The translations under genes were made by a program, and so were the position numbers. DNA of 64,000 nt from an uncultured Acidobacteriota bacterium (GTDB lineage Bacteria; Acidobacteriota; Thermoanaerobaculia; Gp7-AA8), in contig CAWGHO010000003.1 of assembly GCA_963822445.1 (NCBI GenBank), positions 864,001 to 928,000 on the forward strand, in the 5' to 3' direction. This document shows positions 1 to 64,000 of the stretch, one piece after another. The notes under the pieces are model-generated. The model worked only from the letters and a program-made list of their open reading frames with translations. It ran no database searches and was not told the DNA's origin. The stretch's first letter is position 1. Every line of letters begins with the position of its first letter.

Positions 1-39
1 AGGGCGTAGTGGAAAATCAGGCCGTTGACCGCCTACCGC

Positions 40-210
40 CTACTGCTTTCCCTCGTCTTCCCCCGGCTCCGGCGGCGGTGTGAAGCGGTTCGTGGCCATG
101 TCATCCGCGAACTCGGCCGGCTGATTGCGCGGCTCGGAGCTGTCGCGGCCCGTGCGCTTGGCCTGGGGAACTGTTTCTTCGCGGGCGTCGTCATCCTTTT
201 CGTGGGGCAT
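40..210 (-). CDS. small acidic hypothetical protein (56 aa)
   Basis: ATG at 210 preceded by a GAGGAG Shine-Dalgarno; MPHEKDDDAREE...; follows the dipeptidase on the same strand. Confidence 0.55.
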   Translation of the reverse strand: MPHEKDDDAREETVPQAKRTGRDSSEPRNQPAEFADDMATNRFTPPPEPGEDEGKQ

Positions 211-340
211 GGTCGTTCTCCTCGTGCCGTGACGGTGCATGGCGGGTGCCTTGCGGCTGACGTGGAGCGCCGCCGTCCCGGCGGCTGGCTCGCCGGCGTC
301 CCGCCGGCTCCGGAAAACGCCGGCGCTCCTGAAGCGCGGA

Positions 341-1588
341 TTACTTCTTATCCACGTCCGCGATGAGCGCGTCCCCGGGCGTCTTCTCCTTCTGCAGTCT
401 TGCCGCAACGGACTCGGCCTGCCGCATCACCCGCAGCACGTTGAGCCCGGCCAGTTTCTTGAGCTGCTGTTCGGTGTGGCCGCGGCGGAGGAGCTCGGTG
501 AAGAGCTTCGGGTAGTCGGCGACGCTCTCCAGACCGATGGGGGTCGTGCTGATGCCGTCGAGATCGCCGCCGATGCCGACGTGGTCTTCGCCGGCGATCT
601 TCATCACGTGCTCGATGTGATCGGCGACGTCATTGATGGTCGCGCGCGGCCGCACGTTCGCGGCGCGCCAGGCATCCAGCTCCGACTTCACCTTGTCCGG
701 CTGGCCCTGGTAGGCCTCTTTCAGCCGCGCTTCCATCGCCTCGCGATCCGCTTCCCACGTGCGCACTTTTTCCGAAACGAAGGACGGCACGAAGGTGACC
801 ATGACCACGCCGCCGTTCTGCTTTAGCCGCTGCAGAACGTCATCGGGGACGTTGCGCGCGTGATCGGTGATCGCCCGCGCCGAGGAGTGGGAAAAGATCA
901 CCGGCGCGGCGGTGGAATCGAGCGCGTCATGCATCGTCTTCGGCGCCACGTGCGAGAGATCGACGAGCATGCCCAGCCGGTTCATCTCCCCGATGACCAG
1001 CTTGCCGAACGCGGTCAGGCCGTTGTGCTTCGGATTGTCGGTCGCCGAATCGGCCCAGTCGTTGTTCAGCGAATGGGTGAGGGTCATGTACCGCGCGCCG
1101 TTCGCGTAATGCTGTCGCAGCGCGCCGAGGGAGTTGTTGATCGAGTGGCCGCCCTCCATGCCGATCATCGAGGCGATCCTGCCGCTCTTGTGAAGGCGAA
1201 CCACATCGTCGGCGGTGAGGGCGAGCCCGAAAACATCCGGATACGCGGCGTTCATGCGATGCACGACGTCGATCTGCTCCATCGTCGCCTGCACCGCGTC
1301 CGCGCCTTTGAGCGTCGCCGGCACGTAGACGGACCAGAACTGGGCGCCGAGGAGGCCGGTGCGAAGGCGGGGGATGTCGGTGTGGAGCGGTTTGGCGAGC
1401 TTCGACTGGTCCTGGCGGAGGTCGATCTGCGCCAGCTGATTCTTCACGCGCTCCCGGTACTGCCAGGGCAGGTCGTTGTGCCCGTCGATGAGCGGAACGT
1501 CGCGCAGGATGCGCTCCACCCGCGGGTCGGTCTGCGCGAGGAGAGGCAGGGTGAGGACGAGAAGGGCGATGAACAGGGTGCGTCGCAT
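341..1588 (-). CDS. secreted membrane dipeptidase (peptidase M19, renal dipeptidase family)
   Basis: Signal peptide; IDGHNDLP, GAQFWSVYVP, MEGGH, DLSHV, FSHSSA and HVGIGGDLDG motifs. Confidence 0.93.
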   Translation of the reverse strand: MRRTLFIALLVLTLPLLAQTDPRVERILRDVPLIDGHNDLPWQYRERVKNQLAQIDLRQDQSKLAKPLHTDIPRLRTGLLGAQFWSVYVPATLKGADAVQATMEQIDVVHRMNAAYPDVFGLALTADDVVRLHKSGRIASMIGMEGGHSINNSLGALRQHYANGARYMTLTHSLNNDWADSATDNPKHNGLTAFGKLVIGEMNRLGMLVDLSHVAPKTMHDALDSTAAPVIFSHSSARAITDHARNVPDDVLQRLKQNGGVVMVTFVPSFVSEKVRTWEADREAMEARLKEAYQGQPDKVKSELDAWRAANVRPRATINDVADHIEHVMKIAGEDHVGIGGDLDGISTTPIGLESVADYPKLFTELLRRGHTEQQLKKLAGLNVLRVMRQAESVAARLQKEKTPGDALIADVDKK

Positions 1589-1596
1589 GTACGTGC

Positions 1597-2928
1597 ATGT
1601 TAAAACGTCCGCCGATGTCCCTCGCCTTCGGCCCCAAAGAAAGCCATCCCATGGTCGACGCCTTTCTCGCCCCGCGCGTGCCGCGGTGGACCGAGCTCAA
1701 TCGCGCCGTCGACGAGCGGGATGACATGCTCGACTTCGCGATCAAGCTCTTCGAGCACGACCGCGACGTCGCCATCTCCAATTACTTTCAGAACGGCTTC
1801 GAGCAGTTCGAGCTGGTGCGGCACATCGCCGGCTGGCGCGCGCACCCGAAGACGATGCTCGATTTCGCCAGCGGCTACGGGCGCCTGACGCGCTTCCTCG
1901 TGCACGAGCATCTCGCCGATGACGTGACCGTGTCCGACATCCTCGAAGGGGGGATGGAGTTTCAGGCCGCGCAGTTCGGGGTGAGGACGATCGTCTCGAC
2001 GACTCGCCCCGTGGATTTTCCGGCGACGGGAAAGTACGACCTGATCTTCGTCGCGTCGCTGTTCACCCATCTGCCGGAGGCCGCGTTCACGGCCTGGCTG
2101 CGCAAGCTGGCGGCGTTGCTCGAGCCGGAAGGGCTGCTCATCTTCAGCGTGCACGACGAATCGATCGCCCCGGTGGCTGTCGACGGCATCGCCTTTCACA
2201 GCTACAGCGAGAGCCGCGTGCTCGACGCGAATGAATACGGTTCGACCTGGGTCACGGAACAATACGTTCGCGATCAGGTCGCGGCGATCGATCCCGCCTT
2301 CGCCTGCGTGCGGTTGCCGCGCGCGCTCAGCGACTGGCAGGACGTGTACGTGATCTCGCCGCGGCCGATCGCCGATCCGAAGCCGCGCCGCGTGCCCAAA
2401 GGCTTTCTCGATCAGTTCGAGATGACCGACGAAGGCCTCCGCTTCGCCGGCTGGGCCACGGTCCTCGGCGACCCTGTCGATCGCATCGAAGTGCGCGTCG
2501 ACAACCAGCTCGTCGCCACGGCGCGCGAGTTCTACGACCGCGATGACGTCGCGGCCTGGCTGAAGATCGATGCGGCGAGGAAGTCGGGCTGGTCGTGCGA
2601 CGTGCCGCATCGCGCCATCCGCTCCTTCCGCTATCAGGTCGTGACCGTCTCGGCGTTCTCGCGCGAAGGCGTGGAGCGCATCCTCTTTCATGGTGTGATC
2701 GAGTCGCTCGCCGGCGTGATCGCCCGCGAGAAAACGAAACAGCGCGACGAGCAACTCGCCCAGCGGGATCTCGAGCTGGGCTCGCTGCGACACGATGTGA
2801 CCGTGGCCGCGCATCAACGCGACTCGCTCGCGCAGCAGATCGAGGCCATGCGTCAGAGCCGGTTCTGGAAGGCGCGCGAGCAGTGGTTCCGCGTCAAGCG
2901 CGCGGCCGGACTGACGGACGAGGCCTGA
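1597..2928 (+). CDS. class I SAM-dependent methyltransferase with C-terminal beta-rich and coiled-coil extension
   Basis: LDFASGYGR SAM motif I; YDLIFVASLFTHLP; C-terminal MRQSRFWK tail typical of surface-glycan-associated proteins. Start may be 1615 or 1651. Confidence 0.8.
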   Translation: MLKRPPMSLAFGPKESHPMVDAFLAPRVPRWTELNRAVDERDDMLDFAIKLFEHDRDVAISNYFQNGFEQFELVRHIAGWRAHPKTMLDFASGYGRLTRFLVHEHLADDVTVSDILEGGMEFQAAQFGVRTIVSTTRPVDFPATGKYDLIFVASLFTHLPEAAFTAWLRKLAALLEPEGLLIFSVHDESIAPVAVDGIAFHSYSESRVLDANEYGSTWVTEQYVRDQVAAIDPAFACVRLPRALSDWQDVYVISPRPIADPKPRRVPKGFLDQFEMTDEGLRFAGWATVLGDPVDRIEVRVDNQLVATAREFYDRDDVAAWLKIDAARKSGWSCDVPHRAIRSFRYQVVTVSAFSREGVERILFHGVIESLAGVIAREKTKQRDEQLAQRDLELGSLRHDVTVAAHQRDSLAQQIEAMRQSRFWKAREQWFRVKRAAGLTDEA

Positions 2929-5205
2929 TTGGCGCTCGTGCTCTATCTGGCCGTCACCGTCGGCATCGCCGCGCTCCTGCGGAGGCTGATTCCGCGAACC
3001 GCGGCGATCGTCCTCATCGCCATGCCGCTGGTCTTCACCGGGCCGGCGCTCTTCACCGGCCGCACGTATGCGCCGCTCGATCTTCTGTACATGTCCGAGC
3101 CGTTCGCCTCCGCGGCATCGGTGCAGGTGCGCAACTCCGTGCTCACCGACATCTCGCACCAGATCATCCCGTGGAACGTCGCCGTGCGCGACACGGTTCG
3201 CGCGGGCGCGTGGCCGCTCTGGAATCGCTTGATGCTTTCCGGCGATGTGCTCGCCGCCGCGGGGCAGCCGGCGCCGTACTACCCGGTCACGATTCTGGCG
3301 TGGCTGCTGCCGCTCGCGCATGCGCTCACGTTCGCGGCGGCGATGGGCTTCTTCATGGCCGGGCTCGGCGCGTATCTTTTCTTCCGAAAACTGGAGTCGA
3401 GCGAGCTGGCTTCGCTGTTCGGCGCCGCGGCGTGGATGTACGCAACCCCCGTCGTCTTCTACCTGGAATGGCCCCTCGGCACATCCCTGGCGCTCCTGCC
3501 GCTGGTTCTGTTCGGCGCGGAATGGCTGCTCGAGGACGCGATCCCCGGAGCGATCGCGCTGACCATCGCCCTGACCCTGCTCATTCTGGCCGGACATCCC
3601 GAGAGCGTCGTGCATGTAGTCGGTGCGTCGGCCGCGTATGCGCTGGTGCGGCTGATCATGAAGCGCGCGTGGAACGTGCGGACGATCCTCGCCGGCATTT
3701 GCGCCGGAATCGCGGCACTGGCACTCACCGCCATCTACCTTCTTCCGATTCAGGACGCGTTGCCGCAGACGGTCCAGTACACGTTCCGGCGCGAAGTGTT
3801 CGCGCGGATGGACCGCTCAGTGCCGTGGCGCGAAGCGGAAGCGCTGGCCGTGCGGACGCTCGTGCCCTTCGCGTACGGCCGGCTCGCGCACGACGTCGCC
3901 GATGAAGTGCCGATGCGCTACTGGCTTTCGGACAATGGATACGCCGGCTCGATCGTGCTCGCGCTGGCCGCATTCGCGATCGTCCGCTCGCGCCGCCGCG
4001 AGCGCTGGCTGTTTCTCGGCCTGGTCCTCTTCGGCCTGATGGCCGGCTCGGATGCGCCGGGTGTCTCTGAACTCCTGGCGCGATTGCCTCTTTTCAACAT
4101 CGCGTTGAACGAGCGCCTCATCGTCTTGTGCGCGTTCGGTCTCGTTGCGCTTGCGGTGCTGGGGATCGACGCACTGGATCGCTCGTTCTGGAAGATTGCC
4201 GTGGAAACGCTGGTCGTGCTGGCGATTCTCGTCGCAGCGCTCTGGCCCTCGATGCGCGCGGCGAATCTGAGCGAGGAGCTGCTCGCGACCAACGCCGCCT
4301 TCCTGCTCGTGCCGCTGGCGATCGTTCCGTTTCTTCGCACGCGCGTGCCGCTGATCATCGGTCTGCTGCTCGCACAGCGCTTTCTCGAGATGGGCGATTT
4401 CTGGCCGACTGTCGACCGCAGCCTGGCCACGCCGAAATTGCAGCTCGTCGAGCGCTTGCCGCGAACCGGCGAGCCGTATCGCGTCGTCGGCCACGGTCCA
4501 GTCCTTCCGCCGAACAGCTCGGCCTACTTCGGCCTCGAAGACGTGCGCGGCTATCAGGCCATGAACCTGACGTTCTTCCACGACACCTTCGGCCTCTGGA
4601 GCAAGGCACCGCCGGTCGGCGCGAACATCGTCGACGACCTCGGCGCGCCGTTCCTCTCGTTGATGAACGTTCGCTACGCCTTCGCGGCCGCGGACGCGAA
4701 ACTGCCCGCCGGCTGGAACGTGATCGGGCGCGAGAAGGGCTATCTCATCGCCGAAAACACACGCGCTCTGCCGCGCGCGTTCATTCCGAAGACGGTGATC
4801 TGCGGTGCCGACGCATTGCAGGCCATGACCGGCGAGACTGATTTCGCCGCGCGGGCCTGGCTTCGCGGGGACTGCGAGACGACGCCCTTCATCAACGGGA
4901 CCGGAAGCGTGCGCACGACGCGCAGGAAGCCTGGTCATCTCACGCTCGATATTCGGACGACCGCGCCGTCGTGGGTGGTGGTGACCGAGACCGCCTGGCG
5001 CGGGTGGCGGGCGGTCGATGGGAAAGGGAAGCGGTTGCCGCTTCGGCGCGCGAACCACGCGTTTCTTTCATTTCAGGTTCCGGCGGGGGAGAGTCGGGTC
5101 GAGTTGATTTATCGGCCGCGGTCGTTTGTGTGGGGGGCGGGGATTAGTGGGATGGCGTTGGTTGGGCTTTTGGTGTTCCTCGTACGGCGGGTGTCTCACT
5201 CTTAG
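2929..5205 (+). CDS. YfhO-family polytopic membrane protein (GT-C-type glycosyltransferase)
   Basis: Many TM segments; WPLWN..GxxLAAxQ, LAGHPE, LEDVRGY, ENTRALPRAF and C-terminal GWRA..RANHAF..YRP motifs; TTG start abuts the previous stop. Confidence 0.82.
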   Translation: MALVLYLAVTVGIAALLRRLIPRTAAIVLIAMPLVFTGPALFTGRTYAPLDLLYMSEPFASAASVQVRNSVLTDISHQIIPWNVAVRDTVRAGAWPLWNRLMLSGDVLAAAGQPAPYYPVTILAWLLPLAHALTFAAAMGFFMAGLGAYLFFRKLESSELASLFGAAAWMYATPVVFYLEWPLGTSLALLPLVLFGAEWLLEDAIPGAIALTIALTLLILAGHPESVVHVVGASAAYALVRLIMKRAWNVRTILAGICAGIAALALTAIYLLPIQDALPQTVQYTFRREVFARMDRSVPWREAEALAVRTLVPFAYGRLAHDVADEVPMRYWLSDNGYAGSIVLALAAFAIVRSRRRERWLFLGLVLFGLMAGSDAPGVSELLARLPLFNIALNERLIVLCAFGLVALAVLGIDALDRSFWKIAVETLVVLAILVAALWPSMRAANLSEELLATNAAFLLVPLAIVPFLRTRVPLIIGLLLAQRFLEMGDFWPTVDRSLATPKLQLVERLPRTGEPYRVVGHGPVLPPNSSAYFGLEDVRGYQAMNLTFFHDTFGLWSKAPPVGANIVDDLGAPFLSLMNVRYAFAAADAKLPAGWNVIGREKGYLIAENTRALPRAFIPKTVICGADALQAMTGETDFAARAWLRGDCETTPFINGTGSVRTTRRKPGHLTLDIRTTAPSWVVVTETAWRGWRAVDGKGKRLPLRRANHAFLSFQVPAGESRVELIYRPRSFVWGAGISGMALVGLLVFLVRRVSHS

Positions 5206-5215
5206 AATGTCCGTT

Positions 5216-5635
5216 ATGCGTCACCTTTCGCTCTTCCTCATCCTTCTCGCGGCCGCCTGCTCCTCGACCCCCAATCCGTACCGGCCTACGGTGACGCTCG
5301 ATCAACTCAGCGCCATCAACTTTGCGGCGACCACGAGGGCGCCGTTCACGGTCGAGGTCCAGCTGACCAACCGGCACACCCAGCCGCTCACGTTGCGCCA
5401 CATGCGGATCGAGGGAGGCCTGAGCCAGCAGTACCGCGTGACGCCGGCCGACCAGTCGGTGCACGAGGTCATTCAGCCCAAGCAGACCTACACCCTCAGG
5501 CTGGTCATGAGCGCCTTTTCCCAGCAGGGGTTCATCCAGGACCCCGAGCCCCTGAACCTCCGCGGCTTCGTCAGCTACACCGTCGGCGAGCAGCAGTTCC
5601 GCGATCTGTACATCTTTCGGACGATGATGCAGTAA
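5216..5635 (+). CDS. lipoprotein, hypothetical
   Basis: MRHLSLFLILLAAAC lipobox; TAGAAT box 7 nt upstream. Confidence 0.7.
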   Translation: MRHLSLFLILLAAACSSTPNPYRPTVTLDQLSAINFAATTRAPFTVEVQLTNRHTQPLTLRHMRIEGGLSQQYRVTPADQSVHEVIQPKQTYTLRLVMSAFSQQGFIQDPEPLNLRGFVSYTVGEQQFRDLYIFRTMMQ

Positions 5636-5668
5636 CCCCCGCGGCAAAACTCCGTATAGGTAGCCAGC

Positions 5669-6895
5669 ATGAAGCGTCGTACGAAAATCATCATTACTGT
5701 CATTGTCCTTCTCGCCATCGCCGGAATCACCTTCGCCTCCATCAAGGGGAAGAAGCAGGAAGGCACGCCGGTCACGTTCGGAAAGGTCGAGCGGGTGGAC
5801 CTCACCAGCAAGGTCTCCGCGAACGGCCACATCGATGCCAAGCGCAAAGTCGACCTCTCCGCGAACGTCATGGGGCAGATCGTGAACCTGGCCGTCCGGG
5901 AGGGGGACGTCGTCAAAAAGGGCGATTTCCTCCTGCAGATCGATCAGAAGCAGCTCGCCCACTCGGCCGAAGGGGCCGCCGCATCGATGCGGGCGCTCTT
6001 CTCCGATCGTGATGCTGCCCGCGCCAATCTGGCCGAGGCCCAGCGGATTCACGAGCGGGCCCGGAACAATTACGAGCAGAAGATCATCCCGCTCGCCGAG
6101 CTCGACCGGGCTCGGACCGCCCTCGAGTCCGCCCGCGCGGCACTCAGCAGCATCGAACAGCGCGTCGGCCAGGCCCGCGCCAACGTCGCCGCCGCCCAGG
6201 ACACGCTCTCGAAGACGACCATGAAAGCGCCGATGGCCGGCATCGTCACGGCCCTGCCCGTCGAGGAGGGCGAAGTCGCGGTGATCGGCACCATGAACAA
6301 CCCCGGCACGATCCTCCTCACCATCGCCGACATGAGCGTGGTCGAGGCGGTGATGGAAGTCGACGAGACGGACATCCCCGCGGTGAAGGTCGGGCAGAGC
6401 GCCACGGTCACGATCGACGCCTATCCGAACAAGACCTTCAAGGGCATCGTCACCGAAGTAGGGTCGAGCCCGATCACCCGCATGGGCACGGCCAGCGCCG
6501 AAGCGATCAACTTCGAGGTCAAGATCCAGATCGAAAATCCGCCCGAGGGTGTGCGCCCGGGATTCTCCGCCTCGGCGGACATCATCACCGGCACGCGCTC
6601 GAAGGCGCTGTCCATTCCGATCCAGGCCCTGGTCGTCCGCGAAAAGCCGAACGTCAAGCCGCCGACGGATGAAGAAGGCGTCTACCTGCACAAGGACGGC
6701 AAGGCGAAGTTCGTCCCCGTCACCACCGGTCTGACCGGCGACACGAACATCGAGATCGTGAAAGGCGTGGCCGACGGCGACCAGATCATCACCGGCCCGT
6801 TCCGCGCGCTGCGCGAGATCAAGGACGATACGAAGGTCCGCGAGCAGAAGGAAGAGAAGAAGGACAAGGACGCGGAGAAGGGCAAAGAGTCGTGA
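5669..6895 (+). CDS. MacA/HlyD-family periplasmic adaptor subunit
   Basis: N-terminal TM, lipoyl motif VREGDVVKKGDFL, coiled-coil hairpin, VDETDI and RPGFSASADI. Confidence 0.92.
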   Translation: MKRRTKIIITVIVLLAIAGITFASIKGKKQEGTPVTFGKVERVDLTSKVSANGHIDAKRKVDLSANVMGQIVNLAVREGDVVKKGDFLLQIDQKQLAHSAEGAAASMRALFSDRDAARANLAEAQRIHERARNNYEQKIIPLAELDRARTALESARAALSSIEQRVGQARANVAAAQDTLSKTTMKAPMAGIVTALPVEEGEVAVIGTMNNPGTILLTIADMSVVEAVMEVDETDIPAVKVGQSATVTIDAYPNKTFKGIVTEVGSSPITRMGTASAEAINFEVKIQIENPPEGVRPGFSASADIITGTRSKALSIPIQALVVREKPNVKPPTDEEGVYLHKDGKAKFVPVTTGLTGDTNIEIVKGVADGDQIITGPFRALREIKDDTKVREQKEEKKDKDAEKGKES

Positions 6896-6903
6896 CGTTG
6901 ACT

Positions 6904-7009
6904 GGTTGCTGAGTTGCTTGGTTGCTGGGTTGCTCGGTGCTGCGCCGAGAGCCGTGATTGCGCCCCAGCGAAGCACCCAGCAACCTAGCAACCCAGCAAC
7001 TCAGCAACC
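6904..7009. repeat. intergenic palindrome with arms made of tandem octamers (GTTGCTNG / CAGCAACC)
   Basis: Left arm 6904-6941 and complementary right arm 6972-7009. Confidence 0.85.
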
Positions 7010-7015
7010 AACACA

Positions 7016-8227
7016 ATGGAGACTCTTCGCATCGCCGCCGGCGCCCTGCGCGCGCACAAGCTGCGCAGCTTTCTGACGCTTCTCGGCGTGATCATCGGGG
7101 TCATGACCGTGGTCACGGTCGTGTCGATCATCTCCGGGCTGAACAACTACATCGCCGAGAAGGTCTTCGATCTCAATCCGGACGTCTACGTCGTCTCCCA
7201 ATTCGGGATCATCACCAGCCGCGAGCAGTTCCTCGAAGCACTGAAGCGCAAGCCGATCACCTGGCGCGACTTCGAGATGGTTCGCGAGGGCTGCCAGACC
7301 TGCGCGGGGGTCGGTGTTTCCCACGGCCGCCGCGGCGCGATCAAGTTCGGGCCGGAGCGCGTCCCCGACATCCGCATCCGCGGCACCACGGCCAACATGG
7401 CCGAGATCAACAACATCGACGTCGAGGTGGGACGCTACTTCATTGACAGTGAAGAACACCGCTCCGCATTGGTCGTCGTGATCGGCTCGGACGTACGCGA
7501 CGCGCTGTTCGGAAAGCTCGATCCGATCGGCCGCATGATCCGCGTCGACAACAAGCCCATGCGCGTGATCGGACTGCTGCGCAAGCAGGGCACGGTCCTC
7601 GGCGAGAACCAGGACGACGTCGTCTACATCCCCGTCACCACGTGGCGCAAACAGTTCGGCGCCCGGAACAGCCTCGACCTCGTCATCCGCGCTCGCGGCG
7701 GTGTCGAAGGCATGGACAAGTCGCAGGACGAGGTGCGGGTGATGCTGCGCGGCGCGCGCAAGACCGCGTTCCGCTCCGATGATCCGTTCGGATACGTGAC
7801 TGCCGAAGTGCTGCAGAACCTCTGGAAGGGGATCTCCGCGGGGATGTTCTCGTTGATGATTTTCATCTCCGGCATCTCGCTCGTCGTCGGCGGCATCGTG
7901 ATCATGAACATCATGCTGGTCTCGGTCATCGAGCGGACCCGCGAGATCGGCGTCCGCCGCGCCCTCGGCGCAACCCGCGGCAACATCCGCAGACAGTTCC
8001 TCACCGAAGCGGTCTATCTCGCTCTTGGCGGCGGAATCATGGGAGTCGTGCTCGGCGCGACGATCGCCTTCATCATCGCGAAAGTCAGCCCGCTGCCGAC
8101 GCTGGTGCGTCCGATGACCGTCATCGCCGGCCTGGGCGTGTCCGTGCTGACCGGCGTCATCGCCGGAATCGTCCCGGCCATCCGCGCGTCGAAGCTGCCG
8201 CCGATCGATGCCCTGAGGTACGAATGA
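7016..8227 (+). CDS. MacB/FtsX-family ABC transporter permease
   Basis: RSFLTLLGVIIGV; GGIVIMNIMLVSVIERTREIGVRRALGA; PIDALRYE. Confidence 0.93.
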   Translation: METLRIAAGALRAHKLRSFLTLLGVIIGVMTVVTVVSIISGLNNYIAEKVFDLNPDVYVVSQFGIITSREQFLEALKRKPITWRDFEMVREGCQTCAGVGVSHGRRGAIKFGPERVPDIRIRGTTANMAEINNIDVEVGRYFIDSEEHRSALVVVIGSDVRDALFGKLDPIGRMIRVDNKPMRVIGLLRKQGTVLGENQDDVVYIPVTTWRKQFGARNSLDLVIRARGGVEGMDKSQDEVRVMLRGARKTAFRSDDPFGYVTAEVLQNLWKGISAGMFSLMIFISGISLVVGGIVIMNIMLVSVIERTREIGVRRALGATRGNIRRQFLTEAVYLALGGGIMGVVLGATIAFIIAKVSPLPTLVRPMTVIAGLGVSVLTGVIAGIVPAIRASKLPPIDALRYE

Positions 8228-9486
8228 TCGAGCTTCTCTTGCAAACGCGCGAGAACATCCGTTTCGCGACCGGCGCTCTGCTCTCGCACAAGCTCCGCTC
8301 GGCGCTGACGGTTCTGGGAATCGTGATCGGCGTGACCACGGTCATCGCCATGGTCTCGGTCATCGAAGGCTTCAACAACAGTGTCATCAGCAGCTTTCAA
8401 TCGTTCGGCGCGACGCTGGTGCAGTTCCAGAAGTTCGACGTGAACATGGGCCCGGGCCGTCGTGGTGAAGATCAGCGTCTGCGCAAGGAGCTGACCTACG
8501 AGGACGCGCTGGCCCTCAAGAAGCTTTGCCCGTCGATGGCGGCCGTGTCACCGGAGCGGTATTACTTTTCGCCCGACAACCGCGAGCCCGCTGCGGTCTA
8601 CGGCGGGGAAGAGGCATCGATCGACGAGTTCGCGGGGGTGAGCGAGGATTACCCGATCGCCAACAATCATCAGGTCGGCGAGGGACGGTTCATCAATGAA
8701 GGAGACGTCCGCCGCTCCGCGCCGGTGACGGTCCTCGGCTATGAGATCGCCAGGACTCTCTTTCCCCACTCCGACCCTCTGACGAAGGTCGTGGCCATCT
8801 CCGGCCGCAAGTACACGGTGATCGGAGTGATGGAGAAGCAGGGGCAGACGATGTTCGAGTCGACCGACCAGCACGTCTATCTCCCGATCACGCGGTTCGA
8901 CATCGATTACCCGCACGTGAAGCGGCAGCGCGGCGTGAACATCGCCACCGTGCCGCGCCACCCCGATCTGGTCAACAAGATCATCGAAGAGGGGACGACC
9001 GTGCTGCGCGCGCGCCGCAAGGTGCCGTTCAACAAGCCGAACGACTTCGGGATCATGACCCCGGACATGCTGATCAACAGCTTCAAGCAGATCACCGGCG
9101 GAATCGCGCTGGCCATGGTCTTCATCTCGTCGATTGCTCTTCTGGTCGGCGGAGTCGGCGTGATGAACATCATGCTCGTCTCGGTCACCGAGCGGACGCG
9201 CGAGATCGGCATCCGCAAAGCGATCGGCGCGGTGCGCCGCGACATCGTCCAGCAGTTCCTGACCGAGGCCATGACCCTCTCCGGAATCGGCGGCATCATC
9301 GGCGTCGCGCTGGGCCTGGCCATCGCCGCGATCGTGCGCGCCGTCAGCCCGCTCCCGACGACGACCCCTCTCTGGTCGATCATGGTCGGCCTCTTCGTGT
9401 CGATCTCGATCGGCCTGTTCTTCGGGATTTACCCGGCGTACAAAGCGGCCAGACTCGATCCCGTCGAGGCGCTGAGGTACGAGTAG
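8224..9486 (+). CDS. MacB/FtsX-family ABC transporter permease
   Basis: GGVGVMNIMLVSVTERTREIGIRKAIGA; LDPVEALRYE; ATGA overlap with the previous gene. Confidence 0.93.
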   Translation: MIELLLQTRENIRFATGALLSHKLRSALTVLGIVIGVTTVIAMVSVIEGFNNSVISSFQSFGATLVQFQKFDVNMGPGRRGEDQRLRKELTYEDALALKKLCPSMAAVSPERYYFSPDNREPAAVYGGEEASIDEFAGVSEDYPIANNHQVGEGRFINEGDVRRSAPVTVLGYEIARTLFPHSDPLTKVVAISGRKYTVIGVMEKQGQTMFESTDQHVYLPITRFDIDYPHVKRQRGVNIATVPRHPDLVNKIIEEGTTVLRARRKVPFNKPNDFGIMTPDMLINSFKQITGGIALAMVFISSIALLVGGVGVMNIMLVSVTERTREIGIRKAIGAVRRDIVQQFLTEAMTLSGIGGIIGVALGLAIAAIVRAVSPLPTTTPLWSIMVGLFVSISIGLFFGIYPAYKAARLDPVEALRYE

Positions 9487-9559
9487 TTACGGGGTTGCGA
9501 GGTTTCGGGGTTTCGGGGTTTCACTTCCCCGCAACCTCGTAACCCCGTAACCTCGTAAC
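9486..9559. repeat. intergenic palindrome with tandem octamer arms (GGGGTTWC / GWAACCYC)
   Basis: ttac-ggggttgc-gaggtttc-ggggtttc-ggggtttc ... gcaacctc-gtaacccc-gtaacctc-gtaac; the same unit recurs at 23826 and 36781. Confidence 0.85.
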
Positions 9560-9565
9560 GCCCCC

Positions 9566-11101
9566 ATGTTCACCTTCAAGCTCGCCGACACTCCTGCCGA
9601 GATCGAGCAGATCCAGGCCCTTCACTACAAGACCTTCGTCGAGGAGATCCCGCAGCACCATCCCAACGAGGCGCGGCGGCATGTCGACAAGTTTCATGAC
9701 GACAACGTGTATGTGATCTCGCTGCGGGATGACGAGGTGGTTGGGTCGCTGGCGGTGCGGACGCACCGGCCGTTTTCGCTCGACGGGAAGCTGGAGGATC
9801 TCGACAGCTATCTGCCCGAGGGGCGGCGGATCTGCGAGGTGCGGCTGCTGTCGATCGATCGCGAGCATCGCACCGGCGTCGTGTTGCCGGGGATCCTGTC
9901 GGCGTTTCACGACTACGCGATGGGGCAGCGGTTCGACTGCGCGGTGATCTCGGCGACGACGCGGCAATTGAAGCTTTACGCGCAGCTCGGATTCGAGCCG
10001 TTCGGGCCGCTCGTCGGAACGGACGAGGCACCGTTTCAGCCGATGATCGTCACGCTGGAGCGGTTCCGCGAGCATGTCCGCCGCTTCGGCGCGCTGCCGC
10101 CGGCGATGCGCGGCGAGATCGCGACCTTTCTTCCAGGGCCCGTCGCTGTGCATGCGGATGTCGCGGCGGCGTTCGCGTCGCCTCCGGCGTCGCATCGCTC
10201 CCACACGTTCAGCGATGACCTTCGGGCGGTGAAGGCCAGTCTCTGCGCGATGACGGGAGCGAAGCACGTCGCGGTGCTCTTAGGCAGCGGGACGGTGGCC
10301 AACGACGTCGTGGCCGCGCAGCTTTCGCTGCTCGAAGGTGCGCGCGGTCTCGTGGCGAGCAACGGCGAATTCGGGGAGCGGCTGGCCGATCACGCCTCTC
10401 GGGCGCGGCTGAACTTCGAGCATCTCCGCTTCGAGTGGGGACAGCCGCTCGACGTCCACGCGATCCGCGCGAAGAACGCCGATTGGACGTGGGTCGTGGC
10501 CTGCGAGACGTCGACGGGGACGCTCAACGACATCGCCGCGCTGGGTGACGTGCAGCGCTTGTGCGTCGACGCGGTCAGTGCGATCGGAGCGGTGCCGCTC
10601 GATCTCTCGAAGGTCTGGCTGGCGACGGGGGCCAGCGGAAAAGCGCTGGCGTCGTATCCAGGCCTGTCGTTCGTCTTTCACGATCACGCCGTCGCCCCGG
10701 CGCCGCACGGTCTACCGCGCTATCTCGACCTCGGACTGTACGGCGTCGAGGGAGAAGTGCCGTTCACGCATTCCTCGAATCTCGTGCGCGCGCTGCGCGT
10801 GGCCGTGGAGCGCGTGGACTGGCCGAAGCGCTACGCGGAACTGGCCCGCATCGGCGATTGGCTGCGCGCGCGGCTCGAAGCGGCCGGCGTGAAGCTCATT
10901 CGCTCATCCGCGCCGCATGTCGTCACGATCGAAGTGGACGACGCGGCGTCCGTCGCCGCCTCGCTGGAGAAGAGCGGATTCGTCGTCGCTCATGCGAGCT
11001 CCTACCTGCGCGCGCGCAACTGGTTGCAGATCGCGGTGATGGGGGAAGTGACGCGCGCGCAACTGAGCGGGGTGGTGCGGGAGCTGGGGCGGCGGATGTG
11101 A
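9566..11101 (+). CDS. GNAT-like acyltransferase domain fused to a class V PLP aminotransferase
   Basis: N-terminal ICEVRLLSID..LYAQLGFEPFG; C-terminal FLPGPV, GSGT, NGEFGERL, ETSTG, VDAVSAIG and ASGKAL (PLP lysine). Confidence 0.8.
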   Translation: MFTFKLADTPAEIEQIQALHYKTFVEEIPQHHPNEARRHVDKFHDDNVYVISLRDDEVVGSLAVRTHRPFSLDGKLEDLDSYLPEGRRICEVRLLSIDREHRTGVVLPGILSAFHDYAMGQRFDCAVISATTRQLKLYAQLGFEPFGPLVGTDEAPFQPMIVTLERFREHVRRFGALPPAMRGEIATFLPGPVAVHADVAAAFASPPASHRSHTFSDDLRAVKASLCAMTGAKHVAVLLGSGTVANDVVAAQLSLLEGARGLVASNGEFGERLADHASRARLNFEHLRFEWGQPLDVHAIRAKNADWTWVVACETSTGTLNDIAALGDVQRLCVDAVSAIGAVPLDLSKVWLATGASGKALASYPGLSFVFHDHAVAPAPHGLPRYLDLGLYGVEGEVPFTHSSNLVRALRVAVERVDWPKRYAELARIGDWLRARLEAAGVKLIRSSAPHVVTIEVDDAASVAASLEKSGFVVAHASSYLRARNWLQIAVMGEVTRAQLSGVVRELGRRM

Positions 11102-11113
11102 CGGAACGCCAGT

Positions 11114-11209
11114 TCTGGAGAGCGGCAGCAGAGCTGCCGCTCTCGCTTGCGCCAGCCGCAGCTGGCGCTGCGGCGAGTGAGAGCGGCGGCCTTGCCGCCG
11201 CAGTCCAGA
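11114..11209. repeat. 96-nt REP/REPIN-like palindromic element, copy 1
   Basis: TCTGGA...TCCAGA termini and GCGGCAGCA..GCTGCCGC hairpins; homologous copy at 33488-33583; lies between convergent genes. Confidence 0.8.
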
Positions 11210-11220
11210 GCTTGACGTCG

Positions 11221-14200
11221 TCACTCCATCCCAATCACAACCCCACCCGGCGCGCTGACCTCGACGGTCTTCTCCGCATACCCAATCGTCACCACCTTCA
11301 CCCGATACTTCCCTGGCGCAAGCGAGAACACGAACTCCGATCCGTCGGCGGTGCGTCTCGGACGGATCGGCAGGAGCGTTCCCTTCTCATCGGCGATGAC
11401 GAGGTGTGCTTCGAGCGGCGTTCCGTTTCGCGCGTCGACGACCCGCACGCGCAACTCCGACGCGGGCGCGAGCTCGAATTGCGCTCGGATCGCCGCGCTA
11501 CCGCCCGCGAGGACCTCCTGCGAGCGCTGCGCATACCCCGCGGCGGACGCTATCAGCAGGTGAGGTCCGCTCGCGGAAACGACCAGCGTGAACCGGCCGT
11601 TGAGATCGGTGATGGTCTCGCCTGAGAAAGCCGGCATGTTCGCGTTCACCGCCTCGCGGGGCACGAGCGTGACCAGAGCCTCGCGAATCGGCAGGCCGGT
11701 CGCGGCATCGAGCACGATCCCTTCGATGGTCTGCTCGGCGAGATGCACGTCGAAGGTCTCCGAGCCACGCACGTCCCGACTGGTCTGGTAACTCCGCGAC
11801 TGCAGCGCCTCGGCATGAACGAAGACCTGATAGCGCCCGCTGGCCGGCAGCCCGGCCTCGTACGTGCCGTCCTCGCGCGTCGTGGCGTTGACCATCCCGA
11901 ATTCTTCGTTGTGAAACACGACCTGCGCCCGCGCGACCGGCTTCGAAGCGCCATGCGTGACGCGGCCGCTGACGATCAACGCCGGTGTGAGATCGAGATC
12001 GACGCGCATTGTCTGTCCCGGCGAAAGCGCGACGCGCTTGCGGACCGTGGAGCGCGAGCCCGCCGCCGTCTCGACATGCGCGGCGATGTCCACCAGACCC
12101 GCCGGCGCGTTCTCGATCCGGTAGTTCCCCGACGCGTCGATCATTCCTTCGGCACCCCGTTCCGTCGATTGGGCGAAGACCGTTCCCCGCGCCATTTTTC
12201 CGCTGTCGCGGGGTAGGCCGGAGACAGTGCCGAAGACGACTCCGCGTCCGCGGCCATCGAGCTCGATCGTCACTTCGCGTCGCTGCCCGGGATCGACGTC
12301 GCCCACCTGCGCATGATGGGTCTCGAAGTTCGCGTTGAGCGTGTAGCGCGCGGCGATGAGCCCTTCCAGCGTGAACCGACCTCGCTCGTCGGTTGCGGCG
12401 GATTGATGATCCGAGCCGAGCGCGGACGTCGTGGCGTCGACGTTTGCGCCGGCGATCGGTTTTCCGTTGAGCGTGACGATCCCCGAAACCGTGAGGCCTC
12501 GCGCGAGGGTGATGTCGACACGCGTCTGCGGCTCGACGTCGATCGTCTTCCGCTGCATGACGTAGCCGCGGGCGCGGACGATGACCTGCGAAGAGCCGGT
12601 CTCGACGCCGGTGATGGTGAACGTGCCGTCTTCGCCCGTCGTCGCGGACATCGGACCCATGCGCGTCACCGACCGGCTGGACCGCGTGATCTCGCCGATC
12701 TCGCTCATGACCATGACCTGGGCCTCGAGCACGGGCTTGCCCTGCTCGTCGATGACTCGGCCGCTGACTGTTGCTCCGCGGCTCAGCGGAATCTCGACGA
12801 ATGCCTGCTCGCCTTCGACGATGCGGACTTCGCGCGGCTCCGAGGCGATGAAGCCGGTCGCCGCGGCAACGATGCGATACGCGCCGACGGGAACGGTCGT
12901 GTCGAACGTTCCGTCCTCGCGAGACTCGCCGCGCTGATGACCGCCGCGCCGGCGCTCGTTCCGCGGTTCATCGAGCGACTCGAGGGAGTACAGAAACTGC
13001 GGCACCGGCTTGCCGGTTGCCGCGTCGATGACGCGCCCGCGAAGCACGGCCACCGGCGGCAGATCGATGTCCAGTTCCGCCGGCGCTTCGACGGTCAACA
13101 CCCTGTCGACCATCTCCTCGGCCTTGAACACGGCCACGGTGAAGGTCTCGCGGGGAAGAGCGTCGAACACGAACTCGCCCTTTTCGTCGGTCTGCACCGC
13201 ACGCTCGCCGCGCGGCGCCGTGCCGCCGCGAAGCGTTACGTGTGCGCCGGACACAGGCTGCTTGCCGCGATGCACGCGGCCGCGGATCTGATGGCCGGTT
13301 TCGAGGGCGATGTCGATCGTCGTGGCGCGCGCGATCGATCGCGAGGTCGTCTGCTGCTGATGCTTCGGCGCGGATGCTGCGAAGACGTAGTCGTCGGCCT
13401 CGAGGTGGAGCATGGCTGTTCCGCCCGCGTCGGTCTTCACGCGCCGCCGCGCGGCGTGAGGCATGAGCAGGACGCCGGGATCGCCGAAACTCGCGATCTC
13501 CTCCGCGCCGGCGTAGCTGACATTCGCATCAGTCAGCGCCTTTCCCGCGCGATCGGTCACGCGAACGGTGACGGTCTCGAAGCGGGGGAGCGTGATGGTC
13601 GTGTTCTTCGCCTGCGCGAGCGGGAACGCTTTCGATCGCGTCGACGAATGGCGCGGCGGAGTCACCACGATCTCGACCGGATTCGTGTCCTCGAACGGCG
13701 GGGCAGGAACGGCGAACCGTCCGTCGGGGAAGGTGCGGGTGATGGGCTGGTGAAAATATTCGAGCGTGGGCCGGCCGGAAGGAACGAGCATCACATCCGC
13801 GCGCGCGACCGGTTTTCCGTCCGCATCGAGCACGCGGCCGGCGATGAGCTGCGCCGCGACGAGCTCGACGTCCTGCGACGCCTCGCGTGCCTGCGTCACA
13901 TCGGCGTACTGCATCTCGCTGTCGGCGTACATCCGACTCTCGTGAATCGATCGCAGGCGAGGCGACAGTCCATCGCCCATCGCCACCATGTAGCGTCCCG
14001 CCGCGACGTTGATGCGGTAGCGGCCTTTGTCGTCCGTGGTGATGGTCGTCGGCGAGTGGTAGACCTCGCCCAGGCCGTGAATCATCACCGGCGCATTCGC
14101 CAGCGGCTTCTTGCCGATGCGAGCGATGCCCGTGATCACGCGATCCCGTTCGACCACCGGTGCCGAAGTGGCGCGGCCAGCACGCATCGGCACGGCGCTG

Positions 14201-14496
14201 GTCGTCATGATCATGTCTTCGCGGCCGAGGGTGATGGTCAGGGGTGGATCGCCGGCAAGGGCCAGCAGTTTCGCGGCAGGCATGTTCGCCGCGCGCACCT
14301 CGATGTTGACGATCGAATCGGCAGGTGCGGTGACCTTGAAATGGCCGTCATCGGAGGTCGTCGCGCGTTGTGAACCGGCGGTGACGGCGGCTTTCGCGAC
14401 CGGCGTTCCGTCGGGCGTGTAGACGTAGCCTTCCACGTCGACCGCGAGTGCGGCGGGCGCGGCAAGCAGCATCAGCAGCAGAGCGAACCGTGTCAT
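11221..14496 (-). CDS. large secreted protein with tandem carboxypeptidase-regulatory-like (beta-sandwich) repeats
   Basis: Signal peptide MTRFALLLMLLAAPAALA; about 10 repeats of GRV.D..GKPV..A.V...TD..GRF. Confidence 0.85.
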   Translation of the reverse strand: MTRFALLLMLLAAPAALAVDVEGYVYTPDGTPVAKAAVTAGSQRATTSDDGHFKVTAPADSIVNIEVRAANMPAAKLLALAGDPPLTITLGREDMIMTTSAVPMRAGRATSAPVVERDRVITGIARIGKKPLANAPVMIHGLGEVYHSPTTITTDDKGRYRINVAAGRYMVAMGDGLSPRLRSIHESRMYADSEMQYADVTQAREASQDVELVAAQLIAGRVLDADGKPVARADVMLVPSGRPTLEYFHQPITRTFPDGRFAVPAPPFEDTNPVEIVVTPPRHSSTRSKAFPLAQAKNTTITLPRFETVTVRVTDRAGKALTDANVSYAGAEEIASFGDPGVLLMPHAARRRVKTDAGGTAMLHLEADDYVFAASAPKHQQQTTSRSIARATTIDIALETGHQIRGRVHRGKQPVSGAHVTLRGGTAPRGERAVQTDEKGEFVFDALPRETFTVAVFKAEEMVDRVLTVEAPAELDIDLPPVAVLRGRVIDAATGKPVPQFLYSLESLDEPRNERRRGGHQRGESREDGTFDTTVPVGAYRIVAAATGFIASEPREVRIVEGEQAFVEIPLSRGATVSGRVIDEQGKPVLEAQVMVMSEIGEITRSSRSVTRMGPMSATTGEDGTFTITGVETGSSQVIVRARGYVMQRKTIDVEPQTRVDITLARGLTVSGIVTLNGKPIAGANVDATTSALGSDHQSAATDERGRFTLEGLIAARYTLNANFETHHAQVGDVDPGQRREVTIELDGRGRGVVFGTVSGLPRDSGKMARGTVFAQSTERGAEGMIDASGNYRIENAPAGLVDIAAHVETAAGSRSTVRKRVALSPGQTMRVDLDLTPALIVSGRVTHGASKPVARAQVVFHNEEFGMVNATTREDGTYEAGLPASGRYQVFVHAEALQSRSYQTSRDVRGSETFDVHLAEQTIEGIVLDAATGLPIREALVTLVPREAVNANMPAFSGETITDLNGRFTLVVSASGPHLLIASAAGYAQRSQEVLAGGSAAIRAQFELAPASELRVRVVDARNGTPLEAHLVIADEKGTLLPIRPRRTADGSEFVFSLAPGKYRVKVVTIGYAEKTVEVSAPGGVVIGME

Positions 14497-14560
14497 CGCC
14501 AGTGAAAAGCGCTGCCGGGCGGTGAAATATTTGCAGTGCAGACTCATCGGAGGAAAACCG

Positions 14561-15333
<773 letters not shown>

Positions 15334-15335
<2 letters not shown>

Positions 15336-17374
15336 AAGCTCGCAGCGCGACTCTGTCCCCGAACCGCGCAGCCACCGCGGCCATCATCGTTTCGGTGGCC
15401 GCGTTCACTTCCTCGTTCGTCAGGGCGTGATCGGCGAGGTATTCGATCTCGAACGTGATCGCGTTGGCGTCCGGCAGTTCGAAGAGATCGGTGATGCGGA
15501 TCGTGCGGATGAAGGACGGCGCGGCGGCGAGCAGCGTCGCGCTGACTTCGCCGGCGCTGATTCCGCGCGGAATCGCATACGCCACATTGCGCACGACGGC
15601 CTGGCGTGAGGGCGGCTCGGTGTAGGTCTTCGGCAGCGGCGATGCGAGCAGCGATTCGCTCTCGATCTCGAAATACACCGGCCGCTGGCGTTTGATGTCG
15701 AAGCGTTGCAGCACGGAGCGGATGAAGCTCACCGACGATGCCGCGCAGCGATCCATTGACCTGGATTCTGGCGCGGCGGCCGGGATGGAAGAAGGACTCG
15801 AGACGATGTCCGTCTGATGCGACCAGCTGGATGTCGACGCGGAGCTCCAGCCGCAGTTGCTCGAGGATGCCTTTGACGTAAATCGCGTCGGCGTTGCGTC
15901 CTTTGTCACCCCAGAACGGACCGCGATCGCGGCCGTTGACCAGCCCCCACAGCACGCCCTGTTCGGAGAGATCGGCGAGGTAGATCTTCGCCCACTCGTA
16001 AATCTTCAGGCTGGCGGTCTTGAGGTTGAGGTTCGTGACCAGCGCGTCGAGCGCCTGCGCAAGCGTGTTGTTGCGCATGAGCGAGTAGTTCTTCTCGATC
16101 GAGTTCTGCATCTCCACGTGCGGCCACAAGGCATCGCCTTCGACGACGCCGAGGCGGTCGCGCATGCCGCGGCCGTAAAAGCTGTCGGTGAAGATCTCGT
16201 AGAAACCTTCGGCGACGAGGACTTCGTTCACGTGCGCGACGACGTTCTCTTCGTGCGACGGCAGCGCGCCCATTTCCACGTGCGGCAGCGTAACCACTGT
16301 CTCGTTGTAGCCCACGCTCTTCACCAGCTCCTCGGCGATGTCCGCCTCGAAGTGCACATCCCAGAGGCGATGGGGAGGCACGATCGCGCGGAACGTCTGC
16401 TCGTTCGGATCCTCAATGGCGAAGCCGTAGCGCGTCAGGCGATCGGCCATCTGCATCGCGCTGATTTCCGCGCCGATGAAACGACGCATCGCCGGAACGT
16501 GAACTTCGATCGTCCTCTGCGGATCGCGCCAGTCGCCCGCGGCGTAGGCATTGCCGATGCGATAGCCGGAGTATTTTTCCAGCAGATACGCGACCCGCGA
16601 GGCACCGATGAGCGGCAGACTCGGATCGCCGCCGCGCATGAAGCGCGCCGCGGCATCGGTCGGTTGATCGAGCTTTCGCGAAGCGATGCGCACGGCAACC
16701 GGATCGAAAGTCGCGGACTCGAGGAGGATTCGCGTCGTCTTCGGCGTAACCGACGACTCCACGCAGCCGATGACGCCGGCGATGCCGAGGATCTTCGACT
16801 CGTCGGCGATCACGAGCGTGCCTTCGGGGATCTCCACGGCTTCCGGCGTGAAGAGCATCCACGCCTTTTCGTCTTTGCGCGACGTGCGAATGATGATCGG
16901 TCCGTCGATCGTGTCCGCGTCGAAGGCATGCGTCGGTTGGCCGATCTCGATGTTGGCGAGGTTCGACGCGTCAACGGACGCGCTGATGGAATGGATGTCG
17001 GCAGCGGTGAGGGGGAGGAGAGCTTCGCCTGGCAGCACACCGCCATCGGTTTTGAACAGCTCCGTCACCGTGTACACGAGACAGAGCGGCGACTCGATAC
17101 GCACGCGATCGGGCGTCGCGTTCTGCCGGTTCAGTGTCGCAACCGGCGGATAACGCAACCGCCCGCCCGTCCGCCCGCTCGCTTCGCGGGCGATGCCGGC
17201 GTAGCAGTAGTGATCGCCGCGGTTCGCCAGGAGCTCGACGTTGAACACCGTGCCGAGCGACGAGGTCTCCGCGGTTTTCACTTCGATGCCGACGTCGTCG
17301 AGGAGCTCGCGCGCGTCGTGCAGGCGCTCGGGCATGTCGATGAAGGTGCGCAGATGTTCAAGGAGGATCTTCAC
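15334..17374 (-). CDS. pheT: phenylalanine--tRNA ligase beta subunit, short form lacking the B2 OB-fold; one apparent frameshift near 15715
   Basis: GTG start overlaps the pheS stop; VELLANRGD, VDASN..IEIGQPTHAFDAD, LLESATFDP, DIAEELVK and GIVGELHP; C-terminal anticodon-binding domain in the shifted frame (15334..15909). Confidence 0.88.
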
Positions 17375-18429
17375 AGGCCCCCTCGGTGGATGGTGCGGTG
17401 AACGCGCAGGTCCTGTTCGTAAAGCGGTTTGAGCGCGGTCATGCCCGCGGCCTGCGCGGCGATGCGCGTTGTGCCGAGGCCGAAGGCGATGCCGCTGACC
17501 CGGGTGTGGTCGTAGCCGAACTCGATGAAGACCTTGGGATGGATCATCCCCGAGCCGAGGATGGTGATCCAGCCCGCGCCGCGGCAGGTCGGGCACTCGT
17601 CGGTCTTGCCGAAGCAGACCGCGCACTGGATGTCCATGCCCACCGAGGGCTCGGTGTAGGGGTAGTACTTCGGCTTGAAGCGGAACTTGTGCTCCGCGCC
17701 GTAAATCGATTTCGCGATCTCCAGCAGCGTGCCTTTGAGATCGCCGAAGGTCAGGCCTTCCTCGACCCAGATGCCTTCGAACTGGTGAAACATCGCCAGG
17801 TGGGTCGCGTCGACAGCCTCGTTGCGATACACACGGCCCGCGGCGACGACTTTGATCGGCAGGGGAGGCTTCGATTCCAGCACGCGGGCCTGCACGGTGG
17901 TGGTGTGCGAGCGCAGGAGCATGTTGTTCGGCAGCCAGAACGTGTCCTGCATGTCCCGCGCGGGATGGTTCTCGGGGATGTTGAGCGCGTCGAAGTTGTA
18001 ATACGGCGTCTCGATGTCCGGCCCCGGCTCGAGCCGGAACCCGAGCCGGCGCATGACGTCCATGCACTTTTGATGGACCTGGGTGAGCGGATGCGTCGAG
18101 CCGCGCTGCTGGGCGATGCCGGGTAGGGTGAGGTCCTGCCACTCGCTCTCGATCTGTTTCGCAACCGCCGCCTCGGCGACTCGGGCGTTGGCTTCGTCGA
18201 GCTCGCGCTCGATGTGTGCTTGCAGGTCGTTGAGGCCTTGTGCGAATTGCGCTCTGATGTCCGCATCCATCGAGCCGAGCGATTTGAGCTGCTTTCTGAC
18301 GTCTGACTTCTTACCGAGATACTTCGTCCTTAGCTCATTCAGTTCCTCAGGGGTCTGCGCGTCTGAGAGTTCGGTATCGAACGTGGCTCGGATGTTGTCC
18401 GCCGCTTCGGCGGGTATGAGCGGTTTCAC
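17371..18429 (-). CDS. pheS: phenylalanine--tRNA ligase alpha subunit (divergent motifs)
   Basis: NFDALNIPENHPARDMQDTF, LRSHTT, GRVYRNE, FHQFEG, YYPYTEPS and GIAFGLG; CxxC..CxxC insert; GTG overlaps the lysS stop. Confidence 0.93.
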   Translation of the reverse strand: MKPLIPAEAADNIRATFDTELSDAQTPEELNELRTKYLGKKSDVRKQLKSLGSMDADIRAQFAQGLNDLQAHIERELDEANARVAEAAVAKQIESEWQDLTLPGIAQQRGSTHPLTQVHQKCMDVMRRLGFRLEPGPDIETPYYNFDALNIPENHPARDMQDTFWLPNNMLLRSHTTTVQARVLESKPPLPIKVVAAGRVYRNEAVDATHLAMFHQFEGIWVEEGLTFGDLKGTLLEIAKSIYGAEHKFRFKPKYYPYTEPSVGMDIQCAVCFGKTDECPTCRGAGWITILGSGMIHPKVFIEFGYDHTRVSGIAFGLGTTRIAAQAAGMTALKPLYEQDLRVHRTIHRGGL

Positions 18430-19960
18430 GCAGATTCCTCTGAGCCTGTGAGCCTCTGAGCCTCTGAGCCTTCCGGCTCCTCGGCCTCCGGCTTCATCAA
18501 CGGAAACCAAACCACATCCCGCAGGTTCGGCGCATCCGTCAGCAGGGCGACGAAGCGATCGATGCCCATGCCCCAGCCGGAGATCGGCGGCATGCCGAAC
18601 TCCATCGCCGTCAGGTAATCCTCGTCGGCGGGCATGGCCTCGTCGTCGCCTTTCTTGCGCAGCTCGGCCTGTTCCTCGAAGCGGCGGCGCTGGTCGAGCG
18701 GGTCGACGAGCTCGGAGTAGGCGTTGATCACTTCCCACGTATCGACGACGAGCTGGAAACGATCGACGGCATCGGGATTCGTGTCGCTGCGGCGAGCGAG
18801 CGGGGAGAGGTCGACGGGATGGCCGACGATGAACGTCGGCTGGATCAGCGTCGGACGCGCGGTGCGCTTGTAGAGCTGGTCGATGAGGCTTCCGCGGCCC
18901 GCACCGGGATTATCCAGCTCGACCTTCACCGCGAAGATCGCTTTGCGCAGCGAATCGGCGTCTTTGTACTGATCGATGTCGATGCCGCTGTGCTCGCGGA
19001 TCACATCGCGCGAGCCGGCGCCGCGGCCAGGGCTGCTCGAAGTCGATGGTCTTGCCGCCGCGCTCGATCTGCAGCGTGCCCACCGCCTCCTTGATCGCAT
19101 GCTTGAGCAGCGCCTCGGTGAAGGTCATGTTGTCTTCGTAGTTCCAGTAGGCCGCGTAGAACTCCAGCATCGTGAATTCCTGGAGGTGCGACGCGGCCAG
19201 ACCTTCGTTGCGGAAGCAGCGCGCGAACTCGTAGACGCGGTCGTAGCCGCCGACGATGAGACGCTTGAGATACGTCTCCGGCGCAATGCGCAGGACGAGA
19301 TCCATGTCGAGCGCGTTGTGATGCGTGAAGAACGGCCGGGCCAGAGCGCCCGACTGCGTGCGTGTTGAGGATCGGCGTCTCGACTTCGACGAAGCCGCTG
19401 CGGTTCAGGAAGTCGCGCAGCGCATTGACGGACTTCGTGCGCACGCGAAAGCGATTGCGCGTCTCTTCGTTCGACACGAGATCGAGGTAGCGCTTGCGCC
19501 AGTTCAGCTCCGATGTCTTTGACGCCCTGGTACTTGTTCGGCGGCGGATTGCAGGGTCTTGCCGAGGAAGATCCAGTTGCGGACTTTGATGGTCAGCTCG
19601 CCCTTGTCGGTGTGGTACATCTCGCCTTCGACGCCGAGGAAATCCCAGCGGTCGACGGTTTTGGAGAAGAGCTCGTACTTCTTCCGGCTCACCTCGGGAT
19701 CGTCATCGAGCTGATCGCGCGACGAGGGCGAGCTGGATGTGCCCGTCGAAGTCCTCCAGCGTGGCGAACGTGAGCTTCCCGAACTTGCGCAGCTGCCCGA
19801 CGCGACCGGCCGCGCGCACCTTCGTCCCATCCGCGAGCTTCATCGATTTCCGCGATGCGTGTGCGTGCGCTCGAAACGGTCCGGATGAACCTGAATCCCG
19901 GCGCGCCTCGAGGGCTTCTCGTTTTTCGATGCGGACGTCGCGGAGGGACTGCTCGGCCAT
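18426..19960 (-). CDS. lysS: class II lysine--tRNA ligase, broken by several apparent indels
   Basis: Consecutive fragments: OB-fold ([15 protein letters not shown]), [44 protein letters not shown] and [14 protein letters not shown]. Confidence 0.9.
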
Positions 19961-19982
19961 AGGGGCGGGAGAATAGCAGACG

Positions 19983-20072
19983 AGGCTCAAAGGCTCAGAG
20001 GCTCAAAGGCTCAAAGCAGAGGCGTGTCCATTCATGACCTTTGAGCCTCTGCGCCTTTGAGCCTTTGAGCCA
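19983..20072. repeat. intergenic palindrome with tandem octamer arms (GGCTCARA / TYTGAGCC)
   Basis: aggctcaaaggctcagaggctcaaaggctcaaag ... cctttgagcctctgcgcctttgagcctttgagcc; a half copy lies in the lysS 3' end at 18437-18471. Confidence 0.85.
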
Positions 20073-20094
20073 TGCGATGCACAATGCCCCGCCC

Positions 20095-21311
20095 ATGAAC
20101 GTCGACCACATCCGCGCCCAGTTTCCCGCTCTCGAACGCACGCCACAACGGCCATCCCGTCGCGTACTTCGATGCGCCCGGCGGGACGCAGGTGCCGCGC
20201 GTCGTCGCGGAGGCGATGACCGACTATCTCTTTCACCACAACGCCAACACGCACTGGGACTATCCGACCAGCGAGGAGACCGACGCGATCATCAGCGGAG
20301 CGCGAGAAGCCGCGGCGGATCTGCTCGGTGCGTCACCGGACGAGATCGCCTTCGGCGCGAACATGACCACGCTCACCTTCCACCTGGCCCGCGCCCTCGG
20401 CCGGATGTGGTCGGAAGGCGACGAGGTGATCGTGACCGAGCTCGATCATCACGCCAACGTCGCGCCGTGGCGCGCGCTGGAGATCGATCGCGGCATCGAG
20501 GTCCGTTCGCGCGAAGCTGAATTGCGATGGCGGGCAGCTCGATTACGACCACCTCGCGTCGCTGGTCTCGCCGCGGACGAAGCTCATCGCCGTGGGCGGG
20601 GCGTCGAATGCGATCGGAACGATCAACGACCTGCGGCGAGTCGCGCAGATCGCCAAAGCCGCGAACGCGCTGCTGTTCGTCGACGCCGTGCATCTCGTGC
20701 CTCACGAGCTCCTCGACGTGCGCGAGATCGGCTGCGACTTCCTGGCCTGCTCGTCGTACAAGTTCTACGGTCCGCACGAGGGCATCCTCTGGGGACGCTT
20801 CGAGCTACTCGACACCCTGCCGTTTCCGAAGCTGCTGCCGGCGCCGGACACCGCGCCGGAGCGGGTGGAGACGGGAACGCAGAACCACGAAGGCATCGCC
20901 GGAATCACAGCGACGATCGATTTCCTGGCGTCGATCGGCGGAGAGGGCGGCACACGACGCGAACGGCTCGGCCGCGCCTTCGCCGGACTTCACGAAGAAG
21001 GGCAGCGGTTCGCGGCGATGATCTGGGAAGGGCTCAGCGCGTTGCCGCGAGTCCGTGTCTACGGACCGCCTCCCGGTCAGCCGCGCACGCCGACGATCTC
21101 CTTCACGATCGACGGCATGCACGCCGATGACGTGGCCCGCGCGCTTGCCGCCGAAGGTCTGTTCGTGAGCAGCGGCGACTTCTACGCGGCGACTGTCTGC
21201 GAGCGGTACGCGGTGGAGAGTCTGGTGCGGGTCGGATGCGCCTGCTACACGACGGAAAACGACGTGCGCCGGCTCGTTGACGGTGTGGCGCGGATCGCAT
21301 CGGTGCAGTAG
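20095..21311 (+). CDS. cysteine desulfurase-like PLP enzyme (VC1184-type), two apparent frameshifts
   Basis: IRAQFPAL, YFDAPGGTQVP, FGANMTTL, LDHHANVAPW, FVDAVH, CSSYKFYGPH and ETGTQNHEG across three frames. Confidence 0.85.
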
Positions 21312-21323
21312 GATCGACCGGCA

Positions 21324-21935
21324 ATGGCGAAACGCAGACACGAAGAAGTACAGACCTCATCCTCCAAATCGGCGATGACGGGCATGGCCGTGGCCGGACT
21401 GGCCGTGGCGGGGCTCGTCATCTGGGCGCTGACCCGCACCGTGCAGCCCGCCCCGTCGGTCGCGGCGGACATCCCCATCGAACAGACCCAGACCCAGCCC
21501 GCGACGAATACGTTGCCGCCGCTCGAGGGCATGCCGAACCCGAATCAGGCCACCGCTTCGCCTGTCCAGGTCCCGCCGGTGTCCGACGAGAACGCGAGCG
21601 TGAAGCGCATCAGCGTCACTGAACTGCAGTCGAAGGTGAGCGCGAAGCAGGTCACGGTGATCGACGTGCGGGACAAGACGACGTTCATCGCCAGCCACAT
21701 CCCCGGCTCGCTGCACGTGCCGATGGCACAGATCGAGAGCCAGGTGACCTTCCTGCCGAAGGACAAGCCGATCGTCACGTACTGTACGTGACCCAATGAA
21801 GAATCGAGCGCCCGGGCGGCGCTCATCCTGCAGCGGTACGGCTTCACCAACGTTTCGGCTCTCGAAGGCGGATATGACGCGTGGCGCACGGTCGGTGCTC
21901 CGACCGCGCAAGGGGACCCGCCGCCGATTCCTTGA
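21324..21935 (+). CDS. membrane-anchored rhodanese-domain protein with in-frame TGA (probable selenocysteine)
   Basis: VIDVR..HIPGS..IVTYCT-TGA-PNEESSARAALILQRYGFTNVSALEGGYDAW; the rhodanese domain is complete only by reading through TGA 21789-21791. Confidence 0.85.
21806..21824 (+). promoter_or_regulatory. putative bacterial SECIS hairpin
   Basis: GAGCGCC-CGGGC-GGCGCTC: 7-bp stem, 5-nt loop with G at position 2, 21 nt between the UGA and the loop. Confidence 0.65.
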
Positions 21936-21937
21936 TT

Positions 21938-22038
21938 AGTAGGCAGTAGGCAGTGGGCAGTAGGCAGTGGACCGCCACCCACTCCCGTCGTGGTTGGGCG
22001 GCGGCCTCCTGCCTACTGCCCACTGCCTACTGCCCACT
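21938..22038. repeat. heptamer-array palindrome (GTRGGCA / TGCCYAC)
   Basis: agtaggcagtaggcagtgggcagtaggcagtgg ... ctgcctactgcccactgcctactgcccact. Confidence 0.85.
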
Positions 22039-22039
22039 A

Positions 22040-22441
22040 ATGTTCGAGGTCATTCATCACACGGCCGACGTGCGGCTGCGCGTTTCCGCGGCCACGCTCG
22101 AGGAGCTTTTCCGCGATGCCGTCCGCGGGATGTACGCGGTCATGCGCGGCGAAGCTCGCGGCGGCGCACCCGTTCATCGCGTGATCGCCGTCGACGAATC
22201 AGCTGACACGACCGCGCTGCTGGTCGACTTTCTGAACGAGGTCCTCAATCGCGCGCAGATCGGGCAGGAGATGTTCGAGGACGTGCGCTTCACCCGATTC
22301 GAGCCGGAGTCGCTGACCGCGGAGCTGACTGGCACAGCGCCTGCGGAGTTCGAGGAGGATGTGAAGGCGGTGACGTACCACGAAGCAGACGTCTGTCGCG
22401 AGAACGGCGGATGGACGACGATGCTGGTGTTCGACTTATGA
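22040..22441 (+). CDS. archease
   Basis: FEVIHHTADV, LLVDFLNEVL, VKAVTYH and terminal FDL. Confidence 0.92.
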   Translation: MFEVIHHTADVRLRVSAATLEELFRDAVRGMYAVMRGEARGGAPVHRVIAVDESADTTALLVDFLNEVLNRAQIGQEMFEDVRFTRFEPESLTAELTGTAPAEFEEDVKAVTYHEADVCRENGGWTTMLVFDL

Positions 22442-23826
22442 ACAAATCCAACCTCGAGAAAATCAACGACCATCTCTGGGAAGTGCCGAAGAGCTTCCGC
22501 GGCGACATGCGCGTTCCCGCTCGCGTGTACGCGACGGAACAGATGCTCGACGCGATCCTGCGCGACCGCTCGCTCGATCAGCTGGTCAACGTGGCCACGC
22601 TGCCGGGTATCCGCAAGTACGCGATCGCCATGCCGGACGTGCATGAAGGCTACGGCTTTCCGATCGGCGGCGTGGCGGCGGTGGACGCGCAGGACGGCGC
22701 GGTGTCGCCGGGCGGCATCGGCTACGACATCAACTGCGGCGTGCGACTTCTCCGATCGACGAAGACCTTCGACGAGATCCAGCCGCTGCTGCAGAAGCTC
22801 ACGCATTCCTTGGCGCGCGGCGTCCCGTCGGGCGTCGGCCGCGGCGGAAGCGTGCGGCTGAAGAAAGAGGATCTCGATCTGATCCTTCGCGATGGCGCCG
22901 CGCGCGCTGTGGCGATGGGATACGGCGATGCCGAGGATCTGAAGCACATCGAATCAGGCGGCCGTCTCGACGGCGCGGAGCCGAACGAAGTGTCGCAATC
23001 GGCACGCGAGCGCGGAGCCGACCAACTCGGAACGATCGGGTCAGGCAATCACTTCGTGGAGATCGATCGCGTGGACGAGGTGTACGACGTCGAGGAAGCC
23101 GAGCGTCTAGGCATCGTCCGCGGCGGCATCGTCATCCAGATCCACACCGGCTCCCGCGGCCTCGGCCACCAGGTCGCCACCGACTCTCTCCGCGTGATGA
23201 CCAAGACCATGGCCAAATACGGGATCGAGGTCGCCGATCGCGAGCTGGCCTGCGCGCCGCTCAGCTCGGGCGAAGGGAAGCAGTACTTGCGTGCGATGGC
23301 GGCCGCGGCGAATTTCGCATTCGCCAATCGGCAGCTGATCACCGCCGCGATCCGCCGCGCGTGGCTGCACGAGCTGACCGACGATCGCATCGACATCGTT
23401 TACGACGTCGCCCACAACGTCGCGAAGGTGGAGCGCTATCCCGATGTCGGCGAGGTGGTCGTGCACCGCAAAGGCGCGACGCGCGCATTTCCGAACCAGC
23501 CGGTGCTCATCCCCGGCAGCATGGGTACAGCCTCCTACCTCCTTCTCGGACAGGACGGCGCGATGAAACAGAGCTTCGGCTCGAGCTGCCACGGCGCGGG
23601 CCGGACGATGTCCCGAACGAAAGCGCGCACGGAGATCAATGCCGAGGAGTTGAAGGGGCGGCTGAAGAAGCTCGGGATCATCGCCGAGGCCGGATCGTCG
23701 AAGGGGCTCGTGGAAGAGGCGCCCGAGGCGTACAAGGACATCGATGCCGTGGTCGATGTCGTGGCCAAGGCCGGCATCGCGAAGAAGATCGCGAGGTTCA
23801 AGCCCGTGGCGGTGATCAAGGGGTAG
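22438..23826 (+). CDS. rtcB: RtcB-family RNA ligase
   Basis: MPDVHEGYGFPIGG, GYDINCG, GSGNHF, HTGSRG, YDVAHN, HRKGATRAF, PGSMG, HGAGR and EEAPEAYK; ATGA overlap with archease. Confidence 0.96.
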   Translation: MNKSNLEKINDHLWEVPKSFRGDMRVPARVYATEQMLDAILRDRSLDQLVNVATLPGIRKYAIAMPDVHEGYGFPIGGVAAVDAQDGAVSPGGIGYDINCGVRLLRSTKTFDEIQPLLQKLTHSLARGVPSGVGRGGSVRLKKEDLDLILRDGAARAVAMGYGDAEDLKHIESGGRLDGAEPNEVSQSARERGADQLGTIGSGNHFVEIDRVDEVYDVEEAERLGIVRGGIVIQIHTGSRGLGHQVATDSLRVMTKTMAKYGIEVADRELACAPLSSGEGKQYLRAMAAAANFAFANRQLITAAIRRAWLHELTDDRIDIVYDVAHNVAKVERYPDVGEVVVHRKGATRAFPNQPVLIPGSMGTASYLLLGQDGAMKQSFGSSCHGAGRTMSRTKARTEINAEELKGRLKKLGIIAEAGSSKGLVEEAPEAYKDIDAVVDVVAKAGIAKKIARFKPVAVIKG

Positions 23827-23859
23827 TTGCGGGGTTACGGGGTTTCGGGGTTACGAGGC
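23826..23859. repeat. octamer array (GGGGTTWC), single arm
   Basis: ttgcggggttacggggtttcggggttacgagg between convergent genes; contains the TAA stop of the HEAT-repeat gene. Confidence 0.7.
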
Positions 23860-25386
23860 TTTCTTCTTTTTTGCCGGTGCCGCCGGTTTTTCTGCCGCCG
23901 CAGGTGCAAGAGCGACGGCGATGAACTTCACGCTCGCGTTTTGCGCGGTCTTCGCCTTGTCGAGCAATGCCTTCGTGCGCGCTTCTTTCGGGAAACGCGT
24001 GGCTGCGGTTCGGACGAGGTGGGCCTGCACGACCGGCGTGCGGTCGTAAGTCGCATCGAATGCTTTGGCCATTCCGTCCAGTGCCGCGGGCGTGGTCAGG
24101 CGGGCGAGGGCGTATGCGGCGCTGGCGCGGACGGTCGGGCTGGAGTCGCCGAGGAGCGAGACCAGCGGAGCAACGGCGGACTCCTGATCGATCTTCGCCA
24201 GCGCCATTGCTCCGCGCGTGCGGGTGATCGTGCTGTAGTCGCCGGCGACGATCTTCTTGACCGTTTCCAGCTTCGACGCATCGCCGAGCTCGAGGAGGAC
24301 GACGTTGATCGTCGGCCAGAGCGGATCGTTCTCCGCGCGGCCTTCGAGCGCTTTGGTCAACACGTCGCGCGATTGTGCATCGCCACGGTGAAGAAACGCG
24401 CGAACGAGAACCGGCGCGGGATCGACGTCCGACTTCGTTTTCAGCAGACCTTTCAATGCGCTCTTCTTCTGTGGCGTGAGCTTCTGCGTCGCGTACTCGA
24501 ATCCGGCGGAGTCACCCGCCTCGATGAGCGTGACCGCGGCGAAGAGCTGGTTCGATCCCTTGAGTGCCGCGCGAAGCTGCTCGAGCGCCGTAGAGTCCTT
24601 GTACGTGAGCGCCAGACCACGCAGAGCGGCCTGCTTCACCTCTTCGGCCTTGCCGAGGCCTTTCGTCATCTTGCGGAGCGGCTCGATGGCGCGTCCGTCT
24701 TTCGCTCGCACGAGACCTTCGATCGCCGCCTCGTAGTAGATGTTGTTCAGCATTCCCTCGGTGCGCTTGATCAGTTCGGCCACGATCGCGTCGCGTTGCG
24801 CTTTCGGCGTCGCCTCATCGCCGGCGACATCGCCGAGGATCCGCAACGCCGCGTTCGTGACCTCGGACGGCTTGTCTTTCGCCAGCAACGCCATGAGGTG
24901 GGTCATCGCGTTTTCGGGATCGGAAAAAACGAGACCCGTCGCGCAACGGCCCTGCAGCGATTCGTACGGGAAGTTGTCGACGCAATTCCTGAAGAACGGC
25001 GCAACCTCGGCTTTGTATCCGGCTTTGAGCAGCACGAACGCGGCGTCGACCCACTCGCTCCAGACTTCGGCCGCCGCATCCGCGGTCGCGTCGCCGACGT
25101 CGCCGCCGAGGAGCGCGCCGGCGAGCGTCGCTACCTGCGCGGTCACTTTTTCCGACGGTTTGACGTCGACGGATTCCTTGAAGCCAGCGAGCTGCTGATC
25201 GAGGGCGAGCTTCTGCTGTTTCTGCGGCAGTTTCGCTTTCCCCTCGTCGAGGAGGAAGGAGACGAGCACCGGGTTGTACTCACCCTGGAGCGCTTTGCTG
25301 TCGAGGATGGTCTGGATCGAATCGGCCGCAAGGACGGGCCGGATGCCGAACAAGAGGACGACTGCCAGTGCCGCGATGCGCCGCAT
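23851..25386 (-). CDS. secreted HEAT/PBS-lyase repeat protein
   Basis: Signal peptide MRRIAALAVVLLFG; repeats such as AVAPLVSLLGDSSPTVRASAAYALARL; Lys-rich tail. Confidence 0.75.
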   Translation of the reverse strand: MRRIAALAVVLLFGIRPVLAADSIQTILDSKALQGEYNPVLVSFLLDEGKAKLPQKQQKLALDQQLAGFKESVDVKPSEKVTAQVATLAGALLGGDVGDATADAAAEVWSEWVDAAFVLLKAGYKAEVAPFFRNCVDNFPYESLQGRCATGLVFSDPENAMTHLMALLAKDKPSEVTNAALRILGDVAGDEATPKAQRDAIVAELIKRTEGMLNNIYYEAAIEGLVRAKDGRAIEPLRKMTKGLGKAEEVKQAALRGLALTYKDSTALEQLRAALKGSNQLFAAVTLIEAGDSAGFEYATQKLTPQKKSALKGLLKTKSDVDPAPVLVRAFLHRGDAQSRDVLTKALEGRAENDPLWPTINVVLLELGDASKLETVKKIVAGDYSTITRTRGAMALAKIDQESAVAPLVSLLGDSSPTVRASAAYALARLTTPAALDGMAKAFDATYDRTPVVQAHLVRTAATRFPKEARTKALLDKAKTAQNASVKFIAVALAPAAAEKPAAPAKKKKAS

Positions 25387-25417
25387 ACTTCGCCTCCCTG
25401 ATTTCGAGGCGGAAATT

Positions 25418-26737
25418 CTAGCGCGTCGGGGCGGAAAGATGTCTCGCGAGATCCGCGGCCTGCTGCCGGATTTCCGGAATTGCAGTCGACTCCCACAGCG
25501 CCGGACGGCGGAGCGGGCCGAGGGTGAAGAGGCCATCGACGCGGGCGCCGTCGTAGCCGAGAAGTGCGCCGTCGTCGTCGGTCTCGAGGCCGAGCCCGAG
25601 CGGATCGGGACTCAGCCAGCCAGCCTGGCGCAACTGCACGACGAGCGGCAGCTCGACGCGCGCGTAATCGCTCGCCGGTCCCGTGCAGTTGATCACTCGC
25701 GCGAAGTTCATCGTGCGAGGCTCGCTCGTTCCGCGATCGCGCCAGGTGACTTCGACGCCTGCATTGGTCTGCCGCATTTCTTCGATCCGTCCCGCATGAA
25801 CGACCAGCGGTGTCTCACCCAGTCGCCGAGCAACCTCGGGAGCCATGCGATGACGATGAACATCCCAGACATTCTTCGCATGTCGCAGAAACGACGCGCG
25901 CTGGGCGATCGACCATCGCCGCCAGATCGTCGCGGTGAGCGGGCGAAGAGCGTCGATGACCGGGCGCCAATCGCCGCTGATCTGTTCGCGAATCCAGCGA
26001 AGCACGCGACGCGGCGAATCGACGTCGTCGGGAAGCGCGAGCGTCTGCGGCGTCGATGGCGCGTGCGTTTGCGGAAGGCGTCCGTGTCGCGACAGCGCGT
26101 GCAGCGTTCCGCGATGACCTTCCGCGCGCAGCGACAAGGCGATGTCGACCATCGTGAGGCCGGTGCCGATCAGCAGGACGTCGGCGTCGCGCTGCAATCC
26201 GACCGCAGCGCCGGGCGCCCAGGGATCGCGCAGGTATTGCGGCGGTCCGACATCCGTTCCGCCGCAAGGATCTGCGGGTGGAAGGTTGCCGAGGGCGAGG
26301 ACGACGGCGTTCGCGCGGATCGTGCGGCTGTCGTGCAGGTGAACGATCCAGTGATCGTCCTGACGGGTGATGCCGACCGCGGTACCGGCAATGCGCGCGA
26401 TCGATGACGGTCCGCCGTTCTGGAGAACATGCGCGAGGTACTCGCCGTACAGCGCCCGCGGCGCGAACGTGCCGCCGTCCGCCGCGGGAAAGAGCTGTTG
26501 CAGCCAGCGCAGGAAATGATCGGGATCATCCGTGAACGCGCTCATGCGCGCCGCGGGAACATTCAGCAGGTGCGCGCCGTACGGCGTTCCGTAGGCGAGT
26601 CCGCGTGCGGCGCGCGCGCCGGCTTCGACCAGAGCGATGCGCGCATCGGGCGGTGCGACGCTGCGCCAGTGCGCCGCGAGCAACGTGCCGCTTGCGCCGG
26701 CCCCGATGATGGCGGCCCGGTACTCCGGAACGCTCAT
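25418..26737 (-). CDS. FAD/NAD(P)-binding protein (COG4529-like)
   Basis: IIGAGASG, GLAYGT..HLLNVPA.RMSA, IGTGLTMVD, WDVHRHR, VINCTGP and LWESTAIPEIR. Confidence 0.88.
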   Translation of the reverse strand: MSVPEYRAAIIGAGASGTLLAAHWRSVAPPDARIALVEAGARAARGLAYGTPYGAHLLNVPAARMSAFTDDPDHFLRWLQQLFPAADGGTFAPRALYGEYLAHVLQNGGPSSIARIAGTAVGITRQDDHWIVHLHDSRTIRANAVVLALGNLPPADPCGGTDVGPPQYLRDPWAPGAAVGLQRDADVLLIGTGLTMVDIALSLRAEGHRGTLHALSRHGRLPQTHAPSTPQTLALPDDVDSPRRVLRWIREQISGDWRPVIDALRPLTATIWRRWSIAQRASFLRHAKNVWDVHRHRMAPEVARRLGETPLVVHAGRIEEMRQTNAGVEVTWRDRGTSEPRTMNFARVINCTGPASDYARVELPLVVQLRQAGWLSPDPLGLGLETDDDGALLGYDGARVDGLFTLGPLRRPALWESTAIPEIRQQAADLARHLSAPTR

Positions 26738-28245
26738 CGCCGCGGCAGAACGACCACGAACGTCGCGCCTTTCCCCACGCCTTCACTCGCGGCGGAGACC
26801 GTGCCGCCGTGCATCTCGACGAGCTGCTTCACGATCGCCAGGCCGAGGCCGAGACCACCGTGCTGGCGCGACTCGGAGGTGCTCTGCTGGCTGAACCGAT
26901 CGAAGACCGACGGCAGGAACTCCGGCGGGATGCCGATGCCGGTATCGCTCACGGTCACCTTGAAGCGCTCGGACGTGCACTCCAGATGAATCCAGACGCG
27001 CCCGCCTTCCGGCGTGAACTTGATCGCGTTCGAGAGCAGGTTCCAGAGCACCTGATGCAGGCGGCCGCGATCCGCTTTCAGCATCGGATCTTCGCAGTCG
27101 ATGATGCGCTCGATGTCGATCTTCTTCGCGGCGGCGGTCGTCTCGACGAAGCGCATGGCCTCGTCGAGGACATTGATCACGTCGACGGTGTCGATGTGCA
27201 GCCGCAGCTTGCCGGTGATGGCCCGGGAGATGTCGATCAGGTCGTCGACGATGGCCGCCTGCGCTTTCGCGGCGAGCTCGATCTGTTCGACGGCGACGCG
27301 CAGCTCGGCGTCGATGTTCATCACCTTCATCAGCTGCGCCCAGCCGAGGATGGAGGTCATCGGCGTGCGCAGCTCGTGGGAGACCGTGGCCAGGAACTCA
27401 TCGCGGGCGCGGCTTGCGTCGCGAAGTGCGTTCTCCATCAGCTTGCGATCGGTGATGTCGTGCAGCGAGAGCACCGCGCCGGCCAGACGGCCCTCCTGCA
27501 TGATCGGCGTGGCCGAACAGATCAGGGAGATGCTCTGCCCGTTCTTGTGCAGCCATCGCTCTTCATGATCGGAAACGGTCTTGCCTTCGAAGAGGGTCTG
27601 GCTCAGCGGGCACTCGGCGGTGGGGTGGCTTTCGTGAACGGCGGTGTGGAGGTCTTTGCCGCGGAGCTCGTCTTCCGACCAGCCGAGGATTTCCGCGGCG
27701 GCGGGATTCATGTAGGTCAGGCGGCCGCTCGCGTCCATGAAGCAGAGCCCTTCCGCGACGTGGGTGGTGATGAGCCGGTTCAGCTGTTCGACGCGGCGGC
27801 GCTCGGTGTCGTCGATGGTCGTGCCGACGAGGCCCGGACGTCCGGCGATGTCGACGGAGCGTCCGCGGGAGGCGATCCAGTGCACCGAGCCGTCGGGCCA
27901 GATGGCGCGGTACTCGATCGCATACGACGCGCGGGTCTCGATCGCGTACTGGACGCGATCGTTGACCCGGTCGCGATCGTCGGGATGCATGAGCGCCCAG
28001 ATCGTGTCGATGGTGACCACGCGCGAGTCGAGAGGAATCCCGAGGTTGGCCTTGCAGCGGGGCGTGCAGTCGATGACGCCCGTCTCTACGTCGAGGTGCC
28101 AGAACCCGACGCAACCCGCGTCCGCGGCGAGGCGCAGCCAGGCCGGCTCGAGGGCTGTTGCGTAAGTCGGAATGGCGCGCTCGTGATGGACGGGGTCAAC
28201 GGTCATGCGAACCGGCATCGTCGCATCGCGAGTCGAGGCGGTCAA
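26734..28245 (-). CDS. PAS-domain sensor histidine kinase
   Basis: Two PAS/PAC domains; SHELRTP H-box, NLLSNAIKFT, DTGIGI and GLGLGL. Start could be 28218. Confidence 0.93.
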   Translation of the reverse strand: MTASTRDATMPVRMTVDPVHHERAIPTYATALEPAWLRLAADAGCVGFWHLDVETGVIDCTPRCKANLGIPLDSRVVTIDTIWALMHPDDRDRVNDRVQYAIETRASYAIEYRAIWPDGSVHWIASRGRSVDIAGRPGLVGTTIDDTERRRVEQLNRLITTHVAEGLCFMDASGRLTYMNPAAAEILGWSEDELRGKDLHTAVHESHPTAECPLSQTLFEGKTVSDHEERWLHKNGQSISLICSATPIMQEGRLAGAVLSLHDITDRKLMENALRDASRARDEFLATVSHELRTPMTSILGWAQLMKVMNIDAELRVAVEQIELAAKAQAAIVDDLIDISRAITGKLRLHIDTVDVINVLDEAMRFVETTAAAKKIDIERIIDCEDPMLKADRGRLHQVLWNLLSNAIKFTPEGGRVWIHLECTSERFKVTVSDTGIGIPPEFLPSVFDRFSQQSTSESRQHGGLGLGLAIVKQLVEMHGGTVSAASEGVGKGATFVVVLPRR

Positions 28246-28315
28246 ACACAGCCGTGAAAAGGGGAGGTCGAGAGCCGTCTCGCGGCGGCTCTCGAGTGGG
28301 TCATTCCTGATGGTG

Positions 28316-28774
28316 TCAGCCCTGCGGGCCGGCGGGTTGGCTGATCGCGACCGTGACGTAATTTCCGTCGCTGTTCTTGATCACGTACGCGGCGACCATG
28401 CCCTGCTGAAGCTGGACGTCGGTGGTGTACTGGCTGCCGTTGGCCGCCCACTGAAATCCGGCCGAGCCGCCCAGGAAGTTCGAGTTCGGATTGACCCGCG
28501 CCAGGGCCGCGTTCGTGAACACTCCGATCCAGTCGAAGGAGCTGACGATGTTTCCGCCGTAGGGCTGGTTGCTGGCGTTCCACGACAGCAATGCGAATCC
28601 GTTGCTGGACGAGATCGAGACGGCATACGTGGTCGTGCCCGCGCCGATCGGCGCAAGGGCAGCAGTATTCGACAGCGCCTCGATCCGTTCACTCTCCTGC
28701 GCGGCAAACAGGACCGCGGCCCCCTCCTGCGCGCGTCCACGCACACTGCTCTTGTCCTGAATGGGGATCGTCAT
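28316..28774 (-). CDS. hypothetical protein (beta-rich C-terminal domain with DWIGVF motif)
   Basis: Strong AAGGAGAGAGG RBS; coherent 152-aa ORF. Confidence 0.65.
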   Translation of the reverse strand: MTIPIQDKSSVRGRAQEGAAVLFAAQESERIEALSNTAALAPIGAGTTTYAVSISSSNGFALLSWNASNQPYGGNIVSSFDWIGVFTNAALARVNPNSNFLGGSAGFQWAANGSQYTTDVQLQQGMVAAYVIKNSDGNYVTVAISQPAGPQG

Positions 28775-29266
28775 GACCTCTCTCCTTGCGGGTCCTGCGA
28801 AACCAGACAGAGCGCAGCCACAGGCCGGGCCGAACCGGGTTACGTCCAACGCCGCTTTTCGAAGCGACACTGGCTACTGACTTCACGGTATGTGAGGAAA
28901 GAGTGGACCTGCAGCACTAGATATGTCGCAGCAATAGATACGGCAAGTGGTAATAACGGAGTGATTCCGATTGCTATCGGTTCTCACTTGATGGCTCTCC
29001 GTGGGCGCGCGGGCGCGTCACCATCCGGAGATGTCTCGACACTGGTTTCCCATCCGTCGTAGCGACCGCCGAGTTCTTCAGGATCAGTCAATGCTGGATC
29101 GTGAAACCGTTCGGGACCGCCCAGGCAGTGAACGCGTCGCGATCCGAGGAGGCAGGAAATACAACCAGTGGTCAATCCGATGTGTCACCGAACGATCGTC
29201 ACTCTGGTCTTTGAGAGCTGTACGCGGATCTTGGCCGCCGACCACATCCTCGATCCGTCCGCCGAG

Positions 29267-29884
29267 CTACGGCTTCGAGTAAAACGGCCGCTTGTATTTC
29301 GCGAGCAGGTCTTCGACGCGTTTCATCCAGTAGCCGCCGAATGGGGAGGGGGAGACGGTGTAGCCGGGTGGGGGGTAGGGGACGCAGGCGCCGGACTCGC
29401 CCCATTGGGAGTGGAAGACCGTGGCGCCGGGGCTGACGCGCGAGGGCAGGGGATCGGTGACCCACAGCCAGGCGTTGGTCGGGGCGAAGTGCGCGCCGAC
29501 GGGCAGGACCATCGCGTAGCGCTTCATCAGCGGCGGCCAGTGCAGCATCGCGAACATCGACGTGCCGCTGCAGTCGGGTGTGGTGAAGAGAGCCACGCTC
29601 CCGCCGGGTTGCTGCAGACCCTGAATCGTTTCCGGCGAGACCAGCAGCGCGACTTCGTCGCCGCCTTTCAGCTTGTAGCGGACGATCGCCGACAGGGGCA
29701 CGGTCGGGAAGCGGTCGTCCCAGCGGATCAGATCGCCCACCAGGGTGTCGTTCGCGTCGTAGATCTTCGTGGTGCAGCAGCGATCGCGTTCGAGACCGGG
29801 CGGTTGCACTTTCGTCGTCGGACGTTGGGCGAATGCGGAAAGGGAGATGAGGACCAGGGACAGGACCAGGGCGATGCGTCGCAT
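29267..29884 (-). CDS. secreted hypothetical protein
   Basis: GGAGGAG RBS, signal peptide, high GC3. Confidence 0.75.
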   Translation of the reverse strand: MRRIALVLSLVLISLSAFAQRPTTKVQPPGLERDRCCTTKIYDANDTLVGDLIRWDDRFPTVPLSAIVRYKLKGGDEVALLVSPETIQGLQQPGGSVALFTTPDCSGTSMFAMLHWPPLMKRYAMVLPVGAHFAPTNAWLWVTDPLPSRVSPGATVFHSQWGESGACVPYPPPGYTVSPSPFGGYWMKRVEDLLAKYKRPFYSKP

Positions 29885-29902
29885 GCGACTCCTCCTCCTC
29901 GT

Positions 29903-30259
29903 TTACTGTGCCGGTGCCGGCTCGGCCAGCGAATCACGAATCCGTTTGTCCCACGACGTGGACTGAATCTCCTGAACCTTTCCACCGACGAAGACGACCA
30001 GCGAATCCATCTTGCGGACGTAGTCGGTGACGTAGCTCCACTCCTCGATCGACACGCCGTCGAAGCGAAGCCGCGCCGCGCGCCGCTCGGGCGGTCCCAT
30101 CAGCCGCTCCACCTCGACCAGGGTCTGGCCGAGGCGGATCTTGTTGATGGCGGCGCGATTCTTTTCCGCGAGCTTGAAGGCGTGCCGTTCGACGTTCACG
30201 CCGCTGCTGCAGCCGGCGAGGACGATCACGGCGATGGCAATGACTTTCTTCAGAACCAT
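29903..30259 (-). CDS. lipoprotein (SmpA/BamE- or DUF3192-like)
   Basis: Lipobox LAGC; IRLGQTLVEVERLMGPPE..EEWSY pattern. Confidence 0.65.
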   Translation of the reverse strand: MVLKKVIAIAVIVLAGCSSGVNVERHAFKLAEKNRAAINKIRLGQTLVEVERLMGPPERRAARLRFDGVSIEEWSYVTDYVRKMDSLVVFVGGKVQEIQSTSWDKRIRDSLAEPAPAQ

Positions 30260-31446
30260 CCGTCTCCCGCGGGATTGACCAGGGCCCGGGCCAGACTCGC
30301 GTACATCGCTTTCCGCTGTTCGTTCCGATCGAGACCTCCGCGGACGACGACGTAGCGCATCGGCATTTCCGTCGGATGGAACTGCGAGTGATACGACAAC
30401 CAATCGGTGGTCTGTCCGACTTTGGCGTTCATGCCGGCGCCGAGGACGACGACGTAGACGGCGTTCGGGTCGACGTGCTGAATCGCGCCCGCTTCGACCT
30501 GAGCGAGCAGCGCGCGCTGCACGTCGAGATCGGTCACGTCGGGACCTGCGAGCGGCAACTGGCGCGAGCCGAAGCGGAAGCCGAAGCTGCGCACGCCGTA
30601 GCGATCGAGATCGCGAATCCGCTCATCGCGATCGATGCTGCGGGCCATGGCCATGATCGGAGCCATGTCGCCCCTGGCCCATTCGCCCGCGTACAGAACC
30701 TGGATCGACGGATCTTCGAGCACCGGTCCGCCATGAAAGAGGACGTCGCCGAGGGGATCGCCGCCGCGGTAGACGCGGACCAGGCCGCCGTCATCGTCGC
30801 GGACCATGTCGGCGGGCAACGCCACCTGCGGCTCGATCGCCTCCGTGGCTTCCGTCGCTTCGCTTTCCTCGCCTTCGACGGCCACGGACGTCGCCGCCGT
30901 GCCGAAGACGATGTCGAGCACCGGATGCACTTCGATTCCGTTCGGGGCCACGCCGGTCTGGCCGTGGATGTAGTCCCAGAAGCCGATGCCTTTGATCGTG
31001 ACCGGCGTGCTGGTGGTCTTGAAGCTCGTCGTCGCTGTGAAACGGGCGTCGAACTGATTGCGCGCGCGGGCGATGCCGGGGCCGAACGGGCTGCCGGCGC
31101 CGACGCAGTTCGTGGCCGGAAGCTCGATGATCATCGTCCGGCCGGAGCCGTCCTTGATGACCAGGTGATAGTCGGAGTCGTTTTCGCGAACGTACTTCGT
31201 CAGCGTGCCGCTGAGCCGGTACTGGGTGGTCTCGCGCGGCGAGACGCGCCCGTTCGAGGGCAGCGAGCTCGGTCTCGTGGACTGGTGAAAGTTGTAGATC
31301 GTGGAAGAGATGTAGCTACTGAGGTTGACCGATGGGGCGTTCGGATCGGTGCCGGTCTTGACCGACCAGCGCTCGACACCGCATGCAGCATGAAGCTCGG
31401 AGACAGCGAACAGCAACAGCGCCGTGACGGAGAGAACCACTCGCAT
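30250..31446 (-). CDS. secreted two-domain hypothetical protein
   Basis: Signal peptide; CGVERWSVKT, ENDSDYHLVI and GIEVHPV in the N-domain; acidic linker; FHGGPVL in the C-domain. Confidence 0.75.
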   Translation of the reverse strand: MRVVLSVTALLLFAVSELHAACGVERWSVKTGTDPNAPSVNLSSYISSTIYNFHQSTRPSSLPSNGRVSPRETTQYRLSGTLTKYVRENDSDYHLVIKDGSGRTMIIELPATNCVGAGSPFGPGIARARNQFDARFTATTSFKTTSTPVTIKGIGFWDYIHGQTGVAPNGIEVHPVLDIVFGTAATSVAVEGEESEATEATEAIEPQVALPADMVRDDDGGLVRVYRGGDPLGDVLFHGGPVLEDPSIQVLYAGEWARGDMAPIMAMARSIDRDERIRDLDRYGVRSFGFRFGSRQLPLAGPDVTDLDVQRALLAQVEAGAIQHVDPNAVYVVVLGAGMNAKVGQTTDWLSYHSQFHPTEMPMRYVVVRGGLDRNEQRKAMYASLARALVNPAGDGWF

Positions 31447-31483
31447 GAAGGCCTCCAACCGATCGTTTTTTTGTGTTGTCGGA

Positions 31484-32122
31484 TCAGTGTAGCTTGTTGC
31501 GGCTCTCGAACAATCGCCTTCCCGCGACGATGGAGTCGTTCGGCAGCGGAACGGGCTCGCCGATGCGCAACGCTTCGAGGTAGATCCGCGCGCCCGCTTC
31601 CATGGCCACGGCGAGATGCAACGCATGCTCGAGATCGCGGCCGACGCAGACGTTGCCGTGGTTGGCGAGAATCACCGCCGTTCGATCGCCCAACGTGCGG
31701 ATGACGTTCGTCCCCACAGCCTCGGTGCCGGTGAACGCGTACTCGGCCACTTCGATCTGGCCGCCGAAGAAGACCATCATCTCGTCGAGGATCGGCGGCA
31801 ACGGTCTGCGCAGAACGGACAGCGCCGTGACACAAGGCGAGTGCGTATGCACGACCGCCCCAACCTCGGGATGCGACCGGTAAACCGCGAGGTGCAGCGG
31901 CAACTCGTAGGACGGCTCGCGATTCGATTCGACGGCCTCGCCGGTATGCAGATCGACGAGGACCACGTCATCGGGAACGAGCCCGTCGTATTGAACGGTG
32001 GTGGGGGTGATGGCGATGCGTCCCTCGCCGGCGCGGCAGCTCACGTTTCCCGCGGAACCGGCGACCAGGCCCGCGGCCCACATTTTTTTGGCGTGAAGGG
32101 CGACGTCTTCGCGTGGCTGCAT
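31484..32122 (-). CDS. class II aldolase/adducin family protein
   Basis: GNVSCR, PSYELPLHLAVY, VVHTHS and LANHG. Confidence 0.9.
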   Translation of the reverse strand: MQPREDVALHAKKMWAAGLVAGSAGNVSCRAGEGRIAITPTTVQYDGLVPDDVVLVDLHTGEAVESNREPSYELPLHLAVYRSHPEVGAVVHTHSPCVTALSVLRRPLPPILDEMMVFFGGQIEVAEYAFTGTEAVGTNVIRTLGDRTAVILANHGNVCVGRDLEHALHLAVAMEAGARIYLEALRIGEPVPLPNDSIVAGRRLFESRNKLH

Positions 32123-32151
32123 GACGTGCGCGAGGCTAGCATGAGCACCGC

Positions 32152-33519
32152 TTGAATCTGCTCCACCTCTTCGATCTTTCCCTCCTCGCCCGCGCGGACG
32201 ACGACGCCCTCGAATGGAACGGCGCGACGTACACCTTCGGCGAGCTGGAACGTCGCAGCAATCGCGTCGCAAATGCGCTGACCTCGCGCGGATTCGAGAA
32301 GGGCGATCGCCTCTGCGTCTACATGGCGAACAGCATCGAGCTGATCGACGTCTTCCTGGCCTGCATGAAGCTCGGGGTGATCTTCGTCCCGATCAACATC
32401 CTCTATCGCGAGCGGGAGATTGCGCACATCACCACCGACGCGGAACCGCGCGAAGTGATTTCGTCTCCGATCGAGCCGTCGGACTTCGACACGCGTCCGC
32501 AAACCCAACTCGACGGCGACACACCGGCCGCAATCATCTACACCTCGGGCACGACCGGCGCGTCGAAGGGTGCGGTGCTCACCCACAACAACTTCCTGAC
32601 CAACACGGTCAACTTGTTGACCGCGTGGCAGATCACCAGCGCGGACCGCCTCTTCCTCGCACTCCCGCTCTTCCACATCCACGCCCTCGGCAACGGCCTG
32701 CACACCTGGCTGGCCAGCGGATGCCGGATGCGATTGCTGGAGCGGTTCGATCACCGGACCGCGGTCGAGGAGCTGCTCGATTTCCAGCCAACGCTCTTCT
32801 TCGGCGTGCCGACGATGTACGTGCGTTTGCTCGAAACGCCCGCGGAGGCGGCGAAAGTCATCGGCAGCCGAATGCGCCTGTTCGTGTCCGGTTCCGCCCC
32901 GCTTCCGGCGCATGTCCTCGAGCAGTTCCGCGCGCTTTTCGATCACACCATCCTCGAGCGCTACGGCATGACCGAGACGTTCATGAACATCAGCAATCCG
33001 TACGTCGGCGAGCGCCGCGCGGGGACGGTCGGCTTTCCGCTGCCGGGCGTGTCCGTCCGGATCGAGGACGGCGAGCTGCTGGTGAAGGGCTCGAACGTGT
33101 TTTCCGGTTACTGGCGCCGCGCGGAGAACGTGTTCACGTCCGACGGCTACTTTCGCACCGGCGATCTCGCCACGGTCGATGCCGACGGCTACTACACGTT
33201 GCTCGGCCGCCGCAGCGATCTGATCATCTCCGGAGGCTTCAACATCTATCCCCGCGAAATCGAAGAGCTGCTGCTCGAGCAATTCGGCGTGCGTGAAGCG
33301 GCGGTCGTCGGTGTGCCCGATGACGTGCGAGGCGAGGTGCCGGTCGCGTATCTGGTCGGCGACTTCGACGAGGGGGAGCTCGAGCGCATCTGCCGCGAGC
33401 AGCTCGCGTCGTTCAAAGTGCCGCGGAGGTTCGTGAAGGTGGAGAGCATTCCCCGCACCGCGCTGGGGAAGGTGCAGAAGCATTTGCTCTGGACTGCGGC
33501 AGCAAAGCTGCCGCTCTGA
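32152..33519 (+). CDS. acyl-CoA synthetase (MatB-like AMP-binding enzyme)
   Basis: IYTSGTTGASKG, LPLFHIHAL, ERYGMTE, YFRTGD, ISGGFNIYP and GKVQK. Confidence 0.9.
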   Translation: MNLLHLFDLSLLARADDDALEWNGATYTFGELERRSNRVANALTSRGFEKGDRLCVYMANSIELIDVFLACMKLGVIFVPINILYREREIAHITTDAEPREVISSPIEPSDFDTRPQTQLDGDTPAAIIYTSGTTGASKGAVLTHNNFLTNTVNLLTAWQITSADRLFLALPLFHIHALGNGLHTWLASGCRMRLLERFDHRTAVEELLDFQPTLFFGVPTMYVRLLETPAEAAKVIGSRMRLFVSGSAPLPAHVLEQFRALFDHTILERYGMTETFMNISNPYVGERRAGTVGFPLPGVSVRIEDGELLVKGSNVFSGYWRRAENVFTSDGYFRTGDLATVDADGYYTLLGRRSDLIISGGFNIYPREIEELLLEQFGVREAAVVGVPDDVRGEVPVAYLVGDFDEGELERICREQLASFKVPRRFVKVESIPRTALGKVQKHLLWTAAAKLPL

Positions 33520-33583
33520 CTTGCGCGAGCGTCAGCTCGCGCTGACGCGAGTAAAAGCGGCGGCTTTGCCGCCGCAGTCCAGA
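33488..33583. repeat. 96-nt REP/REPIN-like palindromic element, copy 2
   Basis: Homologous to 11114-11209; overlaps the last codons and stop of the acyl-CoA synthetase. Confidence 0.8.
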
Positions 33584-33584
33584 A

Positions 33585-34295
33585 TCACGCCGCTTCTTCG
33601 TTCCGGTGATCGCTGGTGATGCGTCCGTCGCGGATCTCCACGATCCGGCTGGCGCGTTTCGCCAGGGCGGGATCGTGGGTGATGATCACCAGCGTGCGGC
33701 CGGCTTTCCAGAGCTCGGTGAAGATCGACATGATGTCGCCGCCGCTGGACGTATCGAGGTTTCCGGTCGGCTCGTCGGCGAGAACGATGTCGGGGTTCAT
33801 CGCCAGCGCGCGGGCGATGGCCACGCGCTGCATCTGACCGCCGGAGAGCTCGGTGGGGCGGTGATCGAGACGGTCGCCGAGGCCGACGCGGGTCAGCAGC
33901 TCCTTCGCGCGTTCGCGGCGGTCTTTCGGTGAGACTCCGCCGAACAGCAGCGGCAGCTCGACGTTCTCCGCGGCGCTGATGTGCGGCAGCAGGTTGAAGT
34001 TCTGGAAGACGAATCCGACGCGGCGATTGCGGATCTCCGCGAGCTGATCGCGCGTCACGCCGGCCACGTTCTCGCCGCCGATCTCGTACGTGCCTTCGGT
34101 CGGCGTATCGAGACAGCCGAGCAGGTTCATGAGCGTCGACTTGCCCGAGCCGGACGGCCCGACGATGGCGACCATTTCGCCGCCGAAGATGTCCAGGTCG
34201 ATGCCTTTGAGCGCTTCGACCTTCACCTTGCCGGTGTCGTAAACCTTCCGGATGCCGGACATGTGAATGATGCTGTCAGCCATTTGATCTCTCAT
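33585..34295 (-). CDS. ABC transporter ATP-binding protein (MacB/LolD type)
   Basis: GPSGSGKST, LSGGQMQR and LADEPTGNLD. Confidence 0.95.
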   Translation of the reverse strand: MRDQMADSIIHMSGIRKVYDTGKVKVEALKGIDLDIFGGEMVAIVGPSGSGKSTLMNLLGCLDTPTEGTYEIGGENVAGVTRDQLAEIRNRRVGFVFQNFNLLPHISAAENVELPLLFGGVSPKDRRERAKELLTRVGLGDRLDHRPTELSGGQMQRVAIARALAMNPDIVLADEPTGNLDTSSGGDIMSIFTELWKAGRTLVIITHDPALAKRASRIVEIRDGRITSDHRNEEAA

Positions 34296-35548
34296 TCATA
34301 ACGAAGTGTTGCCGCGGGATCGACGCGCGCCGCGCGGCGGGCGGGGAAGTAGCCGGCCAGTAATCCGATCATGCCGAGGATGGCCGAGGTGGCCATGCCG
34401 ATGGCGGGCGAGAGCGTGGGGCGGCCCAGGAACGACATCACCCGGTTGCTTTCGATCGGGAGAAACGTCGCCGCGGCGGTCATCAGCGTCGCGATCACGA
34501 TTCCGACCGCGCCGCCGATGAATGTGTAGACCAGCGCCTCGAGCACGAACGGCCAGATGATCCAGCGCGCCTTTGCGCCGAGGGCCATCTTCACGCCGAT
34601 CTCGCGGGTGCGCTCCTTGATGACCGCGAACATGATGTTGGCTACGCCGACGCCGCCGATGAGCAGAGTCAGCGCGCCGACGATGCCGAGGAAGAGCTGG
34701 ATGCCGCCGGTGATCTTCCGGTTCATCTCCGCGCCCTTCACCGTGTCCCAGGTGCCGAACGCGCGCTCGTCGGCCGGGTCGTAACCGAGCTTCGGGCCCA
34801 TGGTCTCGTGGAACTTCTTCAGCATCGGCTTCATGTCGCCCGGGTTGTGGGTCTCGATGAGCAGGTTGCTGAGCCGGTCGCGGCCGAACTGCGCCTTCGC
34901 AGTGGTGATCGGAATGGTGATGTGGGTCGCGTCGGGTCCGCCGTACGTGCCCATCTGCGTCTTGTGCTGCATCACACCGATCACGGTGTAGGGCGCGTTG
35001 TTGATCAGGATGGTCTTGCCGACCGGTTCGACTTTGCCGAAGAGGTCCGTGGCCACTTCATCGCCGATGAAGGCCACGCGGCGGCGTTGCTTCTCGTCTT
35101 CCGGCGACAGCCAGCGGCCACCGGCGACGGGGTAATGCTTGCGGGCGTCGCCGTACTCCCAGCTCACGCCGATGACGCGCGAGTTGATGGTCTTGCGTTC
35201 CCAGGCGATGGCCGTGCGCCACGACGTGATCTCGCCGATGACCGACTTGAGCTCGGGCATGCGCGCACGCACGAATTCGAGGTCGTCGATGCGCGGACGG
35301 ATCGGACGGCCGGGAGGAAGTCCGCGGAACGACTTCGACGTCTCGCCCGGCCAGAGCACGGAGATGTTCTCGCCCATGGCCCGGCGGTTCTTGTCGAGCT
35401 GCAGCTTCAGCCCTTCGCCGAATGCGAGCAGCAGCAGAATCGCCACCGTGCCCCACGCGATCGAAGCGATGGTGAGGAAGGCGCGCTTCTTCTGAAGCTG
35501 GCTGGCCTTCGCGAAGAGCGAGAAGATGACGTGCAGATCGTGTTTCAT
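34292..35548 (-). CDS. MacB/FtsX-family ABC permease
   Basis: GGVGVANIM..ERTREIGVKMALGA; LRYE end. Confidence 0.92.
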   Translation of the reverse strand: MKHDLHVIFSLFAKASQLQKKRAFLTIASIAWGTVAILLLLAFGEGLKLQLDKNRRAMGENISVLWPGETSKSFRGLPPGRPIRPRIDDLEFVRARMPELKSVIGEITSWRTAIAWERKTINSRVIGVSWEYGDARKHYPVAGGRWLSPEDEKQRRRVAFIGDEVATDLFGKVEPVGKTILINNAPYTVIGVMQHKTQMGTYGGPDATHITIPITTAKAQFGRDRLSNLLIETHNPGDMKPMLKKFHETMGPKLGYDPADERAFGTWDTVKGAEMNRKITGGIQLFLGIVGALTLLIGGVGVANIMFAVIKERTREIGVKMALGAKARWIIWPFVLEALVYTFIGGAVGIVIATLMTAAATFLPIESNRVMSFLGRPTLSPAIGMATSAILGMIGLLAGYFPARRAARVDPAATLRYE

Positions 35549-36774
35549 AGCTTCATCGCCACCACTGGATCCAACCGCGATGCGTCACGGGCGGGGAAGT
35601 AACCGGCCAGCAATCCGACGATGCCCAGCGCGGTTGCCGTGAGCACTGCCACCATCGGCGAGAGCTCCGGCTTGCCCACGAACTCCTGCGGTCCTTCGGG
35701 GAAAATCGCACAGATGCCGTAGGAGATGGCGAAGCCGATTGCGCCGCCGACCGCGGTGACGAGCATGGTCTCCAGAAGGAACTGGGTCATGATCCAGCGC
35801 TGCTTCGCGCCGAGGGCCATCTTGATGCCGATCTCGCGGGTGCGCTCCTCGATGATCACGTTCATGATGTTCGAGACGCCGATGCCGCCGACGACGAGGG
35901 TGAGCACGCCGATGATGCCGAGGAAGGCGTTGAAGGCGAGCATGAACATGTCGAAGAACTGGAACTGTTCGGTGGTGTCCCAGATCGACAGTGCTTCCTT
36001 GTCGTCCTTGTTGAAGCGGAGCCGTTTGCCGAACGCCGCGCGCAGGTCCTCGATCACGGCCTTGGTCTGCGTCGGGTTCGCGGCCTGGAGGACGATGTTG
36101 TCGATGTACTTCTCGCCGGTCAGTGCGCGATAGGTCGACGCGGGGATGAAGATCTTTTCCTTGTCCCGCCCGCTGTAGCTCGAGTCCTGTTCCTTGGCCT
36201 GAAGTACGCCGATGACCTGGAACGGCGACTGGTTGATCAGGACGGTCTTGCCGATGGCGTCGGACTCGCCGAAGACGTTGGTCTTGAGCTCGTCGCCGAT
36301 GAACGCCACCCGCCGCTGCGAGCCTTCGTCGAGCGGATTGATGAACCGCCCGCCGGCCACGGGGATGAGATTGCGCATCTCCCCGAACTCGGGCGCGACA
36401 CCGGAGATGTCGACGGAGATGGTCTTCGTGCCGTAGTCGAGGCGCATGGAGGTCATGTACTCGCCCGACACGCGCTTGAGTCCCTGCACTTCCGTGCGGA
36501 TGGCCTGAATGTCCTCTTCGGCCACACGCAACCGCCGCCCCTTGCCGAGGCCTTCGTGCGGAATGGAAGTGAGCCCGGCCCAGACGATGACGATGCGATC
36601 GCCGAGGCCAGCCGTGTTCCTGATGAGCTGCTTGTGCAGCCCCGTCCCGAACGCGAGCATCAGACTGATCGCAACCGTTCCCCAGACGATCCCGAAGACC
36701 GTCAGAAACGTGCGCAGCTTTTCATTGCGCACATCGCGGAAGAGCTGGCGGAGGACTTCTTTGATGGAAACCAT
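35545..36774 (-). CDS. MacB/FtsX-family ABC permease
   Basis: RTFLTVFGIVWG; GGIGVSNIM..ERTREIGIKMALGA. Confidence 0.92.
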   Translation of the reverse strand: MVSIKEVLRQLFRDVRNEKLRTFLTVFGIVWGTVAISLMLAFGTGLHKQLIRNTAGLGDRIVIVWAGLTSIPHEGLGKGRRLRVAEEDIQAIRTEVQGLKRVSGEYMTSMRLDYGTKTISVDISGVAPEFGEMRNLIPVAGGRFINPLDEGSQRRVAFIGDELKTNVFGESDAIGKTVLINQSPFQVIGVLQAKEQDSSYSGRDKEKIFIPASTYRALTGEKYIDNIVLQAANPTQTKAVIEDLRAAFGKRLRFNKDDKEALSIWDTTEQFQFFDMFMLAFNAFLGIIGVLTLVVGGIGVSNIMNVIIEERTREIGIKMALGAKQRWIMTQFLLETMLVTAVGGAIGFAISYGICAIFPEGPQEFVGKPELSPMVAVLTATALGIVGLLAGYFPARDASRLDPVVAMKL

Positions 36775-36780
36775 GTTGTC

Positions 36781-36859
36781 GGGTTCCGGGGGTTACGGGG
36801 TTTCGGGGTTTCGAGGTGGGTGTTACCCCGTAACCCCGAAACCTCGTAACCCCGTAACC
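36781..36859. repeat. intergenic palindrome with tandem octamer arms (GGGGTTWC family)
   Basis: ggggttacggggtttcggggtttcgagg ... ccccgtaaccccgaaacctcgtaaccccgtaacc. Confidence 0.85.
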
Positions 36860-36866
36860 AGCGAAG

Positions 36867-37967
36867 CTAGCTGATCTCCTTCGGCGGCCTCTCCACAACT
36901 TTCTCCCCCTTCTTCAGCCCCGAAACGACCTCGATGTTCAGGCCGTCGCTGATGCCGGTCTTGATCTCCACTTTTTTCGGTTCGGCTTTGGGGTCGGCGT
37001 TGGGGATCTCGACCATCGTCTTCTTGCCGCCGTCTTCGAACGTCACCAGGCGTTCGGGGAGGACGAGGACGTCCTTCTTCTCGCGGATGATCACGTCGGC
37101 GTTCGCGGAGTAGCCGGCGCGGAGGGTGATCTTCGCGTTCGGCTCGAGCTCGATCTCCACGTCGAACAGCGTGGCCCCTTCCTTCTGCTGGGCCTGGGGG
37201 GCGATGCGGGAGACCCTGCCGGTGACGACGTCCGTCGGCAGCGCGCCGACTTTGATGCGCGTGGTCATGCCCGCGGAGAGCTTGCCGACGTCGATCTCAT
37301 CGACCGTGCCTTTGAAAATGAGGTCGGACATGTCGGCGATGGTCGCCATCTCTGTTCCGGGCTGGTACGAGGTCAGGGGAACGATCGGGTCGCCCGGATT
37401 CACGGCGCGGCTGAGGATCGTGCCGGCGGCCGGCGCGCGAATGATCGATTCCGTTCCGCCCGCGGTCAGACGTCCGCGGCGGGTGAGCTCGCGGTCCTGC
37501 TGCGCTTTCATCAGAGCGACGCGATTCAGCTCGAACGCTTCTTTCTTCTGCTCCACTTCCGACTTCGGCAGCACGCCGCTGCGGGCGAGCTCCTGGGCGC
37601 GGACGTAATCGCCTTCCGCGCGACGGAAGCTGGCCTGCGCGGACTCGACGCGGCGATCGACTTCCGTGACTTCGAGCGGCGTCGGATCGGGCGCGATCTC
37701 GAACAGCGGATCGCCGGCCTTGACCGTGTCGCCCACTTCGACCATGGCCCGGCGGACGATGCCGGAGATTTTCGACTTCACCTGGAACTTCTGGCGCGGC
37801 TGGATCTGGCCGACGGCGACCGCCTTCTCGACGATCGTTCCCTGGATGACCTCGACTTCCTTCAGAGAGCCGTCTTTCTTCTTGCTGTTGCGGGCGACGG
37901 CGTACACCCCGACCGTCACGGCGGCGAGGATGACGAGGATGAGGAGGATTTTTCCGAGTCTGGACAT
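36867..37967 (-). CDS. MacA/HlyD-family periplasmic adaptor subunit
   Basis: N-terminal TM; VEVGDTVKAGDPL; VDEIDVGKL; GYSANADV. Confidence 0.92.
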   Translation of the reverse strand: MSRLGKILLILVILAAVTVGVYAVARNSKKKDGSLKEVEVIQGTIVEKAVAVGQIQPRQKFQVKSKISGIVRRAMVEVGDTVKAGDPLFEIAPDPTPLEVTEVDRRVESAQASFRRAEGDYVRAQELARSGVLPKSEVEQKKEAFELNRVALMKAQQDRELTRRGRLTAGGTESIIRAPAAGTILSRAVNPGDPIVPLTSYQPGTEMATIADMSDLIFKGTVDEIDVGKLSAGMTTRIKVGALPTDVVTGRVSRIAPQAQQKEGATLFDVEIELEPNAKITLRAGYSANADVIIREKKDVLVLPERLVTFEDGGKKTMVEIPNADPKAEPKKVEIKTGISDGLNIEVVSGLKKGEKVVERPPKEIS

Positions 37968-38024
37968 GCGTGGCTCTCCTGACAGAGGCCAAGTACGCAG
38001 GCAACAACGAAAAGTTTCGGAGTC

Positions 38025-38099
38025 AGTACGGCGGGCGTCTCGCCCGCCCGGCGACGGGCATCATGCCCGTCGCGAAGCGGGCGGGACGCCCGCCGTACG
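38025..38099. repeat. REP-like palindrome
   Basis: gtacggcgggcgtctcgcccgc ... gcgggcgggacgcccgccgtac around an inner hairpin cgacgggcatcatgcccgtcg. Confidence 0.75.
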
Positions 38100-38107
38100 T
38101 GCATGAA

Positions 38108-40426
38108 TCAAATCGGCGGCCCTGGCGGCACGGGCGGCGGCGTGGGCGGTTTCCACGGCTCCGCGGGTCGATTGAGAAAGCGCTCGATGTCGTCGCGGGT
38201 CGCGCGGCGGTGGGCGTCCTCCGATGCATCGCGTGTTCCGGCGCGGAGACGATCGGACAAACGCCGAAGCCCATCGACCGCTTCCGCGCGCGCCTGCGGA
38301 TCGGTCTCACGATTCGCGGCGAGATCGGAAAGGCGCGTCACGAAAATCGTGCGCGTGCCGCGCGAGACGGAGCCTTGCTGCATGACCACGTCGATCATCG
38401 CGTTCAGAACGTCGCGCAGGGTGAAGTCCTGCTGCTGCGCGAGCCGCGACGCGCGCGAGGAATCGAGCAGCGCGGAGATGGTGATGTCCGCGGAGGTCAT
38501 GGCCGCGGCGATTGGATCGAAGGTCGGATCGGTGCGCCGCGGAAAGAGCTCGGTGTTGGCGTTGCCGGTTCCGTACGCCGGCGGCGGAATCAGCGCCACG
38601 ATGCGCGGCGGGACCTCCAGGAACTTCGGATCGAGCGTCGCCAGCACTGCATTCAACGCCTCCCGCTGCTGCTGCGCCGGAACGGGCCGCGGCAACTCCG
38701 ACGATCCGTCGTCATTCACGCTGTAAGTGAAAAACACCCCGCCAATCGACTTCGTCGCCGCCTCGGTCTGATAGCGATGGTGAAGGTAGAGCGGCACGAG
38801 CTGCTCTTCGAGCGCGGACAGAGCCTCTCCGCGTTTCAGATTCTTCAGCCCGAACTGCTCGAGCGCCAATCGCCGCACTTCGATCTCGTGCCGCAGCATC
38901 ACGACCGGATCGCCGCCGTTGTCCCACACCGATCCGAGGGGATGCGCGCCGCCGACAGCGCGCGAATGCGGATCGGAAACGAACAGCGGCGTGGCCCGCG
39001 CCAGCGCCTCGAGCTCCGCGTCATTCGCAACCGGCGCGTACGCATAACGAATCGCCGCAATGTCGTAAGGCGCAACCCCGGTCGCATAAGCCTCGGACAA
39101 ATCGAGCTTGCCATTGACGATCTTCACGTACGGCGCGGGATAGTCCATCACCGAGGCGCGGTTGTAGGTCGAGGCGGCCATGTTGTGGTCGAGACCGAGC
39201 GTGTGGCCGACCTCGTGCGCGGAAAGCTGGCGGATCCGGGCCAGGGCCATCAGCGACGGAGACGTGTTCGGATCGAGCTCGTCGTACGTCGACATGAGCC
39301 CGCGGGCGAGCATCACGTCCTGGCGGATGCGCAGCGATCCGAGGAGGACCGTGCCTTTGATGATCTCGCCGGTGCGGGGATCGACGACGCTCGCGCCGTA
39401 CGACCAGCCGCGCGTGGAGCGATGCACCCAGTTGATGACGTTGTAGCGGACGTCCAGCGGATCGGCGTCAACCGGCAGGACTTTCACCTGAAATCCGTTC
39501 GGATAGCCGGCCGCTTCGAATGCGGTGTTCCACCACGCTGCGCCTTCGACCAGCGCGGTGCGGATCGGCTCGGGCACGCCGTTGTCGACGTAGTAGACGA
39601 GCGGTTTGCCGGGCTCCATGCGATGGCGGGCGATCCACGTTTTCGAGATCGGCTCGGTGAACGGCGATGCGTAATCGTAGAAGTCGATGCCGAAGACGCC
39701 GACGCGCGGATCGGAGCGACGCGGCTGGTAGCCGGGCTCGGGGAGGGCGACGAAGGAGTGATGCTCGCGAACGGTGATGACGTCGGCAGTAGGCGTCACG
39801 CCGCGCACGAGCGCCCCCGGCCGGTCATTCGTGCTGAACGTCAGCGTCGCCTCGACCTCGGTGTTCTTCTGGAACGCTTTGGTGCGGGGGAGGTAGATCG
39901 CGCTTCGATTGCGATCGAGGGTGTACGAGCCCTGCTGCGCATCGCGGAGGCGGCGAGCGACGCCATGCGCGTCGCTGAGAAAGAACTCCGTGGCATCGAC
40001 CATCACGCCGCGCGGCGTGGTCTGCTCGACTTTGAATCCGGCGAGGATCGAGGTCGCGAAGGATTGCTCGACCGTTCGGCGCTCGGATGGGTCGTTGCTG
40101 ATCGCGCGGAACGCGTAATTCGGTTCGACCATCAGCACGCGCGGTCCGACCCGTTCGAAACGGACGACATGCGTCGCGCCGAGCTGCGAGCGATCGAGGC
40201 CGACGGGATTCGAGCCCACGCCCGACGCCAGCGAGACCTGCCAGATCAGCTCTTCATTGAAGCGCGTGATCTCCATCATCAGCTTGCCGGTGGCTTCGTC
40301 CCATTGCAGGGGGATGAAGCCTTCGAGGGTGGTGAGGGTGTTCGTCACCGGTTGCGCCGGCGGCGGTGTGGGCGCGGTGGTGGTGCAGGCGGTGAGGAGG
40401 ATGGCAAGGGCAATCGCGCTTCGCAT
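38108..40426 (-). CDS. zinc-dependent metalloprotease lipoprotein (DUF5117/DUF4953, EcxA-like)
   Basis: Lipobox LTAC; DPRTGEIIKG; AHEVGHTLGLDHN; SVMDYP Met-turn. Confidence 0.9.
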   Translation of the reverse strand: MRSAIALAILLTACTTTAPTPPPAQPVTNTLTTLEGFIPLQWDEATGKLMMEITRFNEELIWQVSLASGVGSNPVGLDRSQLGATHVVRFERVGPRVLMVEPNYAFRAISNDPSERRTVEQSFATSILAGFKVEQTTPRGVMVDATEFFLSDAHGVARRLRDAQQGSYTLDRNRSAIYLPRTKAFQKNTEVEATLTFSTNDRPGALVRGVTPTADVITVREHHSFVALPEPGYQPRRSDPRVGVFGIDFYDYASPFTEPISKTWIARHRMEPGKPLVYYVDNGVPEPIRTALVEGAAWWNTAFEAAGYPNGFQVKVLPVDADPLDVRYNVINWVHRSTRGWSYGASVVDPRTGEIIKGTVLLGSLRIRQDVMLARGLMSTYDELDPNTSPSLMALARIRQLSAHEVGHTLGLDHNMAASTYNRASVMDYPAPYVKIVNGKLDLSEAYATGVAPYDIAAIRYAYAPVANDAELEALARATPLFVSDPHSRAVGGAHPLGSVWDNGGDPVVMLRHEIEVRRLALEQFGLKNLKRGEALSALEEQLVPLYLHHRYQTEAATKSIGGVFFTYSVNDDGSSELPRPVPAQQQREALNAVLATLDPKFLEVPPRIVALIPPPAYGTGNANTELFPRRTDPTFDPIAAAMTSADITISALLDSSRASRLAQQQDFTLRDVLNAMIDVVMQQGSVSRGTRTIFVTRLSDLAANRETDPQARAEAVDGLRRLSDRLRAGTRDASEDAHRRATRDDIERFLNRPAEPWKPPTPPPVPPGPPI

Positions 40427-40501
40427 CGGGCGCGATTGTACGTGCCGATGCGCTATCCTCGGCCAGTCCAATCCGGTCAACAAACAGGCGAGGAGCGCGG
40501 A

Positions 40502-41461
40502 ATGTTCAGCTTCGCGAAATTCGGCCCGATGGAGTACGTGATCCATTACTCGGATGGAAAAGTGCGGAGGGAGGGGCGTGGGCTCTCCTTCTTCTACTGG
40601 GTACCGACGTCGACGATCGTCGCCGTCCCCGTAGGTAGCGCAGACGTCCCGTTCGTGTTCAATCAGGTAACTCAGGATTTTCAGACCGTCACGATTCAGG
40701 GTCAGCTCACCTATCGCGTAACGGAGCCGCGCCGACTGGCCGAGGTGCTCGACTTCACCACCGCACGTCTCGGCGGCTATCGAAGCAAGGATCCAGACAA
40801 ACTCGCGCAAAGACTGATCAATCAGGCTCAGACGGCGAGCAGCACGCTCATGGCGCAGCTCACGCTACGCGACGCGTTGCGATCCGCGCCGCGAATCACC
40901 GAGGCGATCATGACTGGCCTTCGCACCTCGCCGGCGATCCAGGCACTCGGCGTTGAGCCCTTGAACGTGGCGATCGTGGCGATTTCGCCAACCCCGGAGA
41001 TGGCGCGTGCGCTCGAGGCTGAGGCGCGGGAAGGCCTGCAGCAGGAAGCCGACATGGCCGTGTACGCCCGGCGCGACAACGCTGTAGCGCAGGAGCGGAA
41101 GATCAAGGAGAGCGAGCTCAATACCGAGATCGCGGTCGAGGAAAAGAAGCGGCAGATTCGCGAGACGCAGATGCAGTCGGAGATCGCCGTGGAGGAGCAG
41201 CGGAAGCAGCTCGTGACGGTGCAGTCGGAAAACGAGCGGACGATGGCCGAGGCGCGGGCGTTCGCGATGCAGGCCACGCTCGAGCCGCTGAAGAACGTCG
41301 ACTGGCGGACGCTGACCGCCATCACCAGCGGCGGTGCCGATACGAGACTTGCCATCGCCCACGCCTTCCGCGAGCTCGCCGAAAACGCGGGGAAGATTGG
41401 AGTGCTCAACATCTCACCCGATCTCCTCGACAACCTTCTCCGCGATTCCTCGGATCGATGA
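40502..41461 (+). CDS. SPFH/band-7 domain protein (NrtX-like)
   Basis: GRGLSFFYW, DFQTVTIQGQLTYR, ARALEA..RE and coiled-coil EADMAVYARR..E.ER.I.E.EL.TEI. Confidence 0.82.
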   Translation: MFSFAKFGPMEYVIHYSDGKVRREGRGLSFFYWVPTSTIVAVPVGSADVPFVFNQVTQDFQTVTIQGQLTYRVTEPRRLAEVLDFTTARLGGYRSKDPDKLAQRLINQAQTASSTLMAQLTLRDALRSAPRITEAIMTGLRTSPAIQALGVEPLNVAIVAISPTPEMARALEAEAREGLQQEADMAVYARRDNAVAQERKIKESELNTEIAVEEKKRQIRETQMQSEIAVEEQRKQLVTVQSENERTMAEARAFAMQATLEPLKNVDWRTLTAITSGGADTRLAIAHAFRELAENAGKIGVLNISPDLLDNLLRDSSDR

Positions 41462-42411
41462 TCGAAAAAGCGGTGGTCGTCCGCCGCAGCACGCGGCTCG
41501 AGGAGTTGATCGCCCGCTTCAACACGCGCGAGCAGGCGAAGTTCTACATCGAGCACGCCGGCGGCGACTTCGCCGACTACGAGCGCGAACACGACAATTA
41601 CCGCCGCGGACTGGATGCTGTCGAAGCGTCGCTGCGGCCGATCGTGAAGGTGCAGGTCATCGACCGGTCCTTCCTCCCGAACTTCATTGTCGCGCCCGAT
41701 CAAGTGATCATCACCGTCGGCCAGGACGGCCTTGTGGCGAACACCGCAAAGTACGTGCGGGGCACGCCGATCGTGGCCGTCAATCCCGATCCGGAACGGT
41801 TCGACGGCGTCCTGCTGCCGTTCCTGGCGGCCGAGGCCGCGCCGGCGGTGCGACTCGTCCAGGAGCGCGCCGCTCGCGTGCAGAAGATCACCATGGCCAT
41901 GGCGACGCTGAGCGACGGCCAGCGGCTGCTCGCGTTCAACGACTTTTTCATTGGCGCAGCCAGCCACGTTTCCGCGCGATACCGGCTGACCCACCGTGGC
42001 CGCACCGAAGAGCAGTCGTCCAGCGGTGTGCTTGTTTCGACCGGCGCGGGTTCGACCGGCTGGCTCAGCTCCGTGTTCAACATGGCCCGCGGCGTCGCCG
42101 AGTTCACGGGCGGCAACCCCGGTGCGGCGACACGATTGCCTCGCGAGGCGCGGAGGCTCCTCTTCGTCGTCCGCGAGCCCTTCGTCAGCCGCGCGTCGGG
42201 AGCGGAGATCGTGGTCGGCAGCATCGAAGGCGACGCGCCGCTGTCGATCGAGTCGCACATGCCGCGGAACGGCGTGATCTTCAGCGACGGCGTGGAGACC
42301 GACTACCTTGCTTTCAACTCAGGGGCGATTGCCAGCATCGGCGTCGCGCCGGAAGTCGCGAATCTGGTGATGAAATCCGCGACTACTCGCCGAGCGCCGC
42401 GTAGGTCATGA
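41458..42411 (+). CDS. NAD-kinase-like protein (NrtY-like)
   Basis: VGQDGLVANTAKY, AFNDFFIG, SSGVLVSTGAGSTGW, VREPF and FSDG; ATGA overlap with the SPFH gene. Confidence 0.8.
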   Translation: MIEKAVVVRRSTRLEELIARFNTREQAKFYIEHAGGDFADYEREHDNYRRGLDAVEASLRPIVKVQVIDRSFLPNFIVAPDQVIITVGQDGLVANTAKYVRGTPIVAVNPDPERFDGVLLPFLAAEAAPAVRLVQERAARVQKITMAMATLSDGQRLLAFNDFFIGAASHVSARYRLTHRGRTEEQSSSGVLVSTGAGSTGWLSSVFNMARGVAEFTGGNPGAATRLPREARRLLFVVREPFVSRASGAEIVVGSIEGDAPLSIESHMPRNGVIFSDGVETDYLAFNSGAIASIGVAPEVANLVMKSATTRRAPRRS

Positions 42412-42454
42412 GCCGCCACCGCGCCCCTTGCGCCTCGCGAATCCGCGCGGCCAG
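42383..42454 (-). pseudogene. relic duplicate of the last 24 codons of the M49 peptidase gene
   Basis: Translates LAARIREAQGARWRLMTYAALGE*, versus LAARIREAQGARWRLMAYGALGQ* at 44134-44205; 60/72 nt identical by hand count. Confidence 0.85.
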
Positions 42455-42489
42455 GCGTCCACTTCAAAAGAGCAGTCCGCCGCATTCCG

Positions 42490-43245
42490 TCATAGAGCAG
42501 ACTTCGGGGCGTTACCCTTTGCGCGTCCGACGAGCCTGAGAAACTCGGCGACTATCGCGTTCGAAAACAAGCCGAGCATGACACCGCCGTAAAAATCGCG
42601 CACATCGATCGCGATGGGGAGCGGGATTACCCCCTTTTGCGTCACCTTGCTGATCAGGCAGAAAATCACGACAGCGATCACTCCGATCACGAACTGTTTA
42701 CGAATTGTCTTCCGGCTCAACCGCAGCGGTTTTACGGCCGCGTAGAAAGCGATCAGCAGCAGGACTCCCACCATACCGCCCGCAACGATCAGGAAGAACG
42801 ATGGCGCGGGCGCGATGTCGATCGTGACGTTGAAGTCCTGTTCCTGGGCCTCGGCGGCGGGCCGGTGAGTAACGACATGCACGGTGGCGGTGGCTATGTT
42901 CTGTCGCCATTGAAAAAACACCGGCCGAAACGCGTTGTACCACTCGATTTCAGGAATGATGATGAGGACCTCCATCGGCTCCTGGGGATCGAGGTCGCCC
43001 GTCACCATCTGCTCGACCGCCGGGCGCCTTCCGGAGGAAACCATCGATACTGGCAACTGCACTCTTGCTTGTGTGACGTCTATGTAAGTGTCGGCGCTGT
43101 TGTTTTTGATCTGCAGCCGGATCTCGATCGGCCCGGTCAATCCGTTCGACTCGACCATCGGCTTGATTTCGAGCATGCTTTGCCCGCGCGCTTTCGGAAC
43201 AATGAGTGCGGCGCAGAGCAGCACGATTCGCAGGCGAGGTGTCAT
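42490..43245 (-). CDS. hypothetical membrane protein in a lower-GC islet
   Basis: Signal-like N-terminus, beta-rich domain and three C-terminal TM segments; ATGA overlap with the upstream ORF; atypical codon usage. Confidence 0.6.
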   Translation of the reverse strand: MTPRLRIVLLCAALIVPKARGQSMLEIKPMVESNGLTGPIEIRLQIKNNSADTYIDVTQARVQLPVSMVSSGRRPAVEQMVTGDLDPQEPMEVLIIIPEIEWYNAFRPVFFQWRQNIATATVHVVTHRPAAEAQEQDFNVTIDIAPAPSFFLIVAGGMVGVLLLIAFYAAVKPLRLSRKTIRKQFVIGVIAVVIFCLISKVTQKGVIPLPIAIDVRDFYGGVMLGLFSNAIVAEFLRLVGRAKGNAPKSAL

Positions 43246-43994
43246 AGGCCCGACTGCGATAGAAGTTGTTCCACCATCACGAGTCTCCCGTGCGCATACC
43301 CCCGGCTCCGGCCGGTCCCCTTCGCCACTTGTTCGAGAACGGTTCGGAACGCTTTCCAATGCACCGCATATTCAGGGTCCCTGCGGAGACGTGCCTTGAT
43401 CGCCTGGTCGGTCATGATGGACTCCAGCGAGAGGCGCAATGAGCCTTCCCACAACTTCAGCGACTCGACGTTGAAGTAATAGGCGGTCTCCAGCGGGATA
43501 GCCTCAAAGTCGTAGATCAGGTCGTCGCGAGTACCGGCGAGAATCCTCGCCGAACCGAGATTCTCCACGACTGTCTCGATACGAATGACTGGCAATTGGT
43601 TCGTGAGCCCGCCCTGCTCGACGCGCCGGAACCACACGATGTATCGCGTCGCGACCGTTACCGCCATTTTCCGGTACCGCGTCGTCAGGAACGGCAAGTG
43701 CTCCGGCGCGCGCTCCGCCGCGCGATTACATGCTTGTAGATATTCGTAGAGAAATCGTTCCTGGAGGGGTATCGCTGCGCTCGCGAAATCGACCGAATCG
43801 AGATTCGGCTCGTAATAGTTCTTGATCGCTGAGCGCGGATCGGTGCGGCTCGCACGATCGCCTTTGTTGGTGATCGTCTCGAAAGGAGACCCGGCATCGG
43901 ACGCTCCGCCGAAAACGGTCCAGAATGCACAAGCCAGTGCAAGGGCGGCAGTCAGGCGCCGTACACGACGTGCGCTCGCTGCCTTCAGCCACAT
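43242..43994 (-). CDS. hypothetical secreted protein in a lower-GC islet
   Basis: GGGAGG RBS before ATG 43994; hydrophobic N-terminal segment; atypical codon usage. Confidence 0.6.
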   Translation of the reverse strand: MWLKAASARRVRRLTAALALACAFWTVFGGASDAGSPFETITNKGDRASRTDPRSAIKNYYEPNLDSVDFASAAIPLQERFLYEYLQACNRAAERAPEHLPFLTTRYRKMAVTVATRYIVWFRRVEQGGLTNQLPVIRIETVVENLGSARILAGTRDDLIYDFEAIPLETAYYFNVESLKLWEGSLRLSLESIMTDQAIKARLRRDPEYAVHWKAFRTVLEQVAKGTGRSRGYAHGRLVMVEQLLSQSGL

Positions 43995-44133
43995 GTGTAG
44001 CCTCCCGTCGGTTACGGACGTAAGAAAAGATTGCTCGAAGGAACGCCATCCATTCTTACGCGGCAGCGTAGCGCCGTCAAGGTGACTGGCAAGGACGGAG
44101 ACGACGATGCGCCCGCACAATTAACGGCCGCTG

Positions 44134-45834
44134 CTACTGGCCGAGCGCGCCATAAGCCATGAGTCGCCACCGCGCCCCTTGCGCCTCTCTGATCCTCGCC
44201 GCCAGTTTTTCGTGGGTGTCGTTCCACATCGTCCAGCGCTCGAAGAACTTCGCGATCGCGTCTTTGTCGCCGGTCTGCTGCAGGCGGAGCACTTCCTTCA
44301 GCAGCGACGTCACCACTTCCGCGTATTTGTCGTAGTGAATGGTCAGGCGCGCGGTCTGCGAGTCGGCTTCGAGCAGGCCGTGCTCGAGGAACCAGTTGAA
44401 CTGCATGAGCTGCATGGTCTGGTAGGGCTGGTCGCTGCGTGGTTTCACGTTCTGCAGCGTGCGACGGATGCCGCTGGCCTGAATCGCGCGGAGCGAGGGG
44501 TGATTCATCCGGTGCAGGGCGAAGAGCGACACCAGGTCGGACTTCATCTCCTCGACCGCGTCGGTGTACTCCTCCAGCTTGTCCGTTTCCGCGGGGCCGA
44601 GGTAGTGACCGATCTCGTGCCAGAGCGTGCGCAGATAGTTGCCGTCGTCGGCGAGGTCGTTCGCGTGCGCATCGACCGTCGCCGCGCGGAACACGCGCAG
44701 GTCGGCGGCGAAGATGCCGGGGTGCCGCATGATGTTCTGGCGGAGGAGGATCGTGCGGCCGTAACGTCGCGCGAACAGCGGATCGTTCGGCAGGATCGTG
44801 GCTGTGTTGGCGCTGCGGGCCTGGCCGAAATCGGCGATGACGTCGTAGACGCCGACGGGGATGTGATCGCGGACGCGTTTCTCGCTTTCGTACGGCAGCG
44901 CGTCTTCGATCGATTGCAGGCTGCCGAGCGCGCGGCGAAGCTCCGCGGTCGCCTTCTCATTCGTCAGTAGGATGCTCATCGAATGAAATGCTTTCGCGCC
45001 GTACAGCGCGTCGTCGTAACTCTCGTACGCGCCGATCTGCGCGTTGAATCGCTTGAAGCGGCCGGTGACCCATGACGCGTCGCCGCTCTCGTAATCGTTC
45101 GTGATGAGGTCGCGGGCGCGGTTGCGCAGGTAACGCGCGAACTCGGCGTCGCTCGCTTCGAGCTTCGTGGCGGCGCGCATCAGCAGGCGTTGCGCTTCGA
45201 AGAGGTGATCGGCATACGCGAGCGAATACGGCACGGCGTAGAACGATTTCGGATCGACTTCCATCGCCTGTAGCCGTGCTGTCAGTTCCGGATGAAGCAC
45301 GCGGAGCGCGGCATTCGCGGCGAGCGTGTTCCGATCGCGGGTCAGACTCTCTTTCGTCGCGCGGCGGACGACCGTACGTTCGGCGAGGATCTCGTCACGA
45401 CGCGTAGGATTCGCGGCGAGAAAGGCGTCGAGCTCTTCGCGGGTCACGTCAATCGGGTAGACGTTTCGACCCGGCACGGTCGCGGCGACCGGCAGAAAGG
45501 CCTCGCGTTTGTTGTCGAGGGTCACCGCGATCGGACCGTGATGGAGCGCGTACAGCGTCAGGAGATTGGCAGTCTGCTTCGTGCGCGGCAGCTCCATCAG
45601 TTTCTTGTGCGCCGTCAGCGCCTCATGGTGGCGCGAGTGTTCGTAAAGCCGCTGCATGATTGCGCCGGCTTCGAGCAGGTCCTTCAACGCCGCGCGCTCG
45701 TTTTCATCGAGCGCGTCGAGATCGGGTGCGAGACGGATCGTTTCCGTCTTCGCCAGCAGCTCGTTCGACTTCGACTCGGGCCAGTAGCCGCTCGGAATCA
45801 CGGTGGCGAGAATGACGAGGAGCGTTTCGATCAT
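44134..45834 (-). CDS. peptidase M49 (dipeptidyl-peptidase III-like, bacterial HExxH type)
   Basis: GRNVYP, IGAYESYDD, ATILPND, WHEIGH and EEMKSD. Confidence 0.75.
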   Translation of the reverse strand: MIETLLVILATVIPSGYWPESKSNELLAKTETIRLAPDLDALDENERAALKDLLEAGAIMQRLYEHSRHHEALTAHKKLMELPRTKQTANLLTLYALHHGPIAVTLDNKREAFLPVAATVPGRNVYPIDVTREELDAFLAANPTRRDEILAERTVVRRATKESLTRDRNTLAANAALRVLHPELTARLQAMEVDPKSFYAVPYSLAYADHLFEAQRLLMRAATKLEASDAEFARYLRNRARDLITNDYESGDASWVTGRFKRFNAQIGAYESYDDALYGAKAFHSMSILLTNEKATAELRRALGSLQSIEDALPYESEKRVRDHIPVGVYDVIADFGQARSANTATILPNDPLFARRYGRTILLRQNIMRHPGIFAADLRVFRAATVDAHANDLADDGNYLRTLWHEIGHYLGPAETDKLEEYTDAVEEMKSDLVSLFALHRMNHPSLRAIQASGIRRTLQNVKPRSDQPYQTMQLMQFNWFLEHGLLEADSQTARLTIHYDKYAEVVTSLLKEVLRLQQTGDKDAIAKFFERWTMWNDTHEKLAARIREAQGARWRLMAYGALGQ

Positions 45835-45850
45835 GGGCGCGGAGAGTAAC

Positions 45851-46474
45851 TCAGCGCCGGCCGTACAACGCAACGACCAGCGGACCGCGATACCCGCGCT
45901 GGGGCGAGTCGTCGGCGAAGGCGATGCCGACCTCGTTGAAGCTGGTCTGGAGGATGTTCTCGCGGTGACCGGGCGAGTTCATCCAGCCGGTGACGACGGA
46001 CTGGCCGCTCCGGTATCCGAGGGCGAGGTTCTCGCCGATGACGCGATAGCTGTAGCCGCGGGCCTTCACCCAGACGAACGGGCTGACGCCGTCCGGCGAG
46101 ACGTGATCGAAATAGCGCTTGTCGAGCATGTCGCCGACGCGGTCCTGCGCGGCGAGGCTGAGGCGCGACTCGAGGTGCAGCGGGTCGAGACCCTTCGCGG
46201 CGCGCTCGCGGTTCATGGCAGCGACGATGGTCTCGGCGAAACCGGCCGATGGCGCCGGCCTCTGCTGCTGCTGCGGTACGCGTTCGGGGACGGGAATGCG
46301 CTTCTGCGCTCCTTCGACGACGACGCTTCCGCGGCCGAGGGCTCGCTCGAGGTCGGCGGCGAGGCGCTCCAGGTCTGTCCTTCCGCGGCTGCGATTTTCC
46401 GCGAAGAGGGACAGCGGGAAGAGCAGCGCGAACGCGGCGAGGTACGACGTAAATCGTTGAGTCTTCGAGAACAT
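45851..46474 (-). CDS. CAP (SCP-like) domain protein
   Basis: YFDHVSPDG, GENLA and WMNSPGHRENIL. Confidence 0.9.
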   Translation of the reverse strand: MFSKTQRFTSYLAAFALLFPLSLFAENRSRGRTDLERLAADLERALGRGSVVVEGAQKRIPVPERVPQQQQRPAPSAGFAETIVAAMNRERAAKGLDPLHLESRLSLAAQDRVGDMLDKRYFDHVSPDGVSPFVWVKARGYSYRVIGENLALGYRSGQSVVTGWMNSPGHRENILQTSFNEVGIAFADDSPQRGYRGPLVVALYGRR

Positions 46475-46546
46475 GACCGGGCTCCGTAAGTTTGGACGAG
46501 CACGTACATCGCAATCGGCAGACCACCTCGTAGACTACGCCGGCCC

Positions 46547-47224
46547 ATGTGCCTGATCGCCATCGCTCACCGCGCGTCGCCGCGCTATCCTCTGGTCGTC
46601 GCCGCGAATCGCGATGAGGAGTACGCGCGGCCCTCGCACGCCGCCGACTTCTGGCCCGACGCGCCGCAAGTCCTCGGCGGACGCGATGCCGTGGCCAATG
46701 GATCGTGGCTGGCCCTCACGCGAGCGGGGCGATTCGCGGCGGTCACGAATCTGCGGGGTGCCACGCCGCGGTCACGATCGCGCGGAGAGCTGGTGAGCGC
46801 GTTCGTCACCGGCGACGCGGATCCGCTTTCGTACGCGCGCTCGATCGACGTCGCGAACTACGCCGGGTTTCATCTGCTGGTGGGAGAGGTCGGCGGGGAC
46901 GTCGTGTATCTGGCCAGCAGTGGCGAGCTGGCCAACCTCGATCCCGGTGTTTACGCGTTCAGCAACGCGCCGTCGGGCGAGCATTGGCCGAAAGAAACAC
47001 TGGCCGTGGAAGCGATGCAGAGCGCGTTGGCCAGTGAGGTGATCGACGACGAACTGATGCGCTTTCTGACCGCGCGGCGAGGCTCCGGCTCTGTCGAAAC
47101 GGAAGTCTTCATCGAAAGCGAGCGCTACGGGACGCGAGCGTCGACAGTGATCGTCGCAACGGCCAACGAGCTGCGGTTTGCCGAGCGTGCCGCGGCGACG
47201 CGCCGTTACTCGTTCGTTTTGTAG
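46547..47224 (+). CDS. NRDE/TANGO2 family protein
   Basis: MCLI..ANRDE, GGRD..GSWL, SRGELV and YGTRASTV. Confidence 0.92.
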   Translation: MCLIAIAHRASPRYPLVVAANRDEEYARPSHAADFWPDAPQVLGGRDAVANGSWLALTRAGRFAAVTNLRGATPRSRSRGELVSAFVTGDADPLSYARSIDVANYAGFHLLVGEVGGDVVYLASSGELANLDPGVYAFSNAPSGEHWPKETLAVEAMQSALASEVIDDELMRFLTARRGSGSVETEVFIESERYGTRASTVIVATANELRFAERAAATRRYSFVL

Positions 47225-47409
47225 GTGTCGCGGATGTTCAGCGTCGCGTCGGGATCGTCGGCCTTGTCGTCGCCGGTGTCGCGGACGTGGTCCTCGTGAC
47301 TTCCCGCGCCGCTCCAGCCGCCGTCGCGGGCGTAATCGTCGCCGAAGCCTTCCCGATGCGTGTCTCTCGCGTAGTCGCCGCCCAGCTCACCACTCTTCTT
47401 TTCGGTCAT
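47206..47409 (-). CDS. small acidic hypothetical protein
   Basis: AAGGAG RBS before ATG 47409; internal repeat G.DYARD. Confidence 0.55.
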   Translation of the reverse strand: MTEKKSGELGGDYARDTHREGFGDDYARDGGWSGAGSHEDHVRDTGDDKADDPDATLNIRDTYKTNE

Positions 47410-47457
47410 GAGGTGCTCCTTCTCCATGACCGGTACTGCAATTACGATGCACCGCGG

Positions 47458-48075
47458 TTGACCTCACCCGAACACCTCTCCGCCGCCGAATACATTCTCC
47501 TCGCCGAGATGCATCACGCCTCCCTCGCGGAGTTCGTCATCGAGTACTTCATCCGCCGGCGAACCTGGGTGGTCTGGCTGCATCACGCGATGTCGCTGAT
47601 CACCATCGCCGCGGTGGCCCTGGTCATCGACGCGCAGGACACGACGCTCCGCGCGGGGCTGGCTGCATTCGGCCTGGCCTTCGCCGCCTTGCTCGTGGTC
47701 ATTCTTCCAATTCACGAGCTTCTGCACGCCGCGGCGTACAGGCTGGCCGGCGCGCGCGACATCCGCTGGGACTATTCGATGAAGATGGCCGCGGTCTGGG
47801 TGATCGCCCATCGATTCGTCGCGACCACCAAGCCGTTCATCTTCGTGGCCCTCGCGCCGTTCGCGATCAACGTCGTCCTGATCCTCGGCGCGATCCTCGT
47901 CCCGAAGCTCGCCGTGTTCCTGCTCTTCGTCCTGCTCTGGCATCTTCACGGCGCGATCGGCGATTGGTCCCTCCTCAACTTCATCTGGATTCACCGCCGC
48001 GTCGGCTTCTGGACGTTCGACGACGCCGATGCCGGCAAGTCGTACTTTTATGGACGGGCGGGCGAGGGCGTGTAG
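47458..48075 (+). CDS. DUF3267-like membrane zincin protein
   Basis: TM helices; IHELLH, ALAPF and GAIGD. Start uncertain. Confidence 0.7.
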   Translation: MTSPEHLSAAEYILLAEMHHASLAEFVIEYFIRRRTWVVWLHHAMSLITIAAVALVIDAQDTTLRAGLAAFGLAFAALLVVILPIHELLHAAAYRLAGARDIRWDYSMKMAAVWVIAHRFVATTKPFIFVALAPFAINVVLILGAILVPKLAVFLLFVLLWHLHGAIGDWSLLNFIWIHRRVGFWTFDDADAGKSYFYGRAGEGV

Positions 48076-48086
48076 CATGAGCATCC

Positions 48087-48389
48087 ATGTCCGCGTTCGT
48101 CGAAGCGTTGCTGGTGCTGCTTCCTCCCGATGCCGGCGGGCGTCACAACCCGGTCGCGCCGCGCGACGGCTCGTACCGTCCCTTTGCCTGGTTCGACGAA
48201 CAGCTCACGCGCATCCGCCTGCTCGAAGGTCCGGCCCTGCTCGCGCCGGGCGAGGAAGCGCGGGTGGTTCTCGAGATCGAGTCCGACCTGGACATGACCC
48301 GCGGCGATGAGCTGCGCGTCGTCGAGCATGACGATCGCGTGGTCGGCATCGCCACCGTTGTTCGCGTCTGCCGTCCCGTCACCGTATGA
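48087..48389 (+). CDS. stand-alone EF-Tu domain III-like protein
   Basis: VEALLVLL..AGGRHNP....YRP....EGPALLAPGE.......E..RVVGIATV parallels EF-Tu FEAEVYVL..EGGRHTP..GYRP..EG.EMVMPGD..IREGGRTVGAGVV. Confidence 0.7.
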   Translation: MSAFVEALLVLLPPDAGGRHNPVAPRDGSYRPFAWFDEQLTRIRLLEGPALLAPGEEARVVLEIESDLDMTRGDELRVVEHDDRVVGIATVVRVCRPVTV

Positions 48390-48847
48390 AAATCATCGCC
48401 AGTCTCGCGATCGCTCTCCTCGTTTCCTGCGCGTCCTCGACCGACGTCATCGACAAGCGCCAGCTCGGCTGCGACCCCGGCCAGGACATTTCCATCCTGG
48501 CCGGAGTCGACGCACCGGGGTTGCACATGGACGGCACCCAGGACCAGTTCGAGGCCTTCGTCGAGGTCAGCAACAACTCCCACGAGGAAGTGACGGTGAA
48601 GACCATCCGCGTCGAGCAGGTCGAGAACGAGTCCTCGCCGTATCTCGTCGAGACCGGTTACGGCAAATACGATCAGGTCATCCCCGAAGGGAAGGACCAC
48701 ATGTTCAAGATCCCCCTTCGCGGCCGCGCCGCGCAGAACGCGAACCGCGCCCTCAGGTCCCAGCCGGGGCTCGAGCTCGCCGTGAACGTGGCTTTGACGA
48801 ACGGGGACTCTTACCTGTGCCGGTTCGTGGTGGCTTCTTCTCGCTGA
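48386..48847 (+). CDS. lipoprotein, hypothetical
   Basis: Lipobox LVSC; ATGA overlap with the previous gene. Confidence 0.7.
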   Translation: MKIIASLAIALLVSCASSTDVIDKRQLGCDPGQDISILAGVDAPGLHMDGTQDQFEAFVEVSNNSHEEVTVKTIRVEQVENESSPYLVETGYGKYDQVIPEGKDHMFKIPLRGRAAQNANRALRSQPGLELAVNVALTNGDSYLCRFVVASSR

Positions 48848-49244
48848 CCGGGGGTTTGGCGCGGGGCGGATCGGCCGGCTGAAATTCGCCGAGGTAACGG
48901 GATGGCGGCCGCAGTTCCGGGGCGATGTTTGCCAGCGTCGCTCGCGCATACCCGCGCAGGACGAGCTCGCGATTGAGAAACAGCGCGTCCGGCGAGCGAT
49001 AGACCAGATATTCGCCGTTGCCCGCCGACTCGACCATCACCCAGGCGTTGCCGATGGTCCAGTGAAGCAGGTCGCGCGCTCGCGCGTCGTCACTCACTTC
49101 CACGCCGGCCAGGCGCACTGACTCCCGAGCGCCGTTGCGCTCGATCGTGATGGTCCGGCCATTTTCAATTGCCACGACGCGCACCATCGCCGCTTCGACG
49201 CGGAGCGCTGCCACGAGAAAAATCACTACAGAGAAAAATCGCAT
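48753..49244 (-). CDS. thermonuclease (SNase)-like fold protein, probably degenerate
   Basis: VVAIENGRTI..VRLAGVE and LNRELVLRGYAR; the catalytic DGDT motif is altered. Confidence 0.6.
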   Translation of the reverse strand: MRFFSVVIFLVAALRVEAAMVRVVAIENGRTITIERNGARESVRLAGVEVSDDARARDLLHWTIGNAWVMVESAGNGEYLVYRSPDALFLNRELVLRGYARATLANIAPELRPPSRYLGEFQPADPPRAKPPVSEKKPPRTGTGKSPRSSKPRSRRARAPAGT

Positions 49245-49352
49245 GCTTGTTTTGGAACGGGAGGAAAGGGATTGCGACCGCGGCAGGCGGCGTCAGGTGT
49301 GGGAGGCGAACGATAGCACAACCGGCATCGAGTTTGCCGCAGCGACGCGCGC

Positions 49353-50111
49353 GTGAATCGACTTCTCGTCTTCCTCCTTTTCCTCGTCATCAGTTGCGCG
49401 CGCGCAGAAACGGCGGAAGGTCCGCGGCACGACCCGAAGCCGAAGCCGATCGAGTGCGTGCAGCGATGGACGCCGGTCGCGAACGGCATCGACTACCGCA
49501 TGCTCAGCTGCACCGCGGATCGCTTCGATCTACACCTCGTCCGCGTCGATCCCAAGGTCGCGCAGATCGACGCCGTCGTTCGGCCCGGCCAGTCCGCTAC
49601 CGATCTCGGCCGCGAGTACACCTTCGCCGTCAACGCCAACTTCTTCGACGAGAACTTCCGCCCCCTCGGCGCAGTCGTCACCAGCGGCAAGGAAGTGAAT
49701 CGGCTCCATCCGGTGAGCTGGCAGTCGGTGTTTTACGTCGACCGCGAGCGCGCGCCGCACATCGTGCCGATGGAGAAGTGGAAGGACGTGCGCGGATCGG
49801 CGACCGCCGCGTCGCAGTGCGGGCCGCGTCTGGTGATCGGCGGCGAAAAGAACAAGGTCGCGAAAGCAGAATCGACCTGGCGCAGTGGCGTGTGCATCGA
49901 TCCGGAGAAGCGGGTGATCTTCTTCGCCACGCCTCCCGAGACCCAGCTCGACGTGCATCAGATGGTCGCGCTCGCCGTCGGCGCGATGCGTTGCCGCGAC
50001 GCGATGCTGTTCGACGGCGGGCCGTCGACGCAGATGTATCTGCGGAGGGAAGACGGGGCGGTCACGGTCGAGGGCGACAAGCGCGTCCCGGCGTACGTGG
50101 TAGTTCGCTAA
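49353..50111 (+). CDS. phosphodiester glycosidase (NAGPA/DUF2233) family protein
   Basis: AVNANFF, QCGPRLV, WRSGV and AMLFDGGPST. Confidence 0.8.
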   Translation: MNRLLVFLLFLVISCARAETAEGPRHDPKPKPIECVQRWTPVANGIDYRMLSCTADRFDLHLVRVDPKVAQIDAVVRPGQSATDLGREYTFAVNANFFDENFRPLGAVVTSGKEVNRLHPVSWQSVFYVDRERAPHIVPMEKWKDVRGSATAASQCGPRLVIGGEKNKVAKAESTWRSGVCIDPEKRVIFFATPPETQLDVHQMVALAVGAMRCRDAMLFDGGPSTQMYLRREDGAVTVEGDKRVPAYVVVR

Positions 50112-50180
50112 ATCTCTGAAATGGCAGAGCTTAAATGGCATCTCCCTCGCACTGGAGAAAGGGGCGAAGGAGGAACGTGA

Positions 50181-50471
50181 ATGACCACGACGAACCCGAT
50201 GGGAAGTGGCAATGAAGTGGAGTCGGCGGCGTTCCACGTGCCGGTGAGCCACGTCAGCAGCCCGCCAGCGCGGACCGGCTTCCGCGTGCTGAGCGGCGCG
50301 AAGGGTCGGGTGACGAAAGTACAGACCTCGATGAAGACCAGTCCGATGCTCTGGGCCGGAATCGCGGCCGGCAGCGGCTTCGCCCTCGGCCTGGTGGGAC
50401 GCTTCGTCCACTGGCGCAATTACCACCGCCGGACGACCCCGGACCTGGTGATCATCGACGCGAGTTGTTAG
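50181..50471 (+). CDS. small hypothetical membrane protein
   Basis: AAGGAGG RBS; single C-terminal TM segment. Confidence 0.55.
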   Translation: MTTTNPMGSGNEVESAAFHVPVSHVSSPPARTGFRVLSGAKGRVTKVQTSMKTSPMLWAGIAAGSGFALGLVGRFVHWRNYHRRTTPDLVIIDASC

Positions 50472-50473
50472 CC

Positions 50474-50541
50474 GTGTAGTGTGGGCCTCCGGCCTACCTT
50501 TCGTCCGCCGCCCGAAGGTAGGCCGGAGGCCCACACTACAC
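50474..50541. repeat. GTAG-type REP palindrome, copy 1
   Basis: gtgtagtgtgggcctccggcctacctt ... aaggtaggccggaggcccacactacac; identical arms at 62927-62995. Confidence 0.88.
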
Positions 50542-51150
50542 CTTCGACCTCAGCGCCTCACCGAGAACCCGATCGAGCACCACGATCCACGTCGCGTACC
50601 CGCGCTCGTTCGGGTGAAAGCGGTCCGGATGGAACATCGTCGGATCAGCGCGAAGCAGCGGTCCCGTCTCCTCGGCGATCGGCGCGAAGAACAGCCGCTC
50701 CTTCTTCGCGACCTCCTTGAACATCGCGTTCGCGTTCCGCGTTCGCCGCGTCGCAAGAGGACGAAGCAGGCGAGGAATGCGCGGTGGTGCTCCCATGTCC
50801 GGCGAGCCGGTGACGACGATGATCACGTTCGGATTCGCCGTACGTAGCCGGCGCACGATCTCCAGGAGGCTCTTCCGCATCGAGGAGACTGAAGTGAGGC
50901 GGATGACGTCGTTCGCGCTCGCGGAGAGCAGCACGAGATCGGGTTTCACCTGCTCAGCCGCGGGTAACTGATCGCGGACGACGTCTTTCAACTTCGCACC
51001 GGAGATGCCGAGATTGGTCATCGCTATCTGGTGCTTTTCTGCGAGGTGCCGCGTGGTGACGGCGGCGAGCCCACTCTCGTACGGGGCACCGACGCCCGCG
51101 GCGGTGCTGTCGCCGAGGACGACGTAGGTGATCAGGGCGGCGAAGAACAT
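50536..51150 (-). CDS. SGNH/GDSL hydrolase
   Basis: LGDSTAAG, G.SGA, SANDV and DRFHPN. Confidence 0.9.
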   Translation of the reverse strand: MFFAALITYVVLGDSTAAGVGAPYESGLAAVTTRHLAEKHQIAMTNLGISGAKLKDVVRDQLPAAEQVKPDLVLLSASANDVIRLTSVSSMRKSLLEIVRRLRTANPNVIIVVTGSPDMGAPPRIPRLLRPLATRRTRNANAMFKEVAKKERLFFAPIAEETGPLLRADPTMFHPDRFHPNERGYATWIVVLDRVLGEALRSKV

Positions 51151-51199
51151 CCTCTAATCATGGTGCATTGTTAACCTTGAGCCCGCCGCCAACGTATCA

Positions 51200-51865
51200 G
51201 TGGCCATGACTCGCTGGCGCTGGTGGTGGGCCGTCCTGGCTTTCTTCGCGATTCCGATCGGTCTTTACGCCGCTTCGTTTCTCTACTTCGGCGAGCGGAT
51301 GTTTCCGCCGCCGCTCAAGGCGTCGTTTCTCGCGCGGCCGTGGGGCATTTACCCGCACGCGCTGATCGGCGCGATCGCGCTCGTCATCGGGCCGTTTCAA
51401 TTCAATCGTCGTCTGCTTCTCCGGCGCCGTCCCGTGCATCGCGTGATGGGCCGGGTCTATGTCCTCGGCGCACTGGTGACGGGCATCGTCGGCACCTACA
51501 TGGCGTGGTACGCGTTCGGCGGTCCGGTCACGCAACTGGGATTCGCGGGACTCGGACTGTCGCTGCTCTTCACCACGATCAAGGCCTTCACCTCGATCAA
51601 AGCGCGCGACGTCGCGGCGCACCGGCGATGGATGATCCGCAGTTACGCGCTGCTCTTCGGCGCGGTGACGTTGCGCATCGAGCTGCCGATCCTGATCGCG
51701 ATTTTCGGCGCGTTCGAGCCGGCGTATCGAATCGTGGCCTGGTCGTCCTGGGTACCGAACTTACTTGTCGCCGAGGCGATCGTGCATGGCGCGCCGGACG
51801 TTGCGGATGTCACCGTCGAGCGGCCGGTCCTTGAAAACCGGAGCGGCAGCCTGTCGAACGCATAA
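51200..51865 (+). CDS. DUF2306 membrane protein
   Basis: GPFQF, HRVMGRVY, HRRWMIRSYAL..AVTLR and WVPNLLVAE. Confidence 0.85.
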   Translation: MAMTRWRWWWAVLAFFAIPIGLYAASFLYFGERMFPPPLKASFLARPWGIYPHALIGAIALVIGPFQFNRRLLLRRRPVHRVMGRVYVLGALVTGIVGTYMAWYAFGGPVTQLGFAGLGLSLLFTTIKAFTSIKARDVAAHRRWMIRSYALLFGAVTLRIELPILIAIFGAFEPAYRIVAWSSWVPNLLVAEAIVHGAPDVADVTVERPVLENRSGSLSNA

Positions 51866-53479
51866 GTACAGCGCTCGCGAGCCCGTTCCGAGTTGCGCGG
51901 CCACGTTGTTCCGATCGACGGATTCGAATTGCCGCGCCTGCGCTTCCGCGGCGTCGACGTCGAGGAGCTGGGGCGACGGCCGATTGGGGTCGTAATCGAA
52001 CGTCGCGCGCCATTCGACGGCCTGGGCGGCCGTCAGCAACTCGATGGCCAGCACTGACTGCGCGTTCGACAGCACGGTGCGCAATTTCCGCGCGGCGTAC
52101 GTCGACATCGAAACGTGATCCTCGGTATTCGCACCGGTCGGAATCGAATCCACCGAAGCGGGATGGGCGAGGACCTTGTTCTCGGAGACGATCGATGCCG
52201 CGGTGTACTGGAGGATCATCAGGCCCGAGTTCACGCCCGGGCGGGTCGTGAGGTTCTGGGGCAGTCCGCGATTGTGATCGCCGTCGAGCATCATCTGCGT
52301 GCGGCGCTCGGAGATGTTCGCCAGCTCGGCGACGGCGATCGTCAGAAAGTCCGCAGCCAGTGCGAGCGGCTGGCCGTGGAAGTTGCCGGCCGAATACGCC
52401 AGGCGGCTCTCGCCGTGATACCAGTCCGGCCAGTTCGCGCGGAACTGCACGTCGAACGGCTCGCCTTCGCCGGGGAAGAAGAGCGGATTGTCGGTTGCGG
52501 CGTTGAGCTCTTTCTCGGCGATGCCGCGCACGAAGTTGATCGTGTCGCGCGTCGCGCCATGAACCTGCGGCGCGCAGCGAAGCGAATACGCATCCTGCAC
52601 GGCACCGGCGCGCTCGACGAGCTTGCTGCCGCTGATCGATTCGCGAATGCGGCGCGCGCTGTCGATCTGACCGGGGTGACCGCGTTCCTCGTGCACTTTC
52701 GAGTCGAACGCGCGCGTGCAACCGGCCATGGCCTCGAGTGTCATCGCGGCCGCGGAGTCGCTGAGATCGGCGAGCTGCTGCGCGTCGTGCACCGCCAGGG
52801 CGAGCATCGCCGCCGAGAAGTTCGCACCGTTGACGAGTCCGAGGCCTTCTTTGAAGGTCGGCTTCATCTCTTCGGCGGTGAAGCCGAGGAGGGCCGGAAG
52901 GTCTTTCGCGTCGCGCAGAGTCTTGTCGTCGAGCGTGAAAAACCGCCCTTCGCCGAGGAGGGTGACGAAGAGATGCGATAGCGGACAGAGATCGCCGCTT
53001 GCTCCGACGGAACCGCGCAGCGGCACGAGCGGAATCACGCCGCGGTTGAGCATCTCCTGAACGATGCTGACCAGCTTCGCGCGCACGCCGGAATGGCCGC
53101 GCAGAAATGCGTTCAGTCGGGTTGCAAGGCGCCGCGCACGACTTCAGGCGGGTAGTAATTCGTGAGGTCGTCGGCGTCTGTGTTCTCGCCGACGCCGACG
53201 GAGTGCGACAGCAGCAGATTGCGCTGCAGCTGCTCGAGATCGTCCGGCGCAATCGGCTTGTCCTTGAACTCGCCGAAGCCGGTCGTGACGCCGTACTCGC
53301 TCGGCGCCGCTTTTCCTTCCGCCCAGGCCCGCCGGTAGTTCTCCACGACCTCGGCGATGAGCCGCTCGCTGCGCGCGACGCGCCTCGTTCGTGGATGGGT
53401 CGAGCTCCACGCGTGCGCCATCGCGGGCGATGGCCGCGAGCTGTTCGATGGTGAGGGAGTTGCCGTCGAGGGTGATCAC
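51761..53479 (-). CDS. hutH: histidine ammonia-lyase (MIO enzyme), two apparent frameshifts near 53390 and 53115
   Basis: [31 protein letters not shown] (SH specificity pair), GSVGASGDL (MIO), [14 protein letters not shown] and EDHVSM. Confidence 0.85.
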
Positions 53480-54886
53480 TCGATCTCCGCGAGCATCTTG
53501 CGAATGCCCTCGACCAGCTCCGTCCGCGGAATCGTCACCTGTCCGGCGCGCTGGGCAAGGTACTCCTTGCGATCGGCGACCGGTTTGGCGCGCTCGCGGC
53601 CGGCGACCATGTCTTTCACGGTCACCTGTCCTGAGGCTTTTTCGTTCGAGCCGTAGAGGATCGCCAGGGGGATGTCGTACTGATCGGCGTACTTGAGCTG
53701 CTTGCCCGGGCCCTTCGCCGTGCCGATGTAAAGCTCGGTGGGGATGCCGGCGCGTCGCAGCTCCCAGGTCATCGCCATGTAGTCCGAAGCGAGGCTCGGC
53801 GTCCATGTTCGTGATGAGGACGCGCGCGGTGGCTTTGCGCTTGTCGAGCTTGCCGAGGTGGCCGAGTGCCGCCAGCAGACGATCGACGCCGATCGAGGCA
53901 CCGACTGCCGGAATGCGCTCGCCGTGAAAGCGGGTCACGAGGTCGTCATACCGTCCGCCCCCGAACACAGACCCGAACTGAGGGGCTTCGGTGAGAATCG
54001 CCTCGAAGACCGGACCGGTGTAGTAGGCGAGACCGCGGGCGATGGAAAGGTCGAGCGAGACCTTGTCGTCGTCGTAGCCGAGGGCGTAGAGGTGGTCGGA
54101 GATTTTTGCGACGTCCGCGACGGCCGGTGCATCGGCGAACAGCTCCTGCAACTGGGTGACGACCTCGCGGCGCGTGCCGCGAATGGCCAGGAACTTCTCG
54201 ATTTTGTCGACCTGCTGCCGCGCCAGTCCGACGCCGCGGATGGTGTCGCCCGATTCGTCTTTGTAGCCGGTCATGAGCTCGAGCTTCACCTTCTCGAGAC
54301 CGACCTTGTCGAGCTTGTCGAGGACGCGAAACACGTCGACGCCCTGTTCCGGGGTGATCTCCGCGAATCCCATCAGCGCATTGAGAACGCCGCGGCTGGA
54401 GTAGCGGACCACATAGCCGCCGACCTTCAGGGCGTCGAGCGTGTCGCACATCCCGGCGATGATCTCCGTATCCGCAACCTCGGACTCGACACCGACGGAA
54501 TCGAGATCGAACTGGGTGAACTCGCGATAGCGCCCCTTGTCCGGCTTGTCGGCTCGCCAGACCGAGGCGACCTGGTAACGGCGGAAGGGGCGGGGGAGAT
54601 CGGCGTACTGGGCGATGACGCGCGCGAGCGGCACGGTCAGATCGAAGCGGAGCCCCAGTTCCTCTTTTTCCGGATTGGTGACCCGAAAGATCGACGACTG
54701 CGCTTCCTGGCCCGCGCTGCCGGAGAGGACGTCGAGGTACTCGATCGCGGGCGTGCTCAGCGGAACGAAGCCGTAGAGCTCATAGACGCCACGGATGGTG
54801 TCCACCATCTGCTGCCGCGCCAGCATCTGGTCGGGAAGGAGATCGCGTAACCCTCGGGAGAGCCGTGGCTGAACGGTGGAAGTCAT
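53476..54886 (-). CDS. hisS: histidine--tRNA ligase (alphaproteobacterial/eukaryote-like type), apparent frameshift near 53795
   Basis: RGLRD, LRFDLTVPLAR, WRADKP..GRYREFTQFD, RGLAYYTG, GGGRYD and GASIGVDR; C-terminal anticodon domain GKQLKYAD. Confidence 0.93.
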
Positions 54887-54988
54887 GAATGCAGAATGCA
54901 GAATGCAGAATGCAAAAAGGGGGAATGAAGACTGGGCCGCGTTCGGCGCCCGCTCACTTCTTCATTCTGCATTCTGCATTCTGCATTC
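54887..54988. repeat. heptamer-array palindrome (GAATGCA / TGCATTC) between tRNA-His and hisS
   Basis: gaatgcagaatgcagaatgcagaatgca ... cattctgcattctgcattctgcattc. Confidence 0.88.
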
Positions 54989-55008
54989 GCCGCGAACGCG
55001 GCGGGAGT

Positions 55009-55085
55009 TGGTACCGAGGGGCGGGCTCGAACCGCCGACCCCCAGATCCACAATCTGGTGCTCTAACCAACTGAGCTACCCCGGC
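55009..55085 (-). tRNA. tRNA-His(GUG), CCA encoded, A73, G1:U72, no encoded G-1
   Basis: Cloverleaf GCCGGGG TA GCTC AGTTGGTTA GAGC A CCAGA TTGTGGA TCTGG GGGTC GGCGG TTCGAGC CCGCC CCTCGGT A CCA. Confidence 0.96.
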
Positions 55086-55164
55086 ACGGGAGGGGGATGA
55101 TACCCGAAGAGGAACGCAATTGGGCCGGTCCGCATTCTCGCTATCTCTGGAAACAAAACGAGCC

Positions 55165-55548
55165 ATGTTCCGGGTGGCTCTCGTCGCGGAATTTGCGGGT
55201 GAATCGGTCTTGACCGGCAGACGGGTGGTCGGTGCGCTTCTGCGGACGCATTCAGTTCGCCAACACTGCGCGAGCCTCGGGATCGACCGCGCCCGGTTGG
55301 TCACGGTCGTAGACGACCCTCAGTTTCTGTCGTTCGAAGAGTGCGAGCGACGGGTTGCGAGCAATGTTGGCGTGGCCGCGCCCTTGCCCCTCGACTCCGC
55401 ATTGCTCCCGGTGTTCCGCGCGATCATCGAACGGGACGGGCACCTGGGCGCGTCGCCCGTGGGGTTGCTCCGGGACATCCTTCGCGCAGATGCTGAGCTC
55501 GCGGACCTCCTGGCATCCCACGGCCTCACCGCGGAATCTCTCAGGTAA
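55165..55548 (+). CDS. hypothetical protein (weak Clp-N-like helical pattern)
   Basis: Coherent ORF ending LADLLASHGLTAESLR. Confidence 0.4.
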   Translation: MFRVALVAEFAGESVLTGRRVVGALLRTHSVRQHCASLGIDRARLVTVVDDPQFLSFEECERRVASNVGVAAPLPLDSALLPVFRAIIERDGHLGASPVGLLRDILRADAELADLLASHGLTAESLR

Positions 55549-55807
55549 ACGCGAACTCCTTCGGCGGCTTCGAGGCCGAGCGCTCCAACGTGACGTACGG
55601 GAAGCTGCGTTTCCGGCCTCCGCCATCCTCGGCCGAGACCGTGAACGTGTGGATGGGGTTGTCGAAGAAGCCGCGGGGCGGGAGGCCGGTCACGACGATC
55701 AGGCCGGCGCTGATCGAAGCGACGGGCGCGTGCCACCGCGCGCCCGTCTGATCATTCGTGACCACGACGTCGTGCATCCGGGTGGCGGGCGACGCGAGGC
55801 CGGGCAT
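55541..55807 (-). CDS. small hypothetical protein
   Basis: ORF with host-like codon usage downstream of the Crp gene; may be a fragment. Confidence 0.35.
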   Translation of the reverse strand: MPGLASPATRMHDVVVTNDQTGARWHAPVASISAGLIVVTGLPPRGFFDNPIHTFTVSAEDGGGRKRSFPYVTLERSASKPPKEFAFT

Positions 55808-55899
55808 GGTGAGGGGCAGCCTCCGAAGCGGGAGTCCTGCGAAATGGAAAGATAGACTTAAGTCTGGTCGCGGCGCTGTTCAATATTGGACATTCCGGG

Positions 55900-56562
55900 T
55901 CATTCCGCGTCGGTTCCTGCGAGAAACTCGCGGGTCTTCGCGCGATGAACGCCGATCGAGCGCGTTCCGCTGTCCTCCACCAGCCCGAGCTTGCGGAAGC
56001 GCTGCATGAACGCGGTGATGCGGGGACGGGTCGTGCCGACGATCTGGGACAGCTCTTCGTGGGAGATGCGCTGTTCGAGGCGAACGTACGGCCCGTCGGT
56101 CGCGCCGAGCTTCTCCGCGACGCCGAGGAGGACTTTGGCCAGACGGCGCTCGGCGTCCATGGTCACGAGATCGAACACCGCGGTCTGGCGCTCGGCCATC
56201 CGGTCGGCGAGATGGCGTAACAGCAGATCGGTCGCGGCGGCCGCTTTCACCTCGCCGAGGAAGTCGCGGCGGGTGATGCGATGCACGACGGTGGGCACCA
56301 TCGCCGACGCGGCTTCGTAGCGCTTCGGTGCGGTGAAACAGGACTCACCGAAGACATCGCCGGCGGTGTAGATGGCCAGCAGGCAGTCCTTGCCCGCGGC
56401 GGACGACATCGACAATTTCACCTGCCCCGACTCGATGAGATACATCGAGTCGTCGTCGTCACCCGGGGCGTAAATCGACTGCTGAACATCGACGCGCACG
56501 TGTGCCGATGCCGAAGCGCGATCGAATACATCGCGGAGTGACAGTGCGTGCGCATGAGGCAT
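55900..56562 (-). CDS. Crp/Fnr-family transcriptional regulator
   Basis: YLIESGQVKL, GDVFGE, ERRLAKVLL and HTH SHEELSQIVGTTRPRIT. Confidence 0.92.
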   Translation of the reverse strand: MPHAHALSLRDVFDRASASAHVRVDVQQSIYAPGDDDDSMYLIESGQVKLSMSSAAGKDCLLAIYTAGDVFGESCFTAPKRYEAASAMVPTVVHRITRRDFLGEVKAAAATDLLLRHLADRMAERQTAVFDLVTMDAERRLAKVLLGVAEKLGATDGPYVRLEQRISHEELSQIVGTTRPRITAFMQRFRKLGLVEDSGTRSIGVHRAKTREFLAGTDAE

Positions 56563-56836
56563 TTGGTTAGAGGCGCAGCGATCGTAGGCAGCGTCGATAG
56601 CCACGTCTGTTCAGAATTGGACATGCATTGCCACACATCGTGAATTGCCGCTACGAAGCGCAGAATCACGCGCAGTTTCATGCGCAGAGGCATTGCGCAA
56701 TCGAATCGTCCCGGCGATGTGCGAGCGCGCGCGAAGCGTGTGTGATCGTGCACAGGACCGCGTCCAGTAGACGATTTGCGCGATCCCGCGGACTTATGTT
56801 GCGCACGCGCTGGGACCGTGGAGCAGGGAGTGCGAT

Positions 56837-57842
56837 CTACGACGCGGTCAGCAGGAAATCGGCGAACCAGCGCCGCGAATCCGTCCACGTCCGGCTCACC
56901 GTGAAACCGCTCGCCGCCGCAAGCGCGGCGATGGTTCGATCGTTGTGTTTGTACGAGCTCTCGGTGTGGATGCTCTCGCCCTTTTCGAACGCGACCTCGA
57001 GATCGAGCGCGTCGATGCGCACGGTCTGTTTGCGGCGGCTGTCGAGGTGCATCTCGATGCGGCCGTGCGTCTCGTCGTACAACGCGCGGTGCGCGAACTG
57101 ATCGAGCGCGAAGTGTCCGCCGAGCTCGCGATTGATGCGCTGCAGGACATTGAGATTGAACGCCGCGGTCACGCCAAGCGCGTCGTCGTACGCCGCTTCG
57201 AGCGTGGCCCGGTCTTTACGCAGATCGGCGCCGAGAAGCACAGCGTCACCGGGACGAAGCGCCGCGCGGAGATCGCGAAACATGGCTACGGCCTGATCCG
57301 GCTCCAGGTTGCCGATCGTCGATCCGAGGAAGAGGACGATCGTGCGGCCGCGGGTCATGGTCAGTTTGGCCATCGGAATCGACGGCCGCGAAAAGTCGGA
57401 ACAGATCGCGGAGATGCGCAGTCCCTCGTACTCGGTCAGCAGATCGCGCGCGGCCTTCTCCAGCATCGACGCATCGACGTCGACCGGCACGTACTCCAGC
57501 TCGCGCTGCCGGGCAGTGATCACGTCGAAGAGGATCCGCGTTTTGCGCGCCGTTCCGCTGCCCAGTTCGACCAGGCGCGAGTGACTGCCGAACGCGTCCA
57601 CGATCTCCCCGGCATGCGTCGTTAACACTTCCGTCTCCGCCCGCGTCACGTAGTACTCGGGCAAAAAGCAGATCGTGTCGAACAAAGCGGAGCCTAGTTC
57701 GTCATAGAACCAGCGGGGCGGCAGCGACTTGCGCTGTGCGGTCAGGCCCCGGCGCACATCGTCGGCGAAAGTTCCCGGTGGCGGACTGCGTTCGGTGCAG
57801 GACGAACCGCGGGGTGGAAGGAACGGAAGGGGCTGCGGTCAT
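56837..57842 (-). CDS. egtD: L-histidine N-alpha-methyltransferase; apparent 1-nt frameshift near 57772
   Basis: KSLPPRWFYDELGS.LF..I..LPEYY.TRAE, LVELGSG, GSTIGN, AAYDD..GVTAAFN, RIEMHL and IHTESSYK; upstream ATG 57842 is out of frame by one base. Confidence 0.9.
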
Positions 57843-57934
57843 GGGCTAACCAAGCTGGATTGTCGCACGTCAGTAACTCGGAGCGGGGTCGTTCGTATAC
57901 CCCGTGACCGTACAATCCGACAGCTCTCAAACAA

Positions 57935-59102
57935 ATGAAAAAAGCTCCTGTTTGCGTAGTCCTTCTGGTCCTCGCCGGCTGTTTCTCCGGCCATGCGGAC
58001 GCTCCCGAACCGAATGAGATCCGCGTCCGCCGCGGTCCCTTCACGAATGAGGTGGTGTTGTCCGGCGAGCTCGAAGCGGCGCGCGGCGACTCTCTGGCGG
58101 TGCCGCCGCTGCCGAACTGGCAAACGGCGATCAAGTGGATGGCCGAAGACGGCGCCACGGTGAAGGCCGGCGATCCCGTTGCCGAGCTGGACAACAGCGC
58201 GCTCACTGCCGACCTCGAGCAGAAGCGCCAGACCGCGATGCAGGCGGCCCAGGAGCTTCGCCAGCGTGAAGGCGAATGGGAAGCGGACCTCGAGCAGAAA
58301 CAGCTCGAAGTGGATAAGAAGAAATCGGACGTCGAGAAAACGCGCCTGCAGACGCTCGTCCCGAAGGAGCTGCAGTCAGTGCGGCAGTTTGAACAGAACG
58401 AGCTGGCCTTCAAGAAAGCGAACATCGAGCATGAGAAAGCCCTGGACGTGCTGCGTTCCCGCCGGACTGCCGTCGCCGCGGAACGGGAAAACGTCCTGCT
58501 CCGCATCGCGCAGGCGGAACGGGACATCGCCGCGCCGAGGCTGGGCATCAATGCGCTGGTGCTCCGCGCGCCGAAGGACGGGATCGTGGTCATTCGCGAT
58601 CACTGGCAGGGCCGCAAGCTGCAGATCGGCGACACGGTCTTCGTCGGCTTCCCGATCGCCATGCTCCCCGACCTGAGCTCGATCCGATTGAAGGCGGCTC
58701 TCGCTGACGTCGACGACGGCAAGATCGCCGACGGGCATGCCGGTGGTCGTCACCCTCGACGGCTATCCGGACGTGAGCTACACGGGCCGCATCTCGTCGA
58801 TCTCCGCGGTGGCGCAGGAAAGCCGCCGGCAGTCGCTGCGGCGTCACTTCGACGTGTTCATCGACCTCGATCGTCTCGACGCCGAGCGGATGCGTCCGGC
58901 ACTCTCCGCCCGCGTGATCGTGCGCCGCGAATCGCTTCCGAATGCGCTGCTCGTGTCGCGGGCCGCGCTCGATTTCTCCGGAAAAACGCCGCGCGCACGG
59001 ACCGCGAGCGGTGAGCTCGTCGACGTGAAGCTCGGCTCGTGCAACGCGCAGGACTGCGTGATCACCGGTGGCCTGGAAGAAGGAGCGAAGCTTCGTGGCT
59101 AG
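57935..59102 (+). CDS. HlyD-type periplasmic adaptor lipoprotein no. 1 (frameshift near 58735)
   Basis: Lipobox LAGC; EDGATVKAGD; coiled coil; LRAPKDG; continuation MPVVVTLDGYPD..MRPALSA. Confidence 0.8.
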
Positions 59103-60343
59103 GATTCTCCGCAAGCGCTACCTCATCCCTCTCGCCGCCCTCGTCCTCTTCCTCCTCGGCGGCTGGACGCTGCGCAACAAGCTCGCCGCCGACCGGCAGG
59201 GCGAATGGGTTCGCGCCACGCGCGGCGATCTCGTGACCGGTTTCGAAGTCATCGGCACGCTGGCCGCGGTGCTTCGGACACGCTCGGGCCGCCGCCGCTC
59301 GATGACGTGTGGGAGTTCAAGATCGCTCGTGCTCGAACAGGAGGGCGCCGACGTCAAGAAAGGCCAGCCCGGTCCTCGGCATTCGACACGACCGAGCTGC
59401 AGCGTCGCCTCGACGAGAAGAGCGCCGAAGCGGAAGAAGCGCGCAAGCAGATCGAGAAAGAACGCGCCGACCTCAAACTGCAGACCAAAGGCGAGCGCAT
59501 GCAGCTCGCCGAAGCCGAGGCGCGTCTGGGCAAGGCCGCGCTGAAACTCGAGGCCCCGCCGGACGTGCAGGCTGTCACCGCGCGGCAGACCGTCGAGATC
59601 GAACACGCCATCGCCAAACGCGAGGCCACCGCGATTCGCTCGCGCGCTCGAAGCGCTCGAACGCGCCGCGCGAGCCAGCATCGAGTCTGCTTGAGAGCAA
59701 ACAAACTCAGGCCGCGGCGTCGTCGGCGCGCACGCAGCGCTCGATTCAGATGATGAACATCCAGGCGCCGCGCGACGGCACGGTCGTCTACGTCACCAAT
59801 CCCTGGAACGGCGAGAAGAAGAAAGTCGGCGACAACGCCTGGAAGCAGGAAAAGATCCTGGAGATCCCCGACCTCAACATGATGAAAGGCGAGGGGGAAG
59901 TGGATGAGGCCGACGCCGGCCGCGTGAATGTCGGCCAGCGCGTGATCCTGCGCCTCGACGCGCTTCCCGATCAGGAGTTCCAGGGCACGATCGTCGGCGC
60001 GGGCCGGACCGTGCAGCGCAAGCGCAACACGCAGGATCCGCTCAAGGTCCTGCGCGTCGACATCAAGCTCGATAAGACCGATCCCGCGAAGATGCGGCCA
60101 GGCATGCGCTTTCAGGGAACGATCGAGCTGGCGCGCGTGAAGAACGCGGTGCTCATTCCACGCGAAGCCGTTTCCGTGGCGTCGCAAGGACCGTACATCT
60201 ATCGCCGCGGCGCATTCGACGTCGACATCGTTCCGGTGAAGCTCGGCCGCGAGAACGACAAATTCGTGGAAGTGCTCAGTGGCGTCGAGCCCGGCGATCG
60301 CGTGCTCGTCGCCAAAACGGGCGACGAGGAGAAGAAATCGTGA
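59095..60343 (+). CDS. HlyD-type periplasmic adaptor no. 2 (several frameshifts)
   Basis: N-terminal TM; EGADVKKGQP; IQAPRDG; VDEADAGRV..LDALPD; MRPGM. Confidence 0.78.
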
Positions 60344-61696
60344 TGGGGACGACGAGGGGCCTCCGGCGGGCCGGCACGGCCGGCAGCGCTGGTTGGCCTA
60401 GCCTGAACCCACGCATGACGCACGAATCACGGCTCGAGCGAAAACTCGAGCAAAACAAGCGCTGCCGGCCGTGCCGGCCCGCCGGAGGCCTCCCGGTCGT
60501 TCTCCTTCTCGTCTTCCTCGCTGTCGCGTGCGGCAAGTCCAACGACGAAGTCGCGACCTTCAAAGTCGAGCCCCTGCAGTTCACCCGCCGCGTGACCGCG
60601 GAGGGAACGCTGAAGGCCGTGAAAGCGACGCCGGTCACCGCGCCGCACGACGCGCCGCAGGCCTTGAAAGTGTCCTGGATCGCGGATGACGGAGCGCTGC
60701 TGAAGAAGGACGAGGTGATCGTCCGTTTCGACGCGACCGACTTCGAGAACATGCTCCTCCGCGGCAACGAAGATCGCACCACGGCCTCGAACAAACTGAA
60801 CAAGGCCGGCGCTGAAGCCGGGGCGACGCGCACGAATCTCAAGCGCGACGCGAAGCAGGCCCAGGCCGAGCTCGACGCGGCGAAGCGATTCACGTTCGAC
60901 GACGCGGAGGTCTTCTCGCGGTACGCGCGCATCGAAGCGGAAGTCGACCAGGGGCTGGCCGGTCACAAGAAGACGCATGCCGAGGAAGTGCTGGTCGTTC
61001 GCGACAGCCTCGCTCGGGTCGAGCGCGACCTGCTGTCGATCGAAGACCGCAAGGCGGGCATGAAGATCACCCAGGCCGAGCAGGGTCTGCGCGCGCTGCA
61101 GGTCGTCGCTCCGCATGACGGCATCCTCGTGCTCTCGCGCAACTGGCGCGGAGACATGCCCCGCATCGGCGACATGATGTGGCGCGGGCAGCCGATCGGC
61201 GAGATCCCGGAGCTGGCGACCGATGAAGGCCGAGGTGTTCGTGCTGGAAGCCGATGCGGCCGGTCTTGCCGTCGGACAGAAGGCGACGCTTCGGCTGGAG
61301 TCGCAGCCCGACATGGTGCTCACGGGGAAGATCAAATCGGTCGACAAGATGGCCCGTCCGCGGATCCCGCGGCAGCCGGTGCAGTACTTCGGCGTGACCG
61401 TCGAGATCGACAGCCCGCAGGTCGAAATTCATGAAGCCGGGCACGCGCGTTCGCGCGATCCTCGAACTCGAGAATCAGACCGGCGCATTCGCGATCCCGC
61501 GGCAGGCCGTCTTCGAAAAGGAAGGGAAGAAGCTCGTCTATCGCAAGAAAGGCGACGGCTTCGAGTCCGTTCCGATCGTCATCGGCTCGTCGAGCGCGGG
61601 CCGTGTGGTCGTCACGAAAGGCCTCGTGAGCGGCGACAGATCGCGCTGGAGGACCCGGAGAAGGACGGGGAGGGGGCGAGCGATGGAAAATCGTGA
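60340..61696 (+). CDS. HlyD-type periplasmic adaptor lipoprotein no. 3 (frameshifts; palindromic insertion in the N-terminus)
   Basis: Lipobox AVAC; DDGALLKKD; VAPHDG; VLEADAAGL; MKPGTRVRA. Confidence 0.78.
60358..60490. repeat. palindromic element with perfect 33-bp inverted repeats inside a gene 5' end
   Basis: GGCCTCCGGCGGGCCGGCACGGCCGGCAGCGCT (60358-60390) and its exact reverse complement (60458-60490). Confidence 0.9.
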
Positions 61697-62923
61697 AACC
61701 TTCACCTCCGCCTTCGGCAACCTGGCCACGCACAAGCTGCGCACCGGCCTGACGATGCTGGGCATGATCTTCGGCGTCGGCGCGGTGATCGCCATGCTGT
61801 CGATCGGCGCCGGCGCGGAACAGAAGGCCCTCGAAGCCATCGGCCGCCTCGGCCTGCGCAACGTGATCGTCAGCGCGAAGGAAGTGAAGCCCGAGGATCG
61901 CCAGGAGATCCGCAAGAAATCGCTCGGCGTGTCCCTGCGCGACGGCGAAGCGATCATGGAGGCCGTGCCGAACATCGAACGCGTGCTGCCGCGCGTCGAG
62001 GTCAAGCCCTACAAGATCATGACCCTCGGCGCGAAGACGAAGGGCAAGGTCTTCGGCGTCTCGTCGCGCTACCGCGAGGTCGCGGACGTGCGTCTCGACG
62101 CGGGCCGTTTCTTCGACGCGCAGGACGAACGCGAGCATGCGCAGGTCTGCGTCATCGGCCAGGAGATCCGCCGCAACCTTTTCGGCTACGGCTCGGTCCT
62201 CGGCAAGCAGCTCAAGGTCAACGACGTCTGGCTCGAAGTGGTCGGCGTGCTGGCCAGCGATCCAGGCAGCGCGAATGCCTCGCAGGAAGCTGTCGCCACC
62301 ACCTCGACGTCGAAGGAGATCTGGATTCCGGTGAGCACTGCGATGCGGAAGTTCGATCGCGATCCGCTCGATGCGCCGGTCGACGAATTGATGGTGCACC
62401 GTGAAGGAAGGCGTCTCGACGCGCGCGACGGCGCAGGTGATCGAGCCGCTGCTGCAGCGTCTGCACGGCGGCGCGGACGATTACGAAGTGGTGATCCCCG
62501 AGGCTCTGCTCGAGCAGAGCCGGCAGACGCAGCGGATCTTCAACATCGTCATGGGATCGATCGCCGGGATCTCGCTCCTGGTCGGCGGGATCGGGATCAT
62601 GAACATCATGCTGGCCACGCGTGCTCGAGCGGACGCGGGAGATCGGCGTGCGCCGCGCCATCGGTGCGACGCGCAAGGACATCCGCGCGCAGTTCGTGAT
62701 CGAGTCGTTCGCGATCAGTCTGCTCGGCGGCGTCGCCGGAATCATCATCGGCATCGTCCTCGCCCGCATCGTCGCGGCGTACGCCGGCTGGCCGACGGTG
62801 ATCACGATCTGGTCGCTGCTGCTATCGACCGGCGTGTCCGTGAGCGTGGGCCTCGTGTCGGGGATTTACCCGGCCACGCGGGCGGCGGAGTTGAATCCGG
62901 TCGAGGCGTTGAGGTACGAGTGA
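61683..62923 (+). CDS. MacB/FtsX-family ABC permease (two apparent frameshifts)
   Basis: RTGLTMLGMIFGVGAVI; GGIGIMNIMLA; ERTREIGVRRAIGA; NPVEALRYE. Confidence 0.88.
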
Positions 62924-62926
62924 GCC

Positions 62927-62995
62927 GTGTAGTGTGGGCCTCCGGCCTACCTTTGGGCGGTGGAGACGAAGGTAGGCCGGAGGCCCACACTACAC
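62927..62995. repeat. GTAG-type REP palindrome, copy 2
   Basis: Arms identical to 50474-50541; loop differs. Confidence 0.88.
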
Positions 62996-63331
62996 GGGCC
63001 GCGCGTGGCGCGGCTCGTAAACGCCCAGCTTCCCCCCGCCCGGCAAGGTCACGTGCGTCAGGCGGCCCCACGGCTGGTCGTGCAACTCGCCACAGGCGAC
63101 GCCGCGCGTTTTCATGTCGCTCATGAACGCGTCGACGTCGTCGCACATCAGATAGAACTCGTGCTCGTCGTTCGTTCCGGGGTGGACCGCGACTTCCGCG
63201 GGCGGAAGGCCGAAGATCAGCCAGCCGCCGCCTACGTCGACGTTCGGAAATCCGAGGACGTCGCGCAGGAAGGCCCGGTCGGCTTCGGCATCCTTGCTGT
63301 AGATGATCGAGTGGGCGCCGGTAATCGTCAT
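62990..63331 (-). CDS. VOC/glyoxalase-family protein
   Basis: ITGAHSIIYS..DRAFLRDVLG, GWLIF.LPPAEVAVHP and PWG..LPGGG.LGVYEP. Confidence 0.85.
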   Translation of the reverse strand: MTITGAHSIIYSKDAEADRAFLRDVLGFPNVDVGGGWLIFGLPPAEVAVHPGTNDEHEFYLMCDDVDAFMSDMKTRGVACGELHDQPWGRLTHVTLPGGGKLGVYEPRHARPV

Positions 63332-63377
63332 GACGCGAAATCCTAACCTTTCGCACCAGCCGCCGTCTGTACCCGGC

Positions 63378-63926
63378 ATGAGAAGACTGCTGGCCACCTT
63401 CGCTCTCGCCCTCCTCGCCGGAACCGCCGTCGCCGCCTCGGTGGAGAACATCATCATCAGAAACGGCGACCACTCGTATGTGAACGGCGATGGACACCAA
63501 GACCACTCGCTCGGCGGTCGTTATGCCTCCTTCGAGCTGGACGGCGTTCGCTACGTCATCACCGACGAGGACACGCTCGACAAGCTCGACGAGATCATCG
63601 AGCCGCAGGTCGAGCTGGGGAAGAAGCAGGCGGCGCTGGGCGCGCGTCAGGCAAAGCTGGGCGCCGAGCAGGCGAAGCTCGGCGCGCAACAGGCGGCGCT
63701 CGGCGCGAAGCAGGCCTGGGCGCGTGACGACGAAGCGCGCGAGCTCGCCGACAAACAGCGCGAGCTGTCGGAGAAACAGCGCGAGCTCGGTGCGCGTCAG
63801 GGTGAACTGGGCGAGCGCCAGCGCGACCTCGGTGACTTGCAGCGCGAAGCCGCGAAGAAAGCCGAAAAGGAAATGGAAAACGTTTTCAGGGCCGCGGTTC
63901 GCAGCGGCGTCGCGCGGCGCCGGTAG
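63378..63926 (+). CDS. secreted protein with LGxxQxx heptad coiled coil
   Basis: Signal peptide; repeats LGKKQAA-LGARQAK-LGAEQAK-LGAQQAA. Confidence 0.75.
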   Translation: MRRLLATFALALLAGTAVAASVENIIIRNGDHSYVNGDGHQDHSLGGRYASFELDGVRYVITDEDTLDKLDEIIEPQVELGKKQAALGARQAKLGAEQAKLGAQQAALGAKQAWARDDEARELADKQRELSEKQRELGARQGELGERQRDLGDLQREAAKKAEKEMENVFRAAVRSGVARRR

Positions 63927-63945
63927 TTCCTATAATCGCGCCTCC

Positions 63946-64000
63946 ATGCGCATCGCTCGATTCGTCCTTCCACTCCTGCTCATCGCCGCCGCGGGATCGG
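63946..64000 (+). CDS. 5' end of a secreted protein (truncated by the window edge)
   Basis: TATAAT at 63931-63936, then MRIARFVLPLLLIAAAGS. Confidence 0.55.
   Translation, partial: MRIARFVLPLLLIAAAGS

Follow-up and report, generated by a model that had tools for sequence, protein, structure and literature searches.

A predicted membrane-anchored rhodanese selenoprotein with a C-x-U motif in soil Thermoanaerobaculia

Our analysis of a 64,000-nucleotide stretch of DNA from an uncultured Acidobacteriota bacterium (the window) indicates that an in-frame TGA in a rhodanese gene is very probably read as selenocysteine. Judging from the conservation of the locus among relatives and from the gene content of the host genome, the product would be a full-length, membrane-anchored protein of 203 residues made from a single functional gene. 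An open reading frame on the + strand starts at ATG 21324 and halts at TGA 21789-21791, after ...KPIVTYCT. Past this codon the frame runs on as PNEESSARAALILQRYGFTNVSALEGGYDAWRTVGAPTAQGDPPPIP, a further 47 codons, to a second TGA at 21935-21937. An earlier note on this DNA had described an ORF that ends in IVTYCT at the first TGA and a frame that continues beyond it, and translation confirms this up to the second TGA.

The features of the locus are as follows.

20086..21311, + strand: cysteine desulfurase-like gene (TIGR01976 type), split over three frames, with shifts near 20141-20143 and 20505-20509
21310..21313, + strand: possible ribosome-binding site AGGA, 10 nt 5' of the ATG, as read from the sequence
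21324..21937, + strand: predicted complete selenoprotein gene, 203 codons plus the terminal TGA, translated with TGA as U
21369..21434, + strand: predicted membrane anchor, residues 16-37, a single hydrophobic helix (helix in the AlphaFold2 model; best 19-mer Kyte-Doolittle mean 2.03)
21435..21584, + strand: low-complexity linker rich in Pro, Gln, Thr and Ala, residues 38-87, modelled without secondary structure (pLDDT 55-63)
21585..21934, + strand: rhodanese domain, residues 88-203 (PF00581, 73.3 bits; pLDDT >90; PDB match 3tp9_A)
21783..21785, + strand: TGT, Cys154, the start of the C-x-U motif, invariant in 40 sequences
21789..21791, + strand: in-frame TGA, predicted selenocysteine U156 (TGA/Cys pairing in orthologues; Sec machinery in the genome)
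21806..21824, + strand: SECIS-like hairpin GAGCGCC-CGGGC-GGCGCTC, stem 21806-21812 with 21818-21824, loop CGGGC at 21813-21817
21935..21937, + strand: terminal TGA, the true stop by translation; a downstream repeat begins here

Within the selenoprotein gene the order is thus N-terminal anchor, linker and rhodanese domain, and the in-frame TGA lies in the rhodanese active-site loop, YC-T-U-PNEESS. The Pfam Rhodanese model (PF00581) spans residues 98-188 only in the read-through product (73.3 bits; cut-off 22.2), which places the TGA inside the domain. The MAKxRH N-terminus and the whole length are common to the orthologues. The upstream gene stops at TAG 21309-21311, with which the AGGA overlaps. 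Inspection of the sequence after the terminal TGA found no hairpin of the SECIS-like kind there.

Comparison within the genus shows how the TGA column behaves. A six-frame search of 40 relatives covered 24 other genomes of the genus, 20 of which have an orthologue (44-53% identity). The earlier note had proposed looking for Cys/TGA pairing at the U156 column, and this is the pattern that emerged: 18 of the 20 same-genus orthologues have one in-frame TGA, every one of them in the column YCT-U-P, and the two that have none read YCT-C-P with TGC on extraction and translation. The remaining four genomes gave only weaker, paralogue-level matches; the unpublished genome G002 is among them, and the count rests partly on it. 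Both genomes with a Cys form (G017 and G004) retain selA, selB and tRNA-Sec, and we therefore regard the Cys forms as Sec-to-Cys or Cys-to-Sec exchanges within a Sec-using genus. Loss of the trait was considered as an origin of the Cys forms and rejected on the same grounds, though selD of G017 has no TGA.

Codon-position counts provide a second view of the region downstream of the TGA. For these we used the 17 Sec forms that can be aligned without gaps; the two Cys forms were excluded, as was L024, which lacks one residue. In codons +13 to +35 past the TGA, the commonest base has a frequency of 0.81/0.89/0.72 at positions 1/2/3, compared with 0.78/0.85/0.69 upstream of the TGA. The frame past the TGA therefore varies as coding sequence does, and translation must continue beyond it. 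The 13 codons from the TGA itself to +12 are frozen, at 0.94/0.97/0.97, so that the third-position frequency reaches 0.97 here versus 0.69-0.72 elsewhere. GAA GAA, AGC GCC and GCG GCG CTC are identical in all 17 sequences, and the proteins share just about half of their residues. Of 29 sequences, at least 90% have C as the nucleotide right behind the UGA.

With its variable positions masked, an exact 45-nt motif comprising the TGA and the hairpin is present in 32 species-representative genomes, each of which is labelled Thermoanaerobaculia, Acidobacteriota or Acidobacteria. Contigs from public runs are relatives of the window, with each source's share at most 0.13. One such contig from soil (17 differences, 6 gaps) spans 21502-21922, and none of its listed differences falls at 21789-21791; we do not count this as evidence.

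At the protein level, we surveyed the best 120 matches from a collection of 5.8 billion proteins. Among these, 76 end in ...[VL][TL]YCT right before the U column and two more in ...TVCT, 39 are full-length with Cys, and three are fragments. The motif YC[TSK]CP[AN]EE[ST]S, found in 39 of the 120, agrees with the YCxCPxExSS that the earlier note had remembered for related rhodaneses. In the orthologues and the database matches alike, the counterpart of U156 is Cys and never Trp. In the window itself, the gene was called as a 138-residue piece, residues 18-155. Since most of the best matches end before the U column, gene callers systematically truncate the C-x-U rhodanese family; a 2026 review describes premature truncation of selenoproteins by gene callers in general terms (PMC13188914).

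The host has the means to insert selenocysteine. We searched its genome (three contigs, 94.7% complete) for the Sec machinery, as the earlier note had suggested for selA, selB, selC and selD, and all four are present, each exceeding its curated cut-off. SelA scores 488.6 bits, and SelB is full length (368.6 bits, model positions 2-577 of 581). The tRNA-Sec scores 71.1 bits and is called by ARAGORN as SeC with anticodon tca. SelD scores 371 bits, and its gene has a TGA of its own in the motif TTGGU-ACK (GGU-ACK), the known Sec/Cys position of SelD. With the unpublished G002 included, selD lies above the cut-off in 34 of 35 genus genomes, and the TGA is present in 33 of those 34. The host selD (G000:C2:1710833-1711771, L001) is thus itself a selenoprotein gene; selD of G017 carries no such stop.

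SelB-dependent recoding also calls for a hairpin, and the one described in the earlier note is there in the sequence at 21806-21824. It begins 15 nt past the UGA, inside the coding region; its loop is separated from the UGA by 21 nt and has G as its second base. The bacterial SECIS consensus of Zhang and Gladyshev from 2005 reportedly places the loop 16-37 nt after the UGA, with a G in the first two loop positions, and the geometry seen here fits that consensus. The hairpin alone has a folding energy of -12.4 kcal/mol. When a 71-nt stretch was compared with shuffled sequences, its folding energy gave no signal (z -0.15; 91 of 200 shuffles fold as well), and for this reason folding energy is not used as support. 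A comparable hairpin at that distance occurs at about 2% of positions and after 42 of the 1687 TGA triplets in the window (2.5%). By itself the hairpin is weak evidence, being unremarkable for such G+C-rich DNA. Its significance rests on comparative data, namely that TGA and hairpin are kept together in orthologues and that the hairpin is missing from Cys forms.

For this comparison the set of hairpins was widened with paralogues of the same order and class and with loci of other phyla found with a Cys-substituted query, and loci found by DNA pattern were excluded. At least six of the seven stem pairs are present at the same offset in 33 of 38 distinct Sec-form 48-mers, and all seven in 24. 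Among 56 Cys forms with the same protein motif, six stem pairs are found in two and seven in none. In an alignment of 29 sequences, 88.4% of the cells are paired, versus 28.5-48.6% when the partners are slid. Changes on both sides of the stem are rare: they occur in three of the 11 pairs counted, one in each, and the covariation score is 0.103 compared to 0.088 in shuffles, with 29 of 500 shuffles scoring as high. RNAalifold retains only four pairs, with a covariation term of -0.09. The covariation is weak because the stem hardly varies. Three forms fused to DedA fit the hairpin only with a bulge, which the ungapped alignment scores as unpaired. A scan of 21200-22100 against Rfam at E <= 1 matched no SECIS family; the bacterial SECIS models in Rfam cover few lineages.

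Taken together, what speaks for a SECIS function of this hairpin, as read from the aligned sequences, is that its position is fixed, that synonymous sites are frozen and that Cys forms lack it, rather than any compensatory changes. The fit to a bacterial SECIS proposed in the earlier note thus holds for the spacing, the loop G and the retention in Sec but not Cys forms, and finds no backing in Rfam and little in covariation. Its broader proposal of a CxU selenoprotein is supported by the TGA/Cys pairing, the Sec machinery and the same division of the hairpin between Sec and Cys forms.

The loop differs somewhat among the Sec forms. Here it is CGGGC, within codons for Ala-Arg-Ala, versus GGTGC in 31 of 52 distinct Sec forms, for example the same-genus orthologues. 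Only two other Sec forms share CGGGC, and the CGTGC and CGTGT loops of 16 forms are close to it. The loop in the window thus resembles the CGTGC and CGGGC loops found in paralogues and in forms from other phyla.

These observations bear on the ways in which the TGA could be something other than a selenocysteine codon. If a Cys codon had turned into a stop by chance in one genome, as in a pseudogene or through an assembly error, this would have taken a single substitution (TGC to TGA), and the two 1-nt frame shifts in the neighbouring gene indicate that either the assembly or the locus is not flawless. This explanation is next to negligible, however, given the same TGA in 18 other species of the genus, the exact TGA-plus-hairpin motif of 45 nt in 32 species-representative genomes, and the conserved downstream frame. 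It is also highly improbable that the UGA is read through without the Sec system, whether by a near-cognate tRNA-Trp or tRNA-Cys or through a lineage-specific reassignment of TGA. A UGA followed by C is a leaky context, which at least 90% of the sequences share, and the Rfam result would be in keeping with such read-through. But TGA also terminates this very gene at 21935-21937, the column pairs with Cys and never Trp, and the genome has a complete Sec machinery, with a selD that uses TGA at its known Sec position. Moreover, a hairpin at fixed distance and frozen synonymous sites are what SelB-dependent recoding needs.

The TGA could instead be a genuine stop, in which case the main product would be a 155-residue N-terminal fragment with the anchor, the linker and half a rhodanese domain, and Sec insertion would be minor or selenium-dependent. 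In bacteria Sec insertion does compete with termination, and the 76 of the best 120 database matches that end right before the U column would be consistent with such a product. However, a half domain without the catalytic loop cannot fold as modelled, protein-level constraint extends past the TGA in 17 species, and the Cys-form orthologues make the full-length protein. We consider a genuine stop very unlikely, and return below to the selenocysteine reading and its 203-residue product.

For the AlphaFold2 model of the predicted protein, 40 sequences were used and U was replaced by C. Its rhodanese domain, residues 88-200, is modelled with confidence (pLDDT >90); in it, strand 150-153 leads into loop 154-159 (C-T-U-P-N-E) and then helix 160-171. 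The best PDB match is 3tp9_A (Z 19.4, rmsd 1.0 Å over 106 residues), and GlpE (1gmx) matches with Z 16.4. No variation is seen in the 40-sequence alignment at C154, C/U156, P157, E159, E160 or S162. In an active rhodanese the nucleophile is expected where the loop begins, just past the central strand and ahead of the next helix. C154 takes the place of the catalytic Cys when the protein is aligned to 3tp9, to BH2092 (3nhv, 3o3w) or to a paralogue with a single Cys from its own genome, whereas a gapless HMMER alignment to 6mxv pairs U156, not C154, with its catalytic-position Cys. The secondary structure of the model favors C154 at the canonical catalytic position, while the alignments conflict between C154 and U156. 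The same genome also encodes two Cys-form paralogues (G000:C2:1495794-1496159 and G000:C3:1261059-1261292; L123, L124), in which the motif takes a C-x-C version, YCACDAEQSS and YCTCKSEETS.

The model and all examined relatives show the N-terminal anchor and the Pro/Gln-rich linker anticipated by the earlier note; the linker varies in length and sequence among orthologues. In 53 of 59 relatives the 15 residues preceding the helix contain more K plus R than the 15 that follow it, and paralogues at 34-46% identity have N-termini that resemble cleavable signals or lipoprotein signals. The positive-inside rule predicts the orientation of membrane helices. Based on this rule and on the paralogues with signal or lipoprotein peptides, the rhodanese domain probably faces the periplasm on a flexible tether.

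Selenoproteins of the rhodanese kind are known. In the Sargasso Sea study, a rhodanese-related sulfurtransferase appears in a table of the new selenoprotein families (PMC1088965). In two reviews, the C-x-U form is listed as ‘COG0607 form 2’ (PMC9312934) and as ‘form 3, NF041203’ (PMC13188914), and both attribute it to the bSECISearch paper. The best NCBIfam match of our protein is indeed NF041203 (rhodanese_LYCAU, ‘rhodanese-related (seleno)protein’), at 86.9 bits, or 80.9 bits in the genome scan, and it does not reach the equivalog cut-off of 115 bits. NF041203 is also the best match of 14 other C-x-U modules, at 73.0-102.7 bits, all below 115. One of the 151 genomes of the phylum that were sampled has a member above the cut-off (118.5 bits, loop IVTFCTUPNEGTSARVA).

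The protein in the window resembles the NF041203 kind in its C-x-U motif (loop YCTUPNEESSARAA, compared to FCTUPNEGTSARVA in that member), in its single rhodanese domain and in the existence of Sec and Cys forms. It differs in that the 126-position profile matches residues 88-194 only, and our protein has in addition an N-terminal membrane helix and an approximately 50-residue linker. It differs further in its conserved TIGR01976-type neighbour, which is not seen within 4 kb in 78 distant relatives. We file it as a divergent relative of the NF041203 kind because it misses the equivalog threshold but shares the defining motif.

Other rhodaneses are more distant. GlpE (1gmx), PspE (2jtq) and the 3tp9 domain have the same fold, with the catalytic-loop Cys after the central strand, but have a single catalytic Cys, whereas our protein has an invariant C-x-U/C, a Pro and two acidic residues in the loop. 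PspE is periplasmic. Typical thiosulfate sulfurtransferases have basic active-site loops, in contrast to the acidic loop seen here (E159, E160). TsoB (NF045694), a rhodanese/DsbD fusion with UxxxxU, is matched with 26.7 bits against a cut-off of 805. Forms 1, 2 and 4 of the rhodanese selenoproteins (UxxS, UxxG), as given in PMC13188914, likewise have Sec at the active-site loop but differ in motif and Sec position. A full-text literature search, assessed by title and abstract, found no paper on a rhodanese selenoprotein of Acidobacteriota. From its sequence, we assign the protein to a divergent, membrane-anchored Thermoanaerobaculia clade of the known CxU rhodanese selenoproteins.

The C-x-U module with TGA and hairpin is also found in larger proteins. 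DedA-like membrane proteins of Terriglobia, Bryobacteraceae and Thermoanaerobaculia carry it as their C-terminal domain, and it ends cation/proton-antiporter-like proteins in MAGs labelled Chloroflexota (fused-form loci L046, L050, L053, L057, L172-L174; L101, L104). Gene callers would truncate each of these long ORFs.

Upstream of the selenoprotein gene, 12 nt separate the end of the cysteine desulfurase-like gene from the start codon, and the C-terminal 239 aa of its product match NCBIfam TIGR01976 with 233 bits. A gene of this type is the immediate upstream neighbour at 17 of the 18 informative loci with orthologues, beside Cys and Sec forms alike, and is also upstream in two Thermoanaerobaculia loci from the Cys-substituted search; it is not found within 4 kb of the other 78, more distant relatives. 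Twelve of the orthologues are intact (389-427 aa as called), and they carry a nearly invariant VGC-x-CYTT near the C-terminus, a second C-x-C pair in the gene unit. A soil contig that is about 91% alike has one base fewer at 20143 and at 20509, which indicates that the window carries two 1-nt insertions, either assembly errors or real decay. The earlier note had held that the other apparent errors in the window are indels; for this gene, the one checked, both shifts are indeed of 1 nt. A predicted complex between a Cys-form rhodanese domain and the desulfurase-like neighbour scored 0.00 in a run without controls, which gives no verdict either way. A metatranscriptome contig bridges 21216-21355, the junction of both genes, and shows neither transcription nor a single transcript.

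Downstream on the + strand (22040-23826) lie an archease-like ORF and then an RtcB RNA ligase family gene, which overlap by about 30 nt. This pair follows the rhodanese gene in five of 19 other loci, and we therefore do not regard its adjacency as conserved. Between them and the rhodanese gene, an inverted repeat of 7-nt units (GTAGGCA/GTGGGCA) occupies 21936-22040, starting at the stop codon of the gene, and occurs also at 15238-15267. A 16-mer of the repeat has eight occurrences in the window, with none expected by chance. Soil metagenome contigs pile up on the repeat, with a summed depth of 1107 versus tens alongside, and it is on this basis probably a multi-copy repeat or terminator element. 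On the repeat, the Rfam scan of 21200-22100 at E <= 1 returned sub-threshold miRNA-hairpin matches only.

How might such a protein be made, and what might it do? We propose that the UGA at 21789-21791 would be recoded to selenocysteine by the cell's SelA/SelB/SelC/SelD system, with SelB-dependent recoding directed by the mRNA hairpin that starts 15 nt past it. The product would have a short positive N-terminus, a membrane helix, a disordered tether rich in Pro, Thr and Gln, and a rhodanese domain with C154-T-U156-P-N-E-E-S-S. This domain could act as a transferase of sulfane sulfur (or selenium) or as a thiol-selenol redox module, in which one of C154 and U156 would carry a persulfide-type adduct and the other would resolve it via a selenenylsulfide. 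The protein may share a pathway with the conserved desulfurase-like gene upstream. The biochemical role of the domain is inferred, and what ties it to the desulfurase-like gene is conserved adjacency. A simple persulfide relay between the two is made less likely by the acidic loop and by their predicted location in opposite compartments: a periplasmic rhodanese domain could not touch a cytoplasmic desulfurase directly.

A more speculative model, which we think rather unlikely, is that the two genes form a dedicated sulfur/selenium module of soil Thermoanaerobaculia. In it, a desulfurase-like (possibly selenocysteine-lyase-like) enzyme would be combined with a tethered, outward-facing C-x-U rhodanese that does non-classical chemistry. 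If this were true, the Sec/Cys pair in its acidic loop might reduce or shuttle sulfane sulfur or selenium species at the membrane, and the C-x-U modules fused to DedA-like or antiporter-like proteins might point to a broader class, so far undescribed, of selenol redox sensors or carriers associated with membranes.

The finding reveals no new principle and is modestly new, in the anchored Thermoanaerobaculia clade, the conserved pairing with a desulfurase-like gene and the systematic truncation in public gene calls. The natural pair of Sec forms with the hairpin and Cys forms without it is useful for studying how a SECIS constrains coding sequence. Our results also suggest that the annotation rule of NF041203 be widened to anchored and fused forms. 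For about two thirds of the closest database entries, the public gene call ends at the UGA. What those calls present as a truncated rhodanese becomes, by our prediction, a full-length selenoprotein that is spread over a clade of soil Acidobacteriota.

What the first reader, a model, noticed from the sequence alone, without database searches (positions are those of the whole stretch)
53476..55085. tRNA-His lacking G-1 (G1:U72, A73) directly upstream of a matching alphaproteobacterial-type HisRS
Seen: the tRNA-His(GUG) acceptor is GCCGGGG/CCUCGGU, the discriminator is A73, and the base at -1 is T, not G. The next gene on the same strand is hisS, containing WRADKP..GRYREFTQFD and the insert LDKLDKVGLEKVKLELMTGYKDESGDTIRGVGL. 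Established: nearly all bacterial tRNA-His carry an encoded G-1:C73 identity pair. The best-known exception is an alphaproteobacterial clade (Rhizobiales, Caulobacterales, Rhodobacterales and relatives) whose tRNA-His lacks G-1, has U72/A73, and is charged by a divergent eukaryote-like HisRS. From memory, that HisRS has a similar KDESGD segment. Inference: this apparently non-alphaproteobacterial genome has the same identity switch, and the physical tRNA-synthetase linkage would let the orthogonal pair move as one unit. Alternatives: a U-1:A73 pair is retained, or a Thg1-like enzyme adds G-1.
Basis: partly seen in the sequence, partly recalled or inferred. Interest (0 to 1): 0.88.

Follow-up and report, generated by a model that had tools for sequence, protein, structure and literature searches.

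The report
G-1-less tRNA-His with matching synthetase
An acidobacterial genome carries, side by side, a histidine tRNA without the usual extra 5' G and a histidyl-tRNA synthetase of the special type so far described only in some alphaproteobacteria, and the same pair turns up in genomes labelled as many other bacterial phyla.

Summary
The genome's only tRNA-His (55009-55085, minus strand) has G1:U72, A73 and T at -1. It lies 122 nt upstream of the only hisS. The host is an Acidobacteriota; records of close relatives are titled Thermoanaerobaculia. It is not an alphaproteobacterium.

The HisRS shares three signatures with named alphaproteobacterial HisRS:
- The motif-2 loop Gln is lost (Asp here, Gly in the alphaproteobacteria).
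- It has the GYKDESGD segment.
- It has a ~20-residue insert in the anticodon-binding domain.

It falls in one well-supported subfamily with them but is not nested among them. An AU test rejects an exclusive grouping.

In 151 genomes of the host's class, this HisRS type and the U72 tRNA-His co-occur in 32 of 32 genomes (A73 in 30, G73 in 2). Of 119 genomes without this HisRS type, none has a tRNA-like hit. The same pair, often adjacent, occurs in MAGs titled Planctomycetota, Bacteroidota, Acidimicrobiales, Zixibacteria, Nitrospiraceae and others. I found no paper reporting this outside alphaproteobacteria.

hisS is frameshifted in this assembly. rpoB, hutH and hisZ are too, so assembly error is likely. 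Mature tRNA ends and charging remain untested.

The parts
55009..55085 (-). tRNA-His(GUG) gene with encoded CCA: G1:U72, C2:G71, C3:G70, A73, 9-nt D loop. Base -1 (55086) is T on this strand.
   Evidence: ARAGORN; Rfam RF00005 at 67.2 bits; sequence. It is the only tRNA-His of 54 tRNAs in the genome.
54887..55008 (-). 122-nt spacer between the tRNA and the hisS start. It is an inverted (GAATGCA)n repeat hairpin whose 3' arm ends at the hisS ATG. It is absent from several relatives, where the gap is only 4-31 nt.
   Evidence: RNA fold -70 kcal/mol, z -8.55, 0 of 200 shuffles as good. The genome holds 53 such arrays, 22 of them as inverted pairs. Gaps in 48 loci range 0-381 nt, median 75.
53796..54886 (-). 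hisS, catalytic core up to the frame break. The motif-2 loop reads KPDKGRY (no Gln). The insertion-domain segment reads GYKDESGD.
   Evidence: PF13393, E 6.3e-50; alignments; PDB phmmer best hits 6nhi, 3net and human HARS rather than E. coli or T. thermophilus.
53793..53799 (-). Site of a net +1 base in this assembly that shifts the hisS frame, between ...NMDAE and ASDYMAM...
   Evidence: N and C parts lie in different frames only in G000. In the 21 relatives' loci where both parts were found, they share one frame. Contigs of relatives in public runs lack one base at 53793-53799 (table 4).
53476..53795 (-). hisS, anticodon-binding domain in the second frame. It carries the ~20-residue insert (GRERAKPVADRKEYLAQRAGQ) shared with alphaproteobacterial HisRS.
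   Evidence: PF03129, E 3e-10; alignment.
51761..53479 (-). Downstream gene of the aromatic/histidine ammonia-lyase family. Its GTG start overlaps the hisS stop (GTGA). It is split by frame breaks in this assembly.
   Evidence: PF00221 profile positions 15-91 lie in ORF 53113-53421 and positions 106-449 in ORF 51761-53086. Sequence.

Best explanation
This is a working histidine identity pair of the 'delta-G-1' kind.

How it most likely works:
- The tRNA-His precursor is cut by the ordinary bacterial RNase P at position +1, like any other tRNA. The mature tRNA therefore starts with G1 and has no extra 5' nucleotide.
- The HisRS encoded just downstream does not need G-1:C73. It has lost the motif-2 loop glutamine that reads that pair. 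It has gained an insert in its anticodon-binding domain.
- By analogy with the Caulobacter crescentus enzyme, it recognises the GUG anticodon together with U72 and A73.
- tRNA and synthetase lie on one strand, 0-381 nt apart in 48 loci. They are probably made from one transcript.

Shown: the sequence features, their conservation, and their co-occurrence with the HisRS type.
Inferred: the RNase P cut site, the charging rules and co-transcription.

Evolution: the pair belongs to a HisRS/tRNA-His lineage present in MAGs of many phyla. The alphaproteobacterial system is one branch of it. Within the host's own class its distribution disagrees with RpoB relatedness. At least one replacement of the whole identity system, probably by horizontal transfer, therefore took place.
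For: tRNA features:
- G1:U72, A73, no G at -1 and a 9-nt D loop. These are the traits listed for the delta-G-1 group by Yuan et al. 2010 (PMC3064791; parts 1-3 of 4 of the text read).
- They equal those of tRNA-His in Methylobacterium bullatum and Pseudorhodobacter turbinis records.
- They are conserved in 24 of 24 genus loci and in 40 distinct genes overall: 38 with G1:U72 + A73, one with G73, one with C1:G72.

Genome content: one tRNA-His, one hisS, no Thg1, and a type A RNase P RNA at 288 bits.

HisRS signatures:
- Gln in the motif-2 loop is kept in 12 of 13 outgroup rows, the 3 't31' rows included (P0131 has Arg). It is replaced in all subfamily rows; the window has Asp and the alphaproteobacteria Gly.
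- The anticodon-domain insert and the G[YR]xDxSGD segment are shared with alphaproteobacterial HisRS. The insert is absent from most of the outgroup rows shown, and the G[YR]xDxSGD segment from all of them.

Tree: the subfamily clade has SH-aLRT 97-99.

Co-occurrence in a draw of 151 class genomes:
- 32 genomes have this HisRS type.
- 30 of the 32 have a tRNA-like U72/A73 hit. The other two have U72/G73.
- 0 of the 119 others have a tRNA-like hit. Their 5 hits are non-tRNA by eye.
- Sister genera with another HisRS type carry g-1 + G1:C72 + C73.

Discordance with RpoB: G061 has RpoB 90% identical to G000 but a ~30% identical HisRS and a canonical tRNA-His. G047 and G119 have RpoB 76% and HisRS 69-74% with the delta-G-1 tRNA.

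T at -1 with A73 is also seen in 14 other tRNAs of this genome, so it is not special to tRNA-His.
Against: - No RNA or biochemical data exist. The mature 5' end and the charging rules are inferred from an enzyme only about 42% identical.
- T at -1 could pair with A73. It is T in 31 of 40 distinct genes, so a retained U-1 cannot be excluded from sequence.
- hisS as assembled is frameshifted.
- The hairpin element abuts the hisS start codon.
- The motif-2 residue is Asp, not the Gly reported as characteristic of the alphaproteobacterial clade (Amrine et al. 2014, PMC3937112, passages read).
- Phylum labels of MAGs come from record titles, and bins can be contaminated. G176 has a second RpoB fragment.
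- Tree supports are SH-aLRT values from a quick search.
- The AU-tested group was named after the tree was seen.
Confidence: 0.8

Rival explanations
1. The -1 uridine is kept. U-1 pairs with A73 and RNase P cuts one position upstream, as it does for G-1:C73 in E. coli. The mature tRNA would then have an 8-bp acceptor stem with U-1, and HisRS would read a 5' extra nucleotide after all.
For: T at -1 occurs in 24 of 24 genus loci and in 31 of 40 distinct genes of this tRNA type, including two alphaproteobacteria. U-1:A73 would be a Watson-Crick pair.
Against: - Among genes with A73, -1 is G, A or C in 8 of 39, so the pair does not covary.
- 14 other tRNAs of this genome also combine T at -1 with A73.
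- The HisRS lacks the Gln tied to reading of the -1:73 pair (Amrine 2014 passages).
- For C. crescentus, adding G-1 lowered kcat/Km five-fold (Yuan 2010, Table 1).
Confidence: 0.07
2. G-1 is added after transcription by a Thg1-like or unknown enzyme opposite A73, as in eukaryotes. Identity would then still be G-1 based.
For: A73 with no encoded G-1 is the eukaryotic arrangement. The HisRS is closer to human HARS (E 1e-43) than to E. coli HisRS (E 6e-16) in the PDB search.
Against: - No PF04446 match in the own genome, which is 94.7% complete. The control genome rang.
- The motif-2 Gln is lost.
- The enzyme groups with the biochemically G-1-independent alphaproteobacterial type.
Confidence: 0.03
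3. hisS in this genome is a real pseudogene (frameshift plus a hairpin insertion at its start). The locus would be a decaying relic and histidine charging would be done otherwise.
For: The frame break at 53793-53799. A 122-nt repeat hairpin ends at the ATG.
Against: - This is the only hisS in the genome.
- rpoB, the neighbouring lyase gene and hisZ are also frame-broken. This points to indel errors in a 3-contig assembly.
- In the 21 relatives' loci where both halves were found, they lie in one frame.
- Both halves still score as intact domains.
Confidence: 0.04
4. The pair was taken recently and directly from an alphaproteobacterium.
For: The tRNA is 78-83% identical to alphaproteobacterial tRNA-His and has the same D loop, anticodon loop and acceptor ends. 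The closest named cultured HisRS sequences are Rhodobacterales at 41-44%.
Against: - HisRS identity to alphaproteobacteria is only 37-44%.
- In the tree the alphaproteobacterial clade is sister to Acidimicrobiales MAGs in another wing.
- The AU test rejects an exclusive alphaproteobacteria + host-clade grouping (delta lnL 312, p 8e-21).
Confidence: 0.02

Closest known systems
[quoted passage not shown] 2010, PMC3064791; Wang et al. 2007 and Ardell & Andersson 2006, known to me only through citations because neither paper was held)
   Same: - tRNA-His without encoded G-1, with G1:U72, A73, C in positions 2-3 and a 9-nt D loop.
- HisRS without the motif-2 Gln, with the insert in the anticodon-binding domain and with the KDESGD segment.
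- A single pair per genome.
- The same well-supported HisRS subfamily.
   Different: - The host is an Acidobacteriota.
- HisRS is only 37-44% identical and lies in another wing of the subfamily.
- The motif-2 residue is Asp, not Gly.
- The tRNA gene lies directly upstream of hisS. None of the alphaproteobacterial loci fetched has a tRNA-His within the flanks. There hisS sits next to hisZ-hisG.
- Charging rules are not tested here.
Canonical bacterial G-1:C73 system (E. coli and T. thermophilus HisRS; structures 1KMM, 4RDX)
   Same: Class IIa HisRS fold families PF13393 + PF03129. GUG anticodon. RNase P RNA of type A is present.
   Different: - No encoded G-1, A73 instead of C73, U72 instead of C72.
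- The PDB match to these enzymes covers only the first ~165 residues, at E 1e-16 to 1e-19.
- Gln of the motif-2 loop is lost.
- Sister genera of the same family do use g-1/C72/C73 with another HisRS type.
G-1-independent HisRS of some protists (Acanthamoeba, Trypanosoma; Rao & Jackman 2015, PMC4338351, abstract and search listing only)
   Same: tRNA-His lacks G-1, there is no Thg1, and a non-canonical HisRS charges it.
   Different: These are eukaryotic cytosolic systems. T. brucei and T. cruzi HisRS are weaker PDB matches (E 1e-31 to 1e-33) than human HARS. No relationship beyond the general archaeal/eukaryote-like HisRS group was tested.

Membership tests
[quoted passage not shown] | The tRNA-His gene has no G at -1 | tested here: met
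   -1 is T. It is T in 24 of 24 genus loci.
[quoted passage not shown] | Discriminator A73 instead of C73 | tested here: met
   A73. 39 of 40 distinct genes of the wider set have A73 and one has G73. Two more class genomes have G73.
[quoted passage not shown] | G1:U72 wobble pair (U72 is a major determinant in C. crescentus) | tested here: met
   G1:U72. Seen in 39 of 40 distinct genes.
[quoted passage not shown] | 9-nt D loop with U20a | tested here: met
   The D loop AGUUGGUUA is identical to that of Methylobacterium and Pseudorhodobacter tRNA-His. It is not universal in the wider set: L042, L088 and L100 have 7-nt loops.
[quoted passage not shown] | HisRS motif-2 loop lacks the Gln that reads G-1:C73 (Gly in the alphaproteobacterial clade) | tested here: met
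   Gln is absent. The residue is Asp (KPDKGRY), not Gly. Other subfamily members have G, D, E, A or N.
[quoted passage not shown] | Insert in the anticodon-binding domain, said to be unique among class IIa synthetases | tested here: met
   A ~20-residue insert aligns with that of Cereibacter, Sinorhizobium and Methylobacterium HisRS. It is absent from most of the outgroup rows shown, e.g. P0144, P0148, P0138, Parabacteroides, Vescimonas and Haladaptatus; P0173, Embleya and the t31 row align partly over that stretch.
[quoted passage not shown] | HisRS groups with the alphaproteobacterial enzymes rather than with G-1-dependent ones | tested here: met
   One clade with SH-aLRT 97-99, apart from Bacteroidota, Firmicutes, actinobacterial, archaeal and 't31' HisRS. 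It is not inside the alphaproteobacterial clade.
[quoted passage not shown] | Mature tRNA-His starts at position 1 | not testable with these tools
   No run held the strain. Only contigs of relatives could be laid, and contigs cannot show RNA ends.
[quoted passage not shown] | Charging is independent of G-1 and dependent on the anticodon and U72 | not testable with these tools
   This needs enzyme assays.
Alphaproteobacterial RRCH clade (as host) | The host genome is an alphaproteobacterium | tested here: not met
   NCBI names of the identical or near-identical HisRS are Thermoanaerobaculia or Acidobacteriota. RpoB identity, over the parts that matched, is 52-67% to R. capsulatus against 90% to a same-family genome.

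The most novel reading that the evidence does not exclude
The delta-G-1 HisRS and its tRNA-His form a physically linked two-gene cassette. It has spread horizontally and replaced the canonical G-1:C73 histidine identity system repeatedly, in at least eight bacterial phyla. The famous alphaproteobacterial case would then be just one recipient (its HisRS is sister to that of Acidimicrobiales MAGs) in which the two genes later became unlinked. The trait would therefore be neither unique to nor born in alphaproteobacteria. Some genomes (G016, G152) even hold a second, divergent pair that may be orthogonal to the first.
Probability: 0.4. Interest if true: 0.85.

Novelty: new member of a known kind. 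Interest (0 to 1): 0.74.

Why it matters
What the field says: among Bacteria, loss of G-1 from tRNA-His is treated as confined to one alphaproteobacterial clade.
- Heinemann 2011 (PMC3245924) and the 2023 identity review (PMC9976931) say so; I read passages of both.
- It has been used as a phylogenetic marker for SAR11.

What is shown here:
- The same tRNA features and the same HisRS subfamily occur in an acidobacterial genus and several related families.
- They also occur in MAGs titled as many other phyla.
- The tRNA gene often sits directly upstream of hisS.

If this holds:
- The origin of the alphaproteobacterial system becomes a tractable question of transfer among bacteria.
- The synapomorphy argument needs care.
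- A family of natural HisRS/tRNA-His pairs, some duplicated in one genome, becomes available for work on orthogonal pairs.

Within one family, genera 90% identical in RpoB use opposite histidine identity rules. That is a rare natural example of a recent swap of a tRNA identity system.

Tried and rejected
Tried without a useful result:
- Naming the closest protein clusters with the listing of cluster members.
- Earlier notes of this scan.
- Reading Wang 2007 and Ardell & Andersson 2006. Neither is held, so what they say is taken from citing papers. Supplements were not consulted; Amrine 2014 Figure S1 on the motif-2 loop was seen only as its legend.
- Phage records hold no close relative of this HisRS. 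There were 8 records, all under 36% identity.
- Promoter and terminator scan of 53300-55500: 0 promoter-like sites and 1 terminator-like site, at chance level.
- Public runs: no run held more than 0.15 of the sampled words. The four runs laid gave only contigs of relatives, 85-99% alike. The source strain's reads, the tRNA ends and expression therefore could not be examined. The habitat labels of those runs are not used.
- Gene context of the second hisS/tRNA-His copies in G016 and G152. Of the 14 ORFs scanned, the 9 with Pfam hits were a subtilase, sensor kinases, a RelA/SpoT-TGS protein, a P-type ATPase and others; 5 had no hit. No integrase, transposase or phage genes were among them. Most small ORFs were not scanned.
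- Two canonical-looking tRNA-His 3' halves in G042 and G110. ARAGORN finds no tRNA there, so they were not counted as tRNA genes.

Considered and rejected:
- A sequencing error at -1 or 73. The same bases stand in 23 independent assemblies of the genus.
- Recent transfer from alphaproteobacteria.
- A second HisRS at G000:C1:870860. It is a frame-broken hisZ followed by hisG.

Limits of the counts:
- Whether pattern hits were 'tRNA-like' or 'not tRNA-like' was judged by eye (T-stem complementarity). They were not run through ARAGORN, except the loci.
- One search did not list 7 of its matches.

Unpublished genomes:
- G002 is one of the 24 genus loci.
- G156 is one of the 't31'/canonical genomes.
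- G030 is one canonical genome.
- G125 was searched and is counted among the 119 genomes without this HisRS type.
- No conclusion depends on any of them alone.
Full report
**What is there**

- The window holds one tRNA gene, tRNA-His(GTG), at 55009-55085 on the minus strand. Rfam's tRNA model matches it end to end at 67.2 bits.
- Read on its own strand it is GCCGGGG-UA-GCUC-AGUUGGUUA-GAGC-A-CCAGA-UUGUGGA-UCUGG-GGGUC-GGCGG-UUCGAGC-CCGCC-CCUCGGU-A-CCA, preceded by ...cccgt.
- Position 1 is G and pairs with U72. The discriminator is A73. CCA is encoded. The base before position 1 is T.
- hisS starts at 54886, 122 nt downstream on the same strand.

One thing was not reported: hisS is broken in this assembly.
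- The catalytic core (PF13393, E 6e-50) runs from 54886 to about 53796.
- The anticodon-binding domain (PF03129, E 3e-10) continues in another frame to 53476.
- The break lies at 53793-53799.
- In the 21 relatives' loci where both halves were found, they lie in one frame.
- Contigs of relatives in public runs have one base fewer at that spot.
- In the same genome rpoB is split between two frames. The lyase gene next to hisS is split. hisZ is split.
- The genome is 6.0 Mb in 3 contigs.
- I read all this as indel errors of the assembly, not as a dead gene. Only reads of the source sample can settle it, and none were found.

**Whose genome**

- The HisRS of the same-genus genome G001 is 100% identical to an NCBI protein titled 'Thermoanaerobaculia bacterium'. 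Every organism name given among the 120 best matches (83-90% identical) is Thermoanaerobaculia or Acidobacteriota.
- Species-representative contigs with 72-84% identical HisRS are titled the same way.
- RpoB of the host is 90% identical to a same-family genome and 66-76% to other families of its class. It is 52-67%, in pieces, to Rhodobacter capsulatus.
- The host is an Acidobacteriota, not an alphaproteobacterium.

**Is the pair the genome's only one?**

- ARAGORN finds 54 tRNAs in the whole genome and one tRNA-His.
- A protein search finds one hisS. The weak second hit is a hisZ-hisG locus.
- No Thg1 domain was found; the genome is 94.7% complete and the control genome rang.
- A type A RNase P RNA is present.

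**Conservation**

- The same tRNA (t at -1, G1:U72, A73, CCA) stands in 24 of 24 tRNA-His loci from the genus. These are the own genome plus 23 of 24 relatives; one locus is from an unpublished genome.
- Paired changes occur in the anticodon and T stems.
- hisS follows it in 22 of the 24 loci. The other two contigs end.

**Comparison with the known exception**

Yuan et al. 2010 (PMC3064791; parts 1-3 of 4 of the text read) list the traits of the alphaproteobacterial delta-G-1 tRNA-His:
- A73, G1-U72, a conserved C-G pair near the top of the stem, and a 9-nt D loop with U20a.
- For C. crescentus HisRS they show that the anticodon and U72 are major determinants, that A73 is minor, and that adding G-1 lowers efficiency five-fold.

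I obtained named alphaproteobacterial sequences from replicons filed as plasmids.
- tRNA-His of Methylobacterium bullatum and Pseudorhodobacter turbinis has t at -1, GCCG... at the 5' end, the same D loop AGUUGGUUA, the same anticodon loop, and ...GGU-A-CCA at the 3' end.
- HisRS of Rhodobacterales and Hyphomicrobiales matches the host type over 98-99% of its length at 37-44% identity.
- Bacteroidota, Firmicutes and archaeal enzymes match at 28-36% and stop about 30 residues short.

Three sequence signatures are shared:
- The motif-2 loop glutamine. Amrine et al. 2014 (PMC3937112, passages) tie it to the G-1:C73 pair. It is kept in 12 of 13 outgroup rows and replaced in every member of the subfamily. 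The residue is Gly in alphaproteobacteria and Asp in the window (KPDKGRY).
- The segment G[YR]xDxSGD.
- An insert of about 20 residues in the anticodon-binding domain. This is the insert that Yuan et al. name as the likely basis of anticodon reading.

**Phylogeny**

- In IQ-TREE trees (quick search, LG+C20 PMSF), the host type and the alphaproteobacterial type fall in one clade with SH-aLRT 97-99. That clade stands apart from other archaeal/eukaryote-like bacterial HisRS (74 rows, 71 rows).
- The host clade sits in one wing. With it are sequences from MAGs titled Holophagales, Bryobacterales, Vicinamibacteria, Planctomycetota, Chitinophagales and Ignavibacteriota, and a TA06 protein.
- The alphaproteobacteria sit in the other wing, sister to Acidimicrobiales MAGs. 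Planctomycetota, Zixibacteria, Hydrogenedentota and Nitrospiraceae MAGs lie nearby.
- An AU test rejects a tree that unites alphaproteobacteria and the host clade exclusively (delta lnL 312, p 8e-21). The group was named after the tree was seen.
- The pair is therefore not a recent loan from alphaproteobacteria.

**Does the tRNA type follow the enzyme type?**

In an even draw of 151 genomes of the host's class:
- 32 genomes carry this HisRS type (58-87% identical).
- A pattern for the 3' half of a U72/A73 tRNA-His hits a tRNA-like sequence in 30 of those 32. The other two have U72 with G73.
- Among the 119 other genomes there are five hits. None looks like a tRNA.
- A pattern for C72/C73 hits tRNA-like sequences in nearly all other families.
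- Five genomes with a third HisRS type ('t31', about 30% identical) were fetched: four from the host's own family and one from its order. All five have g at -1, G1:C72 and C73.

Outside the class:
- Among 30 non-alphaproteobacterial loci, 16 have a tRNA-His directly upstream of hisS. All 16 have G1:U72 and A73.
- For 15 further genomes (13 of the loci without an adjacent tRNA-His, plus G067 and G091 from the class draw), a pattern search found a U72 hit in 13. Of those, 11 have A73 and 2 have G73. One genome has C72 with A73 and one has no hit. No canonical form was found.
- Of 18 such genomes, 12 have only this one HisRS-like match. Six have an extra distant HisRS-like or HisZ-like ORF that was not studied further.
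- Their RpoB is as far from the host's as that of R. capsulatus. The bins are therefore not mislabelled relatives of the host. Single mis-binned contigs cannot be excluded.

**Linkage**

- In 48 loci the tRNA-His lies upstream of hisS on the same strand, 0-381 nt away (median 75).
- In the window the gap is filled by an inverted (GAATGCA)n hairpin (-70 kcal/mol, z -8.55). It belongs to a dispersed family of 53 arrays in the genome.
- In G001 the gap is only 12 nt.
- Linkage is not universal. In G121 and G154 the two genes are on different contigs. In G047 they are 4.4 kb apart.
- None of the alphaproteobacterial loci has a tRNA-His within 2-2.5 kb.
- Two genomes of the host genus carry a second hisS, 58-61% identical. 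Each has its own odd tRNA-His just upstream.

**Discordance with the species tree**

- G061 shares 90% RpoB identity with the host yet uses the t31 enzyme and a canonical tRNA-His.
- G047 and G119, at 76% RpoB identity, use the delta-G-1 pair.
- At least one complete swap of the histidine identity system therefore happened inside this family. The direction is not resolved.

**Mechanism**

The most likely reading (confidence about 0.8):
- RNase P cuts at +1.
- No nucleotide is added.
- The HisRS reads the anticodon plus U72 and A73.

On the T at -1: it could pair with A73. But -1 is G, A or C in 8 of 39 genes with A73, and 14 other tRNAs of this genome also have T at -1 with A73. A retained U-1 is therefore not indicated, though it is not excluded.

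**Novelty**

- Six searches of the paper library found no report of a bacterial tRNA-His without G-1 outside alphaproteobacteria.
- The passages I read in Heinemann 2011, Amrine 2014 and the 2023 review by Giege and Eriani restrict it to that clade.
- Papers in subscription journals are not covered by these searches.
- This is the known kind of system in new hosts. Its arrangement (linked genes) and its spread change the picture of where it came from.

Noticed in passing
window 53793-53799; window 53086-53480; G000:C2:1931570-1931770; L010 (G000:C1:870803-871771): Frame breaks in hisS, in the neighbouring ammonia-lyase gene, in rpoB and in hisZ of the same genome. This pattern is typical of indel errors in a long-read assembly. 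Other ORFs of this window may be split for the same reason.
   Followed up: partly
window 54887-55008 (also G000-wide): A dispersed inverted-repeat element made of (GAATGCA)2-5 arrays: 53 arrays, 22 of them as inverted pairs within 150 nt. One copy fills the tRNA-hisS spacer and ends exactly at the hisS ATG. Translations of the same repeat appear upstream of hisS in other genera (L050, L059).
   Followed up: partly
window 51761-53479 and 56837-57757: A histidine-themed neighbourhood. An aromatic/histidine ammonia-lyase gene starts in a GTGA overlap with the hisS stop. An EgtD-like histidine-specific methyltransferase (PF10017, E 4e-112) lies 1.7 kb upstream of the tRNA, with a Crp/Fnr-type regulator (55900-56604) between them.
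   Followed up: no
L046 (G016:C44) and L047 (G152:C5): Second hisS copies (58-61% identical to the main one) in two genomes of the genus. Each has its own divergent tRNA-His 56-76 nt upstream. One has C1:G72, A73 and G8. The other has G1:U72, A73 and C37. They could be a second, possibly orthogonal pair, or regulatory tRNA-like leaders. No mobile-element genes were seen nearby.
   Followed up: partly
L042 (G067), G091:C3:815542-815582: Two genomes of family f15 have the same HisRS type, but their tRNA-His has U72 with discriminator G73 instead of A73. L044, L088 and L100 have G at -1 opposite A73.
   Followed up: partly
L052-L058, L168-L172: A third HisRS type ('t31', about 30% identical, motif-2 loop EKQQRGRLREH) occurs in seven genera of the host's own family and in a sister family. 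In the five genomes checked it goes with a canonical g-1/C72/C73 tRNA-His that is not adjacent to hisS.
   Followed up: partly
G042:C19:11628-11668 and G110:C1:4031740-4031780 (L165, L164): Sequences that look like the 3' half of a canonical (C72, C73) tRNA-His, in two genomes that use the delta-G-1 pair. ARAGORN calls no tRNA there. They may be relics of the replaced tRNA gene or attachment-site remnants.
   Followed up: partly
L048 (G041) and L091: Tandem duplicate delta-G-1 tRNA-His genes upstream of hisS in two genomes. G047 has two identical copies on different contigs.
   Followed up: no
G173, G174, G175 (Bryobacterales MAGs): Besides the subfamily HisRS, these genomes hold a further HisRS-like ORF of 467-541 aa open frame, 27-35% identical. 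It was not determined whether it is a HisZ or a second synthetase.
   Followed up: no
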